Shown here in pieces: positions 1 to 10,631 of a DNA stretch of 10,631 nt. The translations under genes were made by a program, and so were the position numbers. The notes under the pieces were generated by a model. The model saw only the letters and a program-made list of their open reading frames with translations. It had not been told where the DNA came from and did no database searches. Numbering within the stretch: position 1 is the stretch's first letter; every line of letters starts with the position of its first letter. The stretch is from a virus (taxonomy: Duplodnaviria > Heunggongvirae > Uroviricota > Caudoviricetes), in the IMG/VR virus record IMGVR_UViG_648276652_000022. One strand, 5' to 3'.

Positions 1-1254
1 ATGCTGGAACAAATGGGCATTGCCGCGAAGCAAGCCTCGTATAAATTAGCGCAACTCTCCAGCCGCGAAAAAAATCGCGTGCTGGAAAAAATCGCCGATG
101 AACTGGAAGCACAAAGCGAAATCATCCTCAACGCTAACGCCCAGGATGTTGCTGACGCGCGTGCCAATGGCCTTGGCGAAGCGATGCTTGACCGTCTGGC
201 ACTGACGCCCGCACGGCTGAAAGGCATTGCCGATGATGTGCGCCAGGTGTGTAACCTCGCCGATCCGGTGGGGCAGGTAATCGATGGCAGCGTACTGGAC
301 AGCGGCCTGCGTCTTGAGCGTCGTCGCGTACCGCTGGGGGTTATTGGCGTGATTTATGAAGCGCGCCCGAACGTGACGGTTGATGTCGCTTCGCTGTGCC
401 TGAAAACCGGTAATGCGGTGATCCTGCGCGGTGGCAAAGAAACGTGTCGCACTAACGCTGCAACGGTGGCGGTGATTCAGGACGCCCTGAAATCCTGCGG
501 CTTACCGGCGGGTGCCGTGCAGGCGATTGATAATCCTGACCGTGCGCTGGTCAGTGAAATGCTGCGTATGGATAAATACATCGACATGCTGATCCCGCGT
601 GGTGGCGCTGGTTTGCATAAACTGTGCCGTGAACAGTCGACAATCCCGGTGATCACAGGTGGTATAGGCGTATGCCATATTTACGTTGATGAAAGTGTAG
701 AGATCGCTGAAGCATTAAAAGTGATCGTCAACGCGAAAACTCAGCGTCCGAGCACATGTAATACGGTTGAAACGTTGCTGGTGAATAAAAACATCGCCGA
801 TAGCTTCCTGCCCGCATTAAGCAAACAAATGGCGGAAAGCGGCGTGACATTACACGCAGATGCAGCTGCACTGGCGCAGTTGCAGGCAGGCCCTGCGAAG
901 GTGGTTGCTGTTAAAGCCGAAGAGTATGACGATGAGTTTCTGTCATTAGATTTGAACGTCAAAATCGTCAGCGATCTTGACGATGCCATCGCCCATATTC
1001 GTGAACACGGCACACAACACTCCGATGCGATCCTGACCCGCGATATGCGCAACGCCCAGCGTTTTGTTAACGAAGTGGATTCGTCCGCTGTTTACGTTAA
1101 CGCCTCTACGCGTTTTACCGACGGCGGCCAGTTTGGTCTGGGTGCGGAAGTGGCGGTAAGCACACAAAAACTCCACGCGCGTGGCCCAATGGGGCTGGAA
1201 GCACTGACCACTTACAAGTGGATCGGCATTGGTGATTACACCATTCGTGCGTAA
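1..1254 (+). CDS. proA: Gamma-glutamyl phosphate reductase (glutamate-5-semialdehyde dehydrogenase), full length, 417 aa
   Basis: Uninterrupted 417-aa ORF starting at ATG position 1; translation recognised as enterobacterial ProA over its full length. Followed by an imperfect inverted repeat (1259-1271 / 1304-1316) that may be its terminator. Confidence 0.95.
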
Positions 1255-1368
1255 ATAAAACCGGGTGATGCAAAAGTAGCCATTTGATTCACAAGGCCAT
1301 TGACGCATCGCCCGGTTAGTTTTAACCTTGTCCACCGTGATTCACGTTCGTGAACATGTCCTTTCAGG

Positions 1369-1444
1369 GCCGATATAGCTCAGTTGGTAGAGCAGCGCAT
1401 TCGTAATGCGAAGGTCGTAGGTTCGACTCCTATTATCGGCACCA
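1369..1444 (+). tRNA. thrW: tRNA-Thr (anticodon CGU), prophage integration target
   Basis: 76-nt sequence GCCGATATAGCTCAGTTGGTAGAGCAGCGCATTCGTAATGCGAAGGTCGTAGGTTCGACTCCTATTATCGGCACCA read directly; cloverleaf-compatible, anticodon loop carries CGT, ends in CCA. Position immediately 3' of proA matches the known thrW locus. Confidence 0.93.
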
Positions 1445-1458
1445 TTAAAATCAATAAG

Positions 1459-2622
1459 TTACACATCATTAGTACCTTCCTTATTTTTTGACTGGGACAA
1501 ATTTGGGACCGATGGGTTCAGGATCGAGTCTATTTGCCGTGCGTGTTCGGTAAGGTGATTAGGTGCAAGGTGAGCATATCGACGAACCATTTCGATAGAC
1601 TCCCAGCCTCCCATTTCCTGTAACACTGACAACGGGACTCCGGCTTGAACCAGCCAACTTGCCCAGGTGTGTCTCAAGTCGTGAAATCTGAAATCATCAA
1701 TACCAGCCCGTCTCAGCGCCGCTTTCCAGGCTGTGTTTGCGTCATACCGCATCTTCCTTACTGTTGGCGCTTTCGTTCCGTCTGGTTTGGTACAGCTTTC
1801 CTTGTACACAAATACCCAACGGTGATGATTCCCGATTTGTTTTTTCAATACGCGACATGCAGTATCATTCAGCGCAACGCCAATTGCGCGGTTTGATTTA
1901 CTCTCTTCCGGGTTTATCCATGCCACCCGGCGCTGCATATCTATTTGTTGCCATTCAAGGTTGATGATGTTCGAGCGTCTTAAGCCTGTTGCCAGTGCAA
2001 ATTCAACAACAGACTTTAATGGCTCCGGACATTCATCAATCAGCCTTTGTGCTTCATGGGGCTCCAGCCAGCGGATCCGTTTATTCTTTGGTTGAGGCAC
2101 TTTAATAATTGGTGCCTTATCCAGCATTTTCCATTCACGCTCTGCGGCTCTTAGTAGGGCCTTTATAAATGAAAGATGCGTAGCCTTCGTTGCAACGGAC
2201 GCTGGTTTTGGCGTGTATTCTGGAACAGGTTTCCCTTTTTTTCTGCATGCTTCTGCCCTGAGTTTCCAGTTTTCCTCATGACGCCGGTTCGTCATTTTCT
2301 GCATTGCTGAATAAATTTTTGATTCAGTAATGTCTCTTAGTTGCATTCCTGCGAAATGTTGAAGCCAGAATCCGATCCGGCTTTTGTCATCGTCCAGTGA
2401 TTTTTTATGTGCTTTCTCTTCAAGCCACCTGACACACGCTTCCTCGAACGTTATATCAGGTATTTCACCAAGTTTGCTGACCCGCCATGCTTCAGCCTTT
2501 AGCTTGTCATGGAGTTCTGTCGCCTGCCTTTTGTCCTTTGTTCCAAGAGACTGTTTAAATCTTTTACCGTTCGGCAATGTGAAACTGGCGTACCATATTT
2601 CACCTCTGCGGAAGAGTGACAT
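1459..2622 (-). CDS. int: Tyrosine site-specific integrase, P22-type, 387 aa
   Basis: 387-aa ORF beginning [14 protein letters not shown], recognised as near-identical in length and sequence to phage P22 Int; C-terminal catalytic region with R...HDLRHT...Y motifs. Reads toward the tRNA, 14 bp from its 3' end, as expected for an att-adjacent int. Confidence 0.95.
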
Positions 2623-2849
2623 TTTCTTTCCTCTGTTATGCCATCACCCGCGCTCACCTGGACAGTATGCAGCGGAGACTGAAGAGCCGCAATGCAGGCT
2701 TGTCGTGTTGTGAGGTAAGGAGATTTATTCTTAGTGGGATCTTTGCGTGTTGCCTGAAGACGCCCTGTGCGTATCCAGTTAATGGCAGTCGGTCTGGATA
2801 TCTTGAGAAAATGACAGGCCTCATCGAGTGTGAGGCTGTATGGCTCCAT
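2499..2849 (-). CDS. xis: Excisionase (Xis), 116 aa
   Basis: Listed ORF 2499..2933 contains an internal ATG at 2849 ([29 protein letters not shown]...) giving a 116-aa product with an HTH-like N-terminus, matching P22 Xis size; its 3' end overlaps the int 5' end. The start is inferred, and the upstream extension is rejected. Confidence 0.8.
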
Positions 2850-3154
2850 TATTTCACCTCTTGTTGTGACATTGTTGAAAAATGGATACCTGCTCGTTGC
2901 TGCCAGACGATCCAACCGAGAGTCATATCCCATGCCATGTATTCGTTATCGCCGTTTTTTGCTCTCCGACGATCTACTAAGTCACCGAAACGCTTTTCCA
3001 TGAATAATTCATAAGCTTCGCGTTCATCTGGTTCTACTTCCAGAGATAGGAGTGCGATTTCATAAGCACGGCGCTAAATATCGTCTCGCACGTCAAGGCT
3101 GCTGATACGCTCTTTAATTTCTTTAATCAGTTCTTTGTCGGTAAAAGTGGTCAT
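2849..3154 (-). pseudogene. yfdT: yfdT-like prophage gene (101 codons) interrupted by an in-frame TAG at codon 27
   Basis: Hand translation of the minus strand from ATG (3154-3152): MTTFTDKELIKEIKERISSLDVRDDI-TAG-RRAYEIALLSLEVEPDEREAYELFMEKRFGDLVDRRRAKNGDNEYMAWDMTLGWIVWQQRAGIHFSTMSQQEVK-TAA. The frame stays open for 102 codons apart from the single amber at 3074..3076. Its start shares a base with the yfdS stop (TAATG) and its stop overlaps the xis ATG. No ATG/GTG/TTG restart follows the amber. Confidence 0.5.
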
Positions 3155-3516
3155 TATGCTCCAGCCTCCGGTGCTTTTGGCATTACTGCCCAGTGAGTGA
3201 TATTGACGTTTTCAAGGTCCCCGACCTGAAATGTCCACTGCCATTCTCCGGTTTCTTTTTGTCCCCAGGTGTACCAGAGAGAACGCCAGCCAATTAGCCA
3301 GCCTTCTCCGTTAGCATCGAATAACAAAACACTTTCATTTGCTGGTGGCAGTTCAGTTGACACTGGTATTACTTTGTTTTCCTGTGCTGCACATTTAGCT
3401 TCAAGCGCATCGAATTTACGCACCAGGTATTCAGCATCTGTTTCATTTACTTTCAGATCTCGCGGTACACATCTCCCACGAAGAAACCCTTCCATTTCGA
3501 AAACATTCATGCGCAT
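3154..3516 (-). CDS. yfdS: Prophage protein, Trp-rich C-terminus (DUF551-like), 120 aa
   Basis: 120-aa ORF; size and position after yfdR match the CPS-53 yfdS gene; C-terminal GWLIGW...WYTW...W pattern. The alternative start at 3510 forms an ATGA overlap with the yfdR stop. Confidence 0.7.
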   Translation of the reverse strand: MRMNVFEMEGFLRGRCVPRDLKVNETDAEYLVRKFDALEAKCAAQENKVIPVSTELPPANESVLLFDANGEGWLIGWRSLWYTWGQKETGEWQWTFQVGDLENVNITHWAVMPKAPEAGA

Positions 3517-4043
3517 TTGCGTAACTCCGATAACTCGTTAAAGCGTTCCATAAACATCCCGTAGGCATGGCCCGGTGCCAGTGGAATCACGTTGAACATC
3601 TCTGTTGCCGGGATACCTTCCAGTACAGGCCAGAAAGAGCCATCATCAAGCCCGAGATCGCGGCGTTCGGTTGCCAGCATGATGAGATCGGCATATTTCA
3701 CGGGCGTACTCATAACTGGGGGTAACCCGTATTTCTCACGGATTACGGCGTCTATTTTTTCTTCCATTTGTTTATAGTCAGGAAGAAGGCGTTTCAGTGG
3801 TGCGGGAATGTCCTGGCAATACGCTTCTGTTGCATCATGCATTAACGCTTCAAAAGCAAATTCCTGCGGCACCAACTGGCTGCAAAGAACCGCATGTTGG
3901 GCGACGCTGTAGAAGTGCGAAAGATGACCGGCAAAGCGACAGATATTTGAAAGGGAAACCGCGATATCGTTAATATCGATGTCGTCTTTATTTATCCTGT
4001 CATAATAAAAATGCTTCCCGGAAAAAGTTTTAATAAATGACAT
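3507..4043 (-). CDS. yfdR: HD-domain phosphohydrolase (5'-deoxynucleotidase-like), 178 aa
   Basis: The listed ORF starts at a GTG (4070); the internal ATG at 4043 is preceded by GGAG 8 nt upstream and gives a 178-aa product MSFIKTFSGKHFYYD... with an H...HD metal-binding signature (LMHDATEAY). Recognised as YfdR-like. Confidence 0.85.
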   Translation of the reverse strand: MSFIKTFSGKHFYYDRINKDDIDINDIAVSLSNICRFAGHLSHFYSVAQHAVLCSQLVPQEFAFEALMHDATEAYCQDIPAPLKRLLPDYKQMEEKIDAVIREKYGLPPVMSTPVKYADLIMLATERRDLGLDDGSFWPVLEGIPATEMFNVIPLAPGHAYGMFMERFNELSELRKCA

Positions 4044-4137
4044 TTTGTTCTCCACGTATATGCGCTGCACCGCGCTGAATTCTGGTAAAAAGAATCCCTC
4101 ACCATCCGGCGATTATTGAGTAAATTACGTTTCCATA

Positions 4138-4158
4138 AATGCCCCCGCAGGGGCATTT
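4138..4158. other. Perfect 9-bp stem / 3-nt loop hairpin between yfdQ and yfdR
   Basis: AAATGCCCC-GCA-GGGGCATTT read directly; lies in the 127-bp gap after the yfdQ stop. No clear U-tract, so its role (processing site, attenuator, protein-binding site) is undetermined. Confidence 0.4.
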
Positions 4159-4170
4159 GCAGTAATGAAA

Positions 4171-4995
4171 TCAGGCGGTGAAAGTACCAATAAAGGTTTC
4201 TACTTTGCTGTCCTTGAATTTCTCAACAAGCAGATCACGAAATTCGTTAGCCATTTCTTCCTGCACCGCCTCCAGCTGAATAATGCGCAGAACCAGTACA
4301 GGACGATCGCCAGTGATAATACTGAGGCGTAATTTAAACGGACGTTCTTTCAGACCTTCAAACGGAACGCATTTAAATTCAAATGCCACTGGCATAATGT
4401 CTTTGGTCTTCGCTTCGACAGACTCCATCAGGGAGCGTTTGCCGCTGAAGTCATTATCTTCAAAATCAGCGGTCTGGTTTGCTTCAATCGTGATTTTACG
4501 GACAGCCGCAGCCGCTTTTGTTGCCTGAATAGCGTCACCATTAGCATCAAAGCCCACAAGATAGTCGGCCCAGTCTTCAATCCATTCTGCCAGTGACTTC
4601 TGGGAGTTACGCTCGCCGTTAACAGACAACAGAGCAGAGAACGGTGCTGTCTTTTTCAGTTTGAGTGTGGCGGTGTTATCTGCGTGACCTGGTTCATCAA
4701 TAGTACCCAGGTTAAGCACACTGACGGCACGCATATTATCAGCATCGATAAAGCAGCGGGTGCCTTCATCTGCAAGATCTTTAGAATAACGGGTAAAGTC
4801 ATCGATGCTGGCAGTGGAAAGCGCACCACGGAAACGGAAGCGATTTAAATTAAATTTTTCCAGATCATGAATGCGGAAATTCTCAGGCAATGCCACAGCA
4901 TCGGCACCAATCTTACTGATAATTTCATTAACACCCTGAGCAGAAATAAGGGCATGGATTTGATTAATTGCGGTTGCGTCTAAGTTCTGAGACAT
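4171..4995 (-). CDS. yfdQ: DUF2303-family prophage protein, 274 aa
   Basis: 274-aa [24 protein letters not shown]... with GAGGA 8 nt upstream of the ATG; recognised as YfdQ-like (CPS-53). Confidence 0.85.
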
Positions 4996-5060
4996 AATAA
5001 GTCCTCACTATATAAAGATATTCAGTGATGAGATAAATAATCAGTTAATTAAAAACGATA

Positions 5061-5423
5061 TTAACGACCTGCTGCGCGGAGTTTTCCGTCAGGTTCACCG
5101 GCAAGAGTCAGTAACTGTCCCTGGTCTTCCTGCAGAATAGTCAGGCGACCACCGCGATTGACATACATCGGCGTTTCGGTGGTGTCTTCTTCGGAAATTT
5201 TCCCGCGGTTAGTCGGGCGAACATATGAGAGTTTGTGTTTGATTTTCACACGGTTCTCATCAAATGGTTCGATTTCCAGGTTGAGTGAGACCTTACCTTT
5301 GGTTTTCGTGTTCATCACACCGGAAGCGACTTCACTGAGAACTGCGCCGATTTTGGTTTCAAATACGCCGCCGTCCAGCTCCCCGATAAATGCCTGCACA
5401 TCAGTACTGCGTTCGCTAGCCAT
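5061..5423 (-). CDS. yfdP: Prophage protein, 120 aa
   Basis: Listed ORF 5061..5741 is over-extended; the internal ATG at 5423 (MASERSTDVQAFIGELDGG...) is preceded by GAGGAG 7 nt upstream and gives 120 aa, matching YfdP. Confidence 0.8.
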   Translation of the reverse strand: MASERSTDVQAFIGELDGGVFETKIGAVLSEVASGVMNTKTKGKVSLNLEIEPFDENRVKIKHKLSYVRPTNRGKISEEDTTETPMYVNRGGRLTILQEDQGQLLTLAGEPDGKLRAAGR

Positions 5424-5471
5424 TTTGCTGCTCCTCATCATATCGACCCTGCAAGGCCGATTAGTTTCTCC

Positions 5472-5560
5472 ACAAAACAGAGAAGAACACCTGCGGTGGC
5501 AGCCGCCCGGATGGATTGGGTTATGAGCCCGTCGTCCGGTGATGCTCTTCTCTGTTTTGT
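5472..5560. repeat. 15-bp perfect inverted repeat (ACAAAACAGAGAAGA / TCTTCTCTGTTTTGT) flanking a 59-bp GC-rich spacer
   Basis: Arms at 5472-5486 and 5546-5560 are exact reverse complements (checked base by base). They sit in a ~470 bp region without a convincing ORF. Confidence 0.6.
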
Positions 5561-5824
5561 AAAAAGGACGGTACCAGCCGGAAGCAAGGGTACAAACTGG
5601 TACCTCCAGGACTACACACAGCATAAAGTTGTGGTGCCGGGTGCCTCCCGGTGCCTGGCGAAGGTTGCACACCAGACGGGTGGGTATCCACAGAAGGTCG
5701 ACTGTCAGCCTCAACCTTAACCCGCGTGCGCTGAGCCGCATTCACCACAACGCTAAGGATTCTCTCTGGTTAAAAATACTTAGCTGTTATGTGCCTGCTT
5801 TTAGCCACATCAGGCGAGGTGGAC

Positions 5825-5877
5825 CTGGTTATTCCCCAACAACAAGGATTCGGTTAATCTGGTTATCCCCAACAACG
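5825..5877 (+). repeat. Two ~19-bp direct repeats CTGGTTAT(T)CCCCAACAAC immediately upstream of the 144-aa ORF
   Basis: Copies at 5825-5844 and 5859-5877 differ by one T; further CTGGTTA / CGGTTAA copies at 5766-5772 and 5851-5857. Candidate regulator-binding sites or promoter elements. Confidence 0.5.
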
Positions 5878-5891
5878 CAAAAGGAAAAGAA

Positions 5892-6326
5892 ATGTCCGGT
5901 AATATCTACACGCTGTACAAATCCCACTGTGAAAATGTTGGAAAGTATCGGGGCATTGAAATCAGTGGGGTAGTGTCATCAGTCGAAATAAGCAAAGTGG
6001 AATCAAGGGCAACATTACTTACTCTTCTGGACCTTGTCTTACATGAGCACCGGAAGAAATTCGGCACTCCCTATAATCAGTTGAATGGGAAAAAGGCTCT
6101 GGTTCACCTTATTCTGATGAAGCATCACTGGATGCCAAAACAGATTAATGAGATGAAATTTGATGAACTTCTTCTTTCAATTCAGGATGAACTCACACTT
6201 GATAAAATAAGCGTAACCGCCCAGAAATTTTTAGATTATCGAGACTGGAGATCACAAATTCATCACTTTGATGATTTTGACGAAAATGAATGGGATCCTA
6301 ATTTGTCTGCACAATATCTAAAGTAA
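5892..6326 (+). CDS. Hypothetical protein, 144 aa, AT-rich moron-like gene on the opposite strand to the surrounding early-left genes
   Basis: ATG at 5892 with AAGGA 6 nt upstream; open for 144 codons; visibly lower GC than flanking genes (by eye roughly 40% versus about 50%); acidic C-terminus (HHFDDFDENEWDPN). No family recognised. Confidence 0.7.
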   Translation: MSGNIYTLYKSHCENVGKYRGIEISGVVSSVEISKVESRATLLTLLDLVLHEHRKKFGTPYNQLNGKKALVHLILMKHHWMPKQINEMKFDELLLSIQDELTLDKISVTAQKFLDYRDWRSQIHHFDDFDENEWDPNLSAQYLK

Positions 6327-6504
6327 CATCCTGTGATAAAACCGTGATTTCCTGATCCAGTTTTTTTAAGGAGTCTATTGTTTCCTGTCGATAAGACAGC
6401 ACTTCACGAAGCTGGTTTATAGCTGCCAGCTTCTTTGCCATCCACTCGTAAATTTCCTCATTTGTGTATCCGGGCGCGACGATTTTGGGTTCTGTTTTGT
6501 GCAT
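6298..6504 (-). CDS. Hypothetical small protein, 68 aa, first gene downstream of pL
   Basis: The listed 73-aa ORF starts at TTG (6519), but TTGAGGAGG is better read as the Shine-Dalgarno GAGGAGG, 6 nt upstream of the ATG at 6504 (MHKTEPKIVAPGYTNEEIYEWMAKKLAAINQLREV...). Heptad-like, probably helical. Its 3' end overlaps the 144-aa ORF convergently by 29 bp. Confidence 0.65.
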   Translation of the reverse strand: MHKTEPKIVAPGYTNEEIYEWMAKKLAAINQLREVLSYRQETIDSLKKLDQEITVLSQDVTLDIVQTN

Positions 6505-6549
6505 TTCACACCTCCTCAAGTTATCAGTTACTTGTTGATGGGGACCAGA

Positions 6550-6561
6550 TTGTTAAAGAGC
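6550..6561 (-). promoter_or_regulatory. boxA-like antitermination element (GCTCTTTAACAA) in the pL leader
   Basis: Minus-strand reading of 6561..6550 is GCTCTTTAACAA, matching the E. coli rrn boxA consensus TGCTCTTTAACAA at 12 of 12 shared positions. A stem-loop lies 3 nt 5' of it on the same RNA, the rrn-style boxB-boxA order. Confidence 0.45.
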
Positions 6562-6562
6562 T

Positions 6563-6586
6563 AAGCGTCCTGTAGGGCGCTTTTTT
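6563..6586 (+). terminator. Rho-independent terminator on the + strand (GCGTCC-TGTA-GGGCGC followed by TTTTTT)
   Basis: 6-bp stem (one G-U pair) at 6565-6570 / 6575-6580, then a T-run at 6581-6586. The same hairpin on the minus-strand RNA is the structure upstream of the boxA-like element. Confidence 0.55.
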
Positions 6587-6671
6587 GTTGCTAACGAATC
6601 ACCCTAGACTTTATATGCCCCAGGCGGCTACTTCGTGGGCGTCCTGCCTGTTCGTTGTTTCTCTTGGGTAC

Positions 6672-6699
6672 ATTATGTATCTCATGGGTACATTGTCAA
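6672..6699 (-). promoter_or_regulatory. Leftward early promoter pL (TTGACA-16 bp-CATAAT) with embedded operator TGTACCCATGAGATACA
   Basis: On the minus strand: consensus -35 TTGACA (plus 6694-6699), 16-bp spacer, -10 CATAAT (plus 6672-6677). The 17-mer at 6676-6692 fits the T-GTAY-N7-GTAC-A dyad pattern also found at OR. Confidence 0.55.
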
Positions 6700-6700
6700 G

Positions 6701-6726
6701 TATAAAAAAACCTGCCGAAGCAGGTT
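6701..6726 (-). terminator. Rho-independent terminator downstream of the repressor gene (UUCG-loop hairpin followed by U-run)
   Basis: Minus-strand RNA: AACCUGC-UUCG-GCAGGUU followed by a run of U (plus-strand A-run 6704-6710), beginning 12 nt after the cI stop. Confidence 0.55.
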
Positions 6727-6738
6727 CATAAACATTGA

Positions 6739-7413
6739 TTAGGCTTTGATTTTGTATCTTCTTGGTTTTCCTGAGAAAATCACAGTTCCAATTATAGAGC
6801 AATTACCGTTGATCTTAATGTAAGGCTCAGGCCAGTTTGGGTTTAACGCTTTGAGATAACGCTGTGTCCCATCTTCTATCAACCTTTTGAAGGTGGTTTC
6901 ACCTGTATCGTGCATCAATGCAATAACGTCGTCACCGTGGCAGGCTGGTACTTCAGGATCGACAAAAATCATGTCTCCCGGGCGGTACTCATCAATCATT
7001 GAATCACCTATCACCCGCAAGATATAAGTCATTTCCCCACAGGGTACAGGGCAGGGATACGTTTCTGCTGTGCTCAAATCAACCTCAGAATATCCAACTT
7101 CTTTCCATGCTCCGGCCTGTACCCATGATATGACAGGGACTAATGTGATTTGTTTATTAGTGATTGAAACATCAGGTTTTTTTGTGATGTTCGTTGTCTG
7201 GTGTTCTTGATCGAGCCATCCAACAGGCAGGTCGAAACATTTTTCGATGTGTCGTGCCATGCTGTCACCGATATTTTTAGTAGCACCATCTCCCATAAAC
7301 CTGCTGGTCTGGGTTGGCTCGCGATCAATCATAGTGGCAAAGGAAGAATTCCCGCCAACACCATCTCTCAGTTTTCTGGCGTTAGACCGCCGGATGTCAT
7401 GGATTGTTTTCAT
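6739..7413 (-). CDS. CI-like prophage repressor (N-terminal HTH plus C-terminal S24 LexA-type peptidase domain), 224 aa
   Basis: 224-aa ORF with a GDSM serine motif and downstream KRL lysine typical of S24 autopeptidases; divergent from a Cro-like gene across an operator-bearing intergenic region. Appears leaderless (the -10-like TTTAAT lies directly upstream of the ATG). Confidence 0.88.
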   Translation of the reverse strand: MKTIHDIRRSNARKLRDGVGGNSSFATMIDREPTQTSRFMGDGATKNIGDSMARHIEKCFDLPVGWLDQEHQTTNITKKPDVSITNKQITLVPVISWVQAGAWKEVGYSEVDLSTAETYPCPVPCGEMTYILRVIGDSMIDEYRPGDMIFVDPEVPACHGDDVIALMHDTGETTFKRLIEDGTQRYLKALNPNWPEPYIKINGNCSIIGTVIFSGKPRRYKIKA

Positions 7414-7428
7414 AACGAAATTAAAACC

Positions 7429-7449
7429 CTTGTACCGTTAAGGTACAAG
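7429..7449. promoter_or_regulatory. Operator OR-a: 21-bp perfect palindrome CTTGTACC-GTTAA-GGTACAAG, overlapping the putative PRM spacer
   Basis: Perfect dyad read directly; core 17-mer TGTACCGTTAAGGTACA at 7431-7447. Confidence 0.6.
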
Positions 7450-7453
7450 TATC

Positions 7454-7497
7454 TTGAAGGTTCATTTTAATCATGTAATATGTACACCGGAGGTACA
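7454..7497 (+). promoter_or_regulatory. Rightward early promoter PR (TTGAAG-16 bp-TAATAT) with operator OR-b TGTACACCGGAGGTACA at 7481-7497
   Basis: -35 at 7454-7459, -10 at 7476-7481; the 17-bp dyad, with the same GTAC spacing as OR-a, overlaps the -10 and start region. Confidence 0.55.
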
Positions 7498-7503
7498 TAT
7501 TGT

Positions 7504-7704
7504 ATGAAAGCGTATTGGGACTCTTTAACCAAAGAACAGCAGGGCGAGTTGGCCGGAAAAGTTGGCTCAACACCTGGCTACTTACGGCTGGTTTTCAATG
7601 GCTATAAAAAAGCCAGTTTTGTGCTGGCTAAAAAACTTGAGCAATGCACGTCAGGTGCAATTACGAAATCTGACTTAAGACCGGATATCTATCCGAAAGA
7701 TTAG
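7504..7704 (+). CDS. Cro-like / YdaS-family HTH regulator, 66 aa
   Basis: Listed ORF starts at 7480, but GGAGG at 7488-7492 precedes the ATG at 7504 (MKAYWDSLTKEQQGELAGKVGSTPGYLRLV...). Small HTH-like protein divergent from cI, with a C-terminal LRPDI motif as in YdaS-type proteins. Confidence 0.7.
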   Translation: MKAYWDSLTKEQQGELAGKVGSTPGYLRLVFNGYKKASFVLAKKLEQCTSGAITKSDLRPDIYPKD

Positions 7705-7735
7705 CAGAACACTTTCAATTTTTAACCACAGAACG

Positions 7736-8305
7736 ATGAGGCTAACCGTGGGTAAGCATCACTGGAAAGTAGAAAAACAGCCTGAGTGGTACGTGAAAGC
7801 TGTCAGAAAAACTATCGCAAAGTTGCCGGGTGGTTACGCTGAAGCAGCTGACTGGCTGGATGTAACAGAGAACGCATTATTTAACCGCCTTCGTGCCGAT
7901 GGCGATCAGATTTTCCCGCTGGGATGGGCAATGATTTTGCAACGTGCTGGTGGAACTCACTTCATTGCTGACGCTGTGGCGCAGTCTGCAAATGGCGTCT
8001 TTGTGTCTCTTCCTGACGTCGAGGATGTGGACAACGCCGATATTAACCAGCGTCTGCTGGAAGTCATTGAACAGATCGGCAGTTATTCAAAACAGATTCG
8101 TTCAGCAATCGAAGACGGTGTAGTGGAACCGCATGAGAAGACAGCAATTAACGACGAGCTGTATCTCTCAATTTCGAAGCTGCAGGAGCATGCAGCACTG
8201 GTCTACAAAATCTTTTGCATTTCAGAAAGTAATGACGCCCGCGAGTGTGCAGCTCCGGGCGTCGTGGCGTCGATTGCTTCTGGTTGTGGAGAAACTAACG
8301 CATGA
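7736..8305 (+). CDS. Prophage regulatory protein, CII-like (CP76/YdaT-like family), 189 aa
   Basis: 189-aa ORF directly after the Cro-like gene. Family assignment is from recognition only. No Shine-Dalgarno before the ATG at 7736; the GTG at 7748 with GAGG 6 nt upstream is an alternative start. Confidence 0.55.
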   Translation: MRLTVGKHHWKVEKQPEWYVKAVRKTIAKLPGGYAEAADWLDVTENALFNRLRADGDQIFPLGWAMILQRAGGTHFIADAVAQSANGVFVSLPDVEDVDNADINQRLLEVIEQIGSYSKQIRSAIEDGVVEPHEKTAINDELYLSISKLQEHAALVYKIFCISESNDARECAAPGVVASIASGCGETNA

Positions 8306-9138
8306 ACAGTTTAACGGCAAATAACCGTTTGTCGCAACAGCTGGTGGTCAGCGTCGCTGAACACGTGTTGTTACGGCATGAATGCAGATTACCAAATCTC
8401 CTGGCTGTAAGTAACCACAGAGAACTTTACCTGACTGTGGGGGGCGAGTTGTGCAGGAACTTAACCGCTGGTTTCGTGACGGAAGAGGACTTTATGTTCA
8501 TGTTATTCGTTGGGAGCCAGAAACACAGCGCGTTATCTATCTTCGCAAAGACTACCCGCATGAGTGCTTTAGCCCTTTGTGGAAATTCAGGCGTGATTTT
8601 GTTGAGTGTGAAGGACCACCAGCACATTGATTCTGCCATTCCGGGACGTTACACTGTTCAGGCACCTTATAAAGCGGGTGCCGGGATTGGCGTCCTGGAA
8701 TTGATCAAGGCGATATATGACGCGCCAGCGTCTTTTTTATCGTCCGCATTTGCTCACATCAAAGTTATGGTGGGCTGGGCGGGGGCATCGAAAGATGCGC
8801 CGGTTTCCTTGATCACCGGTTACGCCAACCCCGTTCAGTTCACCACCAGCGAAATTGGCGTTTCCGGTGGTGGAAGTATTTCACCGATCAAGGAGGCTGC
8901 CATCATGGCTACTGTCCCAGCCCTCACTCGTCTGAATGATGAAGACTTACATAAACTCAGTTATGTAACAACTGCACTACGTGCTCTGCGCAAGGTAACT
9001 CTTTCGGATCCGCAGGCACATCAGGTTCTGGTAGAAACCCTTCTTAACTTGCAAGCTGAACGTATTCGTCTGGCGGATAAGGCTAATTTTCATATTCACC
9101 GTCTCCTGAATATCAGCGGAGGGCATCGTCATGCTTAA
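8302..9138 (+). CDS. Hypothetical protein (278-aa frame); the 5' part may be over-called, the 3' part (about 8631-9138) looks like genuine coding
   Basis: Continuous 278-codon frame with an ATGA overlap to the upstream gene. From about 8631 the codons look like typical E. coli coding sequence (GCG, GGC, GAA, ATC, AAA). An internal ATG at 8905 is preceded by AAGGAGG 8 nt upstream. Conflicts with a well-formed small ORF in another frame (8451-8630). Confidence 0.35.
   Translation: MNSLTANNRLSQQLVVSVAEHVLLRHECRLPNLLAVSNHRELYLTVGGELCRNLTAGFVTEEDFMFMLFVGSQKHSALSIFAKTTRMSALALCGNSGVILLSVKDHQHIDSAIPGRYTVQAPYKAGAGIGVLELIKAIYDAPASFLSSAFAHIKVMVGWAGASKDAPVSLITGYANPVQFTTSEIGVSGGGSISPIKEAAIMATVPALTRLNDEDLHKLSYVTTALRALRKVTLSDPQAHQVLVETLLNLQAERIRLADKANFHIHRLLNISGGHRHA
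8451..8630 (+). CDS. Small phage protein, DUF4222-like pattern, 59 aa, GTG start, in a different frame from the 278-aa ORF
   Basis: Hand translation: VQELNRWFRDGRGLYVHVIRWEPETQRVIYLRKDYPHECFSPLWKFRRDFVECEGPPAH, stop TGA at 8628-8630. It fits the small phage-protein pattern D.RG..V.V......RV.Y.R..Y..EC..P...F...F as I recall it. Absent from the ORF track (under 60 aa, GTG start). Confidence 0.4.
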   Translation: MQELNRWFRDGRGLYVHVIRWEPETQRVIYLRKDYPHECFSPLWKFRRDFVECEGPPAH

Positions 9139-9367
9139 TCCGTTGCTCCTCAACATTTACCGTTTATTTCAGCGTAAAAAAATATCAACACCCACAGTTG
9201 GGCAGTGGTACACCACGCCAGCAGGGCATGTTCTACGTGTCAGCCTGGTTGACTGTGAATGTCAGAAGGTGATTTGTGAACCGCTGGGCCGCAATTACCG
9301 CGTCAGTATGCCGCTTATTGCCTTTCGCTCCGGAAAAAACATGAAGCATCTCGGAGGTGCAGCATGA
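9131..9367 (+). CDS. Hypothetical small protein, 78 aa
   Basis: ORF overlapping the upstream stop (ATGCTTAA) and the downstream start (ATGA), consistent with a translationally coupled phage operon. No family recognised. Confidence 0.5.
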   Translation: MLNPLLLNIYRLFQRKKISTPTVGQWYTTPAGHVLRVSLVDCECQKVICEPLGRNYRVSMPLIAFRSGKNMKHLGGAA

Positions 9368-10178
9368 GTATGGAGCTGATGGTTAAAGCGATGAAAATTC
9401 GAGTGGGTAATCCATTGCGAAAACTGGTTCTGATCAAGCTGGCTGATAATGCCAGCGATCAGGGTGAGTGCTGGCCCAGCTACCAGCATATTGCTGACCA
9501 GTGCGAGATTAGCAAACGTTCTGTGATGAATCATATTGCGGCCCTTTGTGATTCCGGGCTGGTAAAAAAAGTCACCCGGAAAGGTGAAAAAGGTAACTCA
9601 AGTAATATCTATCTCCTTCATCTTGATGGTGCAGGAGATTCACTAGGGGGTAGTGCAAATAATTCACTATCTAGTGCAGCAAATTCACCAGGTAGTGCAG
9701 GAGTTGCACCAGGGGGTGGTGCAGGAGATTCACCCAGAACCAGTCACTCTTTTGAACCAGTCAAAGAACCAGTCAATGAACCAATAGCTGTTGGTGCATC
9801 TGCTGATGAGTCCGTGCGAGTTCGTTCAAACCGACCGGAATACTCTCCGGAGTTTGAGCAGGCATGGCTGGCATACCCCAAACGTGCTGGTGGCAATTCA
9901 AAATCTGCAGCCCTCAAAGCCTGGAAAGCTCGTTTGAATGAGGGGGTAAAACCCGAAACCATGCTGGAAGGTGTGAAACGCTACGCGGGCTGGGTATCTG
10001 CGATGGGTAACAGCGGCACACAATTTGTGAAACAGGCTGTCACGTTCTTTGGTCCGGATCGTCATTTCGAAGAATCCTGGGAAGTTCCTGCGGTATCTGC
10101 AGCCAGACGCGAGGACCCGTACTTCAAAGCCAGTTACGACAACGTGGACTACAGCCAGATCCCGGCAGGATTCAGGGG

Positions 10179-10182
<4 letters not shown>
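9364..10182 (+). CDS. Replication initiator (lambda O-like: N-terminal winged-helix DNA-binding domain, low-complexity linker, C-terminal domain), 272 aa
   Basis: The N-terminus (LRKLVLIKLADNASDQGECWPSYQHIADQCEISKRSVMNHIAALCDSGLV) is HTH-like, of the type seen in phage replisome organisers. The Gly/Ser/Pro-rich linker is encoded by iteron-like repeats. Position in the early-right operon fits. Confidence 0.7.
9629..9735 (+). repeat. Five dyad-symmetric ~17-bp iteron-like direct repeats (GTGCAnnAnnTnCAC) with 21-24 bp periodicity; putative origin of replication
   Basis: Copies start at 9629, 9653, 9674, 9695 and 9719 (for example GTGCAGGAGATTCACTA and GTGCAGGAGTTGCACCA). A second cluster of four GAACCA(G/A)T(C/A)A repeats follows at 9737-9787. 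All lie inside the initiator gene, as in lambda ori within O. Confidence 0.5.

Positions 10183-10631
<449 letters not shown>

Follow-up and report, generated by a model that had tools for sequence, protein, structure and literature searches.

An amber allele (E27*) of yfdT in an SfV-like prophage at thrW of Escherichia coli

The best-described relative of the gene considered here is yfdT (b2363) of Escherichia coli K-12 MG1655, which belongs to the cryptic prophage CPS-53/KplE1, adjoining dsdC. This gene has 101 codons, with GAG at codon 27, and stands last in the order yfdP-yfdQ-yfdR-yfdS-yfdT, its start overlapping the end of yfdS as TAATG. In K-12, multicopy yfdQ-yfdR-yfdS-yfdT inhibits DnaA-dependent replication initiation (Noguchi and Katayama, PMC4776307). 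YfdR binds DnaA, and yfdQ and yfdR together with either yfdS or yfdT are enough for the inhibition, yfdT being dispensable; furthermore, deletion of all four genes gave no phenotype in the assays used (PMC4776307). Downstream of yfdT in K-12, the SfV-type xis persists as the remnant ypdJ, its start reading ATA in place of ATG, and the annotated recombination directionality factor is torI.

The Shigella flexneri phages SfV, SfII and SfIV carry the counterpart gene orf28, in the order orf30-orf29-orf28-xis-int and with the same integrase type as the prophage described below. A further point of comparison is the exo-xis region of lambda, which occupies the same place as yfdT, just upstream of xis. 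The genes of this region influence lysogenisation and induction (PMC3824215), and its architecture is mosaic (PMC10834534). Whereas the exo-xis genes act on lysogenisation, the functional data for YfdT come from the K-12 multicopy experiments only (PMC4776307). Genes annotated as EaA, Ea22 or DUF551 in HK022, mEp460 and Stx phages contain segments that are 80-90% identical to parts of yfdT, either nt 1-130 or nt 95-252.

Here, we analyzed a window of 10,631 nt, by which we mean the whole stretch of DNA presented above. Its yfdT shares the gene order and the TAATG overlap of CPS-53/KplE1 and, along its full 306 nt, shares 99.0% identity with orf28 of SfV, SfII and SfIV. Unlike the K-12 copy and the three phage copies, which are intact and have GAG at codon 27, the yfdT of the window is interrupted by an amber codon. 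Moreover, its prophage lies at thrW, whereas CPS-53/KplE1 adjoins dsdC, and it also carries an IS100 insertion.

Prophage context and the interrupted yfdT frame

The chromosomal end of the window and the adjoining prophage genes are as follows.

1-1254, plus strand: proA
1369..1444, plus strand: thrW, tRNA-Thr (CGT), the prophage attachment site, adjoining proA
1459..2622, minus strand: tyrosine integrase of the SfV int type, intact, overlapping the 3' end of xis
2499..2849, minus strand: xis, excisionase, intact (HTH_17; PHROG 2907, E = 1e-50)
3154..3516, minus strand: yfdS-like gene (DUF551, 120 aa), intact, its TAA overlapping the yfdT ATG

The element is a lambdoid prophage of the SfV-like type, inserted into an E. 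coli chromosome at thrW, with an SfV-type int and xis adjacent to thrW and downstream of proA. On the minus strand, its genes run in the order integrase, xis, yfdT, yfdS-like, yfdR, yfdQ and yfdP, followed by a cI-like/cro-like immunity region and the early rightward genes. The nearest complete genome is that of E. coli 20A24; 10,394 nt of the window align with it collinearly and without indels, at 14 substitutions, and E27* is the only protein-changing difference between the two prophages.

Several other features of the window were also recorded. Seven of the 14 differences from 20A24 fall within 128 nt of proA (162-289, plus strand), two of them non-synonymous (S59G and G97S), and this cluster looks like a small recombination patch rather than point mutation. 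The last part of the window (10395-10631) consists of the terminal 237 nt of IS100kyp, an IS21-family element, from its istB side, and many copies match it at 100% identity. At the junction (10394/10395), this element interrupts a yfdN-like PerC-family gene (start 10179) at about codon 72, which makes it a second lesion of the prophage; that the window ends in an IS suggests that its source is a contig of a draft assembly. Rfam matches above the gathering score were obtained for the Hfq-binding sRNA isrK (8662-8738, plus strand, 64 bits) and for the C4 antisense RNA (8763-8850, plus strand, 82 bits), side by side inside an ORF annotated as "ash family protein" (8593-9138). Additionally, a hypothetical gene at 5438-5748 (minus strand) is frameshifted according to the 20A24 annotation, and the same two in-frame stops occur in the window; this lesion is an older one, common to relatives.

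The yfdT locus itself comprises the following features.

2849..3154, minus strand: yfdT nonsense pseudogene frame, 101 codons and TAA, 305/306 nt identical to the intact WP_000206732.1
3074..3076, minus strand: amber codon TAG, yfdT codon 27 (ancestral GAG, Glu27)
3077..3154, minus strand: residual N-terminal frame of 26 codons, MTTFTDKELIKEIKERISSLDVRDDI, limited to the N-terminal module, which varies across the family
2849..3001, minus strand: in-frame 50-codon ORF from Met52, the sole in-frame restart 3' of the TAG

An earlier note on this DNA had described a 102-codon frame open save for a TAG at codon 27, coupled by overlaps to yfdS (TAATG) and to xis, and both parts of that description hold. 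Minus-strand translation of 3154..2849 (102 codons) gives MTTFTDKELIKEIKERISSLDVRDDI, a stop, RRAYEIALLSLEVEPDEREAYELFMEKRFGDLVDRRRAKNGDNEYMAWDMTLGWIVWQQRAGIHFSTMSQQEVK and the final stop, with one internal stop, the TAG at 3076..3074, and TAA (2851..2849) as the last codon. The overlaps were read at both junctions: the TAA of the yfdS-like gene (3156..3154) overlaps the yfdT ATG (3154..3152) as TAATG at 3156..3152, and a second TAATG, at 2851..2847, joins the yfdT TAA (2851..2849) to the xis ATG (2849..2847). The yfdS-yfdT-xis string is thus linked by stop/start overlaps, an arrangement conserved in relatives.

That this frame is a genuine gene, rather than an ORF arising by chance, follows from its match to annotated yfdT in many complete E. 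coli genomes at 305 of 306 nt. Its orthology is apparent both from identity, as 97/101 residues (96%) agree with K-12 b2363 once codon 27 is repaired, leaving 4 differences in 101 residues, and from synteny, the yfdQ-yfdR-yfdS-yfdT order and the TAATG overlap to yfdS being the same. The uninterrupted 101-codon frame of the family is broken by an in-frame stop, the TAG at codon 27, a position that codes for an amino acid in the orthologues. The yfdT of the window thus represents a pseudogene allele within the YfdT family.

Ancestral codon, distribution and authenticity of the amber allele

Aligned with yfdT of ECCHD184, the window gene shows 1 difference in 306 nt, the other 305 being identical, and this single mismatch to intact alleles falls at base 1 of codon 27. 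Codon 27 is GAG (Glu) in ECCHD184, SfV, K-12 MG1655, 20A24 and every comparator checked, and none of the sense codons offered in the earlier note as examples of an ancestral state (CAG, TGG or TAC) is recovered by the homologue alignment. At plus-strand position 3076, the window has A where relatives have C. Read from these alignments, the mutation is a G-to-T transversion on the coding strand (GAG to TAG), that is, C to A at plus-strand 3076.

The frequency of the stop was assessed with a 61-mer centered on the TAG, searched in 5,426 complete E. coli genomes. A match was found in 914 genomes; the TAG was carried by 0/914, and 913 were exactly one base off. When the full 306 nt were searched in the same 5,426 genomes, the top matches reached 99.7%, with one mismatch. 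Likewise, the exact 38-mer containing the TAG (GTGCGAGACGATATTTAGCGCCGTGCTTATGAAATCGC) returned 0 matches in the GTDB species representatives, 0 in IMG/VR and 0 in the JGI metagenome contigs, and the GAG version of the 38-mer gave at least 120 matches in IMG/VR. The matches listed for the GAG 38-mer provided 111 evaluable IMG/VR loci. Among these, the intact 101-codon gene is present in 109/111, the upstream junction CATAATG is kept in 107/111 and the downstream junction GAGGTGAAATAATGGAG in 104/111. Across 110 intact yfdT alleles, a crude pN/pS of 0.41 was obtained, which indicates that intact yfdT is normally under some purifying selection and is, consequently, a real gene.

The earlier note had proposed a recent nonsense mutation, or early pseudogenisation, and the distribution of the allele supports this proposal, as the TAG occurs in 0 of the 914 genomes and the 306 nt hold no further change. 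There is no secondary decay 3' of the TAG, where no additional indel or stop is found and the 305 nt are as in ECCHD184. The mutation is taken to be recent because no other change has accumulated in the 306 nt.

It might be argued instead that the locus natively consists of two short genes, the TAG being the true end of the first. Gene callers often report the 50-aa ORF at 2849..3001, and 324 blocks of the collection searched list it. However, each case examined proved to be a broken or truncated 101-codon gene, with different lesions, or a gene cut by a contig end; the 50-codon ORF gets called as a gene wherever yfdT is broken. Intact copies predominate, homologues have one 101-codon gene with GAG rather than two genes with a conserved stop, and the 26-codon remnant stops short of the conserved core. 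The probability of a native two-gene arrangement is, in our view, close to nil.

A second question is whether the TAG belongs to the isolate at all or is a sequencing or assembly error in a genome that truly has GAG, an alternative also raised in the earlier note. An error would agree with the lack of the TAG in the 914 complete genomes and in three further collections, and with the termination of the window in an IS100 copy, as draft contigs do. A second carrier was, however, found through the 50-aa ORF 2849..3001 in a public gene-position index. This locus (L010) lies on contig DAJALN010000024.1 of GCA_025039735.1 and has a yfdT identical to that of the window, TAG included. The locus and the window share 4,709 nt, in which only two positions differ, both in proA (444 and 1033), and the contig ends are different. 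Additionally, the TAG site lies outside any homopolymer or repeat. Since an independent assembly of a close relative has the same TAG, the allele appears to be real and inherited, and on this sequence evidence an error is an unlikely source of the TAG, to which we assign a very low probability. It may be that the carrier is a relative of the same isolate that was sequenced again, though the proA SNPs and the contig ends differ.

L010 is the one carrier of the TAG allele found beyond the window. Its contig breaks inside yfdQ, at the equivalent of window position 4709, and the window runs on uninterrupted there. A search for further carriers through the ORF at the IS100 junction, with two alternative starts, found no record in the collection, and the ProA sequence, listed in 55,200 blocks, was not lineage-specific.

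Predicted effects on YfdT, xis and int

Comparison of YfdT with the Pfam and NCBIfam models matched no family, in which it differs from the Ea22 and DUF551 proteins. PHROGs gave unknown-function families only, YfdT matching PHROG 660 (function unknown), and a profile search of PDB sequences returned 0 matches. AlphaFold2 predicted all-helical models of low confidence for both the full-length protein (pLDDT 60.6, 21 sequences) and the core (pLDDT 62.2, 121 sequences).

In family alignments, roughly the first 30 residues of the protein are variable and mosaic, and they are followed by a core, at about residues 33-88, that hardly varies and has the pattern IALxSLEVEPDERxAYELFMEKRFG..VDRRRAKNGD.EYMAWDM.LGWI.WQxRA. 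The invariant columns span 33-88 and the stop is at 27, so the product is left without the conserved part. Because the TAG directly precedes the core and the 26-residue product has none of the conserved residues, we infer that YfdT function is lost. The only restart in frame, at Met52 (ATG at 3001), has no Shine-Dalgarno-like sequence upstream.

The core is also found outside yfdT. When 1.84 billion representative proteins were searched with a profile, a YfdT core of about 52 residues was recovered in 313 clusters. Encoded in the window at 2890-3058 (minus strand), it is a portable module without a Pfam family and occurs in proteins of up to 448 aa, fused in some of these longer proteins to DUF551 and, in one, standing beside a weak, sub-threshold Ead_Ea22 match. 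Ea22 variants of Stx phages have a 63-residue segment that is absent from lambda Ea22 (PMC10834534), and the YfdT core may correspond to this segment.

A further alternative is that full-length YfdT is still made, by means of an amber suppressor or of read-through of the UAG. UAG followed by C is a weak termination context in E. coli, and a C lies directly 3' of the stop (UAG-C); the frame 3' of the TAG is, furthermore, perfectly preserved. Nevertheless, a preserved frame is expected after any recent mutation, the stop at codon 27 is conserved in no homologue, and the sole tRNA in the 10.6-kb window is tRNA-Thr(CGT). In addition, two other prophage genes of the window, 6298-6504 (minus strand) and 7504-7704 (plus strand), have TAG as their true stop. 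Taken together, these observations make continued synthesis of the full-length protein extremely improbable. On the same grounds, genetic-code recoding was rejected and programmed read-through is not supported, as the stop is not conserved and TAG regularly terminates genes of this prophage.

With translation ending at codon 27, the remaining consequence to consider is the polarity on xis and int suggested as a possibility in the earlier note. One further feature is needed here.

2855..2860, minus strand: GAGGTG, Shine-Dalgarno-like sequence of xis, 5 nt 5' of the xis ATG and inside the 3' end of yfdT

Ribosomes that halt at codon 27 leave 225 nt untranslated up to the xis ATG, so that the coupling from yfdT to xis would be lost. 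In this respect, the locus resembles classical nonsense polarity, where a premature stop lies in a gene that overlaps the next start. Unlike in the classical case, xis has its own Shine-Dalgarno sequence, and the xis junction with GAGGTG is conserved in 104/111 IMG/VR loci (among the matches listed). Typical Rho-loading sites are C-rich and G-poor, whereas the 225-nt gap is G-rich, with a C/G ratio of 0.5-1.0, and the RNA exposed has at least as much G as C. On the minus strand of the gap, no terminator-like or promoter-like site was detected, the overall counts not exceeding the shuffled expectation. Polarity is therefore predicted to be weak, since xis has its own Shine-Dalgarno sequence and the gap is without Rho-loading or terminator-like features, and from the sequence we expect a polar reduction of xis and int that is at most modest.

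The start of xis is itself recorded in two ways. RefSeq places it at the ATG at 2849 (TAATG, with the GAGGTG Shine-Dalgarno sequence), and the SfV GenBank record at the ATG at 2933, which sits 94 nt inside yfdT. The start at 2849 is favored because HTH_17 begins at residue 6 and PHROG 2907 aligns end to end. The xis ATG is replaced by ATA in K-12 and in 4 of the IMG/VR loci (among the matches listed).

Neutral decay or selection for loss of yfdT

The reading that we consider very probable is that of a recent E27* mutation in the yfdT of the thrW prophage, inherited in a small clonal lineage, with loss of function and most likely as neutral decay. According to this reading, the single-base change from GAG to TAG would end YfdT translation after 26 residues, 5' of the core, and thereby abolish YfdT function. 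The coupling of yfdT to xis would be broken, yet xis would keep its GAGGTG site, and any drop in xis and int expression would be modest at most. The intact yfdS-like gene would buffer the loss, which would then be near neutral, and the nonsense mutation would represent an early step of prophage gene decay.

The expectation of neutrality draws on the state of the neighboring genes, as yfdQ, yfdR and the yfdS-like gene are all intact in the window. Since the yfdS-like gene is intact and either yfdS or yfdT suffices in K-12, the loss of yfdT is probably near neutral, on the basis of multicopy-plasmid and deletion experiments in K-12, where the orthologue is 96% identical and belongs to another prophage. 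That YfdS and YfdT might be homologous was considered as the reason why either gene suffices in K-12 and was rejected, as BLASTP found no significant similarity between the two proteins.

Lesions of yfdT were also seen in other public assemblies. A +T frameshift at codon 39 (locus position ~2963) occurs in L004, L006 and L009, one of which differs in its downstream gene context; L005 has a change of GAA to TAA at codon 46 (E46*); in L007, the gene is cut at about codon 34 by a resistance island with an aminoglycoside phosphotransferase (strA-strB-like); and in L008, a deletion fuses another N-terminus at codon 25/26. Such independent lesions agree with repeated decay, in prophages, of an accessory gene that is dispensable.

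The same recurrence could be viewed in another way, as parallel events under selection. In that case, loss of yfdT would be favored in lysogens, either by relieving replication inhibition or by reducing xis through polarity and thus retaining the prophage. This explanation would agree with the frameshift, nonsense, insertion and deletion alleles that arose independently in other lineages, and with the inhibition of replication initiation by multicopy yfdQRST (PMC4776307). On the contrary, most copies remain intact (109/111 IMG/VR loci among the matches listed), the 913 complete genomes that are one base off the TAG 61-mer are those expected to have GAG, and a pN/pS of about 0.41 points to purifying selection on intact yfdT. 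Furthermore, deletion of yfdQRST in K-12 had no phenotype and yfdS or yfdT alone is enough (PMC4776307). The route through polarity meets the additional objection that xis has its own Shine-Dalgarno sequence and that the gap is a poor Rho-loading site. Selection for the loss is, on balance, improbable, with a slim chance of being correct, and no observation calls for it.

Under the preferred reading of near-neutral decay, E27* is an ordinary pseudogene allele of an already known prophage gene. The appropriate annotation of the locus is a yfdT pseudogene (E27*, GAG to TAG) rather than two small ORFs. The E27* SNP could also serve as a marker of a small E. coli lineage. The allele is one more data point indicating that yfdT, an accessory prophage gene located 5' of xis, is dispensable and has been repeatedly lost. 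If the polarity on xis were true, the locus would also provide a small example of a nonsense mutation starting to immobilise a prophage.

Follow-up and report, generated by a model that had tools for sequence, protein, structure and literature searches.

An untranslated leader built of structured small-RNA modules probably fills the gap upstream of yfdP in an SfIV-type prophage

The DNA analysed here, hereafter the window, is a stretch of 10,631 nt from a virus of the class Caudoviricetes (IMG/VR record IMGVR_UViG_648276652_000022). Its gene order runs integrase ... yfdQ, yfdP, a gap, a gene of the ECs1072 family, cI and cro, and thrW (1369-1441) is the only tRNA that ARAGORN and the Rfam tRNA model find in it. 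Among the protein genes of the leftward early operon, yfdP (5061-5423, minus strand) comes first; it starts with the ATG at 5423-5421, while the divergently oriented ECs1072-family gene begins at 5892 on the plus strand. The starts of these two genes bear out the bounds, 5424-5891 (468 bp), that a preliminary description made from the letters alone had given to a gap devoid of plausible ORFs. Across this gap the Shigella phage SfIV is 99.9% identical to the window, and part or more of the region is present in 2780 of 5426 complete E. coli genomes, with a median of one copy per genome. In close relatives the same leader is followed by yfdR or xis as the first gene, not by yfdP. A literature search on the early region of the related phage SfV returned nothing useful.

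Databases do place ORFs in the gap, namely SfIV_34 (a 226-aa extension of yfdP), SfIV_35, ymfH of K-12 and a pseudogene that PGAP calls frameshifted in the window copy, and five of the six frames have stretches of 57-106 codons without a stop. One could hence argue that the region encodes a protein, be it YmfH, the longer 226-aa YfdP or SfIV_35, given that such ORFs are annotated in both K-12 and SfIV, that no stop interrupts the yfdP frame over 106 codons upstream and that a ymfH clone gave a phenotype in a retron screen. From our point of view this is highly improbable. The five frames are similarly poor in stops, and which frames are open, and for how long, varies among homologues; no frame is conserved, and neither the candidate gap ORFs nor the translated YmfH of K-12 gave any match in Pfam or NCBIfam. 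Among 29 homologues, 25 of 30 indel events in the gap are not multiples of three, and substitutions preserve base pairs. In K-12, the ymfH frame owes its existence solely to the loss of a single base from the e14 copy, in the AGGCA loop of a conserved RNA hairpin described below, and yfdP has a strong Shine-Dalgarno sequence and an ATG of its own. As the annotated ORFs have neither family support nor a conserved frame, the judgement that the gap is free of plausible ORFs holds, and the annotated gap ORFs, K-12 ymfH included, are not supported.

The preliminary description had offered three readings of the gap, namely a structured RNA, a site of recombination or inversion, or a scar left by a small inserted element, and only the first of these is supported, and strongly so. 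Compared with shuffled sequences, the minus strand folds with a z-score of -5.1 and the plus strand with -2.2, and an Rfam covariance scan matches the STnc100 family (RF02076) on the minus strand (E 7.9e-7). Covariation of the stems spans Escherichia, Salmonella, Klebsiella and further genera, and the G·U pairs that they contain favour the minus strand as the RNA. All modules are hence described in the order in which this strand would be transcribed.

The first is a conserved leader hairpin, CCACCUCGCCUGAUGUGGCUAAAAGCAGGC (5793-5822), which an alignment revealed and whose motif is seen again in many loci; it is at this hairpin, at about 5822, that homology with SfV and e14 begins. The folds then give a hairpin that we call H0 (5752-5784), directly 5' of the closing stem of the next module.

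This module (5628-5751) is an STnc100/PasD-type domain with a five-way junction, as indicated by the Rfam match, covariation and the fold. The full-length RF02076 match spans 5781-5559 with 38.4 bits, which is below the curated gathering score of 47 bits, so that it is absent at that threshold. In the fold, the closing stem P1 pairs GUUGUGGUG with CACCACAAC (5751-5743 with 5636-5628); a junction AAU, the hairpin P2 (5739-5722), three variable hairpins and finally P5 follow. P5 is the signature hairpin CCGGG-AGGCA-CCCGG (5637-5651), stacked straight on the 3' strand of P1, and corresponds to the GC-rich dyad CCGGGTGCCTCCCGG to which the preliminary description had drawn attention at this very position. 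P1, P2 and P5 covary among 80 distinct family members, and P5 shows compensatory variants, GGUGG/CCACC in Klebsiella, phage LLS and others and CCUGG/CCAGG in the Qin prophage of K-12, around an AGGCA loop that is the same in all of them.

The layout is likewise that of STnc100: GUUGUGGUGAAU (5751-5740) comprises the closing helix and the GGUGAAU junction, and CACCGGGAGGCACCCGGCACCACAAC (5654-5628) the hairpin abutting the 3' strand of the helix. The same arrangement of closing helix, junction and P5 is found in 148 elements from viral contigs, which have the GGUGAAU junction and the CACCGGGAGGCACCCGGCACCA hairpin in common with the window. Further features in common with STnc100/PasD are the carriage by prophages, a terminator downstream and a P2 loop of the form YURNGCG (CUCAGCG in the window). 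The P2 stem, in contrast, is GCG/CGC instead of the CCCC/GGGG type (CCCCC...GGGG), which places the window in a 'GCGG' subclass together with the Qin copy and 29 of the 148 elements. Two other differences are that STnc100 lies in the late region near Q, stx, esterase and lysis genes whereas the window domain lies in the early-left leader, and that the 'terminator' part that goes with it is a DicF-family module, unlike that of STnc100. In other loci the slot of this domain is taken by a tRNA (L257, L262) or by a tRNA-like RNA (L204). The window domain itself was considered as a tRNA and rejected, since ARAGORN and the Rfam tRNA model were negative in 5350-5950; they were also negative for most relatives.

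Directly 3' of the domain lies a DicF-family small-RNA module (5561-5627), in which UGCUGUGUGUAGUCCUGG forms a single-stranded 5' part, 5607-5597 pairs with 5577-5566 to give the stem of a terminator, and a U5 tract (5565-5561) comes last. It was identified with a covariance model, R1, built from 15 other loci with the window and Qin left out, which gives 45.4 bits (E 3.9e-9) for the window, 69.9 bits for the e14 copy of K-12 and 36.2 bits (E 7e-7) for the dicF annotated in Qin; by this independent model the window module is thus homologous to DicF. The Rfam DicF model (RF00039) gave no match at E <= 10 in 5350-5950, and the related loci L224 and L227 score 28-30 bits with it, where the cut-off is 48. 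The position of the module also fits DicF, as it comes straight after a structured domain, in an early prophage operon under the control of a repressor, and ends in a Rho-independent terminator. The latter has an 11-bp stem with one bulge followed by UUUUU, and its loop of 19 nt is unusually large, for which reason it was missed by a simple scan that allows loops of up to 8 nt. The stem is wholly different in the window, ST64B, Kp4866-6 and LLS; it covaries and is always followed by CCUUUUU. Since the single-stranded 5' part is unlike that of DicF, targets such as ftsZ cannot be assumed; in duplex-energy calculations for pairing with the ftsZ start, even genuine DicF could not be separated from shuffled sequences.

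With these two modules, the window layout is related to, but rearranged from, that of the dicF locus in the Qin prophage of K-12 (RF00039), which consists of a structured domain, DicF, an STnc100-like domain and dicB. In both cases an early operon under an immunity repressor carries a domain closed by a GUUGUGG-type stem, followed at once by an RNA of about 55-65 nt that ends in GGCGG...CCGCCCUUUUU; one covariance model matches both, and both loci have an STnc100-like domain. The order differs, however, as this domain follows DicF and precedes dicB in Qin but precedes the DicF-like module in the window. The single-stranded 5' part is UGCUGUGUGUAGUC in the window and UUUCUGGUGACGU in Qin DicF, so that the targets may differ, the genes downstream are yfdP...int as opposed to dicB, and Qin lacks the long hairpin with a three-way junction that follows in the window.

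This long hairpin (5472-5560) is what becomes of the perfect inverted repeat with 15-bp arms (5472-5486 and 5546-5560) and a 59-nt spacer that had been noted in the gap and is present as claimed. In shuffled versions of the window, perfect inverted repeats with spacers of up to 100 nt do not exceed 13 bp, and none of 200 shuffles reaches 15. If G·U pairs and mismatches are allowed, the arms extend to 25 nt; in the minus-strand RNA they pair into an outer stem that runs for 24 bp without a break if G·U is counted, or for about 21 bp if 5562-5470 is folded by itself. This stem closes a three-way junction, from which an inner arm that is conserved (5539-5507) and an inner hairpin that varies (5506-5493) branch off. 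Downstream of the hairpin, the remainder of the leader (5424-5471) has GGAGAAAC (5471-5464), which is conserved, then a small hairpin (5459-5444) and, as the Shine-Dalgarno sequence, GAGGAG (5436-5431); the order is the same in other genera.

A perfect 15-bp repeat, with breakpoints between mosaic phages nearby at about 5455-5461 and at 5608, could also belong to an element that acts as DNA, that is, a site of recombination or inversion, or what remains of a small insertion bounded by the repeat. We find this scarcely credible. Across 54 distinct sequences, canonical pairs make up 99.0% of the pair cells on the minus strand versus 88.7% on the plus strand, on which the G·U pairs of the outer stem are mismatches, and both sides have changed at five pairs; the arms thus covary and pair better on one strand. 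When 21 Enterobacterales loci were retrieved by YfdP protein similarity alone, the hairpin was found upstream of the yfdP homologues at a fixed distance of 34-45 nt from the start codon, and it is also kept where the first gene is yfdR or xis. The comparison with homologous prophages further revealed that the 59-nt core, which would have to be the insert, is the most conserved part and more conserved than the arms, so that the repeats do not bound an insertion. There is no associated recombinase, and the copy number per genome, at a median of one, argues in the same direction. The breakpoints, which also include one at about 5822, fall on module borders, from which it follows that the modules are shuffled by ordinary recombination and not by a site-specific mechanism. 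The inverted repeat is hence best read as the stem of an RNA hairpin.

What this hairpin does may be approached from its stem or from its loops. RNase III accommodates a duplex of about 22 bp, and the outer stem has the size of an RNase III hairpin, for which roughly 20-22 bp of near-uninterrupted duplex are taken as the mark; on the basis of the predicted fold, the long hairpin would hence be a cleavage site of this enzyme. RNase III sites are a feature of phage early transcripts, as in the lambda N leader, lambda sib and the intergenic hairpins of T7, and, like these, the window hairpin has a long, near-perfect two-turn stem in an early polycistronic transcript just before a coding region. 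Unlike the lambda and T7 sites, however, it contains a conserved three-way junction and loops conserved in sequence, and cleavage in the window is a prediction. The highly conserved inner loops, which a processing model leaves unexplained, suggest a specific partner. They include a look-alike of an anticodon arm, GGGCUCAUAACCC (5518-5530), with three G-C pairs and the loop CUCAUAA, which together with the preceding C (CGGGCUCAUAACCC) is identical over 14 nt to the anticodon arm of the initiator tRNA-fMet (metY of K-12). The hairpin that carries this copy belongs to no curated RNA family.

As such, the long hairpin could mainly be a binding site and not a processing site: the mimic of the Met-tRNA anticodon arm would recruit or titrate the P site of the 30S subunit together with IF3, methionyl-tRNA synthetase or a nuclease such as the enteric VapC, and thereby control the translation of yfdP as an operator or serve as a decoy. 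Such mimicry has precedent in the thrS operator, which works in this way, and the VapC toxins of Shigella and Salmonella cleave the anticodon arm of tRNA-fMet. No part of the hairpin is as well conserved as the motif, GG(G)CUCAU(A/U)(A/C)CC(C), which is retained in 18 of the 21 loci retrieved through YfdP and thus independently of it; the outer stem and the second arm are free to vary. Nevertheless, we consider this alternative improbable, as the resemblance was noticed post hoc, some genera have only two G-C pairs or an altered loop (CUCAUUC), Scandinavium and Providencia have the hairpin without the motif, and similarity to tRNA as a whole is missing (no Rfam tRNA match).

Taken as a whole, the gap is probably the untranslated leader, on the minus strand, of the leftward early operon (yfdP-yfdQ-yfdR ... 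xis-int) of a lambdoid prophage of the SfIV/SfV/e14 type, and would serve as a source of structured small RNAs and as a gate for expression. The order of transcription would be H0, the STnc100/PasD-type five-way junction, the DicF-family module with its terminator, the hairpin of about 24 bp and a short leader with the ribosome-binding site of yfdP. What the analysis shows directly are the modules with their strand, conservation and covariation, the homology to STnc100 and DicF, the terminator and the absence of a coding signal; where transcription starts, how efficiently it terminates and where the RNA is cut are inferred from the sequence. Transcripts would start at a repressor-controlled promoter near 6699-6672 or at a weak local one, and most would end at the terminator (5565-5561). 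The fraction that reads through would fold the long hairpin, the size of which corresponds to the duplex of about 22 bp that fits RNase III, and cleavage would part the small RNAs from the yfdP-int message and thereby set the stability or translation of the latter. In this way, termination together with processing by RNases III and E would free the small RNAs, and one leader would both yield regulatory RNAs and gate the genes for recombination and excision. In Qin, a DicF precursor species of 190 nt has been published; by analogy, H0 may occupy the position at which RNase III makes the 5' end of that precursor. As to precedents for expression, STnc100 copies are abundant RNAs in EHEC, where one has been confirmed by Northern blot, and in K-12 the homologue 'ymfH' shares an expression module with intE, xisE and ymfJ. 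Accumulation as a discrete small RNA bound to Hfq is a further mark of STnc100, on which the literature deals with other copies.

The promoter in question is a candidate early-left promoter, pL, on the minus strand at 6672-6699 (TTGACA, a 16-nt spacer and CATAAT; 11 of 12 matches in the promoter scan), flanked by GGTACA operator half-sites that were recognised by comparison with the cI-cro operators. It is presumed to be the source of the leader transcript, although it lies about 900 nt from the gap and beyond an oppositely oriented gene. One could imagine instead a free-standing small-RNA gene, or moron, that has its own promoter at about 5790-5830, is expressed in the lysogen and is insulated from yfdP by the terminator, in place of an early leader under repressor control. 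In favour of this, the SfV annotation has a terminator just upstream of the conserved block, and SfV and e14 carry a weak promoter motif (AAGACA, a 17-nt spacer and TATTTT) before H0. Classical STnc100 units, moreover, are self-contained with their own terminators, some of them in tandem, and accumulate in lysogens. However, no sigma-70-like site in 5424-5900 passed the promoter scan, the window has a 1-nt deletion in the weak AAGACA/TATTTT motif, and Reg-seq recorded almost no promoter activity upstream of ymfH in K-12. Nor was an internal promoter found in Qin, where DicF comes from the transcript of the operon. In three related loci (L214, L188 and L145), finally, an equivalent operator-flanked promoter lies directly upstream of the modules. 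We thus regard an independent small-RNA gene as unlikely, albeit a possibility to be taken seriously, and retain the repressor-controlled early leader.

Alternatively, the structured RNA might act on RNA polymerase in cis, as put RNA does in phage HK022, and allow early-left read-through of terminators without an N protein. Between cI and yfdP no N-like gene is found in ST64B or LLS, one or two intrinsic terminators in the leader must be passed for xis and int to be expressed, and STnc100-type elements occur in long phage operons, late as well as early. The window resembles HK022 put in being a structured RNA in the early transcript of a lambdoid phage apparently lacking an N gene, upstream of terminators. 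A put element is by definition an RNA of about 70 nt with two stems, encoded just downstream of the early promoter, whereas the window domain does not immediately follow the promoter and is exchangeable between phages. An Rfam run on the immunity region of HK022, together with a reading of putL and putR by eye, gave no similarity to STnc100 in sequence or structure, and a put-like antiterminator was hence rejected as a homologue. In addition, the domain slot accepts unrelated folds, tRNA among them, and is therefore a poor fit to an RNA that is specific for the polymerase, and the classical units are tandem, individually terminated genes. Action on the polymerase is thus very unlikely, and an early leader that yields small RNAs and is gated by termination and processing remains the preferred reading.

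The same logic of layout can be seen in the metY-rimP-nusA-infB leader of E. coli, in which a tRNA, an intrinsic terminator, an RNase III hairpin and the protein genes reportedly follow one another. Likewise, the slot that holds the STnc100-like domain in the window, and a tRNA or tRNA-like RNA in some phages, is followed by a terminator, a hairpin of the RNase III type, for which cleavage is predicted, and genes. Homology to the metY-rimP leader was rejected, as the sole shared sequence is the 14-nt identity with the anticodon arm.

One could speculate further that the early-left leader of a large group of enterobacterial prophages is a modular RNA cassette built on a tRNA scaffold, an idea that we put forward as a tentative one and that may well prove wrong. 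An acceptor-type stem (GUUGUGG/CCACAAC) would hold exchangeable RNAs as cargo, among them those of the STnc100/PasD and Qin types, in Phytobacter a true tRNA, RNAs resembling tRNA, and at least five other folds without an Rfam family. The DicF-family small RNA that always follows the cargo would be the trailer of a tRNA-like precursor, so that STnc100/PasD and DicF would be two halves of one tRNA-derived processing unit, and the conserved hairpin next to it would display the Met-tRNA anticodon arm as a functional ligand site, be it a decoy for a nuclease of the initiator tRNA or a translational operator. K-12 'ymfH' would then be a mis-annotated, decayed copy of the cassette.

At present, the region is unannotated or carries annotations as hypothetical proteins, K-12 ymfH included, which its recognition as RNA corrects. 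With it, the STnc100/PasD and DicF families gain a member from an early operon; their biology is under active study with regard to cell division, metabolism and the regulation of virulence. The layout links two small-RNA families physically and evolutionarily and places them where the phage decides on the expression of its excision and recombination genes. The conserved hairpin with its copy of the Met-tRNA anticodon arm, in turn, lends itself to direct testing.

A last element lies between the RNA modules and the divergent ECs1072-family gene, where two copies of GTTGTTGGGGAWTAACCAG form a direct repeat on the minus strand (5876-5859 and 5843-5824). The pair could be a candidate protein-binding or promoter region, and the same motif is also found upstream of the modules in the unrelated loci F1055, L228, L231, L209 and L264.

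The window represents a lambdoid prophage resembling SfIV, inserted at the thrW tRNA (1369-1441), which is preceded by proA (1-1254) and followed by the integrase gene (1459-2622, minus strand). The early-gene run, with yfdQ (4171-4995, minus strand) near its end, has yfdP (5061-5423, minus strand) as its last gene before a gap of 468 bp (5424-5891), beyond which lie an ECs1072-family gene (5892-6326, plus strand), a cI-like repressor gene (6739-7413, minus strand) and cro (7480-7704). In this gap, small-RNA families known from prophages are arranged in a new way and accompanied by an uncurated conserved hairpin. The region is widespread (2780 of 5426 complete E. coli genomes carry at least part of it) and is currently mis-annotated or unannotated. 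Shigella phage SfIV shares 99.9% identity with the window across 5300-6000.

Among the readings offered in the preliminary description, a structured RNA proved to be the right one, as judged from the fold of the minus strand, base pairing that is more often canonical on that strand and matches to RNA families. Compared with shuffles, the fold of 5425-5830 gave z = -5.1 for the minus strand and z = -2.2 for the plus strand. The perfect 15-bp inverted repeat described earlier is indeed located at 5472-5486 and 5546-5560, its arms reaching 25 nt if wobble pairs and a few mismatches are allowed, and the longest perfect repeat in 200 window shuffles (spacer ≤100 nt) was 13 bp (0/200 longer). The second dyad, CCGGGTGCCTCCCGG at 5637-5651, is likewise present. 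On the minus strand, the inverted repeat forms about 24 consecutive pairs, with two G·U pairs lengthening the stem; the same two positions are mismatches on the plus strand. Across 54 distinct homologous hairpins, canonical pairs fill 99.0% of the pair cells when the minus strand is read and 88.7% when the other is, and five pairs show substitutions on both sides.

The claim that the gap is non-coding held with regard to frame conservation and family matches, neither of which was found, but databases do annotate open reading frames over it: two ORFs in SfIV, one of them a YfdP lengthened to 226 aa, the K-12 gene ymfH over the corresponding stretch of prophage e14 and, in a genome 100% identical across the 468-bp gap, a pseudogene that PGAP labels "frameshifted". 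Five of the six frames contain stretches of 57-106 codons without a stop, as is expected of a G+C-rich structured region, and the open frames and their lengths vary between close homologues. Among 29 distinct homologues, 25 of 30 indel events are not a multiple of three. The ymfH frame is open only through the loss of one base from an otherwise invariant loop (AGGCA to GGCA) in the e14 copy, which carries further lesions as well, and none of the candidate gap ORFs including YmfH has a match in Pfam or NCBIfam. Given the unstable frames, the non-triplet indels, the origin of the ymfH frame and the lack of a family, we reject a protein-coding function. In e14, the ymfH CDS overlies a decayed copy of the RNA array (L005, 3002-3313); a published screen reported that a ymfH clone triggers the retron-Sen2 toxin RcaT, an effect that could stem from the RNA and not from a protein.

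The first module in transcript order (5751-5628, minus strand) is an STnc100/PasD-type domain. A permissive Rfam scan returned a full-length match to STnc100 (RF02076) at 5781-5559 on the minus strand with 38.4 bits (E 7.9e-7), which is under the curated cut-off of 47 bits. When viral contigs were scanned for the hairpin CACCGGGAGGCACCCGG, 148 elements were found, all built to the same plan: P1, the closing helix, is followed by the junction (G)GUGAAU, by a P2 hairpin whose loop is YURNGCG and by variable arms, and at the end CCGGG-AGGCA-CCCGG adjoins the 3' strand of P1. Compensatory variants are numerous in P1 (GCAUGGUG/CACCAUGC, GUUGUGGUG/CACCACAAC, ACUACGGUG/CACCGUAGU, GCUGCUGUG/CACAGCAGC) and also occur in P2. 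The sequence of the signature hairpin was held fixed in this search; its variants GGUGG-AGGCA-CCACC (Klebsiella phage Kp4866-6, E. coli phage LLS) and CCUGG-AGGCA-CCAGG (K-12 Qin) therefore provide independent support for the helix. In the window's domain the P2 stem is GCG/CGC, a feature that places it in a subclass. In the literature, STnc100 and the related PasD are treated as prophage-borne, Hfq-associated small RNAs, usually of the late region, and in EHEC 11 STnc100 copies are transcribed, one of which was confirmed by Northern blot. Three viral contigs (L026 458-980, L042 1811-2333, L079 4464-5451) carry three or four classical STnc100 units in tandem, each with its own terminator and mostly spaced by about 253 nt; between the units stands a CTG-N10-CAG motif, TACTGAATAAATAAACAGAT, resembling a LexA box.

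Directly 3' of P1 follows the second module (5627-5561, minus strand), which consists of UUUAUGCUGUGUGUAGUCCUGG, a stem (5607-5597/5577-5566) and UUUUU. The stem sequence is entirely different in ST64B, Kp4866-6 and LLS, with CCUUUUU always on its 3' side, and this element is a conserved intrinsic terminator. Weak Rfam DicF matches in two related loci pointed to the dicF locus of K-12 Qin, where a domain closed by GGUUGUGG and GCUGCAAC is followed at once by DicF, and an STnc100-like domain of the window's subclass lies 3' of DicF and leads into dicB. A covariance model built from 15 modules of other phages and genera, leaving out the window and Qin, scored 45.4 bits (E 3.9e-9) in the window, 69.9 bits in K-12 e14 and 36.2 bits (E 7e-7) on the annotated dicF gene; the module is therefore a DicF relative. 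Since its single-stranded 5' part differs from DicF, the targets of DicF are not assumed for it, and when duplexes with the ftsZ start region were compared with those of shuffles, not even genuine DicF stood out, so that the test did not discriminate. In Qin (L239, 2246-2590), DicF is placed between two structured domains that are both closed by GUUGUGG-type stems, and the STnc100-like one (about 2449-2588), which is the dicB leader, is not annotated in K-12.

The inverted repeat itself (5560-5472, minus strand) is the third module and begins two bases past the U tract of the terminator. It is a three-way junction in which the long outer stem meets a conserved inner arm (CCGGACGACGGGCUCAUAACCCAAUCCAUCCGG) and a second hairpin that varies freely, and it matched no Rfam family. 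To avoid circularity, loci for comparison were gathered via YfdP protein similarity only. In the 21 loci thus retrieved (Shigella, Escherichia, Mangrovibacter, Enterobacter, Atlantibacter, Leclercia, Kosakonia, Phytobacter, Superficieibacter, Pseudocitrobacter, Scandinavium and Providencia), the hairpin ends 34-45 nt before the start codon, and it is retained where yfdR or xis is the first gene instead of yfdP. Within the inner arm, CGGGCUCAUAACCC is the same over 14 nt as the anticodon arm of initiator tRNA-fMet; the identity covers the three G-C pairs and the loop CUCAUAA. GG(G)CUCAU(A/U)(A/C)CC(C) is kept in 18 of the 21 loci and absent from the Scandinavium and two Providencia loci. We regard this likeness as real but unexplained; a ligand-binding role of such an anticodon-arm mimic is one alternative. 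A natural deletion variant is seen in Buttiauxella (L247), where an STnc100-like domain about 100 nt ahead of yfdP runs directly into GUGGAGAAC, the long hairpin and the DicF-like module both being cleanly missing.

Loci that have both the DicF-like module and the hairpin differ widely in the domain inside GUUGUGG/CCACAAC, which can be of the STnc100 type, of the Qin type, one of several further folds without an Rfam match or, in L204, a tRNA-like RNA (43.9 bits on the Rfam tRNA model). At exactly the position taken by the STnc100-like domain in the window, upstream of the other two modules, ARAGORN predicts a tRNA in Phytobacter ursingii (L257 1222-1300, L262 1186-1264), its anticodon being the unusual AAU. 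This exchangeable slot accounts for the mosaic breakpoints detected by BLAST at about 5455-5461, 5608 and 5822, the modules being swapped at their conserved borders.

With respect to the transcript start, an independent small-RNA gene with its own promoter is an alternative to a leader of the early operon; a scan inside the gap found no promoter-like site that passed. The best candidate, at which the transcript probably starts, is an early-left promoter predicted at 6699-6672 on the minus strand (TTGACA, 16-nt spacer, CATAAT; 11/12), directly past the cI terminator (6708-6727, minus strand). It is flanked by GGGTACA/GGTACA half-sites that resemble the palindrome TTGTACCgttaaGGTACAA of the cI-cro operator (7430-7448). 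An operator-flanked promoter stands immediately ahead of the modules in L214, L188 and L145, the whole 630-815 bp from the repressor gene to yfdP is non-coding leader in ST64B and LLS, and in K-12 the "ymfH" region falls into one expression module with intE, xisE and ymfJ. Antitermination by a put-like RNA, a further alternative for such an early leader, failed in direct comparison. On the minus strand at 6550-6582, GCUCUUUAACAA (6561-6550) lies 3' of a hairpin (6582-6563) and matches boxA of ribosomal RNA operons; the early-left transcript could have a nut-like site here. The hairpin also reads as the terminator of the plus-strand ECs1072-family gene, and the site is not conserved in ST64B.

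For the leader of the early operon, Qin offers an analogy. If the documented DicF species of 190, 72 and 53 nt are mapped onto the Qin sequence, RNase III cuts would fall both in the hairpin that immediately precedes the upstream domain and in P1 of the STnc100-like domain downstream. By analogy, most early-left transcripts in the window would end at 5561-5565 and be trimmed to a structured RNA and a DicF-like small RNA. Transcripts reading through would form the 24-bp hairpin, the outer stem of which matches in size the ~22-bp duplex that RNase III accommodates, and its cleavage would separate the yfdP-int message from the small RNAs.

Two copies of CTGGTTATYCCCCAACAAC, as read on the plus strand, lie 33-34 bp apart at 5824-5876, shortly before the ECs1072-family gene; the motif, which may be a protein-binding site, also occurs in unrelated loci between a divergent gene and the RNA modules. 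Elsewhere in the window, Rfam matches at gathering level place isrK (8662-8738, 64 bits) and C4 antisense RNA (8763-8850, 82 bits) next to each other on the plus strand, inside the span of the ORF 8302-9138. The same pair is found in the related contigs L208 and L215 and looks like a P1/P7-type c4 antisense immunity module within a lambdoid prophage.

Follow-up and report, generated by a model that had tools for sequence, protein, structure and literature searches.

The two direct repeats in front of the 144-aa ORF sit at the left edge of a conserved slot for exchangeable genes, a "cargo bay", in lambdoid prophages related to SfIV and SfV. The best explanation that sequence comparison offers for the region, with a probability of about 0.5, is a cargo promoter/leader combined with a boxA-linked leader-trailer helix, which would form around an exchangeable antisense cassette.

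Two near-identical repeats in a conserved non-coding module

The window, i.e. the whole stretch of 10,631 nucleotides that was analysed, represents an SfIV-like lambdoid prophage (99.9% identity to phage SfIV over 5600-6400). Its gene order runs from a tRNA and the integrase through the early-left genes yfdT to yfdP (- strand; yfdP at 5061-5423) and an intergenic region to the 144-aa ORF (5892-6326, + strand), a 68-aa ORF (6298-6504, - strand), cI (6739-7413, - strand) and cro (+ strand). Copy 1 of the direct repeat (CTGGTTATTCCCCAACAAC; 5825-5843, + strand) and copy 2 (CTGGTTATCCCCAACAAC; 5859-5876, + strand) lie 34 bp apart from start to start and match at 18 of 18 positions with one 1-nt indel, confirming the near-identical pair about 34 bp apart described in the initial annotation. 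When 200 dinucleotide shuffles of the whole window were scanned with gaps allowed, none reached a match of 18 (0/200) and the best value, 17, occurred once; an ungapped repeat search sees the pair only as a 19-mer with 79% identity, owing to the 1-nt indel. The repeats also abut the ribosome-binding site of the 144-aa ORF, as had been stated: its Shine-Dalgarno sequence AAGGA (5882-5886) starts 5 nt past copy 2 and is followed by the ATG at 5892. Of the further CTGGTTA/CGGTTAA copies reported upstream, five YKGTTAW sites do cluster within 5767-5866, but the motif is weakly enriched in the window, with 18 sites observed vs 10.7 expected and 18 reached in 6/200 shuffles. A third, more degenerate repeat unit (CCACAACGCTAAGGATTC..CTGGTTA; 5745-5773) lies inside an STnc100-like RNA gene on the opposite strand.

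Both copies are found within a non-coding module of ~85 bp (5793-5877), which is ~91% identical across prophages from at least 12 enterobacterial genera, while both of its flanks are unalignable between genera. Among 82 unique versions, the identity per column is at least 90% from 5793 to ~5862, 70-90% over copy 2 and ~50% past 5877; the first of these segments (5793-5862, + strand) forms a near-invariant core. Within one cargo family represented in nine genera, the core was 91% identical, compared to 68% for the adjacent ORF and 55% for third codon positions. When one genome of each species was scanned for the pattern, 12 species proved to carry the element, and the genera include Scandinavium, Enterobacter, Buttiauxella, Atlantibacter, Kluyvera, Kosakonia, Pseudescherichia, Citrobacter and Izhakiella, among others; further occurrences are in phages of Klebsiella and Salmonella and in over 150 viral contigs. 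A match to 5740-5895 was found in 1685 of 5426 complete E. coli genomes (roughly a third) and was nearly full length in 963. The repeats are present at homologous loci, the recurrence for which the initial annotation had proposed to look.

The two copies cannot be regarded as equivalent sites. Copy 1 hardly varies across all related loci, and this holds when the anchor used for locus retrieval excludes copy 1. Copy 2 is less conserved than copy 1, its CTGGTTAT half varies freely, and the copy is replaced or absent in UTI89-type loci. Each copy consists of a -10-like hexamer (ATCCT or AATCT) followed by GG(T/A)TAT and CCCCAACAAC. Copy 1 is then followed by AAGGA-N8-ATC, parallel to the AAGGA-N6-ATG of e14 ymfI, and copy 2 by the cargo's own Shine-Dalgarno sequence and ATG; in the CT01-type and L086 variants, an ATG is retained after copy 1 as well. 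We infer that the two copies arose by tandem duplication of a promoter-proximal leader unit, of which the upstream copy would have been fixed in the backbone and the downstream copy would be carried with each cassette as its left arm; the roles of copy 1 relative to copy 2 are proposed in this sense only. The same parallels with e14 ymfI and the cargo start, together with the ATG still there in the two variants, would also fit a mere fossil, i.e. a 34-bp tandem duplication of "leader + Shine-Dalgarno + start codon" whose upstream unit has decayed from ATG to ATC and would now do no more than any spacer. However, decay is at odds with the 91-95% identity maintained across genera next to coding sequence with 68%, which makes this the sort of explanation that we would hardly expect to be true.

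Several other functions were considered for the module. Local RNA structure was weak in RNAalifold (-7 kcal/mol on the + strand and -15 kcal/mol on the - strand) and the predicted helices were without support; the pairs GCCTG..CAGGC and CCAC..GTGG showed no consistent compensatory change, and no put-like two-hairpin structure was found in the module. Inspection by eye for CRP, LexA, sigma-54, sigma-32, sigma-E, IHF and Chi sites gave none that was in register or conserved. A protein-coding module was rejected: the frame GYSPTTRIRLIWISPTT is open in several loci, but it is without a start codon, is out of frame with the 144-aa ORF of the window and meets +/-1 indels between or within the copies. 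YhaJ was likewise discarded as a binder of the module, its ChIP/EMSA site falling within e14 ymfI and outside the module. Copy 1 carries (ARN)n/Hfq motifs, and a candidate CsrA site (ACAAGGAU) was also noted.

The module precedes a variable cargo slot

Related E. coli prophages share the left flank of the module and diverge at 5822 (SfV, e14), 5862 (UTI89) or 5876 (PhiR29, 2013C-3252), with a different rightward gene past each divergence point; on the right side, the phages become homologous again at 6529, 6545 or 6590. Overall, at least 13 unrelated small rightward genes occupy the slot thus delimited, and their start codon always lies 15-22 nt after the CAACAAC of copy 2. Because the same module precedes so many unrelated genes, it serves a variable cargo slot and not the 144-aa ORF specifically.

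The cargo of the window, the 144-aa ORF, belongs to the ECs1072 family (NF033230, phrog_5286); in O157 Sakai, ECs1072 is listed with a 2.1-fold change at a growth transition (PMC2241611). Other cargo includes a 171-208-aa family starting with VIAELSAA, a secreted 170-aa protein, a BssS-like protein, and a type made up of a tiny Pro/Lys-rich ORF and a 150-160-aa membrane protein. The cargo proteins had no matches in Pfam or PADLOC, and their matches in PHROGs and NCBIfam were limited to families with no assigned function plus the one BssS-like protein. The 68-aa ORF on the - strand (phrog_1744; Shine-Dalgarno GAGGAGG) is also part of the exchangeable cassette. At the right end of the slot, a hairpin followed by TTTTTT (6563-6582) forms the intrinsic terminator of the cargo transcript on the + strand. 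The cassette has a single orientation in 136/136 slots, across all cargo families, and in 12 species plus over 150 viral contigs it was found only in the slot that separates the early-left genes from the repressor.

The genes around the slot vary as well. At least four types of repressor are encoded beside the module (LexA-like of 224 aa, XRE of 133-136 aa, a type of 208-234 aa, and others), and the genes in the cII position are also variable. Since the neighbouring repressors are of several unrelated types, the module is independent of immunity, whichever repressor or other phage regulator the neighbouring genes encode. No similarity was found between the module and the cI/cro operators of the window, which have the form TGTACC-N5-GGTACA (OR operators at 7431 and 7481).

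These observations bear on the initial annotation, in which repeats so placed usually bind a regulator or form a phased promoter element, suggesting dedicated control of the 144-aa ORF; operator and iteron sites are covered here as well. What survives of it is a strongly conserved regulatory region directly 5' of the ORF: the repeats are non-random, lie just 5' of the ribosome-binding site and are conserved at homologous loci, and a host factor acting on the invariant core is possible. A dedicated pair of regulator sites does not fit, however, as the module precedes unrelated genes next to at least four repressor types and does not resemble CI operators, copy 2 is variable in its CTGGTTAT half and dispensable in UTI89-type loci, and copy 2 covaries with a distant complement (see below). 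We therefore regard this explanation as improbable.

A putative cargo promoter in the invariant core

On sequence grounds, the invariant core together with copy 1 is most likely the cargo promoter region. Expression of the cargo requires a rightward promoter, and a rightward terminator closes its unit. The candidate promoter within the core, P2 (+ strand), has a -35 element TTCCCC at 5832-5837, a 17-bp spacer and a -10 element TAATCT at 5855-5860, predicting a start near 5866; copy 1 overlaps the putative -35 and the spacer, and if P2 is the promoter, copy 2 would provide the first nucleotides of the cargo leader. TAATCT is the sole hexamer of the module that has the essential T-12, A-11 and T-7, which are constant in the 82 versions, and its natural variants are TATAAT, TATTAT and TAATAT. 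In addition, the segment common to all rearranged variants extends from the -35 to about +1, given that L066 is without the left part of the module and the UTI89-type loci, L133 and L138 are without copy 2. The sigma-70 score of TTCCCC-17-TAATCT is average (6.4 vs a background best per 220 nt of 6.8 +/- 1.8), and a consensus promoter scan of this interval on both strands found no promoter. The phages e14 and SfV keep only the left part of the module, which gives the -35 of a good extended -10 promoter (TGgTATGCT or TATCCT; score ~9) in front of ymfI in e14 or of an unannotated 81-aa ORF in SfV. The ~70 invariant positions exceed the needs of a promoter, so an additional role of the core, e.g. 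for a host factor or as a function of the leftward RNA, is likely.

The slot borders form a covarying inverted repeat

The two borders of the slot are reverse complements of each other and change together between cargo families, forming an inverted repeat of ~21 bp. The left arm (AATCTGGTTATCCCCAACAACG; 5856-5877) consists of AAT plus copy 2, which makes up its inner part, and the right arm is CTTGTTGATGGGGACCAGATT (6531-6551); in the leftward transcript we propose them as the "trailer" and the "leader" strand, respectively. The arms measure 26 nt with 85% complementarity in PhiR29, and 24 nt with 79% and another inner sequence (GGATGACT) in UTI89; CT01-type loci have the arm sequence GTAACCCTC. 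At single positions, both arms were changed in L165, L096, L147, L098, L008 and L127.

The arm-arm duplex is predicted at -22 to -24 kcal/mol, compared to -6.4 +/- 2.7 kcal/mol for arms vs interior segments, and left arms match the right arm of their own locus better than those of other loci (permutation p < 2e-4). For the 21-pair helix, derived from 40 distinct arm pairs, 81.6% of the cells are paired vs 27-51% in slid registers, double changes occur at 10 pairs, and the covariation of 0.145 vs 0.112 was equalled in 0/500 shuffles, although the arm sequences are related and not independent, which inflates these shuffle statistics. The right arm also pairs at 13 of 14 positions with copy 1 plus AAG (5833-5846), and in the window the leader arm duplex is at -25.0 with copy 1 and -24.2 with the copy 2 arm; as a rule, the stronger duplex is the one with the copy 2 arm (-24.4 vs -16.4). 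A second, outer helix (GGATTCG/CGAATCATCC) was rejected because it showed no covariation and several loci have retained its left motif without the right one. F1055 has the repeats, yet no boxA (see below) and no detectable arm pair. Taken together, a CTGGTTAT part of copy 2 that varies, is missing in UTI89-type loci and covaries with a complement ~650 bp away points to base pairing and not to a pair of protein-binding sites.

Matching arms could partly reflect cassettes that move together with their own inverted repeats. The inverted repeat might act at the DNA level, as recombination or terminal sites of a mobile cassette used by a recombinase, a transposase or template switching, with the direct repeat as an insertion scar. 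The arms flank the exact exchangeable unit, with break points at the shared AATCTGG/CCAGATT, three wholesale arm types go with particular cargo families, and the core GGATATCC is palindromic. Ends recognised by a protein are expected to be conserved, however, and at least six independent double changes at the same position were observed. Moreover, the cassette was never found outside the slot in the 12 species and more than 150 viral contigs, nor inverted among the 136 slots, which argues against a Hin/Gin/Pin-type segment; neither a consistent target-site duplication nor an associated recombinase gene was found, and homologous recombination in the conserved flanks suffices to explain the exchange. 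A role of the arms as DNA sites is thus unlikely in our view.

An rrn-type boxA is fused to the right arm of the inverted repeat

An rrn-type boxA (GCTCTTTAACAAT; 6549-6561, - strand) adjoins the right arm, its last 3 nt being the first 3 nt of the leader arm. It is identical to a 13-mer in the E. coli rrsH leader and fits the gamma-proteobacterial boxA consensus GYTCTTTAANA (10.1101/091223). The boxA is present in 74/86 unique related loci, only in those that bear the repeats, and is absent from SfV, e14 and ST64B, all of which are without repeats, indicating that the boxA/terminator part travels with the part of the module in which the repeats lie.

A leftward promoter at 6699-6672 (TTGACA-16-CATAAT, 11/12 consensus match), directly after the cI terminator, is assigned as pL on its sequence. 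The pL region (6656-6699, - strand) is covered by two CI-operator-like sites, TGTACCCATGAGATACA (6692-6676) and TGTACCCAAGAGAAACA (6672-6656), which match the OR operators. A cluster of GGTACC/GGTACA at 5569-5605 was rejected as OL, as it is actually the stem of the terminator of the STnc100-like RNA, the true pL/OL being at 6656-6699. The boxA sits ~105 nt downstream of pL, just past the hairpin 6582-6563, which on the - strand occupies the boxB position. The leftward transcript thus reads, in order, hairpin, boxA, leader arm, 500-850 nt of antisense cargo and trailer arm (the complement of copy 2), and a mini-construct folds into the hairpin, an unpaired boxA and the helix. The antisense cargo is untranslated in most loci; in the window it begins with the 68-aa ORF, which follows the leader arm and is the first reading frame on the pL transcript.

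The elements of rrn leaders are arranged as boxB-boxA-boxC, with boxC placed in the 5' strand of the leader-trailer helix enclosing the 16S rRNA, and the antitermination complex has been proposed to keep boxC close to the RNA exit channel up to the emergence of the trailer (PMC10250234); long untranslated RNAs are shielded from Rho by boxA (PMC7665894). By analogy, once pL fires, the leftward transcript would recruit a Nus complex at boxA, which may guard it from Rho across the several hundred nucleotides of antisense cargo. The boxA-fused arm would pair with the complement of copy 2 once this has emerged, and the resulting helix would loop out the antisense cargo and perhaps let RNase III excise it, in the manner of the leader-trailer helix of 16S rRNA. 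Each cassette would bring its own left arm, a diverged duplicate of the backbone unit of "-10-like hexamer + CCCCAACAAC leader". We propose more tentatively that N-less lambdoid prophages have copied the design of rRNA operons, with a boxA fused to the leader strand of a covarying helix, for an insulated cargo bay with a shared promoter/leader; the direct repeats would then be the trailer strand and its backbone paralogue.

Which strand carries the helix is favoured only modestly, towards the leftward transcript. Minus-strand RNA gains 68 G.U cells vs 22 on the plus strand, has 81.6% vs 76.2% of its cells paired, forms the more stable duplex in 46/58 arm pairs and gives a mini-construct z of -4.5 vs -3.1. 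The transition/transversion test of the G.U strand bias was not significant, and the C/A-rich composition of the left arm can be a source of the minus-strand G.U excess. An alternative explanation is that the helix forms in the rightward cargo mRNA, where the copy 2 arm of the 5' leader would pair with the 3' untranslated end before the terminator and close the ends of the mRNA, either for stability against RNase E and exonucleases or as an RNase III site tuning the expression of cargo in the lysogen. Watson-Crick complementarity is equal on both strands, the plus-strand duplex still averages -22 kcal/mol alongside its z of -3.1, and the right arm directly precedes the + strand terminator; in addition, the plus strand alone can accommodate as wobble pairs the C-to-T change of CT01-type loci in GGATTTGG and a number of T/C differences. 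However, a start at ~5866 would remove the outer 8-10 nt of the left arm, which are the best-conserved pairs, the pairing and G.U counts above are lower on the plus strand, and the fusion of the arm to a boxA on the opposite strand would be left without a reason. We consider a helix in the cargo mRNA rather unlikely and retain the leftward transcript as the preferred strand.

An STnc100-like RNA lies between the module and yfdP

The - strand RNA gene that contains the third repeat copy in its 5' end (5781-5559, with an intrinsic terminator at ~5605-5560) lies between the module and yfdP. It resembles the STnc100/PasD prophage sRNAs in its full-length alignment to the STnc100 model (RF02076), in the conserved blocks UGGUGAAU and CACCGGGAGGCACCCGGCACCA and in its terminator, but its score of 38.4 bits (E ~6e-7) falls short of the gathering score, 47. 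Annotations place ORFs over this RNA (SfIV_34/35 and e14 ymfH), which are probably spurious; elsewhere ymfH is given as "frameshifted". A scan for a minus-strand sRNA promoter inside the module gave only weak candidates, and in a Reg-Seq study the promoter of e14 ymfH was inactive under almost every condition (PMC12133099). The 5' end of the RNA was predicted to pair with the cargo leader at -34.6 vs -25.9 +/- 4.3 kcal/mol (p ~0.04), an E. coli-specific interaction. The STnc100-like RNA is absent from most other genera with the module and is therefore not part of the core function of the repeat.

Significance and comparison with known systems

Genes inserted against the direction of an essential early operon should cause Rho termination as well as clashes between sense and antisense transcription. 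If true, the arrangement proposed here would explain how temperate phages tolerate such insertions, and Nus/boxA-assisted long-range folding would extend from rRNA, where the leader-trailer helix is essential, to a mobile element. The frame of ~85-bp module, cargo, right arm, boxA and terminator is portable and recognisable by sequence; it flags accessory genes with no assigned function in E. coli and many other Enterobacterales, and corrects the likely mis-annotations of ymfH, SfIV_34/35 and SfV orf33. The slot would also be a natural expression site that is usable for engineering. A literature search found no description of this arrangement.

A close parallel is found in rrn operons, in which a hairpin is likewise followed by the exact boxA 13-mer and the 5' strand of a long-range helix, here of ~21 covarying bp, the 3' strand of which lies beyond a long stretch of transcript; the shared sequence continues as ACAATCTG. 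In contrast to rrn operons, the helix described here belongs to a phage early-left operon, and what it encloses is RNA antisense to a protein-coding cassette that can be exchanged. The phage arm begins inside boxA and not 18-19 nt after it, and the phage helix is shorter than the 25-40 bp of rrn. The rrn boxC (UCUGUGUGGG) is absent at 18-19 nt past boxA; instead, TCTGGTCCCC (TCTGGATATCC in most loci) follows without a spacer, and the sequence after the phage boxA shares only UCUG with boxC. Consensus boxA elements just 5' of an untranslated, Rho-exposed RNA are also known from CRISPR arrays (PMC7665894) and the suhB leader (10.1101/091223), but in these cases the protected RNA is not surrounded by a leader-trailer helix.

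Similar to lambda nutL and HK022 put, the boxA is located downstream of pL in the early-left transcript, where boxA-type Nus recruitment would let the polymerase reach the distal early genes. The order differs from lambda nut, being hairpin-boxA here and not boxA-boxB. An N-like arginine-rich protein was not found; the product of the first ORF, 68 aa long and coiled-coil-like, has neither a Pfam match nor an N terminus rich in arginine.

With respect to its gene content, the slot recalls the hotspots for defence and accessory genes of temperate phages, such as the position of lambda rexAB and the P2/P4 hotspots, in that it is a fixed place beside the immunity repressor holding many alternative small genes. 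It differs from them in the absence of PADLOC and Pfam matches and in being defined by a non-coding frame and not by genes. The cargo also resembles the morons of Juhala and Hendrix, promoter-gene-terminator units of lambdoid phages that are expressed from the prophage: a small gene is variably present between conserved phage genes beside the repressor, is transcribed against the flanking operon and ends with an intrinsic terminator. Unlike in morons, the putative promoter/leader and the terminator are part of the conserved backbone, exchange is limited to the ORF and its arms, and a covarying inverted repeat and a boxA frame the slot. The cargo bay thus joins known parts, namely the moron, the boxA and the leader-trailer helix, in a new way.

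STnc100-like RNA and the annotated ORFs that overlap it

The interval between yfdP (5061-5423, -) and the module, the roughly 85-bp conserved non-coding element at 5793-5877 that carries direct repeat copies 1 and 2, holds an STnc100-like RNA (5559-5781, -), which scored below threshold at 38.4 bits over a full-length alignment and which has its own terminator. The 5' hairpin of this RNA contains the repeat unit a third time, in degenerate form, and the UAACCAG loop of the hairpin is complementary to CUGGUUA. Three annotated ORFs overlap the RNA: SfIV_34 (5061-5741, -), SfIV_35 (5629-5973, +) and, in the e14 prophage, ymfH (L004 2198-2509). SfIV_34, at 226 aa, is an over-extended yfdP; ymfH is annotated as frameshifted in UTI89, 2013C-3252 and CT01, and the three annotations are probably not genes. 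The terminator at 5560-5605 (-), GG(A/C)GGTACCAG...CTGGTACCG(T/C)CC-TTTTTAC, and about 60 nt beyond it also occur in numerous further lambdoid and Stx2c phages in which the remainder is missing; the terminator and the following ~60 nt are a separate module in their own right.

The conserved left part in SfV and e14

SfV and e14 retain only the left part of the module, diverging at 5822. Directly downstream of this part, SfV (L003) has an unannotated rightward ORF of 81 aa with a good Shine-Dalgarno sequence (L003 3262-3507, +), which is overlapped on the opposite strand by the annotated orf33, a call that may be wrong. For e14, a published YhaJ ChIP-seq peak and EMSA fragment begin at the right-hand edge of this conserved part and reach into ymfI (PMC7315121 supplement), and a Reg-Seq study (PMC12133099) reports that the ymfH promoter has a YhaJ site near -55. 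The YhaJ site is specific to the e14 cargo (ymfI; L004, E. coli K-12).

Cargo genes and their terminator hairpin

Within the cargo slot, the site of exchangeable small rightward genes, a 68-aa ORF of phrog_1744 with a strong Shine-Dalgarno sequence (6298-6504, -) is convergent with the 144-aa ORF of the ECs1072 family (5892-6326, +), with a 29-nt overlap at the end of the latter. This arrangement, together with the constant pairing of the phrog_1744 ORF with the ECs1072 family (46 of 46 loci), suggests a two-gene cassette with a sense/antisense overlap. A two-gene class of cargo, occupying the slots of L015, L007, L027, L113, L128 and L145, consists of a proline/lysine-rich ORF of 27-35 aa (for example MAKVERSDDRDYVEKHLPIKERPPVPPKPKDE) followed by a membrane protein of 150-160 aa (phrog_6315). 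Nearly all loci retain a T.G pair (GCGTCC...GGGCGC) in the cargo terminator hairpin (6563-6582). In the rightward RNA this pair is a wobble, but the leftward RNA has a mismatched C.A there, as though a less stable stem were being maintained on the transcript from the leftward promoter pL (6656-6699, -).

Other features of the prophage

The integrase gene (1459-2622, -) directly adjoins a tRNA gene (1369-1441, +), presumably the prophage attachment site. In the early-right/replication region, isrK (RF01394, 64 bits) and a C4 antisense RNA (RF01695, 82 bits) adjoin each other (together 8662-8850, +), and the pair is a secondary immunity/antirepressor control module of the P1/P7 c4 type (Gifsy IsrK-like) in an SfIV-like phage.

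Follow-up and report, generated by a model that had tools for sequence, protein, structure and literature searches.

An ECs1072-family prophage gene on an exchangeable cassette opposite the early-left operon, and its overlapping YdfC-like gene

A moron, in the sense of Hendrix and Juhala, is an accessory phage gene that has its own promoter and terminator and a deviant composition. Exclusion genes located close to cI, such as rexAB and sieB of lambda, gp15 of HK97 and sieA and sieB of P22, are likewise accessory, deviate in composition, have their own terminator and lie next to the immunity region. In lambda, rexAB is co-transcribed with cI, in the same direction as the pL transcript. Another layout is found in S. 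aureus phages, in which Tha, a lysogen-expressed defence gene, is accompanied by Ith, a small overlapping antisense inhibitor gene, and their orientation couples the balance of the two genes to the switch between lysogeny and lysis (Rostol et al. 2024, PMC11087260). In the defence hotspots of P2 and P4, exchangeable cargo occupies a fixed slot between conserved flanks (Rousset et al. 2022). The ECs1072 family of phage-associated proteins, which includes STMMW_20121 of the Salmonella prophage ST64B, is without known function or structure.

We analysed a stretch of DNA of 10,631 nucleotides (the window) that contains a 144-aa open reading frame on the + strand (ORF144). Its product is a full member of the ECs1072 family, and it has the family's size, antisense placement and overlapping small partner. 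Like the cI-proximal exclusion genes, ORF144 is an accessory gene of deviant composition, has a predicted terminator of its own, lies next to the immunity region and is likely to be expressed from the prophage; however, it has no sequence or fold relationship with them and, unlike rexAB, it is convergent with cI and pL. The likeness to Tha/Ith is one of layout only, a small antisense gene overlapping the 3' end of ORF144 by 29 nt: the proteins are unrelated, ORF144 lacks the HEPN domain and, at this locus, it is the large gene rather than the small one that lies antisense to the operon. The slot resembles the P2 and P4 hotspots in its fixed position, conserved flanks and exchangeable cargo, but its shared part also includes a leader, an inverted repeat that brackets the cargo and a terminator, which makes it an expression chassis rather than a mere site, and none of the cargos on this chassis matches a known defence system. 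To the earlier picture we add the two-gene module, a placement rule that holds in several types of phage, a connection with published transcriptomes of lysogens and a chassis of leader, inverted repeat and terminator that can be used again.

The locus and the ORF144 protein

The window begins with E. coli-type chromosome and continues into a prophage of the SfIV/SfV type, integrated at thrW. Its genes and the elements around pL are the following:

1-1254: proA
1369-1444: thrW, tRNA-Thr(CGU)
1459-2622, leftward: int
after int, leftward: early genes, namely an HTH_17 xis-like gene, DUF551, a YfdR-like HD phosphatase, DUF2303/YfdQ and a YfdP-like gene
5881-5885, + strand: Shine-Dalgarno AAGGA, 6 nt before the ATG of ORF144 (read from the sequence)
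5892-6326, + strand: ORF144, ECs1072-family gene of 144 aa, SfIV gp36, WP_000016389.1 (ORF, NCBIfam, PHROG and dN/dS)
6298-6504, - strand: 68-aa YdfC-like gene, convergent with ORF144 and first of the pL transcript (ORF, RefSeq and PHROG 1744)
6656-6699, - strand: pL-like promoter with TTGACA at 6699-6694, CATAAT at 6677-6672, a spacer of 16 and operator-like repeats (sequence)
6708-6727, - strand: cI terminator (terminator scan)
6739-7413, leftward: cI, with S24 peptidase
7480-7704, rightward: cro
after cro, rightward: CII/YmfL-like gene

In the stretch from the YfdP-like gene through ORF144 and the 68-aa gene to cI, ORF144 is the sole rightward gene. The original prediction had it as the one + strand gene in the interval from int to cI, and the RefSeq annotation of 100%-identical DNA agrees, with all other genes in this interval on the - strand. 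Many E. coli chromosomes contain the DNA of 5700-6600 at 100% identity, and Shigella phage SfIV has it at 99.9%. The pL-like promoter has good sequence support and overlaps an operator-like ATGTAC-N7-ATACAT, and a similar ATGTAC-N7-GTACAT is present in OR. With TTGACA-16-CATAAT at 6699-6672 on the - strand, pL transcription therefore crosses ORF144 antisense, as had been proposed. cI has its own terminator, so that no rex-like gene is co-transcribed with it.

ORF144 is a genuine gene, as first read from the letters: it starts with an ATG, encodes 144 aa, and has family matches and a dN/dS that exceed chance. The Shine-Dalgarno attributed to it is present (AAGGA, 6 nt 5' of the ATG), and so is the AT-richness relative to its neighbours, the GC content being 0.386 in ORF144, 0.470 in the prophage part and 0.525 in the left flank. 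The original prediction recognised no family for the protein, which has to be revised, as ORF144 has full-length matches to a named, though uncharacterised, family. It scores 157.8 bits, with a curated cutoff of 70, against NCBIfam NF033230, a hypothetical equivalog that goes by the name "ECs1072 family phage-associated protein", over profile positions 2-142 of 142, and E=1.5e-90 against PHROG 5286, annotated as function unknown, over positions 1-144 of 144. An exhaustive profile search retrieved 76 family representatives at 50% clustering, nearly all of them single-domain proteins of 143-157 aa. R54, L64, G66, A69 and H72 are near-invariant, and so is W134, which is part of an E-W-D-P motif. 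Compared with its 72%-identical E. albertii orthologue, ORF144 has a dN/dS of 0.20.

The gene was found in 422 out of 5426 complete E. coli genomes (421 at 95% identity or more), and the flanks of its slot were matched in 1877 of the 5426. A viral search with an alignment of close relatives returned 100%-identical copies only. The ORF144 product is identical to SfIV gp36, and SfIV gp35 (+) is an overlapping ORF without family support. The paper on the SfIV genome goes no further than listing hypothetical proteins found in that phage alone, and a literature search on WP_000016389 found no papers. ORF144 is a conserved, selected, protein-coding accessory gene, and we are highly confident that it is a real accessory gene with which the phage can dispense.

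The protein is cytoplasmic in character (pI 6.4, GRAVY -0.47, without signal peptide or TM segment). An AlphaFold2 model, built from a 56-sequence alignment, is all-alpha with eight helices, a pLDDT of 92.8 and a pTM of 0.86. Profile searches and structure prediction had been suggested as a check on ORF144; they yielded this confident helical model and the uncharacterised ECs1072 family. Foldseek of the model against BFVD gave no match at E<=0.001, and comparison with the PDB by sequence, profile and fold gave none either. Searches for ORF144 in Pfam (including the Rex and SieB models) and PADLOC were also negative, and NCBIfam returned only the eponymous hypothetical family. Across the 56 ECs1072 members, there was no shared Pfam match, neither HEPN nor any other domain. 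ORF144 thus has no similarity to the defence, exclusion and toxin families or folds represented in PADLOC, Pfam and solved structures, and no function is readable from its sequence or fold.

The cassette and its exchangeable cargo

ORF144 lies within a self-contained + strand cassette (5823-6593), inserted with pL on one side and the yfdP-yfdT early-left genes on the other, and composed of a duplicated leader, the Shine-Dalgarno, ORF144, an inverted repeat and an intrinsic terminator. These elements and the adjacent left junction are as follows:

5790-5822, + strand: conserved left-junction element, TGTGCCTG...CCACATCAGGCGAGGTGG
5825-5876, + strand: duplicated leader, left end of the chassis, with DR1 at 5825-5843 and DR2 at 5859-5876 (direct repeats)
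5856-5876, + strand: left arm of the inverted repeat, AATCTGGTTATCCCCAACAAC, pairing with 6532-6551
6532-6551, + strand: right arm of the inverted repeat, TTGTTGATGGGGACCAGATT, pairing with the left arm
6552-6590, + strand: GTTAAAGAGC spacer and intrinsic terminator (stem 6563-6582, T-run), right end of the cassette (terminator scan)

The repeat-rich region noted upstream of ORF144 resolves into the direct repeats CTGGTTAT(T)CCCCAACAAC at 5825-5843 and 5859-5876, with a relic AAGGA directly after DR1. IMG/VR has at least 120 contigs with the 29-mer that spans DR1 to DR2, and in those listed the leader also precedes unrelated cargo genes. Single-copy homologues of the leader were found in L093, L094, L098, L223 and SfII.

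The inverted repeat of the window (AATCTGGT[TAT]CCCCA/TGGGGACCAGATT) has arms of about 20 bp and a duplex energy of -23.6 kcal/mol. Among cassettes, its outer part (AATCTGG/CCAGATT) is constant, and its inner part is cargo-specific yet complementary, as in L119 (AATCTGGATGACT/AGTCATCCAGATT) and PhiR29 (AATCTGGATATCC/GGATATCCAGATT). Duplex energies range from -17.6 to -32.7 kcal/mol across cassettes, and for 15 of the 19 variants it is RNA of the - strand, that of the lytic transcript, which forms the more stable helix. Cognate and non-cognate arms differ little in energy (-23.6 versus -21.8 kcal/mol), since the constant part makes up most of each arm; the evidence for covariation of the arms therefore comes from the individual cases L119, L123, L190 and PhiR29. 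The right end of each cassette consists of the inverted copy of the left arm, GTTAAAGAGC and the terminator. In cassettes with other cargo, the terminator has changes in its loop and compensatory ones in its stem, which is thereby preserved. A + strand terminator had been assigned to ORF144, and a strong intrinsic one, a stem followed by a T-run, is indeed predicted at 6563-6582; it does not adjoin the gene, however, but lies 237 nt past its stop codon. As this is beyond the antisense 68-aa gene, the + strand transcript would run antisense through the whole of that gene and end just short of pL. A site-specific invertible segment of the Gin/Cin/Pin type was considered on account of the inverted repeats and rejected: none of the 73 listed ECs1072 cassettes is flipped relative to the left flank, and the window contains no invertase gene.

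Scans of 5300-5895 (+), with both consensus and relaxed settings, found no sigma-70 or extended -10 consensus. In relatives, the left-junction element ends in an extended -10-like TGGTATCTT, and their GCCTG...CCACCTCAGGCGGCAGTGGTATCTT is readable as TTCACC-17-TATCTT with TGn; in the lineage of the window, ACCTGG stands in place of TATCTT. ST64B and Klebsiella carry TGATATTGT and TGATAAAAT.

Other phages with the common flanks carry other content in the slot, as follows:

SfV: orf33 (-) and an unannotated 81-aa + strand ORF
SfII: orf36 (+)
mEp460: a 122-aa gene (-)
PhiR29: a gene of about 171 aa (+)

The sequence switches to cargo some 10-20 nt before the start codon. Among the 120 IMG/VR contigs listed, the chassis carries ECs1072-family genes, in three alleles, in 73, a coiled-coil protein with a C-terminal CxxC...CxxC (a Zn-ribbon, PhiR29-type) in 38, a 25-32-aa peptide together with a 2-TM protein in eight and an LprI-like secreted protein in one; at least four unrelated cargos thus share one leader and terminator. 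Searches of the alternative cargos (PhiR29-type, peptide plus 2-TM, LprI-like, the SfV 81-aa ORF and SfII orf36) against PADLOC, NCBIfam and Pfam returned nothing informative. With no known defence gene among them, they offer no guilt by association for ORF144, and the slot is a platform for uncharacterised cargo rather than a defence island of a recognised kind. The description of ORF144 as a moron is well supported by these comparisons, the gene being present or absent among close relatives with the same flanks (SfV, SfII, mEp460 and PhiR29), deviating in GC content and having a predicted terminator.

The 68-aa gene, placement across phages and expression

The 68-aa gene had been regarded as the first gene of the pL transcript, which is correct as far as it goes; it is also a conserved convergent partner of ORF144, which that reading had missed. 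Its product is 38-39% identical to the ydfC product of Qin-like phages and carries the YdfC motif M-x-K-x-EP...T-x-E-E-L-x-E-W-M. With YdfC of the dicBF operon of the Qin prophage, it has in common this motif and a position in the early-left operon; the difference is that Qin-type phages carry ydfC without an ECs1072 gene. We know of no function for YdfC.

ECs1072 genes were located in 16 contexts, which fall into three slots: the cI/pL region, the Q-holin interval and the early operon of P2-like phages. In all 16, the gene is oriented opposite to a lytic operon and lies just downstream of its promoter, be it pL, pR' or the P2 early promoter. The contexts are distributed as follows:

cI/pL-to-early-left slot: the window, E. 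albertii L009, L008, Pectobacterium L093, Lonsdalea L094, L098, L222, and Symbiopectobacterium L220 and L223, in which the ECs1072 gene lies between pL and N
Q-holin slot: Salmonella ST64B (unannotated there), Klebsiella KPP5665-2 and Serratia L012
P2-like early-operon slot: Pantoea prophages

A small ORF, sense to the lytic promoter, converges on the 3' end of the ECs1072 gene and mostly overlaps it in 15 out of 16 contexts. This partner is YdfC-like in 11 of the 16 (motif EP...T.EE/QL.E/DW) and belongs to another coiled-coil family in the Pectobacterium/Lonsdalea/Symbiopectobacterium clade. On the E. coli chassis, four ECs1072 alleles are each accompanied by their own co-diverged partner allele. 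That the genes stay together in three different slots speaks for a module of two genes. Neither depends strictly on the other, given that the ECs1072 homologue of L008 is intact without a partner ORF and that YdfC-like genes occur on their own. Taken as a whole, ORF144 and the 68-aa gene probably form a functional pair.

Transcriptomic data are available for a relative in the Q-holin slot. STMMW_20121 of ST64B in S. Typhimurium D23580 (2090066-2090500, 435 bp) comes after the holin gene and has 71 nt in common with STMMW_20131 (sb50), which it overlaps (PMC7067206). In our data, this pair corresponds to L099:2845-3279 and 3209-3568, with the same length and overlap, and STMMW_20121 is 29% identical to ORF144, its slot being Q-holin, not pL. 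STMMW_20121 has its own promoter and start site, antisense to the lytic genes, and is transcribed in almost all conditions, with TPM values of 60-270 in 16 out of 17 conditions in lysogens, compared to 0.3-33 for the ST64B holin; Owen et al. named it a candidate "accessory or regulatory" gene (PMC7067206). The partner sb50 reaches TPM values of 22-258 in ST64B lysogens (PMC7067206). As sb50 is as highly expressed as STMMW_20121, a simple switch between an effector in lysogeny and an antidote in lysis is not evident from these bulk data. In a microarray study of strain Sakai, ECs1072 was detectable and regulated by growth phase (PMC2241611). ORF144 is itself likely to be expressed in lysogens. 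Other literature leads proved irrelevant: the svsR sRNA maps to the 3' end of cI, and neither the LF82 prophage morons nor the evolution of YdfC-GFP in yeast bears on this locus.

Possible roles of the module

We lean, by a little, towards reading ORF144 as a moron on a + strand cassette that forms part of a lysogen-expressed two-gene module, a reading that does not require an anti-phage role. We infer that the gene is expressed in the lysogen, that pL transcription meeting it head-on controls the two genes reciprocally, that the partner antagonises it and that it has a role in conflict between phages; these inferences could be combined in the following way. In the lysogen, cI would shut pL and ORF144 would be transcribed on its own, yielding a small, soluble, all-helical protein that may act on the host or on incoming phages. 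Upon induction, strong pL transcription would run head-on through ORF144 and lower its expression; it would also raise the small partner, which would counteract the ORF144 protein and spare the phage self-harm. The likeliest role would be interference with competing phages, by exclusion or abortive infection, with built-in self-immunity in a layout like that of Tha/Ith. Our analysis allows an anti-phage function of ORF144 to be proposed only tentatively. A more far-reaching version, which we consider somewhat unlikely, is that ECs1072 and YdfC-like proteins make up a prophage immunity system of two components that has so far been overlooked and whose all-helical fold is new; as a separate matter, the chassis would be a dedicated plug-in platform. 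The effector, made in lysogens, would block superinfecting phages. When the resident phage is induced, pL, pR' or the P2 early promoter would drive the small convergent partner, and the effector would be silenced through antagonism between the proteins and head-on transcription. The long-range RNA helix of the chassis would let antisense cargo enter an early operon that lacks N, with downstream expression preserved.

Several other explanations have to be weighed against the module. ORF144 might be a lysogenic-conversion factor acting on host physiology (stress, metabolism or colonisation), its partner being an unrelated early gene that happens to abut it. The constitutive expression of the ST64B homologue in lysogens across infection-relevant conditions (PMC7067206) and the growth-phase dependence of ECs1072 in Sakai (PMC2241611) agree with such a factor, as do the lack of a defence signature in PADLOC and the one chassis cargo that is secreted and LprI-like, which suggests host-directed functions. 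However, an unrelated neighbour would not be expected to follow ECs1072 into three slots and to co-diverge with it, and the ORF144 protein is itself cytoplasmic by its GRAVY of -0.47 and its lack of signal peptide and TM segment; we consider this explanation unlikely. To a regulator of the prophage's own cycle, in which either the protein or convergent and antisense transcription damps leaky pL or pR' and tunes induction, we give the same low weight. It would account for the position of the ECs1072 gene, always head-on and directly downstream of a lytic promoter, for the 3' UTR of ORF144 being fully antisense to the first pL gene and for the words "accessory or regulatory" used by Owen et al. 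(PMC7067206). Yet close relatives with identical cI/cro and flanks lack ORF144 or carry unrelated cargo, so it is not a core regulator, and strong purifying selection, together with a fold conserved at 20-30% identity, argues for a role of the protein itself beyond that of its transcript.

That the two genes form a toxin-antitoxin-like addiction module stabilising the prophage, with ECs1072 as the toxin and the YdfC-like protein as the antitoxin, seems improbable. They are small, tightly linked and mobile between contexts, and both are expressed in ST64B lysogens, but their layout is convergent and not operonic, there is no match to a TA family in Pfam or PADLOC, and the L008 gene is intact without a partner. 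A spurious or decaying ORF in a region that is merely regulatory DNA or RNA would be in line with the absence of a promoter consensus upstream and with the unknown function; this explanation is effectively excluded by conservation, considering the dN/dS of 0.2, the constant length of the 76 representatives, the AF2 pLDDT of 93 and the 421 out of 5426 E. coli genomes in which the copy is intact and at least 95% identical.

The two-gene module that we favour would bear on a widespread gene. The exact ORF144 gene is present in about 8% of complete E. coli genomes, relatives occur in many prophages of Shigella, Salmonella, Klebsiella, Serratia, Pectobacterium and Pantoea, and ORF144 belongs to the small number of prophage genes for which expression during dormancy is likely. 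If the pair were an exclusion or abortive-infection system with self-immunity, it would bring a new protein family into the catalogue of phage defences, provide a Gram-negative counterpart to the logic of Tha/Ith and give a first function to the YdfC-family proteins, one of which is encoded by E. coli K-12. The chassis, for its part, is a simple sequence handle with which other lysogen-expressed cargo genes may be harvested.

The variable slot: edge element, cassette and cargo genes

The variable slot occupied by the 144-aa ECs1072-family gene (ORF144) is bordered on its left by a conserved element, GCCTG-N13-16-CCAC(C/A)TCAGGCG..GTGG, which contains two interleaved inverted repeats. In four other genera, it lies upstream of the ECs1072 homologue, and it is also found in the phages SfV, SfII, mEp460 and PPompW, all of which are devoid of an ECs1072-family gene. 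These repeats may represent a promoter with its operator or, within the lytic transcript, a pseudoknot-like RNA fold.

Copies of the left-edge element
Window 5790-5822 (+)
L012 (Serratia) 4927-4958
L093 (Pectobacterium) and L094 (Lonsdalea) 4929-4962
L098 4930-4963
L101 2447-2477 (-)

The cassette chassis (window 5823-6593; loci L103-L219) accommodates at least four unrelated types of + strand cargo, none of them characterised. The arms of its inverted repeat are complementary and differ by cargo, and the - strand RNA form of the repeat is the more stable in most cases.

Cargo types of the chassis
Type 1, ECs1072 family
Type 2, coiled-coil plus CxxC...CxxC protein
Type 3, DYEERHMPP peptide plus 2-TM protein
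Type 4, LprI-like secreted protein

Genes in other phages and prophages

Several + strand or ECs1072-family ORFs in relatives, listed below, are unannotated. The SfV ORF, preceded by a Shine-Dalgarno sequence, lies directly 3' of the conserved junction element, at a site that is labelled as a - strand terminator in the SfV record. Near cI in the Symbiopectobacterium prophage (L220), two genes of equal length are separated by ~800 nt containing - strand genes, with an IS element adjoining; one is the ECs1072-family member, and the second may be its duplicate.

ORFs in relatives
L005 (SfV) 3162-3407 (+), 81-aa ORF, unannotated
L099 (ST64B) 2845-3279, ECs1072-family ORF, unannotated
L100 (Klebsiella phage KPP5665-2) 2818-3291, ECs1072-family ORF, unannotated
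L220 2170-2691 and 3501-4022 (+), two 173-aa genes

In ST64B (L099:3209-3279), Klebsiella (L100) and Serratia (L012), the 3' overlap between the gene and its convergent partner contains the palindrome TGGGATCCCA, which encodes W-D-P in both proteins (...DWDPRE... and ...WDPSP...). Double coding of this kind is an unusual constraint.

Candidate RNAs and possibly over-called ORFs

Upstream of the yfdP-like gene, a ~470-nt GC-rich, ORF-poor gap includes a segment with a sub-threshold resemblance to the STnc100 sRNA family; the segment is conserved in SfV, SfII, mEp460 and ST64B. Since the PHROG 204 match to the 226-aa ORF is restricted to residues 101-225, and YfdP is annotated at 120 aa (363 bp) in other phages versus 226 aa for SfIV gp34, this ORF is probably over-extended, with a predicted true start near 5423.

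Right of cI, three Rfam matches fall within a 278-aa ORF whose L009 (E. albertii) orthologue is Pfam Phage_ASH. They suggest an SfV-type prophage carrying a P1/P7 immI-like c4 RNA module. The N-terminal part of the ORF may be over-called.

Window features
4000-4179 (-), second STnc100 copy, sub-threshold (19.8 bits; gathering score 47)
5061-5741 (-), 226-aa ORF, annotated SfIV gp34
5559-5781 (-), STnc100 match, sub-threshold (38.4 bits; gathering score 47; E=1.4e-5)
8302-9138, 278-aa ORF
8649-8701, c4-a1b1 target, weak Rfam match
8662-8738 (+), isrK RNA, 64 bits, above gathering score
8763-8850 (+), C4 antisense RNA, 82 bits, above gathering score

Follow-up and report, generated by a model that had tools for sequence, protein, structure and literature searches.

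Lambda OOP and P22 sar are dedicated small RNAs of 69-77 nt, each made from its own promoter. In coliphages 186 and P2 the lytic and lysogenic promoters stand face to face and act on each other by transcriptional interference; in 186 a distance of 62 bp separates the two promoters, which control the repressor itself. Morons are accessory prophage genes that carry their own promoter and terminator. Antitermination by boxA and the Nus factors operates in rrn operons and at the nut sites of lambda and P22, and a 2020 study in eLife is said to have found boxA upstream of CRISPR arrays as well. Excludons, first described in Listeria, are convergent or divergent neighbours with overlapping transcripts, and those of E. 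coli have been catalogued by ExcludonFinder (PMC12288877). By analogy, the prophage locus analysed here resembles an excludon and not a small RNA of the lambda oop or P22 sar kind.

The window, by which we mean the whole stretch of 10,631 nucleotides that was analysed, is 99.8% identical to Shigella phage SfIV and 100% identical to E. coli F9792 by sequence comparison. Judged by the same comparison, the prophage is lambdoid, SfIV-like and located at thrW, and the region of interest is its variable cargo slot, which follows pL directly. At least 80% of positions 5750-6700 is present in 405 of the 5426 complete E. coli genomes, and the layout of a 144-aa/68-aa gene pair with a terminator was kept in 82 of 82 close relatives. 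A match to the Rfam family STnc100 at 5559-5781 is sub-threshold, with 38 bits against a gathering score of 47; the usual context of STnc100 is the late region (bioRxiv 10.64898/2026.05.13.724894). The coordinates of the features are given in Table 1.

Table 1. Features of the cargo slot behind pL, with positions in the window, strand and basis
Feature	Position	Strand	Basis or remark
Left border of cargo slot	5793..5876	+	Alignment of 11 slot variants
144-aa gene, ECs1072 family	5892..6326	+	ORF list; points against the pL operon
Convergent coding overlap, 29 bp	6298..6326	both	ORF list
68-aa gene, YdfC family; first gene of the pL transcript	6298..6504	-	SD GAGGAGG 6517-6511; phrog_1744
U7 run, no adequate preceding stem	6361..6367	+	In the predicted 3'UTR
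Perfect 9-bp inverted repeat in the 68-aa gene, tail UUUGCC	6408..6435	both	dG -15.6 kcal/mol, z -3.9
Predicted boxA, GCTCTTTAACAA	6550..6561	-	Exact match; in the pL leader RNA
Predicted intrinsic terminator of rightward (cargo) transcription	6563..6589	+	Stem AAGCGTCC/GGGCGCTT, loop TGTA, T6
Conserved 5' leader element of the pL transcript, CGAACAGGCAGGACGCC...CCAGGAUGAUUCG	6595..6654	-	Comparison across phages
pL promoter, TTGACA-16-CATAAT	6672..6699	-	11/12 consensus matches
cI transcript terminator	6708..6727	- only	Window scan; equivalent SfV site annotated as terminator

The initial annotation had described a 29-bp convergent overlap of the two ORFs and a rightward terminator beyond the start of the 68-aa gene. 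Both are confirmed, the overlap by the ORF coordinates and the terminator by a stem at 6563-6582 with a T-run that extends to 6586. The 144-aa protein matches phrog_5286 and the NCBIfam model NF033230 'ECs1072 family', to which it belongs by a whole-protein score of 157.8 bits against a curated cut-off of 70. The ORF on the other strand, 6298..6519, encodes 73 aa when read from a TTG and 68 aa when read from the ATG at 6504-6502. The 68-aa protein matches phrog_1744 with an E value of 4.8e-34. In tblastn it is 38-39% identical over residues 1-66 to ydfC of Qin-like phages (E 1e-8), and in phmmer it scores 44-45 bits against the ydfC copies of these phages; this full-length homology makes it a member of the YdfC family. 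In Qin-like phages ydfC lies in the early-left operon under DicA control. YdfC is uncharacterised (PMC10448788). Neither protein matched a model in Pfam or PADLOC, and by these models neither belongs to a known anti-phage defence or toxin-antitoxin system. A structure search found no solved relative for the fold of the 144-aa protein.

Aligned variants show the slot to be bounded by two conserved borders, a CA-rich block of about 85 bp on the left and a module of about 40 bp on the right. Across 11 versions of the slot, taken from phages of E. coli and Klebsiella, the left border is near-invariant and divergence starts right after it. Two 19-bp direct repeats, CTGGTTAT(T)CCCCAACAAC, lie 33 bp apart in this border, directly upstream of the ribosome-binding site of the cargo gene. 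As rightward RNA the border is less structured than 200 of 200 shuffles (z +2.4), and it is probably an unstructured CA-rich 5'UTR. The right module is sharply bounded and forms the right edge of the variable slot behind pL in many phages. It sets a predicted rrn-type boxA, belonging to the leftward pL transcript, back-to-back with an intrinsic terminator that is directed rightward only. The sequence GCTCTTTAACAA on the - strand matches the boxA consensus exactly, about 105 nt downstream of the pL start, and is identical at 12 of 13 positions to UGCUCUUUAACAA, which we take to be the boxA of the E. coli rrn operons. Every variant of the module, three without the hairpin among them, has the complement TTGTTAAAGAGC unchanged as its left half. 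A second boxA-like site, in cro at 7520-7531, has two mismatches and was dismissed as within chance expectation. Seven cargo families were found in the slot. In five families other than the present one, the rightward gene stops 2-28 bp before the module, and PhiR29_1 and Klebsiella Kp4882-1 carry a single rightward gene ending 18-25 bp before it. In e14 and SfV the boxA/terminator module is missing, and convergent pairs are present all the same. By this sequence context the terminator belongs to the conserved border of the slot and is not positioned for the 68-aa gene.

The hairpin of the module is the top-ranked terminator-like site of the window, where 25 such sites were counted against 10.4 +/- 2.8 in shuffles. 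From 6326 to 6563 the window scan listed no further terminator-like site on the + strand. The stem has 8 pairs, 5 of them G-C, with the loop TGTA and a following TTTTGTT, the T-run spanning 6581-6586. The folding energy is -11.5 kcal/mol as rightward RNA versus -7.5 kcal/mol as leftward RNA, and all 24 terminator variants with a T-run are more stable in the rightward sense. The loop is hypervariable, with at least 12 versions; the stem is conserved, and a T-run, 4-8 long, is kept throughout. In 15 of the 17 distinct variants the sixth stem pair is U.G when read as + strand RNA, where the - strand would have C.A. All four single-side stem changes that preserve a pair do so on the + strand alone, three of them giving a G.U wobble and one turning a wobble into C-G. 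The E. albertii terminator carries a C>T change that leaves a pair, G.U, in the + strand sense alone. No double compensatory substitution was found in the stem among the variants compared. The hairpin thus has the stem, short loop and U-tract of an intrinsic terminator, and it is conserved in structure and not in sequence, in a strand-specific manner. By these features it is a genuine strand-specific intrinsic terminator of the + strand. It lies about 60-85 nt past the start codon of the 68-aa gene and about 77 bp before the pL start.

The -35 hexamer of pL, TTGACA, is at 6699-6694 and the -10 hexamer, CATAAT, at 6677-6672 on the - strand. Predicted CI operators at 6655-6693 overlap the promoter; they consist of two operator-like copies of ATGTACCC..., against a chance expectation of 0.01, and their half-site TGTAC recurs at pR. 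The leader element was found behind at least six unrelated pL/operator types. It is also present in e14, SfV, ST64B, mEp237 and ZF40 and in phages of Yersinia, Pantoea and Klebsiella. Like HK022 putL, it stands where the pL transcript begins, in a phage without an N homologue, and the two share the start ACGAAC and the octamer CAGGAUGA. One stem of the leader varies on both sides (CCUGG/CCAGG, CCGG/CCGG, CCCGG/CCGGG). Local alignment between the leader and putL was not significant; with just the two short motifs in common, the leader is no more than a tentative candidate for an HK022-type put RNA. A terminator-like site on the - strand at 6223-6208 was rejected, being weak and not conserved in the E. 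albertii relative.

With standard and relaxed thresholds, no sigma-70-like promoter was found on the + strand in 5400-5895; we infer that the 144-aa gene is transcribed. Since the only canonical rightward terminator is the slot border, its transcript would run about 260 nt past the stop codon, with a predicted 3'UTR of 236 nt untranslated before the terminator stem. As the initial annotation had proposed, this predicted geometry would make the transcript antisense to the 68-aa gene over its full length, ribosome-binding site included. The C-over-G profile of the 3'UTR has no marked region, with a maximum C/G ratio of 1.57, and is uninformative for Rho (rut). The U7 run lies where late-region relatives have an embedded rightward terminator, as judged by a protein alignment that places KATLEERLK of L218 over window residues 39-47. 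The inverted repeat within the 68-aa gene is non-canonical as a terminator and could be a pause or processing site. Together, this hairpin and the U7 run could lead to partial termination or processing of the rightward RNA, and this untranslated RNA could be terminated by Rho upstream of 6563.

The 80 viral-contig relatives of the 68-aa gene are all at least 97% identical and so uninformative on linkage, which was tested instead on relatives of 28-72% identity. A convergent, 3'-overlapping ECs1072/YdfC pair occurs in 10 of the 12 lineages examined, down to 28% identity. In lineage L112 both genes are at about 37% identity, the overlap is again 29 bp and the same module lies beyond. The pair is also found in L213, L214, L215/216, L217, L218/219, ST64B, Klebsiella phages L220/221, L222/223 and L226; the partner gene is missing only from L212, and in L224/225 it does not reach significance. 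The overlap in other lineages ranges from roughly 55 to 200 nt. Where the flanks were read, the pair either adjoins the immunity repressor on the pL side or sits between a Q-type antiterminator and a holin on the late-promoter side. A tR'-like terminator of the - strand precedes the YdfC-like ORF, directly in L220 and by about 360 nt in L222. The conservation of the overlap in 10 of 12 lineages is an argument that the arrangement is built in and did not come about by chance. Four other lineages have a rightward terminator embedded in the small gene, 20-50 nt past the stop of the rightward gene, and overlap by only about 110-140 nt. These embedded terminators and the absence of the module from e14 and SfV indicate that full antisense coverage of the small gene is dispensable and not a conserved principle; on the sequences compared, it is specific to this lineage. 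In the analogous slot of e14, ymfI and ymfJ are convergent with a 63-bp overlap and are not homologous to the ECs1072/YdfC pair. Of 58 RNA-seq data sets for MG1655, at least 50% support their listing as a convergent excludon (PMC12288877), and ymfJ is induced late in the SOS response, with a log2 value of 4.8 (PMC11002266).

The likeness to an excludon lies in the convergent genes and in the predicted long 3'UTR of one mRNA antisense to its neighbour, from which transcriptional interference, duplex-dependent decay and either/or expression would be expected; moreover, ymfI-ymfJ, the analogous pair in the same prophage slot of e14, is in the published E. coli list. Here, however, the layout is known from the 29-bp overlap of the ORFs and a predicted rightward 3' end beyond the leftward start. 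What opposes the rightward unit is a phage's main lytic promoter with its own antitermination signals, and the pair is conserved across many lineages, which is not a trait that defines excludons. With OOP/cII and sar/ant the locus would share the antisense RNA control, here proposed, of a phage regulatory gene that adjoins the immunity region. The predicted antisense RNA, in contrast, is the 3'UTR of a protein-coding mRNA; the terminator is present, and no promoter reaching 9/12 was found on the + strand within 6300-6570. The comparison with lambda oop and P22 sar made in the initial annotation therefore fails on what defines them, namely a small RNA dedicated to the purpose and transcribed from a promoter of its own. 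As in 186 and P2, convergent units would serve opposite life-cycle states and the stronger lytic unit would suppress the weaker by head-on collision, but the units here overlap by several hundred bp, the genes are accessory, and a terminator would protect the lytic promoter. The variable slot, the dedicated terminator, the orientation independent of the operon and the exchange of slot genes among phages with different immunity regions recall a moron, from which the locus differs in that no promoter was found, both slot borders are unusually conserved and two genes lie on opposite strands. Like the boxA of rrn operons and of the lambda and P22 nut sites, the boxA here is in the leader of a transcript that crosses about 875 nt of untranslated RNA, which is the situation where boxA protects against Rho. 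It differs in having neither an N-like protein nor a boxB with a conserved loop beside it, the adjacent hairpin being the terminator of the opposite strand, and its function is predicted from its match.

Our leaning, with modest confidence, is towards a two-gene cassette in the pL slot, in which a rightward transcript of the lysogen phase and the lytic pL transcript would interfere with each other and the two proteins would be antagonists. In the lysogen, CI would shut off pL and the rightward transcript alone would be made. It would cover the entire 68-aa gene in antisense, Shine-Dalgarno sequence and start codon included, ending at about 6586-6589 and thus about 77 bp before the pL start. 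The terminator would prevent this transcript from entering the operators and cI, and with its long 3'UTR the transcript would soak up any 68-aa mRNA that leaks through. Upon induction, transcription from pL would proceed head-on through the 144-aa gene, whose expression it would silence both by transcriptional interference and by pairing of the two RNAs. The pL transcript is probably termination-resistant by virtue of boxA, the Nus factors and the conserved 5' leader element; such resistance would be needed because about 875 nt past the 68-aa stop are untranslated. The 68-aa protein would be the first lytic product. Because the pair is conserved in many lineages and adjoins the repressor or Q, the two proteins are probably functional antagonists, the 144-aa protein acting in the lysogen phase and the 68-aa protein as its lytic-phase counter-factor. 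The pairing recurs across many phages that are only distantly related, and so probably acts as an inherent switch between dormancy and lytic growth. The mutual-antisense reading in the initial annotation thus stands in part. In its favour are the genuine rightward terminator, the lack of a canonical one earlier and the convergent overlap in 10 of 12 lineages; against it are that no rightward promoter was found, that full coverage is lineage-specific and that the terminator is a slot border. To make antisense the source of exclusivity between lysogeny and lytic growth was an over-reading: repression of pL by CI already imposes this exclusion, so antisense control would at most add to it.

The terminator may instead be an insulator only, which we consider rather unlikely. 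It would shield the pL operators and the 3' end of cI from cargo transcription, and antisense coverage would have no regulatory consequence because CI already silences pL. The distance from the 144-aa stop to the terminator would then be a by-product of a two-gene cassette fitted between fixed borders. Such a role would agree with the place of the terminator in a fixed module directly 3' of the rightward gene in five other cargo families, with the embedded terminators and short overlaps of about 110-140 nt in other pair lineages, and with the convergent pairs of e14 and SfV that have no such terminator. It is hard to reconcile, however, with a 3' overlap kept in 10 of 12 lineages, to 28% identity and at two genomic positions, unless there is selection on the arrangement or the partnership, and an embedded terminator is absent from this lineage although its relatives show that the ORF can encode one. 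Coverage would also be without effect if the 144-aa gene were barely transcribed from its own promoter in the lysogen, or if Rho ended the rightward RNA soon after 6326, so that the 68-aa ribosome-binding site was not reached. The undetected rightward promoter, the 236 nt of untranslated RNA, and the U7 run and strong hairpin en route are consistent with this possibility. We nevertheless judge it improbable, since a rightward terminator and a ribosome-binding-site context conserved for seven cargo families imply rightward transcription, and the 3'UTR has no marked C-over-G region (maximum C/G 1.57).

A dedicated antisense small RNA of about 150 nt could start inside the 68-aa gene, end at the terminator and block the 68-aa ribosome-binding site, as sar does for ant and oop for cII. 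The terminator would be a suitable 3' end, at about 60-85 nt past the start codon, and one weak promoter candidate is available (TTCACG-18-CAGCTT, with an upstream TG and a start at 6403). This candidate, the best on the + strand inside the gene, reaches 7/12 at best, however, in a stretch with no 9/12 site. Slot variants without a leftward gene, moreover, have the same terminator directly 3' of the rightward ORF, so that no small RNA is needed to account for it, and we regard this explanation as highly improbable. We assign an equally small chance to the idea that the hairpin is mainly a boxB-like partner of boxA in the leftward pL RNA, the T-run being incidental. The hairpin does travel with boxA in most variants, and a hairpin immediately 5' of boxA is the order found in rrn leaders. 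Unlike a protein-binding boxB, though, it has a hypervariable loop with at least 12 versions, and its sixth stem pair, U.G on the + strand, would be C.A in the leftward RNA in 15 of the 17 distinct variants. Every variant is weaker as leftward RNA, the T-run of 4-8 is always kept, and boxA occurs without the hairpin in three variants.

A broader form of the cassette reading, which we hold as a tentative possibility with the balance against it, is that the ECs1072 and YdfC genes together are a switch module of two genes, so far undescribed, in temperate phages of enterobacteria, with antagonist proteins and tail-to-tail wiring. The lysogen protein could serve, for example, in exclusion or defence, or could hold back lytic functions. 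The small antagonist would be the first product of an antitermination-controlled lytic promoter, namely pL here and a Q-dependent late promoter in ST64B and the Klebsiella phages. Head-on transcription and RNA duplex formation would stop the lysogen gene, and the antagonist would neutralise the protein already made. In the pL version the module would be framed by the dual-strand element, which would act as boxA in the leftward RNA and as terminator in the rightward RNA.

The arrangement belongs to a known class, and its regulatory role is a prediction from sequence. If the reading is true, the locus would offer a concrete and widespread case of convergent-transcription control at the lysogeny/lysis boundary, in view of the 405 of 5426 E. 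coli genomes that carry at least 80% of 5750-6700. It would also give a first handle on the ECs1072 and YdfC families, YdfC being the product of a y-gene of the K-12 Qin prophage. The boxA fused to an opposite-strand terminator would be a compact two-strand element that lets a phage host a counter-oriented accessory gene behind its main early promoter, with the immunity region and the early transcript undisturbed. The defined cargo slot with its conserved borders would be useful for prophage annotation and for finding accessory genes that are expressed in lysogens.

The rest of the window beyond proA and tRNA-Thr is a lambdoid prophage, whose features are collected in the table. The region is shared with Shigella phage SfIV (99.8% identity over window 5700-6760) and E. 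coli F9792 (100% over 5750-6700), and of 5426 complete E. coli genomes, 405 carry at least 80% of window 5750-6700. The geometry described in the initial annotation is accurate: the 144-aa and 68-aa ORFs overlap by 29 bp, and the + strand terminator (6563-6586) lies beyond the ATG of the 68-aa gene (6504). The start of pL, the early leftward promoter, is about 77 bp beyond the terminator end; two operator-like repeats are found at pL, and their half-site is also present at pR.

Features of the window around the convergent gene pair
Feature	Coordinates	Strand	Remarks
proA	1-1254		
tRNA-Thr	1369-1441		
P22-type integrase	1459-2622	-	
Slot left border	5793-5876	+	~85 bp; directly precedes each cargo's ribosome-binding site
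144-aa ORF	5892-6326	+	
68-aa ORF	6519-6298	-	ATG at 6504, preceded by GAGGAGG at 6517-6511
+ terminator	6563-6586	+	stem 6563-6582, loop TGTA, T-run 6581-6586
pL	6699-6672	-	TTGACA-16-CATAAT
cI terminator	6727-6708	-	T-run on - strand only
CI-like repressor	6739-7413	-	S24 peptidase domain
Cro-like gene	7480-7704	+	
CII-like CP76 protein	7736-8305		

Several neighboring annotations deserve comment. The 68-aa gene is without annotation in the SfIV record, and SfIV_35 (equivalent of window 5629-5973, +) is probably no gene. The 226-aa ORF at 5061-5741 (-) is probably over-extended; its SfV homologue orf32 is only 120 aa, which places the true start near 5423. The yfdP-like gene is separated from the cargo slot, the variable gene position directly downstream of pL, by roughly 360 bp of conserved non-coding sequence (5430-5790), which has a hairpin and T-run on the - strand near 5560-5605. 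An Rfam match to STnc100 at 5559-5781 (- strand) is sub-threshold (38 bits vs 47). Right of the CII-like gene, Rfam matches to isrK (8662-8738, +, 64 bits) and C4 antisense RNA (8763-8850, +, 82 bits) exceed their gathering scores and the c4-a1b1 target is weakly matched at 8649-8701; all three fall within the 'Ash' ORF (8302-9138) and look like a P1/P7 immI-type antisense module.

The hairpin at 6563-6582 is part of the top terminator-like site of the window, and the terminator scan listed no further + strand site between 6326 and 6563. It folds with -11.5 kcal/mol as + RNA vs -7.5 as - RNA; at stem position 6, the U.G pair of the + strand becomes C.A on the - strand. When viral contigs were scanned for exact matches to the left flank of the hairpin, more than 120 loci were returned, and these together with other loci gave 27 distinct sequence variants of the hairpin module, 24 with a T-run. 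All 24 were more stable as + RNA (-5.9 to -13.0 vs -2.9 to -9.3 as - RNA) and kept a T-run of 4-8, with at least 12 different loop sequences. By formal count, U.G occupies stem position 6 in 15 of 17 distinct variants. Of the single-side stem changes that preserve pairing, all four leave the + strand with a standard or wobble pair: three turn G-C or C-G into a G.U wobble and one turns the U.G wobble into C-G. In the E. albertii relative, a stem C>T change yields G.U on the + strand only. No double compensatory change was found among the 17 variants, so the evidence lies in stem conservation, loop variability and strand asymmetry rather than in classical covariation. These comparisons show a predicted terminator specific to the + strand.

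The sequence directly left of the hairpin, TTGTTAAAGAGC, reads on the - strand as GCTCTTTAACAA (6561-6550), which agrees with the E. coli rrn boxA at 12 of 13 positions; its membership in the boxA class is at the sequence level. Homology to other phages begins and ends sharply at the boxA-hairpin-T-run unit and three variants carry boxA without the hairpin, thus the unit is a two-strand module, whose boxA would appear in the leftward pL transcript and whose terminator would appear in rightward RNA. This fusion of an rrn-type boxA (-) to an intrinsic terminator (+) spans about 40 bp (6550-6589) and turns up, next to many different neighbors, in phages of E. coli, E. albertii and Klebsiella. In E. 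coli phage PhiR29_1 and Klebsiella phage Kp4882-1, a single + gene ends 18-25 bp before the module, with no - strand gene in between. The cargo of the loci compared falls into seven mutually unrelated families, each with its cargo gene on the + strand; five families have 2-28 bp between the stop of this gene and the module, and in the other two, the window's own and that of comparison locus L143, a - strand gene intervenes. The left border of the slot is almost invariant from E. coli to Klebsiella phages. A 19-bp direct repeat, CTGGTTAT(T)CCCCAACAAC, occurs twice in this border, the copies 33 bp apart. The border is less structured as + RNA than 200 of 200 shuffles; its possible roles are those of a translational enhancer, a rut-like site or a binding site for a protein. 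Since the slot borders are conserved and the terminator directly follows the + gene in five of the seven families, it is a cargo-slot terminator at a fixed border, rather than one placed relative to the 68-aa gene specifically.

The pL transcript has a conserved element of about 60 nt at its extreme 5' end (6595-6654, -). Copies follow at least six unrelated pL/operator types and occur in e14, SfV, ST64B, mEp237, ZF40 and phages of Yersinia, Pantoea and Klebsiella; one stem varies on both sides. The window has no N homologue. We consider the element a candidate cis-acting antiterminator RNA, put-like in position when compared with HK022 putL, with no demonstrable sequence relatedness.

The 144-aa protein belongs to the ECs1072 family (NCBIfam NF033230, 158 bits; 65 representative clusters). 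AlphaFold predicts an all-helical fold with high confidence (pLDDT 93.5), and a structure search with the model found no solved relative. The 68-aa protein is 38-39% identical to YdfC, which is uncharacterised (PMC10448788). The ydfC gene of Qin-like phages belongs to the early-left operon, which DicA controls, and has no ECs1072 partner there. The same layout was seen in 82 of 82 close relatives, all at least 97% identical and hence uninformative, so distant ECs1072 homologues were compared. A YdfC-family ORF is convergent with and overlaps the ECs1072 3' end in 10 of 12 lineages: E. albertii L213 (72% identity to the window 144-aa protein), L112 (~37%), L214 (38%), L215/216 (30%), L217 (31%), L218/219 (28%), Salmonella phage ST64B (32%, partner Sb50), Klebsiella phages L220/221 (29-30%), L222/223 (28%) and L226 (28%). 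In L112 the overlap is likewise 29 bp, and the boxA/terminator module lies beyond it as in the window. Of the remaining two lineages, L212 lacks the partner and the candidate in L224/225 is not significant.

The pair recurs at two positions, beside the immunity repressor on the pL side and between a Q-type antiterminator and holin. Upstream of the YdfC-like ORF, L220 and L222 have a tR'-like - strand terminator, immediately adjacent in L220 and about 360 nt away in L222, and the L218/219 pair adjoins an antiterminator-family gene. The early-left operon of the L214 prophage also encodes a CsrA homologue (PF02599, 2-169, -). In the same slot, e14 has a non-homologous convergent pair, ymfI/ymfJ (L089 1889-2476, 63-bp overlap), and SfV has another, an unannotated 81-aa + ORF with orf33 (L002 3162-3621, 83-bp overlap); the boxA/terminator module is missing from both slots.

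Where the + transcript would end differs among relatives. ST64B, L218, L220 and L222 have a good + terminator within the YdfC-like ORF, 20-50 nt past the ECs1072 stop, with hairpins alike in sequence. The first + site downstream of the stop in L217 is a weak one at 3177, and L214 has a weak + terminator past three - strand genes. At the position of the embedded terminator, the window has just a U7 run (6361-6367) that lacks a usable stem. What the pair conserves is therefore the 3' overlap; the predicted complete antisense coverage of the small gene is a property of the pL-slot lineage. The 68-aa coding region also contains a perfect 9-bp inverted repeat (6408-6435; dG -15.6 kcal/mol, z -3.9) with a poor tail, its arms identical in E. 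albertii.

In the lysogen, pL would be repressed and the cargo gene transcribed rightward; the terminator would halt this RNA ~77 bp before pL, protecting the operators and cI, and its ~260-nt 3'UTR would be complementary to the entire 68-aa mRNA. Upon induction, pL transcription would run head-on through the 144-aa gene. The pL RNA would cross ~875 nt untranslated, between the 68-aa stop (6298) and the following gene, whose start is put near 5423 because of the 120-aa SfV homologue, and boxA together with the leader element would shield it from Rho. Of 58 MG1655 RNA-seq sets, at least half show the e14 pair ymfI-ymfJ as a convergent excludon (PMC12288877), and induction of ymfJ comes late in the SOS response (PMC11002266); this indirect support concerns a non-homologous pair. 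A search of 5400-5895 gave no + strand sigma-70 promoter at either the standard or a relaxed threshold. The + RNA could end early through Rho or the internal hairpin at 6408-6435, and CI repression by itself already separates the lysogenic and lytic states.

The antisense reading of the initial annotation is supported in part, by the strand-specific + terminator and the conserved 3' overlap. Its comparison with lambda oop and P22 sar does not extend to membership in that class, because no dedicated small-RNA promoter reaching 9 of 12 matches was found on the + strand in 6300-6570. The arrangement is of a known kind, convergent and antisense-capable: it would work like an excludon, or like the lytic and lysogenic units that converge in phage 186. 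The cargo gene is moron-like in its variability and its terminator, and no promoter of its own was found for it. What is new beyond the first reading is the two-strand boxA/terminator border of the slot and the conserved ECs1072/YdfC convergent pair. As the pair recurs behind lytic promoters, its distribution suggests that the 144-aa and 68-aa proteins may be antagonists.

Follow-up and report, generated by a model that had tools for sequence, protein, structure and literature searches.

The pL leader of an SfIV-type prophage, contained in a 10,631-nt stretch of viral DNA (hereafter the window), holds two separate elements on opposite strands within 37 nt (6550-6586): an exact rrn-type boxA on the pL transcript, and a hairpin facing it from the other strand. 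The reading that we favor, with a probability of about 0.5 on comparative sequence evidence, is that the boxA would be an N-independent, NusB/E-recruiting anti-Rho device for pL RNA crossing some 870 untranslated nt, while the hairpin would be an opposing terminator. The occurrence of an rrn-type boxA in an N-less early leader, combined with comparative sense-strand data, makes host-Nus-dependent and N-independent action the leading explanation. An earlier note on this DNA had proposed host-Nus-dependent antitermination by an rrn-like or put-like RNA mechanism, or else a new small antiterminator; the host-Nus component of that proposal now leads in its N-independent form, whereas a boxB-boxA unit and a small protein find no place in it.

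The window runs from proA through a tRNA gene (1369-1441) into a lambdoid prophage of the SfIV type at thrW, which is 99.9% identical to Shigella phage SfIV across 6250-7750. The orientation of the cI-like gene, on the minus strand, fixes that of the early-left operon. The features of the immunity region and of the leader are as follows.

7736-8305, plus strand: CII/YmfL-like gene of the immunity region.
7504-7704, plus strand: cro-like gene of the immunity region.
6739-7413, minus strand: gene of a 224-aa cI-like repressor, carrying the annotation cI in SfIV and SfV.
6708-6727, minus strand: terminator-like hairpin with a U-run 3' of cI, annotated as a terminator in SfV.
6672-6699, minus strand: predicted pL promoter, TTGACA-16-CATAAT, matching the consensus at 11 of 12 positions.
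6591-6656, minus strand: conserved 66-nt leader RNA with closing helix P1, short hairpin P2 and hairpin P3; the true 5' part of the pL transcript.
6563-6588, plus strand: predicted intrinsic terminator, stem AAGCGTCC/GGGCGCTT followed by a T-run, its core being the hairpin at 6565-6580.
6550-6561, minus strand: boxA GCUCUUUAACAA, an exact rrn-type consensus and candidate NusB-NusE binding site on the pL RNA.
6531-6551, minus strand: C/A-rich extension AAUCUGGUCCCCAUCAACAAG, semi-conserved 3' of boxA; the right inverted-repeat arm around a two-gene cassette.

On the pR side of the immunity region, matches above the Rfam gathering score were obtained on the plus strand for isrK (8662-8738, 64 bits) and C4 antisense RNA (8763-8850, 82 bits), along with a weak match to the c4-a1b1 target in the 8649-8850 region of the same strand. 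All three fall within an annotated 278-aa 'immunity region'/Ash-family ORF (8302-9138), which may be an over-annotation, and the isrK/C4 region resembles an immI-like RNA module of the P1/P7 type within the pR operon.

We take the TTGACA-16-CATAAT promoter as pL, with a predicted start near 6665; two 19-nt operator-like repeats (6656-6694) overlap it. The minus strand from 6586 to 6550 reads AAAAAA-GCGCCC-UACA-GGACGC-UUA-GCUCUUUAACAA, confirming the letters of the earlier note: A6 at 6586-6581, the hairpin at 6580-6565, UUA, and boxA at 6561-6550. Counted from the predicted start, the hairpin occupies roughly +85 to +100 and the boxA roughly +105 to +116. The hairpin had been thought to begin the pL transcript; it lies about 85-100 nt past the predicted start, and the structure at 6591-6656 comes first. 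The leader module has a mosaic make-up: similarity to SfV covers pL and the leader no farther than 6593, SfV lacking both hairpin and boxA, and PhiR29_1 shares the leader to 6529, keeping hairpin and boxA and lacking the 68-aa gene that follows in the window.

The two strands of the hairpin differ in their folding. On the plus strand it forms a perfect 8-bp stem (one G.U pair) with a 4-nt loop followed by T6, at -11.5 kcal/mol; on the pL strand the stem contains a C.A mismatch and reaches -7.5 kcal/mol (z = -2.6). The same asymmetry recurs among natural hairpin variants found beside boxA, where the plus-strand fold is the more stable in 17 of 18 (mean -7.8 vs -4.05 kcal/mol), with changes such as GGACGC to GAACGC retaining a G.U pair on the plus strand and creating a C.A mismatch on the pL strand. 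In PhiR29_1 the stop codon of the convergent plus-strand gene lies 41 nt before the hairpin, and in the SfIV-type window the terminator stands 237 nt past the 144-aa plus-strand ORF. The plus strand therefore presents what defines an intrinsic terminator, a G+C-rich stem-loop with an immediate U-run and a gene upstream. Because 17 of the 18 variants favor the plus strand, a T-run follows and a gene ends just before it in PhiR29_1, the hairpin with its T-run is, as read from sequence, a terminator for convergent plus-strand transcription, opposed to pL, and not a boxB. In the window the transcription that it ends derives from the 144-aa gene at 5892-6326. The suggestion that the hairpin doubles as a plus-strand terminator is thus confirmed by the T6 run and the stronger plus-strand fold. 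The proposed rrn order, boxB-like then boxA, fails: the hairpin does lie 3 nt upstream of boxA, as an rrn-type boxB might, but its variants keep their pairing on the opposite strand.

The boxA itself matches GYUCUUUAANA at 11 of 11 positions and the rrn form at 12 of 12. It is the sole perfect match in the window (6561 to 6550) to GYTCTTTAANA, the gamma-proteobacterial consensus derived by Baniulyte et al. 2017 (PMC5725501), and the chance expectation for the exact 12-mer in 10.6 kb, counting both strands, is estimated at about 0.001. It is placed on the transcribed strand, about 105 nt past the predicted, operator-overlapped pL, and ends 32 nt before the Shine-Dalgarno sequence GAGGAGG of the 68-aa ORF. 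Its predicted openness is a mean P(unpaired) of 0.59-0.67, with the eight 3' nucleotides open and the 5' GCUC partly paired. This exact rrn match in an N-less early leader agrees with the earlier assignment to the ribosomal rather than the lambda nut form. On its 3' side, a search for a boxB gave a single weak candidate, a stem of 5 bp closing a loop of 8 nt (-3.4 kcal/mol, z about 0), in sequence that varies across contexts. BoxC is a G/U-rich element downstream of boxA; nothing like it follows here, the downstream sequence being C/A-rich, UCUGGUCCCCAUCAACAAG.

A matching element downstream of PR, which the earlier note advised looking for, was sought and not found: the window contains neither a second consensus boxA downstream of pR that could serve as a nutR partner nor, by covariance model R1 (described below), a second copy of the 66-nt motif on the pR side. 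The CTCTTTAAC core in cro (7520-7531), to which that note had also drawn attention, has two mismatches, both at consensus positions, and lies in translated sequence; with three boxA-like matches of two mismatches or fewer observed against 1.13 expected, it is within chance. No match to the N family was returned by PHROGs or Pfam for the 10 proteins of the window, and none is an Arg-rich candidate, in keeping with the claim of no recognisable N-like protein. The SfIV genome paper likewise describes SfII, SfIV and SfV as being without N, cII and cIII.

Conservation of the boxA was examined with anchors that exclude it, namely the hairpin and the upstream 66-nt motif. Of 99 distinct downstream sequences, in a sample that other searches had partly enriched, 31 had the boxA at a constant spacing. 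Among sequences not selected on boxA, the mean entropy of positions 1-11 was 0.15 bit, compared with 0.62 for the preceding 3 nt and 1.34 for the next 17 nt, making boxA the least variable block of the module across about 20 different downstream contexts. It is kept beside all 18 hairpin variants and beside about 20 unrelated downstream sequences; its commonest variant, GCUCUUUAAAAA (C10 to A), alters a free position of the consensus, and a distant variant of the motif (L171) has CGCUCUUUAAAAA with the hairpin absent. The conservation test set by the earlier note comes out mixed: wherever the hairpin module occurs the 12-mer hardly varies, and SfV, the closest immunity relative, is without it.

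The element also recurs outside this module. A 17-mer consisting of boxA and UCUGG, GCTCTTTAACAATCTGG, was also found in many viral contigs without the 66-nt motif, and the fetched loci amount to 43 distinct upstream contexts; this multi-context evidence comes from exact-match searches, and about 7 chance 17-mer hits are estimated for such a collection. Within 200 nt upstream, a sigma-70 promoter scoring at least 10/12 was present on the same strand in 18 of the 43 contexts and on the antisense strand in one. T7 carries the identical 17-mer, GCUCUUUAACAAUCUGG, in its early leader, about 65 nt past promoter A3, and our literature search found no functional study of that boxA. In some contexts boxA follows different sense-strand hairpins.

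Three of the 17-mer loci had arrangements of their own. L298 (about 1150-1330, plus strand) and L315 have a put/boxA hybrid leader: 4 nt past a put stem I of the HK022 type, GUCGAACGGCGCGACUUUAAACCAUGCGUCGG, which differs from that of HK022 by a compensatory change, the boxA 17-mer stands in place of put stem II. In L255 (about 7142, minus strand) the 17-mer lies 6 nt past the stop codon of a cro-like gene, with a long hairpin and a cII-like gene next, a nutR-like placement.

Of 5426 complete E. coli genomes, 756 have the hairpin-boxA module, in every case unannotated. Most copies are more than 95% identical, and since most boxA-bearing leaders are closely related, part of the conservation reflects shared ancestry. 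A 14-mer scan of genome contigs returned nearly all chance matches, the real ones being limited to Kosakonia, Leclercia and a single E. coli/Shigella-type locus. SfV, SfII and ST64B have the promoter-proximal motif and long untranslated leaders without the boxA, which makes boxA an accessory, dispensable for this phage type. In the 1.2 kb that follow, opposite-strand coding was higher after boxA-bearing leaders (median 0.37) than after those without boxA (0.20; Mann-Whitney p = 1e-4), a comparison based on crude ORF calls and non-independent sequences, and SfII has a small reverse gene without boxA. The longest untranslated gap did not differ (724 nt with boxA, 690 nt without), so that boxA is not simply tied to longer leaders. 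Given its low variability, its recurrence in many contexts and its association with sense-strand promoters, boxA is probably a functional sense-strand RNA element, and stand-alone boxAs in phage early leaders probably form a recurrent, largely unstudied class.

Downstream of the boxA, the pL transcript enters a two-gene cassette and then a long region without same-strand coding, with the following features.

6298-6504, minus strand: 68-aa ORF, the first pL gene, with ATG at 6504 and SD GAGGAGG at 6517-6511; a member of phrog_1744, a family of unassigned function.
5892-6326, plus strand: convergent 144-aa gene, phrog_5286, which pL transcripts cross in antisense.
5822-5875, plus strand: two direct copies of CTGGTTAT(T)CCCCAACAAC in the 5' UTR of the plus-strand gene; the left inverted-repeat arms.
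5559-5781, minus strand: STnc100/PasD-family-like noncoding element (38.4 bits, below the gathering score of 47).
4125-4152, minus strand: hairpin AAAUGCCCC-UGCG-GGGGCAUUU with a U-rich tail, between the DUF2303 (YfdQ-like) and HD-phosphatase genes.

The two cassette genes are convergent and overlap by 29 nt, and Pfam and PADLOC searches of both gave no hits. The SfIV genome paper drew attention to the 144-aa gene, orf-36 of SfIV, and to its neighbor orf-35 as unique. Phage Kati has an annotation for the 68-aa ORF, which is unannotated in SfIV and absent from SfV and PhiR29_1. The ORF encodes only two Arg and its sole family match is phrog_1744, consistent with the earlier statement that the first pL gene lacks the Arg-rich motif of N proteins. 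The companion idea that this protein is a new antiterminator is countered by PhiR29_1 and about 20 other contexts, which keep leader, hairpin and boxA without the gene. We rejected it as an N-like protein or antiterminator on the grounds of no family beyond phrog_1744, no defence-system match and absence from leader-bearing phages. Imperfect inverted repeats of about 20 nt, AATCTGGTTATCCCCAACAA (5822-5875, plus strand) and TTGTTGATGGGGACCAGATT (6531-6551, minus strand), flank the cassette, and in PhiR29_1 the same repeats surround a different plus-strand gene. Either transcript could undergo 5'-3' pairing through them, or they would be marks of cassette-exchange joints.

Past the stop of the 68-aa ORF (6298), the pL RNA is untranslated for 868 nt. 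This stretch begins as RNA antisense to the 144-aa gene, where one 78-nt segment has 24 C and 9 G, and continues through the STnc100-like element, which ends in a terminator-like hairpin of -18.5 kcal/mol with U5 (5607 to 5560) in the path of pL. The region is conserved in SfV, SfII, PhiR29_1, Ayreon and ST64B. STnc100 is a prophage sRNA family recently linked to PasD (bioRxiv 10.64898/2026.05.13.724894). Farther along, a weak second STnc100-like match (4000-4179) overlaps the 4125-4152 hairpin, and the record of Ayreon has a terminator annotated between the homologous DUF2303 and HD-phosphatase genes.

The 5' part of the leader consists of a second conserved element. An alignment (A1) of 52 non-redundant sequences, taken from promoters of many immunity types, showed compensatory change in 10 of the 15 pairs of the 66-nt structure at 6591-6656. 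Paired cells reached 97%, compared with 79.5% in shuffles, and double-sided changes 123 compared with 30, values attained by none of 500 shuffles; controls with a slid register fell to 22-41% paired. The three-way junction CACGAAGUAGCC is near-invariant, part of this invariance coming from the search pattern used for collection. An Rfam scan of the entire window (E<=1) gave no match at 6550-6656. Covariance model R1 scores 82.6 bits at 6591-6656 and finds one copy per phage locus, and 28% of complete E. coli genomes (1517 of 5426) have the motif. It occurs, unannotated, in SfII, SfV, SfIV, ST64B, SEN34, SPN3UB, mEp237 and mEp460, as well as in phiNP, Kp4866-6, YeP1-3, AH07 and ZF40; in ST64B it heads a noncoding leader of about 630 nt from which boxA is absent. 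It is more likely this motif than the boxA that would carry the general leader function of the N-less group.

The put-like RNA idea of the earlier note holds insofar as a structured leader RNA exists; that RNA is located upstream, at 6591-6656, and is not detectable as a member of the put family. Like HK022 putL/putR and the put-like RNA of HK639, the motif (not the boxA) is a structured RNA of about 66-70 nt within about 10 nt of the pL start of an N-less lambdoid phage. In contrast to put, which has two stems, no closing helix and a conserved GUCGAACGGCGCGAC...CAUGCGUCGG, the motif has a closing helix and two hairpins. The put RNAs are further defined by antitermination that is independent of factors and acts through the zinc-binding domain of RNAP beta'. 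Membership in the put family was rejected because model R1 misses HK022 putL, putR and the annotated 'putL-like antiterminator RNA' of HK639, which is clearly of the HK022 type, and because the architecture differs. The strings ACGAAC..GGC and GGAUGA, common to put and the motif, were also set aside, being located in covarying helices of the latter. A put-like role for the motif would thus be an analogy from position. The HK639 record (L439, 37910-37969, plus strand) has, in addition to the putL-like RNA, an annotated 'M3-like RNA' downstream of a CII-like gene.

Among known antitermination systems, the lambda and P22 nut sites resemble the present leader in having a boxA in the pL leader of a lambdoid phage; unlike them, the window has no boxB after boxA, no cognate N protein and no nutR past cro, the elements that define a lambda-type nut site. 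The nut boxAs of P22 and phage 21 are also close to the rrn form. The rrn leader (boxB-boxA-boxC, acting with NusA/B/E/G, SuhB and S4) shares the identical core GCUCUUUAACAA(U), a promoter-proximal position, long untranslated stretches in the transcript and a presumed independence from any phage protein; it differs in that the phage hairpin is selected on the opposite strand, boxC is absent and the transcript is a prophage mRNA operon rather than rRNA. NusB:NusE binds rrnG BoxA at 5-8 nM, compared with 80-90 nM for the lambda nut BoxA (PMC2800207). The closest mechanistic precedent comes from Salmonella CRISPR arrays, whose long untranslated RNA is kept from Rho termination by boxA alone (Stringer et al. 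2020, PMC7665894). There too a stand-alone leader boxA is independent of N and boxB; unlike those arrays, the RNA that would be protected here is a phage early operon crossing a reverse cassette and an sRNA-like region. The T7 leader is alike in that an N-less phage carries the 17-mer near an early promoter of host RNAP, and unlike in that T7 is a virulent podovirus with no adjacent terminator or motif and with same-strand genes next. In the suhB 5' UTR, too, an mRNA carries a consensus boxA near an SD, at 6 nt as against a few tens of nt in the phage leader (Baniulyte et al. 2017, PMC5725501); the suhB boxA represses and autoregulates a Nus factor, whereas many of the phage contexts have no gene directly downstream.

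That last system provides the model for an alternative in which boxA recruits Nus factors in order to repress: a loop between boxA and RNA polymerase would block translation of the first gene and expose the RNA to Rho, attenuating the cassette or pL. The suhB BoxA does repress translation and promote Rho termination, simple steric occlusion does not explain this repression (2-100 bp insertions between BoxA and SD), and 407 putative boxAs within 50 bp of start codons have been taken as candidate regulators (PMC5725501). Autoregulation of lambda N through nutL is a further precedent, and the boxA in the window is within 32 nt of GAGGAGG. We nevertheless regard repression as unlikely, given that PhiR29_1 and many other contexts have a convergent gene and no same-strand gene after boxA, and that T7-type and promoter-proximal contexts head multi-gene early operons. 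Equally improbable in our view is that the 12-mer has no RNA function and is a passenger, like boxA through a functional ancestor or by chance, in a linker of about 60 bp (terminator, boxA and repeat arm) at a cassette-exchange hotspot. The mosaic joints do fall exactly at the linker edges (SfV at 6593, PhiR29_1 at 6529), the inverted repeats flank the cassette, SfV, SfII and ST64B are viable without the 12-mer, and most copies are nearly identical; yet the 12-mer is less variable than both of its flanks, the terminator stem included, its sense-strand promoter association is 18:1 over the 43 contexts, and it is present in phages as unrelated as T7.

The remaining alternatives retain an antitermination role and assign it to other parts. 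The model of the earlier note, in which hairpin and boxA form one RNA element on the pL transcript, either an rrn-like boxB-boxA unit or a bidirectional signal, could draw on T7 and several other unrelated leaders, in which a hairpin precedes the boxA by 2-25 nt (GCCGGA...UCCGGC in L235-type contexts and CUGC-UUCG-GCAG in L236), and on the pL-sense hairpin, which still folds. We consider it quite unlikely, however, as the natural variants preserve plus-strand pairing only, the A6/T6 run is needed solely by the plus-strand terminator and no G/U-rich boxC-like sequence comes next; moreover, rrn boxB is dispensable for antitermination. A nut-type site serving an unrecognised phage antiterminator, encoded inside or outside the window and acting through boxA together with either the upstream motif or a hairpin farther downstream, appears very unlikely. 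N proteins are short and very diverse, the L255 17-mer occupies a nutR-like position with a long hairpin next, and in mEpimmI phages an N-like Gp17 works with nut sites that are unusual (PMC11893012). Against such a site, the window proteins include no N-family or Arg-rich candidate and the SfIV paper reports none, the sole downstream hairpin is weak and not conserved between contexts, and the first gene past boxA differs among phages.

From the observed sequences, strand asymmetry, conservation, promoter association and layout, we infer Nus binding, an anti-Rho effect and any role of the 66-nt motif, and under the N-independent host-Nus reading the leader would operate as follows. The terminator formed by the hairpin and the A6 run would stop convergent transcription from the cassette before it reaches OL/pL and runs antisense into cI. 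When pL fires, NusB-NusE(S10) would bind boxA as it emerges, and NusA, NusG and SuhB would join to build a complex of the rrn/CRISPR-leader type on RNA polymerase. This complex would shield the pL RNA from Rho across about 870 nt, first antisense to the 144-aa gene and then through the STnc100-like region, up to the next pL gene, with neither an N protein nor a boxB taking part. The boxA would be an accessory that travels with reverse-oriented cassettes. Counting against an anti-Rho reading, the pL operon also contains intrinsic-terminator-like hairpins (5607 to 5560; about 4152 to 4125), and boxA/Nus complexes are thought to handle intrinsic terminators poorly.

N-less lambdoid phages such as SfII, SfIV and SfV must somehow express long early-left operons in which terminator-like hairpins and untranslated stretches occur. 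One tentative answer is that SfV/SfIV/ST64B-type phages have in their pL leader a composite processivity device that needs no protein. In it the 66-nt three-way junction, as a new class of cis-acting RNA unrelated to put in sequence and architecture, would carry transcription through hundreds of untranslated nucleotides and terminator hairpins, and an optional stand-alone boxA would add host-Nus anti-Rho protection with reverse cassettes, together replacing N in a large group of enterobacterial temperate phages found in more than a quarter of E. coli genomes. If the favored reading is true, a stand-alone, high-affinity leader boxA extends N-independent Nus antitermination, known from rRNA and CRISPR arrays, to phage early operons, and suggests a rule whereby a cassette inserted against an operon brings its own terminator together with a boxA for the host operon. 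The unannotated 66-nt motif, for its part, is a candidate for a second kind of phage antiterminator RNA.

Follow-up and report, generated by a model that had tools for sequence, protein, structure and literature searches.

The 278-codon open reading frame of an SfV-like prophage probably combines a ymfM-like frame, a nested DUF4222 gene, an RNA immunity module, and a short regulated gene

The stretch of prophage DNA analysed here (the window, 10,631 nt) contains an ATG open reading frame (ORF) of 278 codons at positions 8302-9138, which raises the question of whether this ORF encodes one protein or covers several distinct elements. All features described below lie on the + strand. The window was 99.7% identical to SfV, in which the same ORF is orf37 ("immunity region"); the window is an SfV-like lambdoid prophage, and the 278-codon ORF sits in its early-right operon. 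Existing annotations disagree on this frame. The 278-aa version is called in many records (SfV orf37; "ash family protein" at NCBI), one RefSeq genome lists a DUF4222 protein and a 181-aa "ash" protein, and in another the whole frame is a 386-aa Rha protein. A preliminary description of the window had reported the long ORF, a small ORF in another frame at 8451-8630, and an AAGGAGG-N8-ATG start at 8905, all of which were found at these positions, and had offered, among other explanations, that the long ORF was over-called. Substitution patterns and the RNA genes within the ORF agree with that explanation. We consider, with a probability of roughly 0.7, that the 278-codon ORF is a composite of a ymfM-like frame, a nested DUF4222 gene, an RNA immunity module, and a regulated 77-codon gene, and is not one functional protein.

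The gene immediately upstream, a ymfL-like (CII-like) gene at 7736..8305, matched the YmfL equivalog of NCBIfam (E 1.7e-49) and Phage_CP76 of Pfam, and was also present in the PGAP annotation of an identical prophage. No other match was obtained when all pieces of the locus were searched against NCBIfam. The TGA stop of the ymfL-like gene and the ATG of the long ORF share bases (ATGA, 8302-8305).

The small ORF at 8451..8630 encodes 59 aa from a GTG start and is nested in the ymfM-like frame. It had been taken for a DUF4222-like small phage protein, which was confirmed by a match to Pfam PF13973 (E 9.5e-14; 51.1 bits against a cut-off of 27; profile positions 4-51 of 53), and PGAP lists the product as WP_001341559. 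The dN/dS of DUF4222 across genera was 0.07 with unsuppressed synonymous divergence (pS 0.66), in a comparison from which the ymfL control region was left out because it was misaligned. When polymorphisms were examined to see which frame is conserved, frame 0 was favoured: 11 of the 14 polymorphisms in 8451-8607 fell at position 3 of DUF4222 codons, and all of these were synonymous there and non-synonymous in frame 1. The start is conserved (ATG in 25 of 31 loci) and has its own Shine-Dalgarno sequence, which in the window is represented by a Shine-Dalgarno-like run of six G (8439-8444) 5' of the GTG at 8451. Furthermore, about 30 loci carried DUF4222 as a complete 59-aa unit that ends at its own stop, and DUF4222 preceded at least four unrelated downstream genes. 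DUF4222 at 8451-8630 is a genuine, separately initiated small gene. An AlphaFold2 model of the product (pLDDT 85) showed an SH3-like barrel, for which the structural matches were generic SH3/KOW/Tudor barrels only (E 0.05-0.8), giving no functional lead.

Two rival readings of the locus were weighed against these data. In the first, a programmed or mutational frameshift joins DUF4222 in frame 0 to the downstream frame 1, as had been suggested for 8600-8630; the overlap between the two frames amounts to 23-38 nt, and the G6 run lies upstream. A frameshift at either place was rejected because DUF4222 is autonomous, as its own start, its own stop, and its occurrence before unrelated genes indicate; a conserved slippery heptamer is absent, and the sequence downstream consists of the RNA genes described below. 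We regard this reading as scarcely credible. In the second, the 278-aa product called in SfV and in the NCBI records is one functional protein. The ORF was indeed unbroken in 80 of 82 loci of the same prophage type, and the call itself is frequent, but the substitution patterns already contradict a single protein: residues 50-102 are an out-of-frame reading of the strongly selected DUF4222 gene, with a dN/dS of 1.85 in relatives and 13 of 15 polymorphisms non-synonymous in frame 1, residues 1-49 evolve almost neutrally, and residues 117-201 correspond to the RNA genes. A single 278-aa protein is thus very improbable.

The composite reading begins with the 5' part of the ORF. Frame 1 at 8302..8607 ("type D") is homologous to ymfM of the e14 prophage and is divided into an N-terminal part outside the overlap (8302-8450) and a part shared with DUF4222 (8451-8607). 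A GGAG Shine-Dalgarno sequence (8288-8291) precedes its ATG, and the ATGA start on the ymfL stop, directly 3' of the CII-like gene, is identical to that of K-12 e14 ymfM. The window copy aligned in frame with type B ymfM, the sole difference in length being an 18-nt (6-codon) deletion, and the YmfM profile matched the 278-aa protein P0335, presumably of the window type, with an E of 3e-11. The region 8306-8450 had been described as intergenic; it is instead homologous, in frame and without frameshift, to the N-terminal coding part of ymfM, and a promoter and terminator scan of 8306-8450 found none. The palindromes that had hinted at an intergenic region carry no such meaning. AACACGTGTT was located at 8360-8369 as described, and it was present in one of 42 haplotypes of the prophage type, the remainder reading AACACCTGTT. 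The pair AACGG-N7-CCGTT was found at 8313-8329, one base from its reported place, and coincides with Thr and Arg codons that are conserved in the ymfM-like frame; its arms do not co-change in relatives. Both palindromes were accordingly rejected as operators or terminators.

Selection on the ymfM-like frame differed between lineages. In relatives, the N-terminal ~55 codons showed a dN/dS of 0.27-0.35, compared with about 1 in the other frames. In the window lineage, the corresponding value (pN/pS) was 0.8-0.96, and 7, 10, and 9 polymorphisms of the ymfM frame fell at codon positions 1, 2, and 3, respectively. The N-terminal part is therefore under purifying selection in relatives and almost neutral in the window lineage. 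The earlier suggestion of true overlapping genes holds for ymfM/DUF4222 in relatives. The conserved N-terminal motifs (QLR..P.PG, F.Y, W, NHSRA, and IVGV) are absent in the window, which reads QQLVVSVAEH..LRHE..NLLAVSNHRE. The stop of the ymfM frame, expected at ~8608-8610, is GTG in the window, and the frame continues to 9138. In the family, the ymfM frame normally has 108-113 codons and stops ~9 nt before the ATG of the next gene, and the window departs from both.

The part shared with DUF4222 was then considered as a dual-frame locus. No interruption of the ymfM frame was seen in any of the 34 loci, which came from about 10 genera. Reshuffling of synonymous DUF4222 codons left the frame open in only ~5% of trials per locus, compared with 31 of 31 real diverged loci; the nested arrangement exceeds chance. 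Codon choice in DUF4222 showed avoidance of stops in the other frame: Val before a codon beginning with A or G was GTG or GTA in 0 of 79 cases (18 of 47 elsewhere), and Leu before a codon beginning with A was CTG or TTG in 0 of 22 (28 of 41 elsewhere). DUF4222 codon 56 was always ATA, TTA, or CTA, which creates the ymfM stop. The 3' half of ymfM in relatives was stop-free, and its amino acids were not conserved. In an AlphaFold2 model of YmfM, residues 11-60 were confident and residues 61-108 disordered, and stand-alone N-domains of 53-68 aa formed about 40 representative clusters, for example a 63-aa gene in locus L128. Pfam has no family for YmfM types A, B, and C or for the N-terminal part of the window copy, and Foldseek, run with the YmfM model against PDB, gave nothing with an E below 2.

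From these observations, ribosomes could enter the ymfM-like frame at the ATGA overlap with ymfL. In most relatives, they would translate a folded N-terminal domain of ~55 aa, followed by a disordered tail of ~53 aa, free of sequence constraint, across the DUF4222 gene, and would terminate at the conserved stop 9 nt 5' of the next ATG. The layout of the tail and the position of the stop fit translational coupling. A frame that is kept open and correctly terminated without amino-acid constraint suggests that translation itself, and not its product, is selected, and coupling may be the cause of the open ymfM frame. In the window lineage, the N-terminal motifs have been lost and the ymfM stop has disappeared. 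Overprinted phage genes with translational coupling are known from lambda (Rz/Rz1) and phiX174. Like these, the locus has one DNA stretch read in two frames, with one product conserved and the other disordered and free of sequence constraint; unlike these, the ymfM frame in the overlap appears to be kept just as an open, correctly terminated track and not for its peptide.

Downstream of DUF4222, frame 1 had been regarded as genuine coding sequence from about 8631. This did not stand: 8631-8904 fits two full-length Rfam families, and variants within alleles fell at codon positions 1, 2, and 3 in 9, 5, and 6 cases, with a synonymous to non-synonymous ratio (S:N) of 5:15 and no periodicity. The region 8627-8904 holds an RNA immunity module of the type known from P1 c4, P4 CI, and Gifsy-1 isrK. 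Its first element is a putative sigma-70 promoter (8627..8655) with TTGATT at 8627-8632, a 17-nt spacer, and TACACT at 8650-8655, from which transcription would start near 8662; the -35 element includes the DUF4222 stop codon. In 13 loci with unrelated phage surroundings, the position of both promoter hexamers with respect to the 5' end of isrK was conserved, and the PisrK promoter of Gifsy-1 has been defined by experiment (PMC4825925).

The IsrK-like sRNA at 8662..8738, the equivalent of the P4 seqA region, matched Rfam RF01394 over its full length (64.2 bits against a gathering score of 50; E 1e-13). It contains target a1 (UUGGCG, 8687-8692) in a hairpin loop and target b1 (GAUCAAGG, 8703-8710), and the terminator scan placed an intrinsic terminator at 8719-8738, consisting of a hairpin (8719-8732) and a U run. 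The c4-a1b1 model scored 21.4 bits here (gathering score 46.7) and 50 bits in relatives; a match to Rfam mir-3116 (21.9 bits against a gathering score of 65) was attributed to the IsrK hairpins and set aside. The second RNA, a C4/CI-type antisense RNA at 8763..8850, matched RF01695 at model positions 1-87 of 87 (82.3 bits against a gathering score of 45; E 7e-17). The loop of its hairpin 2 carries b' (CCUUGAUC, 8807-8814), complementary to GAUCAAGG at b1 and b2, and its junction carries a' (CGCCAA, 8823-8828), complementary to UUGGCG at a1 and a2. Target a2 (UUGGCG, 8855-8860) lies 3' of C4, and target b2 (GAUCAAGG, 8886-8893) extends into AAGGAGG (8890-8896), the Shine-Dalgarno sequence of the gene at 8905.

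Covariation supported the pairing of both the C4 structure and its targets. All 270 of 270 pair cells of C4 were standard across 10 alleles, with double (compensatory) changes at nine pairs, whereas slid controls gave 34-50%. Across seven alleles, b1, b', and b2 co-varied three ways, and a' co-varied with a2. The isrK and C4 pair was present in 13 further loci; other phages have the module between genes, with the following gene beginning 34-54 nt after C4, and in four phages stops occur in all frames. According to this arrangement, the putative promoter would yield a short IsrK-like RNA with a1 and b1 that ends at the terminator, and read-through transcripts would include the C4-like RNA, whose a' and b' could pair with a2 and b2. 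Pairing at b2 would cover the Shine-Dalgarno sequence of the 8905 gene, so that C4 would repress this gene, as homology with P1 and Gifsy-1 suggests.

The same stretch carries the Ash annotation. Pfam PF10554 (Phage_ASH) matched residues 117-210 of the 278-aa ORF at 68 bits (cut-off 26), a footprint (nt 8650-8931) that coincides with the IsrK and C4 module. The Phage_ASH model also matched the obsolete "cI" CDS of P4, over an Rfam C4 match, the P4 CI RNA. A genuine Ash domain dual-coded with the RNA genes, in the form of a 176-181-aa regulator starting from GTG at 8593 or 8608 (PGAP, PHROG 3960), is nevertheless to be weighed, since PF10554 scores above its threshold, phrog_3960 spans aa 103-278, the homologue in locus L118 has an ATG at the equivalent position, and no SfV-context allele interrupts the frame. 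Against such a protein, the within-allele S:N and missing codon periodicity given above showed no selection at the amino-acid level, and the differences between alleles compensate RNA pairing and target complementarity and are not amino-acid conservative. The same module is intergenic in the four other phages with stops in every frame, the Pfam model matches the P4 "cI" CDS at the site of CI RNA, and 8593 and 8608 have no ATG and are preceded by a weak Shine-Dalgarno-like sequence only. An Ash protein is therefore improbable; selection in this stretch was seen on RNA pairing, and PF10554 appears to be the conceptual translation of an RNA immunity locus.

The last element of the composite is the regulated gene of 77 aa at 8905..9138, in the position of icd/ant/anrP, with AAGGAGG (8890-8896) separated by 8 nt from the ATG. 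That 8905 is a real gene start, as the preliminary description held, was upheld. Variants in the ORF fell at codon positions 1, 2, and 3 in 10, 1, and 10 cases, with an S:N of 11:10 (p 0.006 against neutral; related sequences are counted as independent in the Fisher and binomial tests of this analysis). The homologous gene of F039, VT2-Sakai, and a Klebsiella phage begins 45-54 nt after C4 and is preceded by stops. Thus, the 8905 ORF is a real coding gene. Sister alleles carry a Rha-type antirepressor in place of the 77-aa protein, with the pRha domain beginning at residue 21 as counted from the same ATG. The 77-aa product had no match in Pfam or NCBIfam, and tblastn against 50,697 phage records found it in SfV-like phages only and found no link to P1 Icd. 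Because similarity was confined to SfV-like phages, an Icd-like role would be positional. The stop of this gene (9136-9138) overlaps the next ATG (9131), which opens a weakly DUF4222-like ORF of 78 aa (9131..9367) whose own stop overlaps the ATG of the replication initiator (9364). This ORF matched phrog_1153 (E 7e-40), with weak cross matches to the DUF4222 phrog, and gave an E of 0.011 in BLASTP against the 59-aa DUF4222 protein.

The module resembles known immunity systems to different extents. The isrK-orf45-anrP locus of Gifsy-1 (Hershko-Shalev et al. 2016, PMC4825925) has the same order of promoter, 77-nt IsrK with intrinsic terminator, leader ORF, and effector; the leader AUG lies about 105 nt from the RNA start in both, the Rfam isrK model matches the window in full length, and the sister alleles of the window carry Rha/antirepressor-type effectors. 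The first AUG of Gifsy-1 orf45, at +107 of the isrK transcript, is equivalent to 8767-8768 in the window; this ORF is translated, its translation is coupled to that of anrP, and the two are fused in S. dysenteriae (PMC4825925). By analogy, a putative orf45-like leader frame can be assigned to 8767..8904, with its AUG in the 5' end of C4 and in frame with the 8905 gene without an intervening stop. In contrast to Gifsy-1, the module of the window lies inside the early-right operon, flanked by the cII-like gene and the replication genes. A single in-frame fusion links the upstream ymfM-like frame, the leader frame, and the effector, and the effector is an unrelated 77-aa protein and not an antirepressor (Ant, Rha, or AnrP).

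In the immI operon of P1 and P7, the c4 antisense RNA precedes icd and ant, and P4 has a CI RNA immunity with seqA and seqC. Compared by means of Rfam RF01695 and RF03163, the window shares with both a C4-type RNA with two recognition sequences, targets upstream (a1/b1) and downstream (a2/b2), and a downstream target lying over the ribosome-binding site of the gene that follows; as in the heteroimmune P1 and P7, the recognition sequences are allele-specific. Unlike P1 and P4, the element of the window is lambdoid and has an additional CI/Cro-type immunity.

The RNA stretch may be translated on operon transcripts, and not be simply non-coding, because frame 1 across 8623-8766 contained no stop in 24 unique alleles with 103 distinct variants (P about 0.03, with the alleles sharing ancestry) and because in L128 the frame through the module opens at an ATG overlapping the stop of the upstream gene, a short ymfM. 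A fuller alternative is that early-right transcripts translate the whole 278-codon frame and that the passage of ribosomes matters and not the peptide. Ribosomes crossing the IsrK terminator, C4, and a2/b2 would then block folding of the RNAs and carry translation to the 77-aa, 78-aa, and replication genes, whereas transcripts from the internal promoter, lacking the start codon, would fold into the immunity RNAs. Besides the missing stops and L128, this agrees with the continuous stop/start overlaps from ymfL (8302) through the 278-codon frame (9136-9138/9131) and the 78-aa ORF (ATGA, 9364) to the replication gene, and with the D- and E-type lineages, which hold the frame open despite a pN/pS of 0.8-0.96. 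In locus L119 the frame stops 2 nt 5' of the next ATG, copies of the module outside the early-right operon context have stops in every frame, and translation of Gifsy-1 anrP requires that of orf45 across the C4-like stretch (PMC4825925). However, the statistical support is modest given the shared ancestry, the GC-rich RNA sequence in itself lowers the frequency of stops, and in L118 an inserted toxin-antitoxin pair precedes the module, which has an uncoupled ATG of its own. We regard translation of the entire frame as a possibility to be taken seriously, clearly behind the composite reading.

The composite reading also bears on e14. According to Ansari et al. (bioRxiv 10.1101/2020.11.19.390815), the ymfM gene of e14 (b1148) encodes SfiC, a division inhibitor induced by the SOS response; in K-12, its expression is reported to inhibit Z-ring formation. 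The gene resembles the frame of the window in position, in the ATGA start on the ymfL stop, in in-frame homology, and in a nested DUF4222 ORF in the same relative frame, which is unannotated in K-12 (NC_000913.3, 1204001-1204180) and has a TTG start at 1204001 and an AAGGAG sequence. The frame of the window differs by the 18-nt deletion, loss of the conserved PVPG, Trp, and Cys, almost neutral evolution, and the missing stop codon. Since "the open reading frame" is stated as cloned, pBAD-ymfM would carry 53 of the 59 DUF4222 codons. Over-expression and deletion, as published, act on both ORFs at once and cannot separate YmfM from the nested DUF4222. A tentative and rather unlikely extension, taken as a whole, is that ymfM/DUF4222 is a conserved dual-frame locus in whose overlap the ymfM frame serves only as a ribosome track, that SfiC might wholly or partly be the nested DUF4222 protein, and that in SfV-like phages the track has been extended in frame across the RNA module so that early-right translation would override RNA immunity.

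Taken together, these findings have consequences for annotation. The labels "ash family protein", "Rha family protein", and "immunity region" stand in hundreds of E. coli, Shigella, and Salmonella genomes, where they mask two RNA genes and misplace the start of a regulated antirepressor-type gene, and PF10554 merits review by curators. The K-12 reference annotates ymfM as a cell-division inhibitor and omits the strongly conserved nested DUF4222, whereas the automatic pipeline of NCBI does the opposite. As the published experiments hit both ORFs, the identity of SfiC could be resolved by a few frame-specific mutants. The ymfM/DUF4222 locus is a clear natural case of a frame held open and correctly terminated without constraint on its amino acids.

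The window is a lambdoid prophage that adjoins proA and tRNA-Thr and has an early region of the e14/SfV type, ordered as S24 repressor (ymfK), cro-like ymfT, CII-like ymfL (7736-8305), a composite ORF, a 78-aa ORF, and an O-like replication gene. As described preliminarily, the composite ORF extends from an ATG at 8302 to 9138 with 278 codons (frame 1), and a 59-codon ORF starting with GTG lies within it in another frame (frame 0, 8451-8630). The AAGGAGG sequence at 8890-8896, followed by 8 nt and ATG 8905, and the palindrome AACACGTGTT at 8360-8369 were also found in place; AACGG-N7-CCGTT was present, at 8313-8329, one base away from the earlier reading. The same 278-codon ORF is orf37 of SfV, annotated as 'immunity region', and the identity to SfV was 99.7% over 8631-8931. 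Public annotation of this stretch is self-contradictory: PGAP gave DUF4222 and a 181-aa 'ash family protein' in one genome, and in another called the whole frame a 386-aa 'Rha family' protein with DUF4222 not called, and the lengths called from this DNA in the protein databases are 278, 214, 192, 181, and 174 aa. Elsewhere, at the position of about 5438-5748 (- strand), PGAP marked a frameshifted hypothetical gene in strain 20A24, whose prophage is identical (locus 5539-5849).

The frame-0 ORF is a genuine gene. Its product, which had been recognized as DUF4222-like, matched Pfam DUF4222 (E 9.5e-14), and full-length relatives were found in Escherichia, Salmonella, Citrobacter, Kosakonia, Enterobacter, Kluyvera, and further genera. 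In 16 indel-free loci, dN/dS was 0.07 (pS 0.66) for DUF4222 and 1.85 for the frame-1 reading of the same DNA. Polymorphism in 8451-8607 among 82 loci of the window's type also favoured frame 0: 11 of 14 variants were located at DUF4222 third positions (binomial p 7e-4), all 11 being synonymous in DUF4222 and non-synonymous in frame 1. AlphaFold2 gave a confident model of a small SH3-like barrel (pLDDT 85). At the comparison locus L117 (1774-2680), DUF4222 is directly behind a Rha-family gene without ymfL or ymfM upstream, indicating that it moves as its own module.

The 5' part of frame 1 is a homologue of e14 ymfM. K-12 ymfM (b1148) has 112 codons and starts at an ATGA on the ymfL stop, as in the window, and contains in the same relative frame an unannotated 59-codon DUF4222 ORF (NC_000913.3 1204001-1204180; 4002-4181 of locus L002) with a TTG start and AAGGAG 8 nt upstream. 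The curated MG1655 record has no feature for this conserved ORF; in BW25113 (L003), PGAP annotated DUF4222 (WP_001250269) and not ymfM. The ymfM frame was open for 109-134 codons in 34/34 loci, and the third frame was closed. The N-terminal, non-overlapping part of ymfM fell into four types: A (that of K-12), B (the commonest), C (a third variant), and D (that of the window). The dN/dS values of this part in the ymfM frame were 0.27, 0.35, and 0.35 for B (20 sequences), A, and C, respectively, and those in the other two frames were about 1 or more. In the AlphaFold2 model of type-B YmfM, residues 11-60 formed three strands and a helix with confidence (pLDDT about 90), and residues 61-108, exactly the DUF4222 overlap, had a pLDDT below 50. 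A YmfM profile matched 116 clusters among 1.8 billion representative proteins, about 40 of which were 53-68-aa proteins with the match limited to the N-domain, and a phage without DUF4222 (L128) carries a complete 63-codon N-domain gene, flanked by a ymfL-like gene and the next ORF. From these stand-alone N-domain proteins and the disordered tail in the model, it follows that the protein unit of YmfM is the N-domain, and that the tail across DUF4222 is an extension.

When synonymous codons were reshuffled, the ymfM frame was open across DUF4222 in about 5% of the trials, and it was open in 31/31 real loci. Valine before an A- or G-starting codon of DUF4222 was always GTT/GTC (79/79), with GTG/GTA at 18/47 elsewhere in the gene, and leucine before an A-starting codon was CTG/TTG in 0/22 cases versus 28/41 (stop-avoidance p-values treat sequences as independent and are indicative only). 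DUF4222 codon 56 was always either the rare ATA (19/19) or TTA/CTA (8/8), and it forms the ymfM stop, which lies 9 nt ahead of the ATG of the next gene; that ATG is in the same frame as ymfM. Taken together, the open frame, the stop avoidance, and the fixed stop point to selection on translation of the ymfM frame (coupling, avoiding in-frame fusion), not on the peptide.

This pattern is degraded in type D, the window's lineage. Type D aligned in frame with type B, with an 18-nt deletion that takes out the DUF4222 Shine-Dalgarno sequence (CGGAGGG) along with part of the helix predicted for YmfM, and the conserved PVPG, Trp, and Cys positions were substituted. In the N-terminal part, pN/pS was 0.8-0.96, and type-D polymorphism was spread over codon positions 1, 2, and 3 without periodicity (7, 10, and 9 variants, respectively). 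The ymfM stop was lost (ATAG to GTGTG; E-I-E to E-C-E in DUF4222), and consequently the frame runs on; it was still open in 80/82 type-D loci. Divergent loci of the D/E type (L005, L118, and L119) also kept it open, its stop in L119 being 2 nt upstream of the next ATG. In L118 (Salmonella), a Gp49/HTH toxin-antitoxin-like pair (2696-3323) is inserted on the opposite strand between DUF4222 and the isrK-C4 RNA module described below, and frame 1 is open for 628 codons across and antisense to the pair, probably by chance. The 284-aa protein P0059 is a recombinant: its N-terminus is that of type-B ymfM, and from a point inside DUF4222 it continues as the window-type junction and RNA module; thus, recombination breakpoints fall within the overlapping genes.

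The long frame had been considered genuine coding from about 8631. This was not borne out, since synonymous and non-synonymous within-allele variants in 8623-8904 numbered 5:15, with 9, 5, and 6 by codon position. Instead, the 'Ash' part of the ORF is an RNA module. Rfam models matched IsrK RNA at 8662-8738 (64.2 bits, gathering score 50) and C4 antisense RNA at 8763-8850 (82.3 bits, gathering score 45), both in full length and, like all elements of the module, on the + strand. IsrK ends with a terminator (hairpin 8719-8732, then a U run), and upstream of its 5' end is a putative promoter (TTGATT 8627-8632, 17-nt spacer, TACACT 8650-8655), the hexamer position of which was kept in 13 loci, including VT2-Sakai, Stx phage F039, a Klebsiella phage, and an Actinobacillus phage. 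Two copies of GAUCAAGG, at 8703-8710 (b1) and 8886-8893 (b2), are complementary to the C4 hairpin-2 loop (b', CCUUGAUC, 8807-8814), and b2 overlaps the Shine-Dalgarno sequence. Likewise, UUGGCG at 8687-8692 (a1) and 8855-8860 (a2) is complementary to the C4 junction (a', CGCCAA, 8823-8828). This target geometry matches that of P1/P7 c4-icd-ant. The b sequences (7-9 nt) differed among seven alleles, with b1, b', and b2 changing together, and a' and a2 also changed together in 2/7. In ten alleles, 270/270 pair cells of the C4 structure were standard pairs, with both sides changed in 9 pairs; slid controls were 34-50% paired. Furthermore, every frame of this isrK-C4 stretch contains stops in F039, VT2-Sakai, Klebsiella phage ST11-OXA245phi3.2, and Actinobacillus phage pPE4, where the start of the next gene is 34-54 nt downstream of C4.

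The match to Pfam Phage_ASH, at ORF residues 117-210 (nt 8650-8931), coincides with this module. Another match of this model (E 4e-16) was to an old CDS of P4, the 'cI gene product', which contains an Rfam C4 match corresponding to the P4 CI RNA, with an isrK/seqA match just upstream. Accordingly, Phage_ASH looks like the conceptual translation of an RNA immunity locus. The P4 RefSeq record NC_001609.1 (L127 8168-8584) still has the CDS 'transcriptional repressor, cI gene product' over the Rfam C4/CI RNA.

The element order and RNAs are the same as those of Gifsy-1 isrK-orf45-anrP. There, IsrK is a 77-nt sRNA with its own promoter and a processed stable RNA downstream, and the leader ORF orf45 starts at +107, is translated and coupled to anrP, and is conserved in nucleotide but not amino-acid sequence; in S. 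dysenteriae, orf45 and anrP are fused, and the authors drew the P4 seqA/CI analogy (PMC4825925). The orf45 start corresponds approximately to ATG 8767 of the window, within the C4 5' end.

The strong internal start at 8905 proved to be real, as indicated by the coding pattern of the 77-codon ORF (10, 1, and 10 variants by codon position, p 0.006; synonymous to non-synonymous 11:10) and by sister alleles, in which a normal Rha-type protein starts at the equivalent ATG, with the pRha domain from residue 21, in agreement with the separately annotated F039 gene. The 77-aa product was found in SfV-like phages only and matched no family in Pfam or NCBIfam. A 20-nt block, GAGGCTGCCATCATGGCTAC, in the 8885-8915 region was invariant among relatives, although its flanks are highly variable, with the b2 alleles on the upstream side and the effectors (77-aa or Rha-type) on the downstream side; it looks like both a translation start region and a junction for module exchange. 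The 78-aa ORF after this gene (9131-9367), whose stop overlaps the replication-gene ATG (ATGA at 9364), was weakly DUF4222-like (BLASTP E 0.011 versus the 59-aa protein) and matched phrog_1153, from which there were cross hits to the phrog of DUF4222. Judging from this weak likeness, two paralogous small proteins of the barrel kind may be encoded in the operon, each immediately ahead of a module boundary.

YmfM was assigned as SfiC by cloning ymfM, 'the open reading frame', in pBAD24, by a lambda-Red ymfM deletion, and from library clones spanning part of ymfL through part of ymfN (bioRxiv 10.1101/2020.11.19.390815). None of these experiments separates the ymfM and DUF4222 frames; if the pBAD24 insert was the annotated ymfM ORF, it would include the DUF4222 Shine-Dalgarno sequence, start, and 53 of 59 codons. 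At L017 (3001-3180; Phytobacter sp. V91), DUF4222 is interrupted at codon 7 by a premature stop and the overlapping ymfM frame is intact (114 codons), which makes this locus a natural 'ymfM only' variant.

Finally, frame 1 may not be just a by-product. From the DUF4222 stop to the orf45 AUG, none of 103 distinct variants gave a frame-1 stop (24 unique alleles; P about 0.03). In L128, the frame through the RNA module opens with an ATG overlapping the short ymfM stop, and in the window stop/start overlaps are present at every junction from ymfL to the replication gene. The lack of frame-1 stops, the L128 ATG, and these overlaps suggest that read-through may occur, in which ribosomes from the early right promoter may pass the terminator and the antisense site.

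Follow-up and report, generated by a model that had tools for sequence, protein, structure and literature searches.

The segment between positions 9627 and 9787, in the part of an initiator gene that codes for a disordered protein linker, is very probably the replication origin of a lambdoid prophage of the SfV/mEp460/Eru6 type, judging from its repeat organisation and from the comparison with homologues. The DNA analysed, a stretch of 10,631 nt that we refer to as the window, contains the left arm of this prophage (Table 1). A lambda-like origin inside an initiator gene is a known, textbook arrangement, and the useful additions made here are a box that is found family-wide, a code that relates the recognition helix of the initiator to its iterons, and the translation of iterons in two reading frames; novelty may be limited to the invariant 10-mer box. 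A probable origin is thereby placed for a replication module that is called uncharacterised in the searchable literature and that is carried by SfV, mEp460, cdtI, Eru6 Stx phages and thousands of related prophages. Since toxin gene dose follows phage replication, the control of replication bears on Shiga toxin output.

Table 1. Positions of genes, protein domains and DNA repeats in the window.
Feature	Position	Strand	Remarks
proA-like gene	1-1254
tRNA-Thr(CGU)	1369-1444
Integrase	1459-2622	minus	directly after tRNA-Thr(CGU)
S24-type cI repressor	6739-7413	minus
cro-like gene, CII/CP76 gene, Ash-family ORF	between cI and the small ORF 9131-9367
Small ORF	9131-9367		upstream of initiator ORF
Initiator ORF, 272 aa	9364-10182	+	Pfam HTH_36, phrog_270
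N-terminal winged-helix domain, residues 1-88	9364-9627	+	AlphaFold2 pLDDT 80-93
Recognition helix ISKRSVMNHIAAL	around residues 50-62		within N-terminal winged helix
Five-iteron array	9627-9735	.	motif matches, Tandem Repeats Finder, shuffles, family logo
Disordered linker, residues 91-158	9634-9837	+	AlphaFold2 pLDDT <50; carries overprinted iterons and box
Conserved box CCCAGAACCAGTCACTCTTTTGAACCAGTCAAAGAACC, about 40 bp	9733-9771	.	from last base of iteron 5
10-mer direct repeats	9737-9787	.	three exact GAACCAGTCA and degenerate GAACCAATAG
C-terminal effector domain, about residues 160-250	9841-10113	+	small, helical; separately mobile module
IS100kyp part	10395-10631	minus	IstB C-terminus readable

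The initiator gene and its prophage

The prophage sits beside a tRNA-Thr gene, in a tRNA site of the thrW type, and this kind of site is presumably also the one used by SfV-like serotype-converting phages. The order cI-cro-(cII)-initiator is the usual one around the initiator in mEp460 and cdtI. Directly downstream of the initiator, no gene for a helicase loader (P) or a helicase (gp12) was found in mEp460 or cdtI, where a gene assigned by PHROGs as 'transcriptional activator' and then a methylase gene follow; a loader or helicase gene is present in other members of the family, such as S1249 and phi24B. An IS100kyp element (IS21-family) is inserted at 10394/10395 of the window and cuts the gene 3' of the initiator, a homologue of mEp460_044 / SfV orf40 (PHROGs: 'transcriptional activator'). 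Because the gene after the initiator is interrupted in this way and homology to mEp460 ends at 10394, the prophage in the window may be defective.

The ORF at 9364-10182 matched HTH_36 (PF13730; residues 17-67) in a Pfam scan with an E value of 2.8e-11 and 43.5 bits, the cut-off being 25, and it matched phrog_270 'replication initiation protein' over residues 3-271 (1.1e-88). By these profile matches, the protein is a member of the HTH_36/phrog_270 phage replication initiators. Nucleotide identities of 98-99.5% were obtained with the replication genes of 2H10, mEp460, SfV (orf39), cdtI and many Stx2c phages, and the initiator gene of Stx2a_WGPS2 (AP012537), the type phage for the Eru6 replication region (PMC8951638), is 98.3% identical. 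Homologues amounted to 5579 clusters at E <=1e-10, with PF13730 in all matches listed.

A sequence-only reading of the window had described the protein as an O-like initiator. This description agrees with the HTH_36 and phrog_270 matches, but sequence does not place the protein in the family of lambda O and P22 gp18: there was no match to Phage_rep_O in the Pfam scan, and a relationship to the product of P22 gene 18, which is of nearly equal length (271 aa), was rejected since BLASTP gave an E value of 1.4, i.e. no similarity. A remote relation between lambda O and HTH_36 at the level of profiles has been reported (PMC5509034). The match of the initiator to DnaD_N reached 23.2 bits and was under the Pfam cut-off of 27, and searches of PDB sequences with the protein and with the family profile gave nothing significant and no match to DnaT or DnaD.

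The AlphaFold2 model of the N-terminal domain consists of four helices followed by a two-strand wing. When this model was submitted to Foldseek, all matches were winged-helix proteins (TFE, the N-domain of DnaD, MarR/ArsR), although they were weak (E >=0.019). The single winged helix is followed by a disordered linker and does not correspond to the WH1-WH2 architecture of the Rep_3/RepA type. Membership in that class of iteron-plasmid replicons was rejected for this reason, because the iterons lie inside the gene and because there are no nearby DnaA boxes: with one mismatch allowed, no DnaA box (TTATNCACA) was encountered from 8300 to the end of the window, and the total for the window was not above chance. 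The C-terminal domain, modelled with low confidence (mean pLDDT 55.6), matches phrog_26426 'replication protein' and the C-terminal part of phrog_1701 'DnaD-like helicase loader', and on the basis of these matches it presumably recruits the helicase. The same domain also occurs behind an unrelated N-domain in the Stx1a phage Stx1_14040. The initiator of that phage has about four copies of a 12-bp unit, CAGAGAATACWA, at 2451-2495, ahead of the shared domain, and is without the GAACCAGTCA box; these units are probably the iteron set of another origin type.

The iteron array

Exact matches to the motif GTGCANNNNNTKCAC (GTGCA-N5-TKCAC) are found at five sites, 9629-9643, 9653-9667, 9674-9688, 9695-9709 and 9719-9733, and the start-to-start spacings of 24, 21, 21 and 24 bp correspond to about two helical turns. 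The repeats are real. When one mismatch was allowed, 13 matches were counted on both strands of the window where 1.7 were expected, and none of 200 shuffles reached 13; the three matches outside the array are consistent with chance. Tandem Repeats Finder independently called the array (9629-9734, period 21, 4.8 copies), and neither this program nor the motif count revealed another repeat cluster of this kind in the window. The two half-sites are complementary at 4/5 positions in four iterons and at 5/5 in the fourth iteron, so that the dyads are imperfect, and family-wide the dyad extends to about 19 bp (T-R-GTGMA-N5-TKCAC-Y-A). As expected from the dyads, single-strand folding of the array gave a z of -2.0 when compared to shuffles. 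Iterons and 10-mers all lie inside the initiator ORF and encode residues 89-141. Both the five dyad repeats with a phasing of 21-24 bp and their location in codons for a flexible linker had been proposed before; the former was confirmed, and the latter is supported by the low AlphaFold2 confidence for residues 91-158.

About 155 homologues were compared. The sets comprised distant homologues from annotated phages, 80 near-identical IMG/VR contigs, 80 diverse prophages from GTDB genomes with N-domain identities of 66-86% (from genera that include Enterobacter, Pseudomonas, Proteus, Rahnella, Xenorhabdus, Marinomonas, Aeromonas, Shewanella, Vibrio and Avibacterium) and 80 IMG/VR contigs that were retrieved with nothing but the box pattern. 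Each homologue carries an individual dyad array, and the place of the array, directly after the winged-helix domain, is constant. Among the distant homologues, Vibrio phage D160, phi24B 'O' and Aggregatibacter S1249 carry different dyad repeats at an equal offset and with a 21/24 spacing.

Among 75 diverse arrays, the copy number ranged from 2 to 7, the spacing was 21-24 bp in 229/245 cases, and 275/320 iterons had 4 or 5 of 5 dyad matches. Spacings of 22 or 23 bp, which break the reading frame, accounted for 62/245, and 38/75 arrays have their iterons in more than one frame. Since this is so, the DNA and not the peptide is the repeating entity. For example, the iteron DNA GTGCAGGAGATTCAC is read as S-A-G-D-S-P in one unit and as V-V-Q-E-I-H-Q in the next one within a single protein, and a pair of 23 and 22 bp spacings restores the reading frame. 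Judged by these comparisons, selection acts on the iteron DNA and the peptide can vary; conservation of the amino acid linker alone, which the sequence-only reading had named as a refuting result, is the reverse of what the homologues show. With one iteron translated in two frames of a single protein, the overprinting of a cis-acting DNA element on a disordered linker is seen here with unusual clarity.

Iteron number in related prophages, the comparison suggested by the sequence-only reading, varied from 4 to 8. Five iterons were present in 78 of 83 near-identical phages, whereas 6, 7 and 8 were found in one each and 4 in two, the 8 iterons of cdtI being due to a 66-bp insertion. The last spacing between iterons is 24 bp in nearly all arrays.

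Covariation of the recognition helix and the iteron type

Residues 52-56 in the recognition helix of the initiator covary with the type of iteron. The helix x-R52-[ST]-[VA]-[MIVQ]55 goes along with iterons GTGNN...NNCAC (76 sequences), S52-T-V-K55 with GGGCR...TRMCC (14 sequences), [SA]52..R55 with TGCCR or TAGGC...RGCA (40 sequences) and T-T-A-I with GTRTA...TACAC (3 sequences). Helix class and iteron class agreed in 134/134 sequences from two independently gathered sets, a count that is not to be read as a probability because the sequences are related. Also, within the R52 class, the replacement of N56 by R56 is accompanied by GTGAY...GTCAC iterons. The one-to-one mapping is as expected if the winged helix binds its own coding sequence, and we infer from the covariation that the N-terminal domain would read the iterons. 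If so, helix residues 52-56 and the iteron half-site form a natural specificity code that is testable by residue swaps.

A conserved box with 10-mer repeats next to the last iteron

Exact copies of GAACCAGTCA occur only three times in the window, at 9737-9746, 9754-9763 and 9766-9775 (spacing 17 and 12), and a degenerate copy, GAACCAATAG, which matches at 7/10 bases, follows at 9778-9787. The four repeats of this type that had been noted earlier are therefore there as a cluster, but only three of them are exact. Translation of copy 1 gives R-T-S-H and that of copies 2 and 3 gives E-P-V, one DNA sequence thus serving in two frames, and close relatives carry 2-4 copies. When homologues were anchored on the 10-mers, a box, CCCAGAACCAGTCACTCTTTTGAACCAGTCAAtGAACC, emerged that is by far the most conserved DNA of the gene. 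The second cluster is no minor appendix to the iterons but belongs to the DNA that is conserved best throughout the gene family. The box at 9733-9771 contains 10-mer copies 1 and 2 and the GAACC with which copy 3 starts.

In most of the 75 diverse homologues, a 20-mer core of the box is present with 0-2 mismatches, and the hosts are Enterobacterales, Pseudomonas, Shewanella, Aeromonas, Vibrio, Marinomonas and Pasteurellaceae. The information content of the homologue alignment peaks from -12 to +27 around CACTCT. Where pairs of homologues had the same amino acid, the fraction of identical codons was 0.91 in the box, compared to 0.41 in codons 1-70 of the N-domain, and it reached 0.96-1.0 in most of the first ten codons of the box; this conservation of synonymous sites persists in GC-rich Pseudomonas hosts. 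Five Shewanella/Parashewanella prophages read the first half of the box in another frame (HPEPVTL in place of PRTSHSF). In all homologues, the box starts with the last base of the last iteron, and in the 80 IMG/VR contigs that were retrieved by the box alone it occurred once per contig, in each case behind an iteron dyad of the family. Prophages of Aliivibrio and Avibacterium have kept the 10-mers with a changed spacing, the Aliivibrio variant having three 10-mers at 12 and 14 bp spacing and then an A-rich run. Because these variants alter the spacing, the repeated 10-mer and not the spacer is the constant part.

We tentatively propose, at somewhat less than even chances, that the 10-mer box is a sequence-specific and previously undescribed origin element, common to a very large family of gammaproteobacterial prophage origins, which would be recognised by an invariant surface of the HTH_36 initiator or by a conserved host replication factor and would set where the strands open or the helicase is loaded. 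No description of the box was found in the searchable literature, and a full-text search for the 10-mer returned only unrelated primer sequences. If the proposal is true, one short DNA probe identifies the origins of thousands of prophages, including Stx phages of the Eru5, Eru6 and phi24B types, and the box offers a way to search for the common host factor; it could be used directly as a probe in origin annotation and in a pull-down of its binder. The small ORF at 9131-9367 was considered as a binder of the box, but distant family members do not conserve it and the idea was rejected.

Conservation of the box might have causes other than a part in the origin, for it might be kept as an mRNA signal (a C-rich, G-poor Rho-utilisation site or a boxA-like CUCUUU), as a peptide, PRTSHSFEPVNEP, that binds a partner, or as a patch for recombination between N- and C-terminal modules. 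Such causes, an RNA role included, are unlikely even when taken jointly. What fits them is that the box is the exact junction at which the module of N-domain and iterons is joined to at least eight unrelated classes of C-terminal domains, each paired with several iteron classes, that its top strand contains few G (5 in 38 nt) and is without structure, and that the EPVxEP part of the peptide is in frame in all variants; the CTCTTT of the box also resembles what we take to be the core of boxA. However, a peptide motif explains neither the identity at synonymous sites nor HPEPVTL in the place of PRTSHSF, and if the box were only a recombination patch, it would have diverged between Pseudomonas and Pasteurellaceae, as its saturated flanks have. 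That the last iteron is always equally far from the box speaks for a joint DNA architecture, and survival of the unit when spacer and spacing change is typical of a protein-binding DNA repeat. A reading of the box as a hairpin or other RNA structure was rejected, since its folding is no more stable than that of shuffles (z of -1.0 and +0.3 for the two strands). From 9300 to 10300 no promoter-like site and one terminator-like site, a number at chance level, were detected, and the box thus gave no indication of an internal promoter.

Two further observations concern the box region. A perfect 10-nt inverted repeat pairs N-domain coding DNA at 9423-9432 (ACTGGTTCTG) with the start of the box at 9735-9744 (CAGAACCAGT); a function for it was rejected and the match ascribed to chance, codons K20-L23 not being conserved at synonymous sites. 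Initiator ORFs of only 118-133 aa occur in prophages of Pseudomonas bharatica, Erwinia tracheiphila and Mixta. Those of Pseudomonas bharatica and Erwinia tracheiphila stop within or just after the box, and in Erwinia tracheiphila the box is frame-shifted with a stop right behind it. Such short ORFs are probably decayed prophage copies, and frame slips in the repeat region seem to be a common route by which the initiator gene dies.

A model for the probable origin

According to the model that we favour, dimers of the N-terminal winged helix would bind the five dyad iterons of about 19 bp. Because the phasing of 21-24 bp keeps the iterons on one face of the helix, an O-some-like wrapped complex could be formed. 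The box with its GAACCAGTCA repeats would be the common part of the origin that is independent of specificity, most likely the site of duplex opening or a positioning site for a conserved partner, for which an invariant initiator surface or a host factor are candidates. The exchangeable C-terminal domain would then bring the helicase, and since no loader or helicase gene follows in the SfV/mEp460 lineage, the helicase would have to be the DnaB of the host. Early rightward transcription is expected to pass through the origin, as in lambda.

A strongly AT-rich tract is absent beside the iterons (GC 42-47% over 9720-9800), and the unwinding site is thus not obvious. Just 3' of the box, the family mean of AT is only 0.59-0.66; an A-rich run does follow the box in some homologues (Shewanella, Aliivibrio, S1249). 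This lack of a strong unwinding tract by the array, together with the lack of DnaA boxes nearby, would suit iterons that are bound by the initiator for autoregulation, handcuffing or exclusion (as a transcriptional roadblock or an element for copy number and incompatibility) while replication starts elsewhere, and iterons of plasmids serve copy control as well. Nevertheless, we regard such a purely regulatory function as improbable: the architecture agrees with that in lambda and P22, in which iterons constitute the origin, the array forms a fixed junction with a second strongly selected element throughout the family, and the window offers no other such repeat cluster.

It is hardly credible that the repeats arose as a functionless side effect when a low-complexity Gly/Ser/Ala/Pro linker expanded through tandem duplication, as the single frame of the five window iterons (multiples of 3, encoding (G/S)-A-x-x-S-(L/P)-(G)), the predicted disorder and the shifts of copy number by whole units might suggest, because this is contradicted by the frame-hopping of the arrays with their 22/23 bp spacings and unrelated peptides and by the fixation of box codons at synonymous sites, and it accounts neither for the dyad symmetry of each unit, which peptide constraint does not explain, nor for the covariation of the motif with the recognition helix.

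Records of 38-48 kb that were deposited as plasmids also carry the initiator family, namely from E. coli, Klebsiella, Microbulbifer, Shewanella and many from Arsenophonus nasoniae. These records likely represent phage genomes in an episomal state, or phage-plasmids, with an origin of this family.

Comparison with known replication systems

The predicted origin follows the lambda arrangement of ori within O, as had been supposed from the window, with dyad iterons inside the initiator gene. In lambda, the iterons and an adjacent tract lie in the middle of gene O, and lambda O as well as the Stx phages 933W and P27 (six iterons) share with the present family an origin in mid-initiator gene, dyads of about 19 bp and a phasing of about two turns (PMC7466680). 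Similarly, a second origin element is situated directly to the right of the iterons in lambda, and the number of iterons differs between relatives (PMC7466680). The division of labour in lambda O, with an N-terminal domain for origin specificity and a C-terminal one for contact with the replication partner (PMC7466680), may by analogy apply here. Unlike lambda, the present initiator has HTH_36 and not Phage_rep_O, the box of direct repeats is of moderate AT content where lambda has an AT-rich tract, and no P-like loader gene comes after the initiator in the phage lineage of the window.

P22 and phage L each have their own iteron set inside gene 18, in the lambdoid early-right operon (PMC8022706), and for P22 gene 18 a rep_origin is annotated in NC_002371. 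Unlike the present case, their initiators are from a different protein family, and gene 18 is followed by gene 12 for a DnaB-type helicase. The P22 iterons (ACCNRATCGGTAAAA-like) are succeeded by an A-rich tract, and there is no GAACCAGTCA box; GAATCAGTCAAA in the P22 origin was rejected as a counterpart of the box, because it is the degenerate fourth P22 iteron.

The Eru6 region of Stx2a_WGPS2 has been described as encoding an HTH-domain protein near cI (PMC8951638), and this Eru6 replication region is the initiator gene of the window. Eru typing was done by gene content only, without iterons or origin, and the replication of Eru phages was called unknown (PMC8951638). In the searchable literature, we found no prior description of iterons in initiators of the SfV type and no experiment on binding or origin function in the family. 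The 2006 review of phage replication modules by Weigel and Seitz may mention such iterons and may list initiator-only modules.

DopC, a domesticated O-like HTH_36 protein of Cellvibrionales/Oceanospirillales, combines an N-domain of the lambda O type with a C-domain unlike that of lambda, and according to its authors dopC has no iteron-like sequences and is not an origin (PMC5509034). In contrast, iterons and box are present and under selection in the initiator gene of the window.

Short direct repeats also specify strand opening and the engagement of single-stranded DNA in the DnaA-trio/DUE next to the DnaA boxes of oriC and in the 13-mers of RK2-type origins. The 10-mers might be likened to these elements as short direct repeats by initiator sites, although their unit is 10 nt and not 3 or 13.

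Other elements of the early region

An Rfam scan of the window gave no match in the origin region, all matches being elsewhere. Two of them lie on the plus strand inside the Ash-family ORF at 8302-9138, isrK at 8662-8738 (64 bits) and a C4 antisense RNA at 8763-8850 (82 bits). Together they make up an antirepressor module under antisense control, in the style of P1/P7, in the lambdoid early-right operon just upstream of the replication genes.

Four 17-bp palindromes of the form TGTAC-N7-GTACA are located at 6656-6692 and 7431-7497, a number that was reached in 0/200 shuffles. One pair is in tandem downstream of cI, and the other is in or near the cI-cro intergenic region, with one palindrome at the start of cro. 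From their sequence and position, these palindromes look like candidate repressor operators, OL-like and OR-like.
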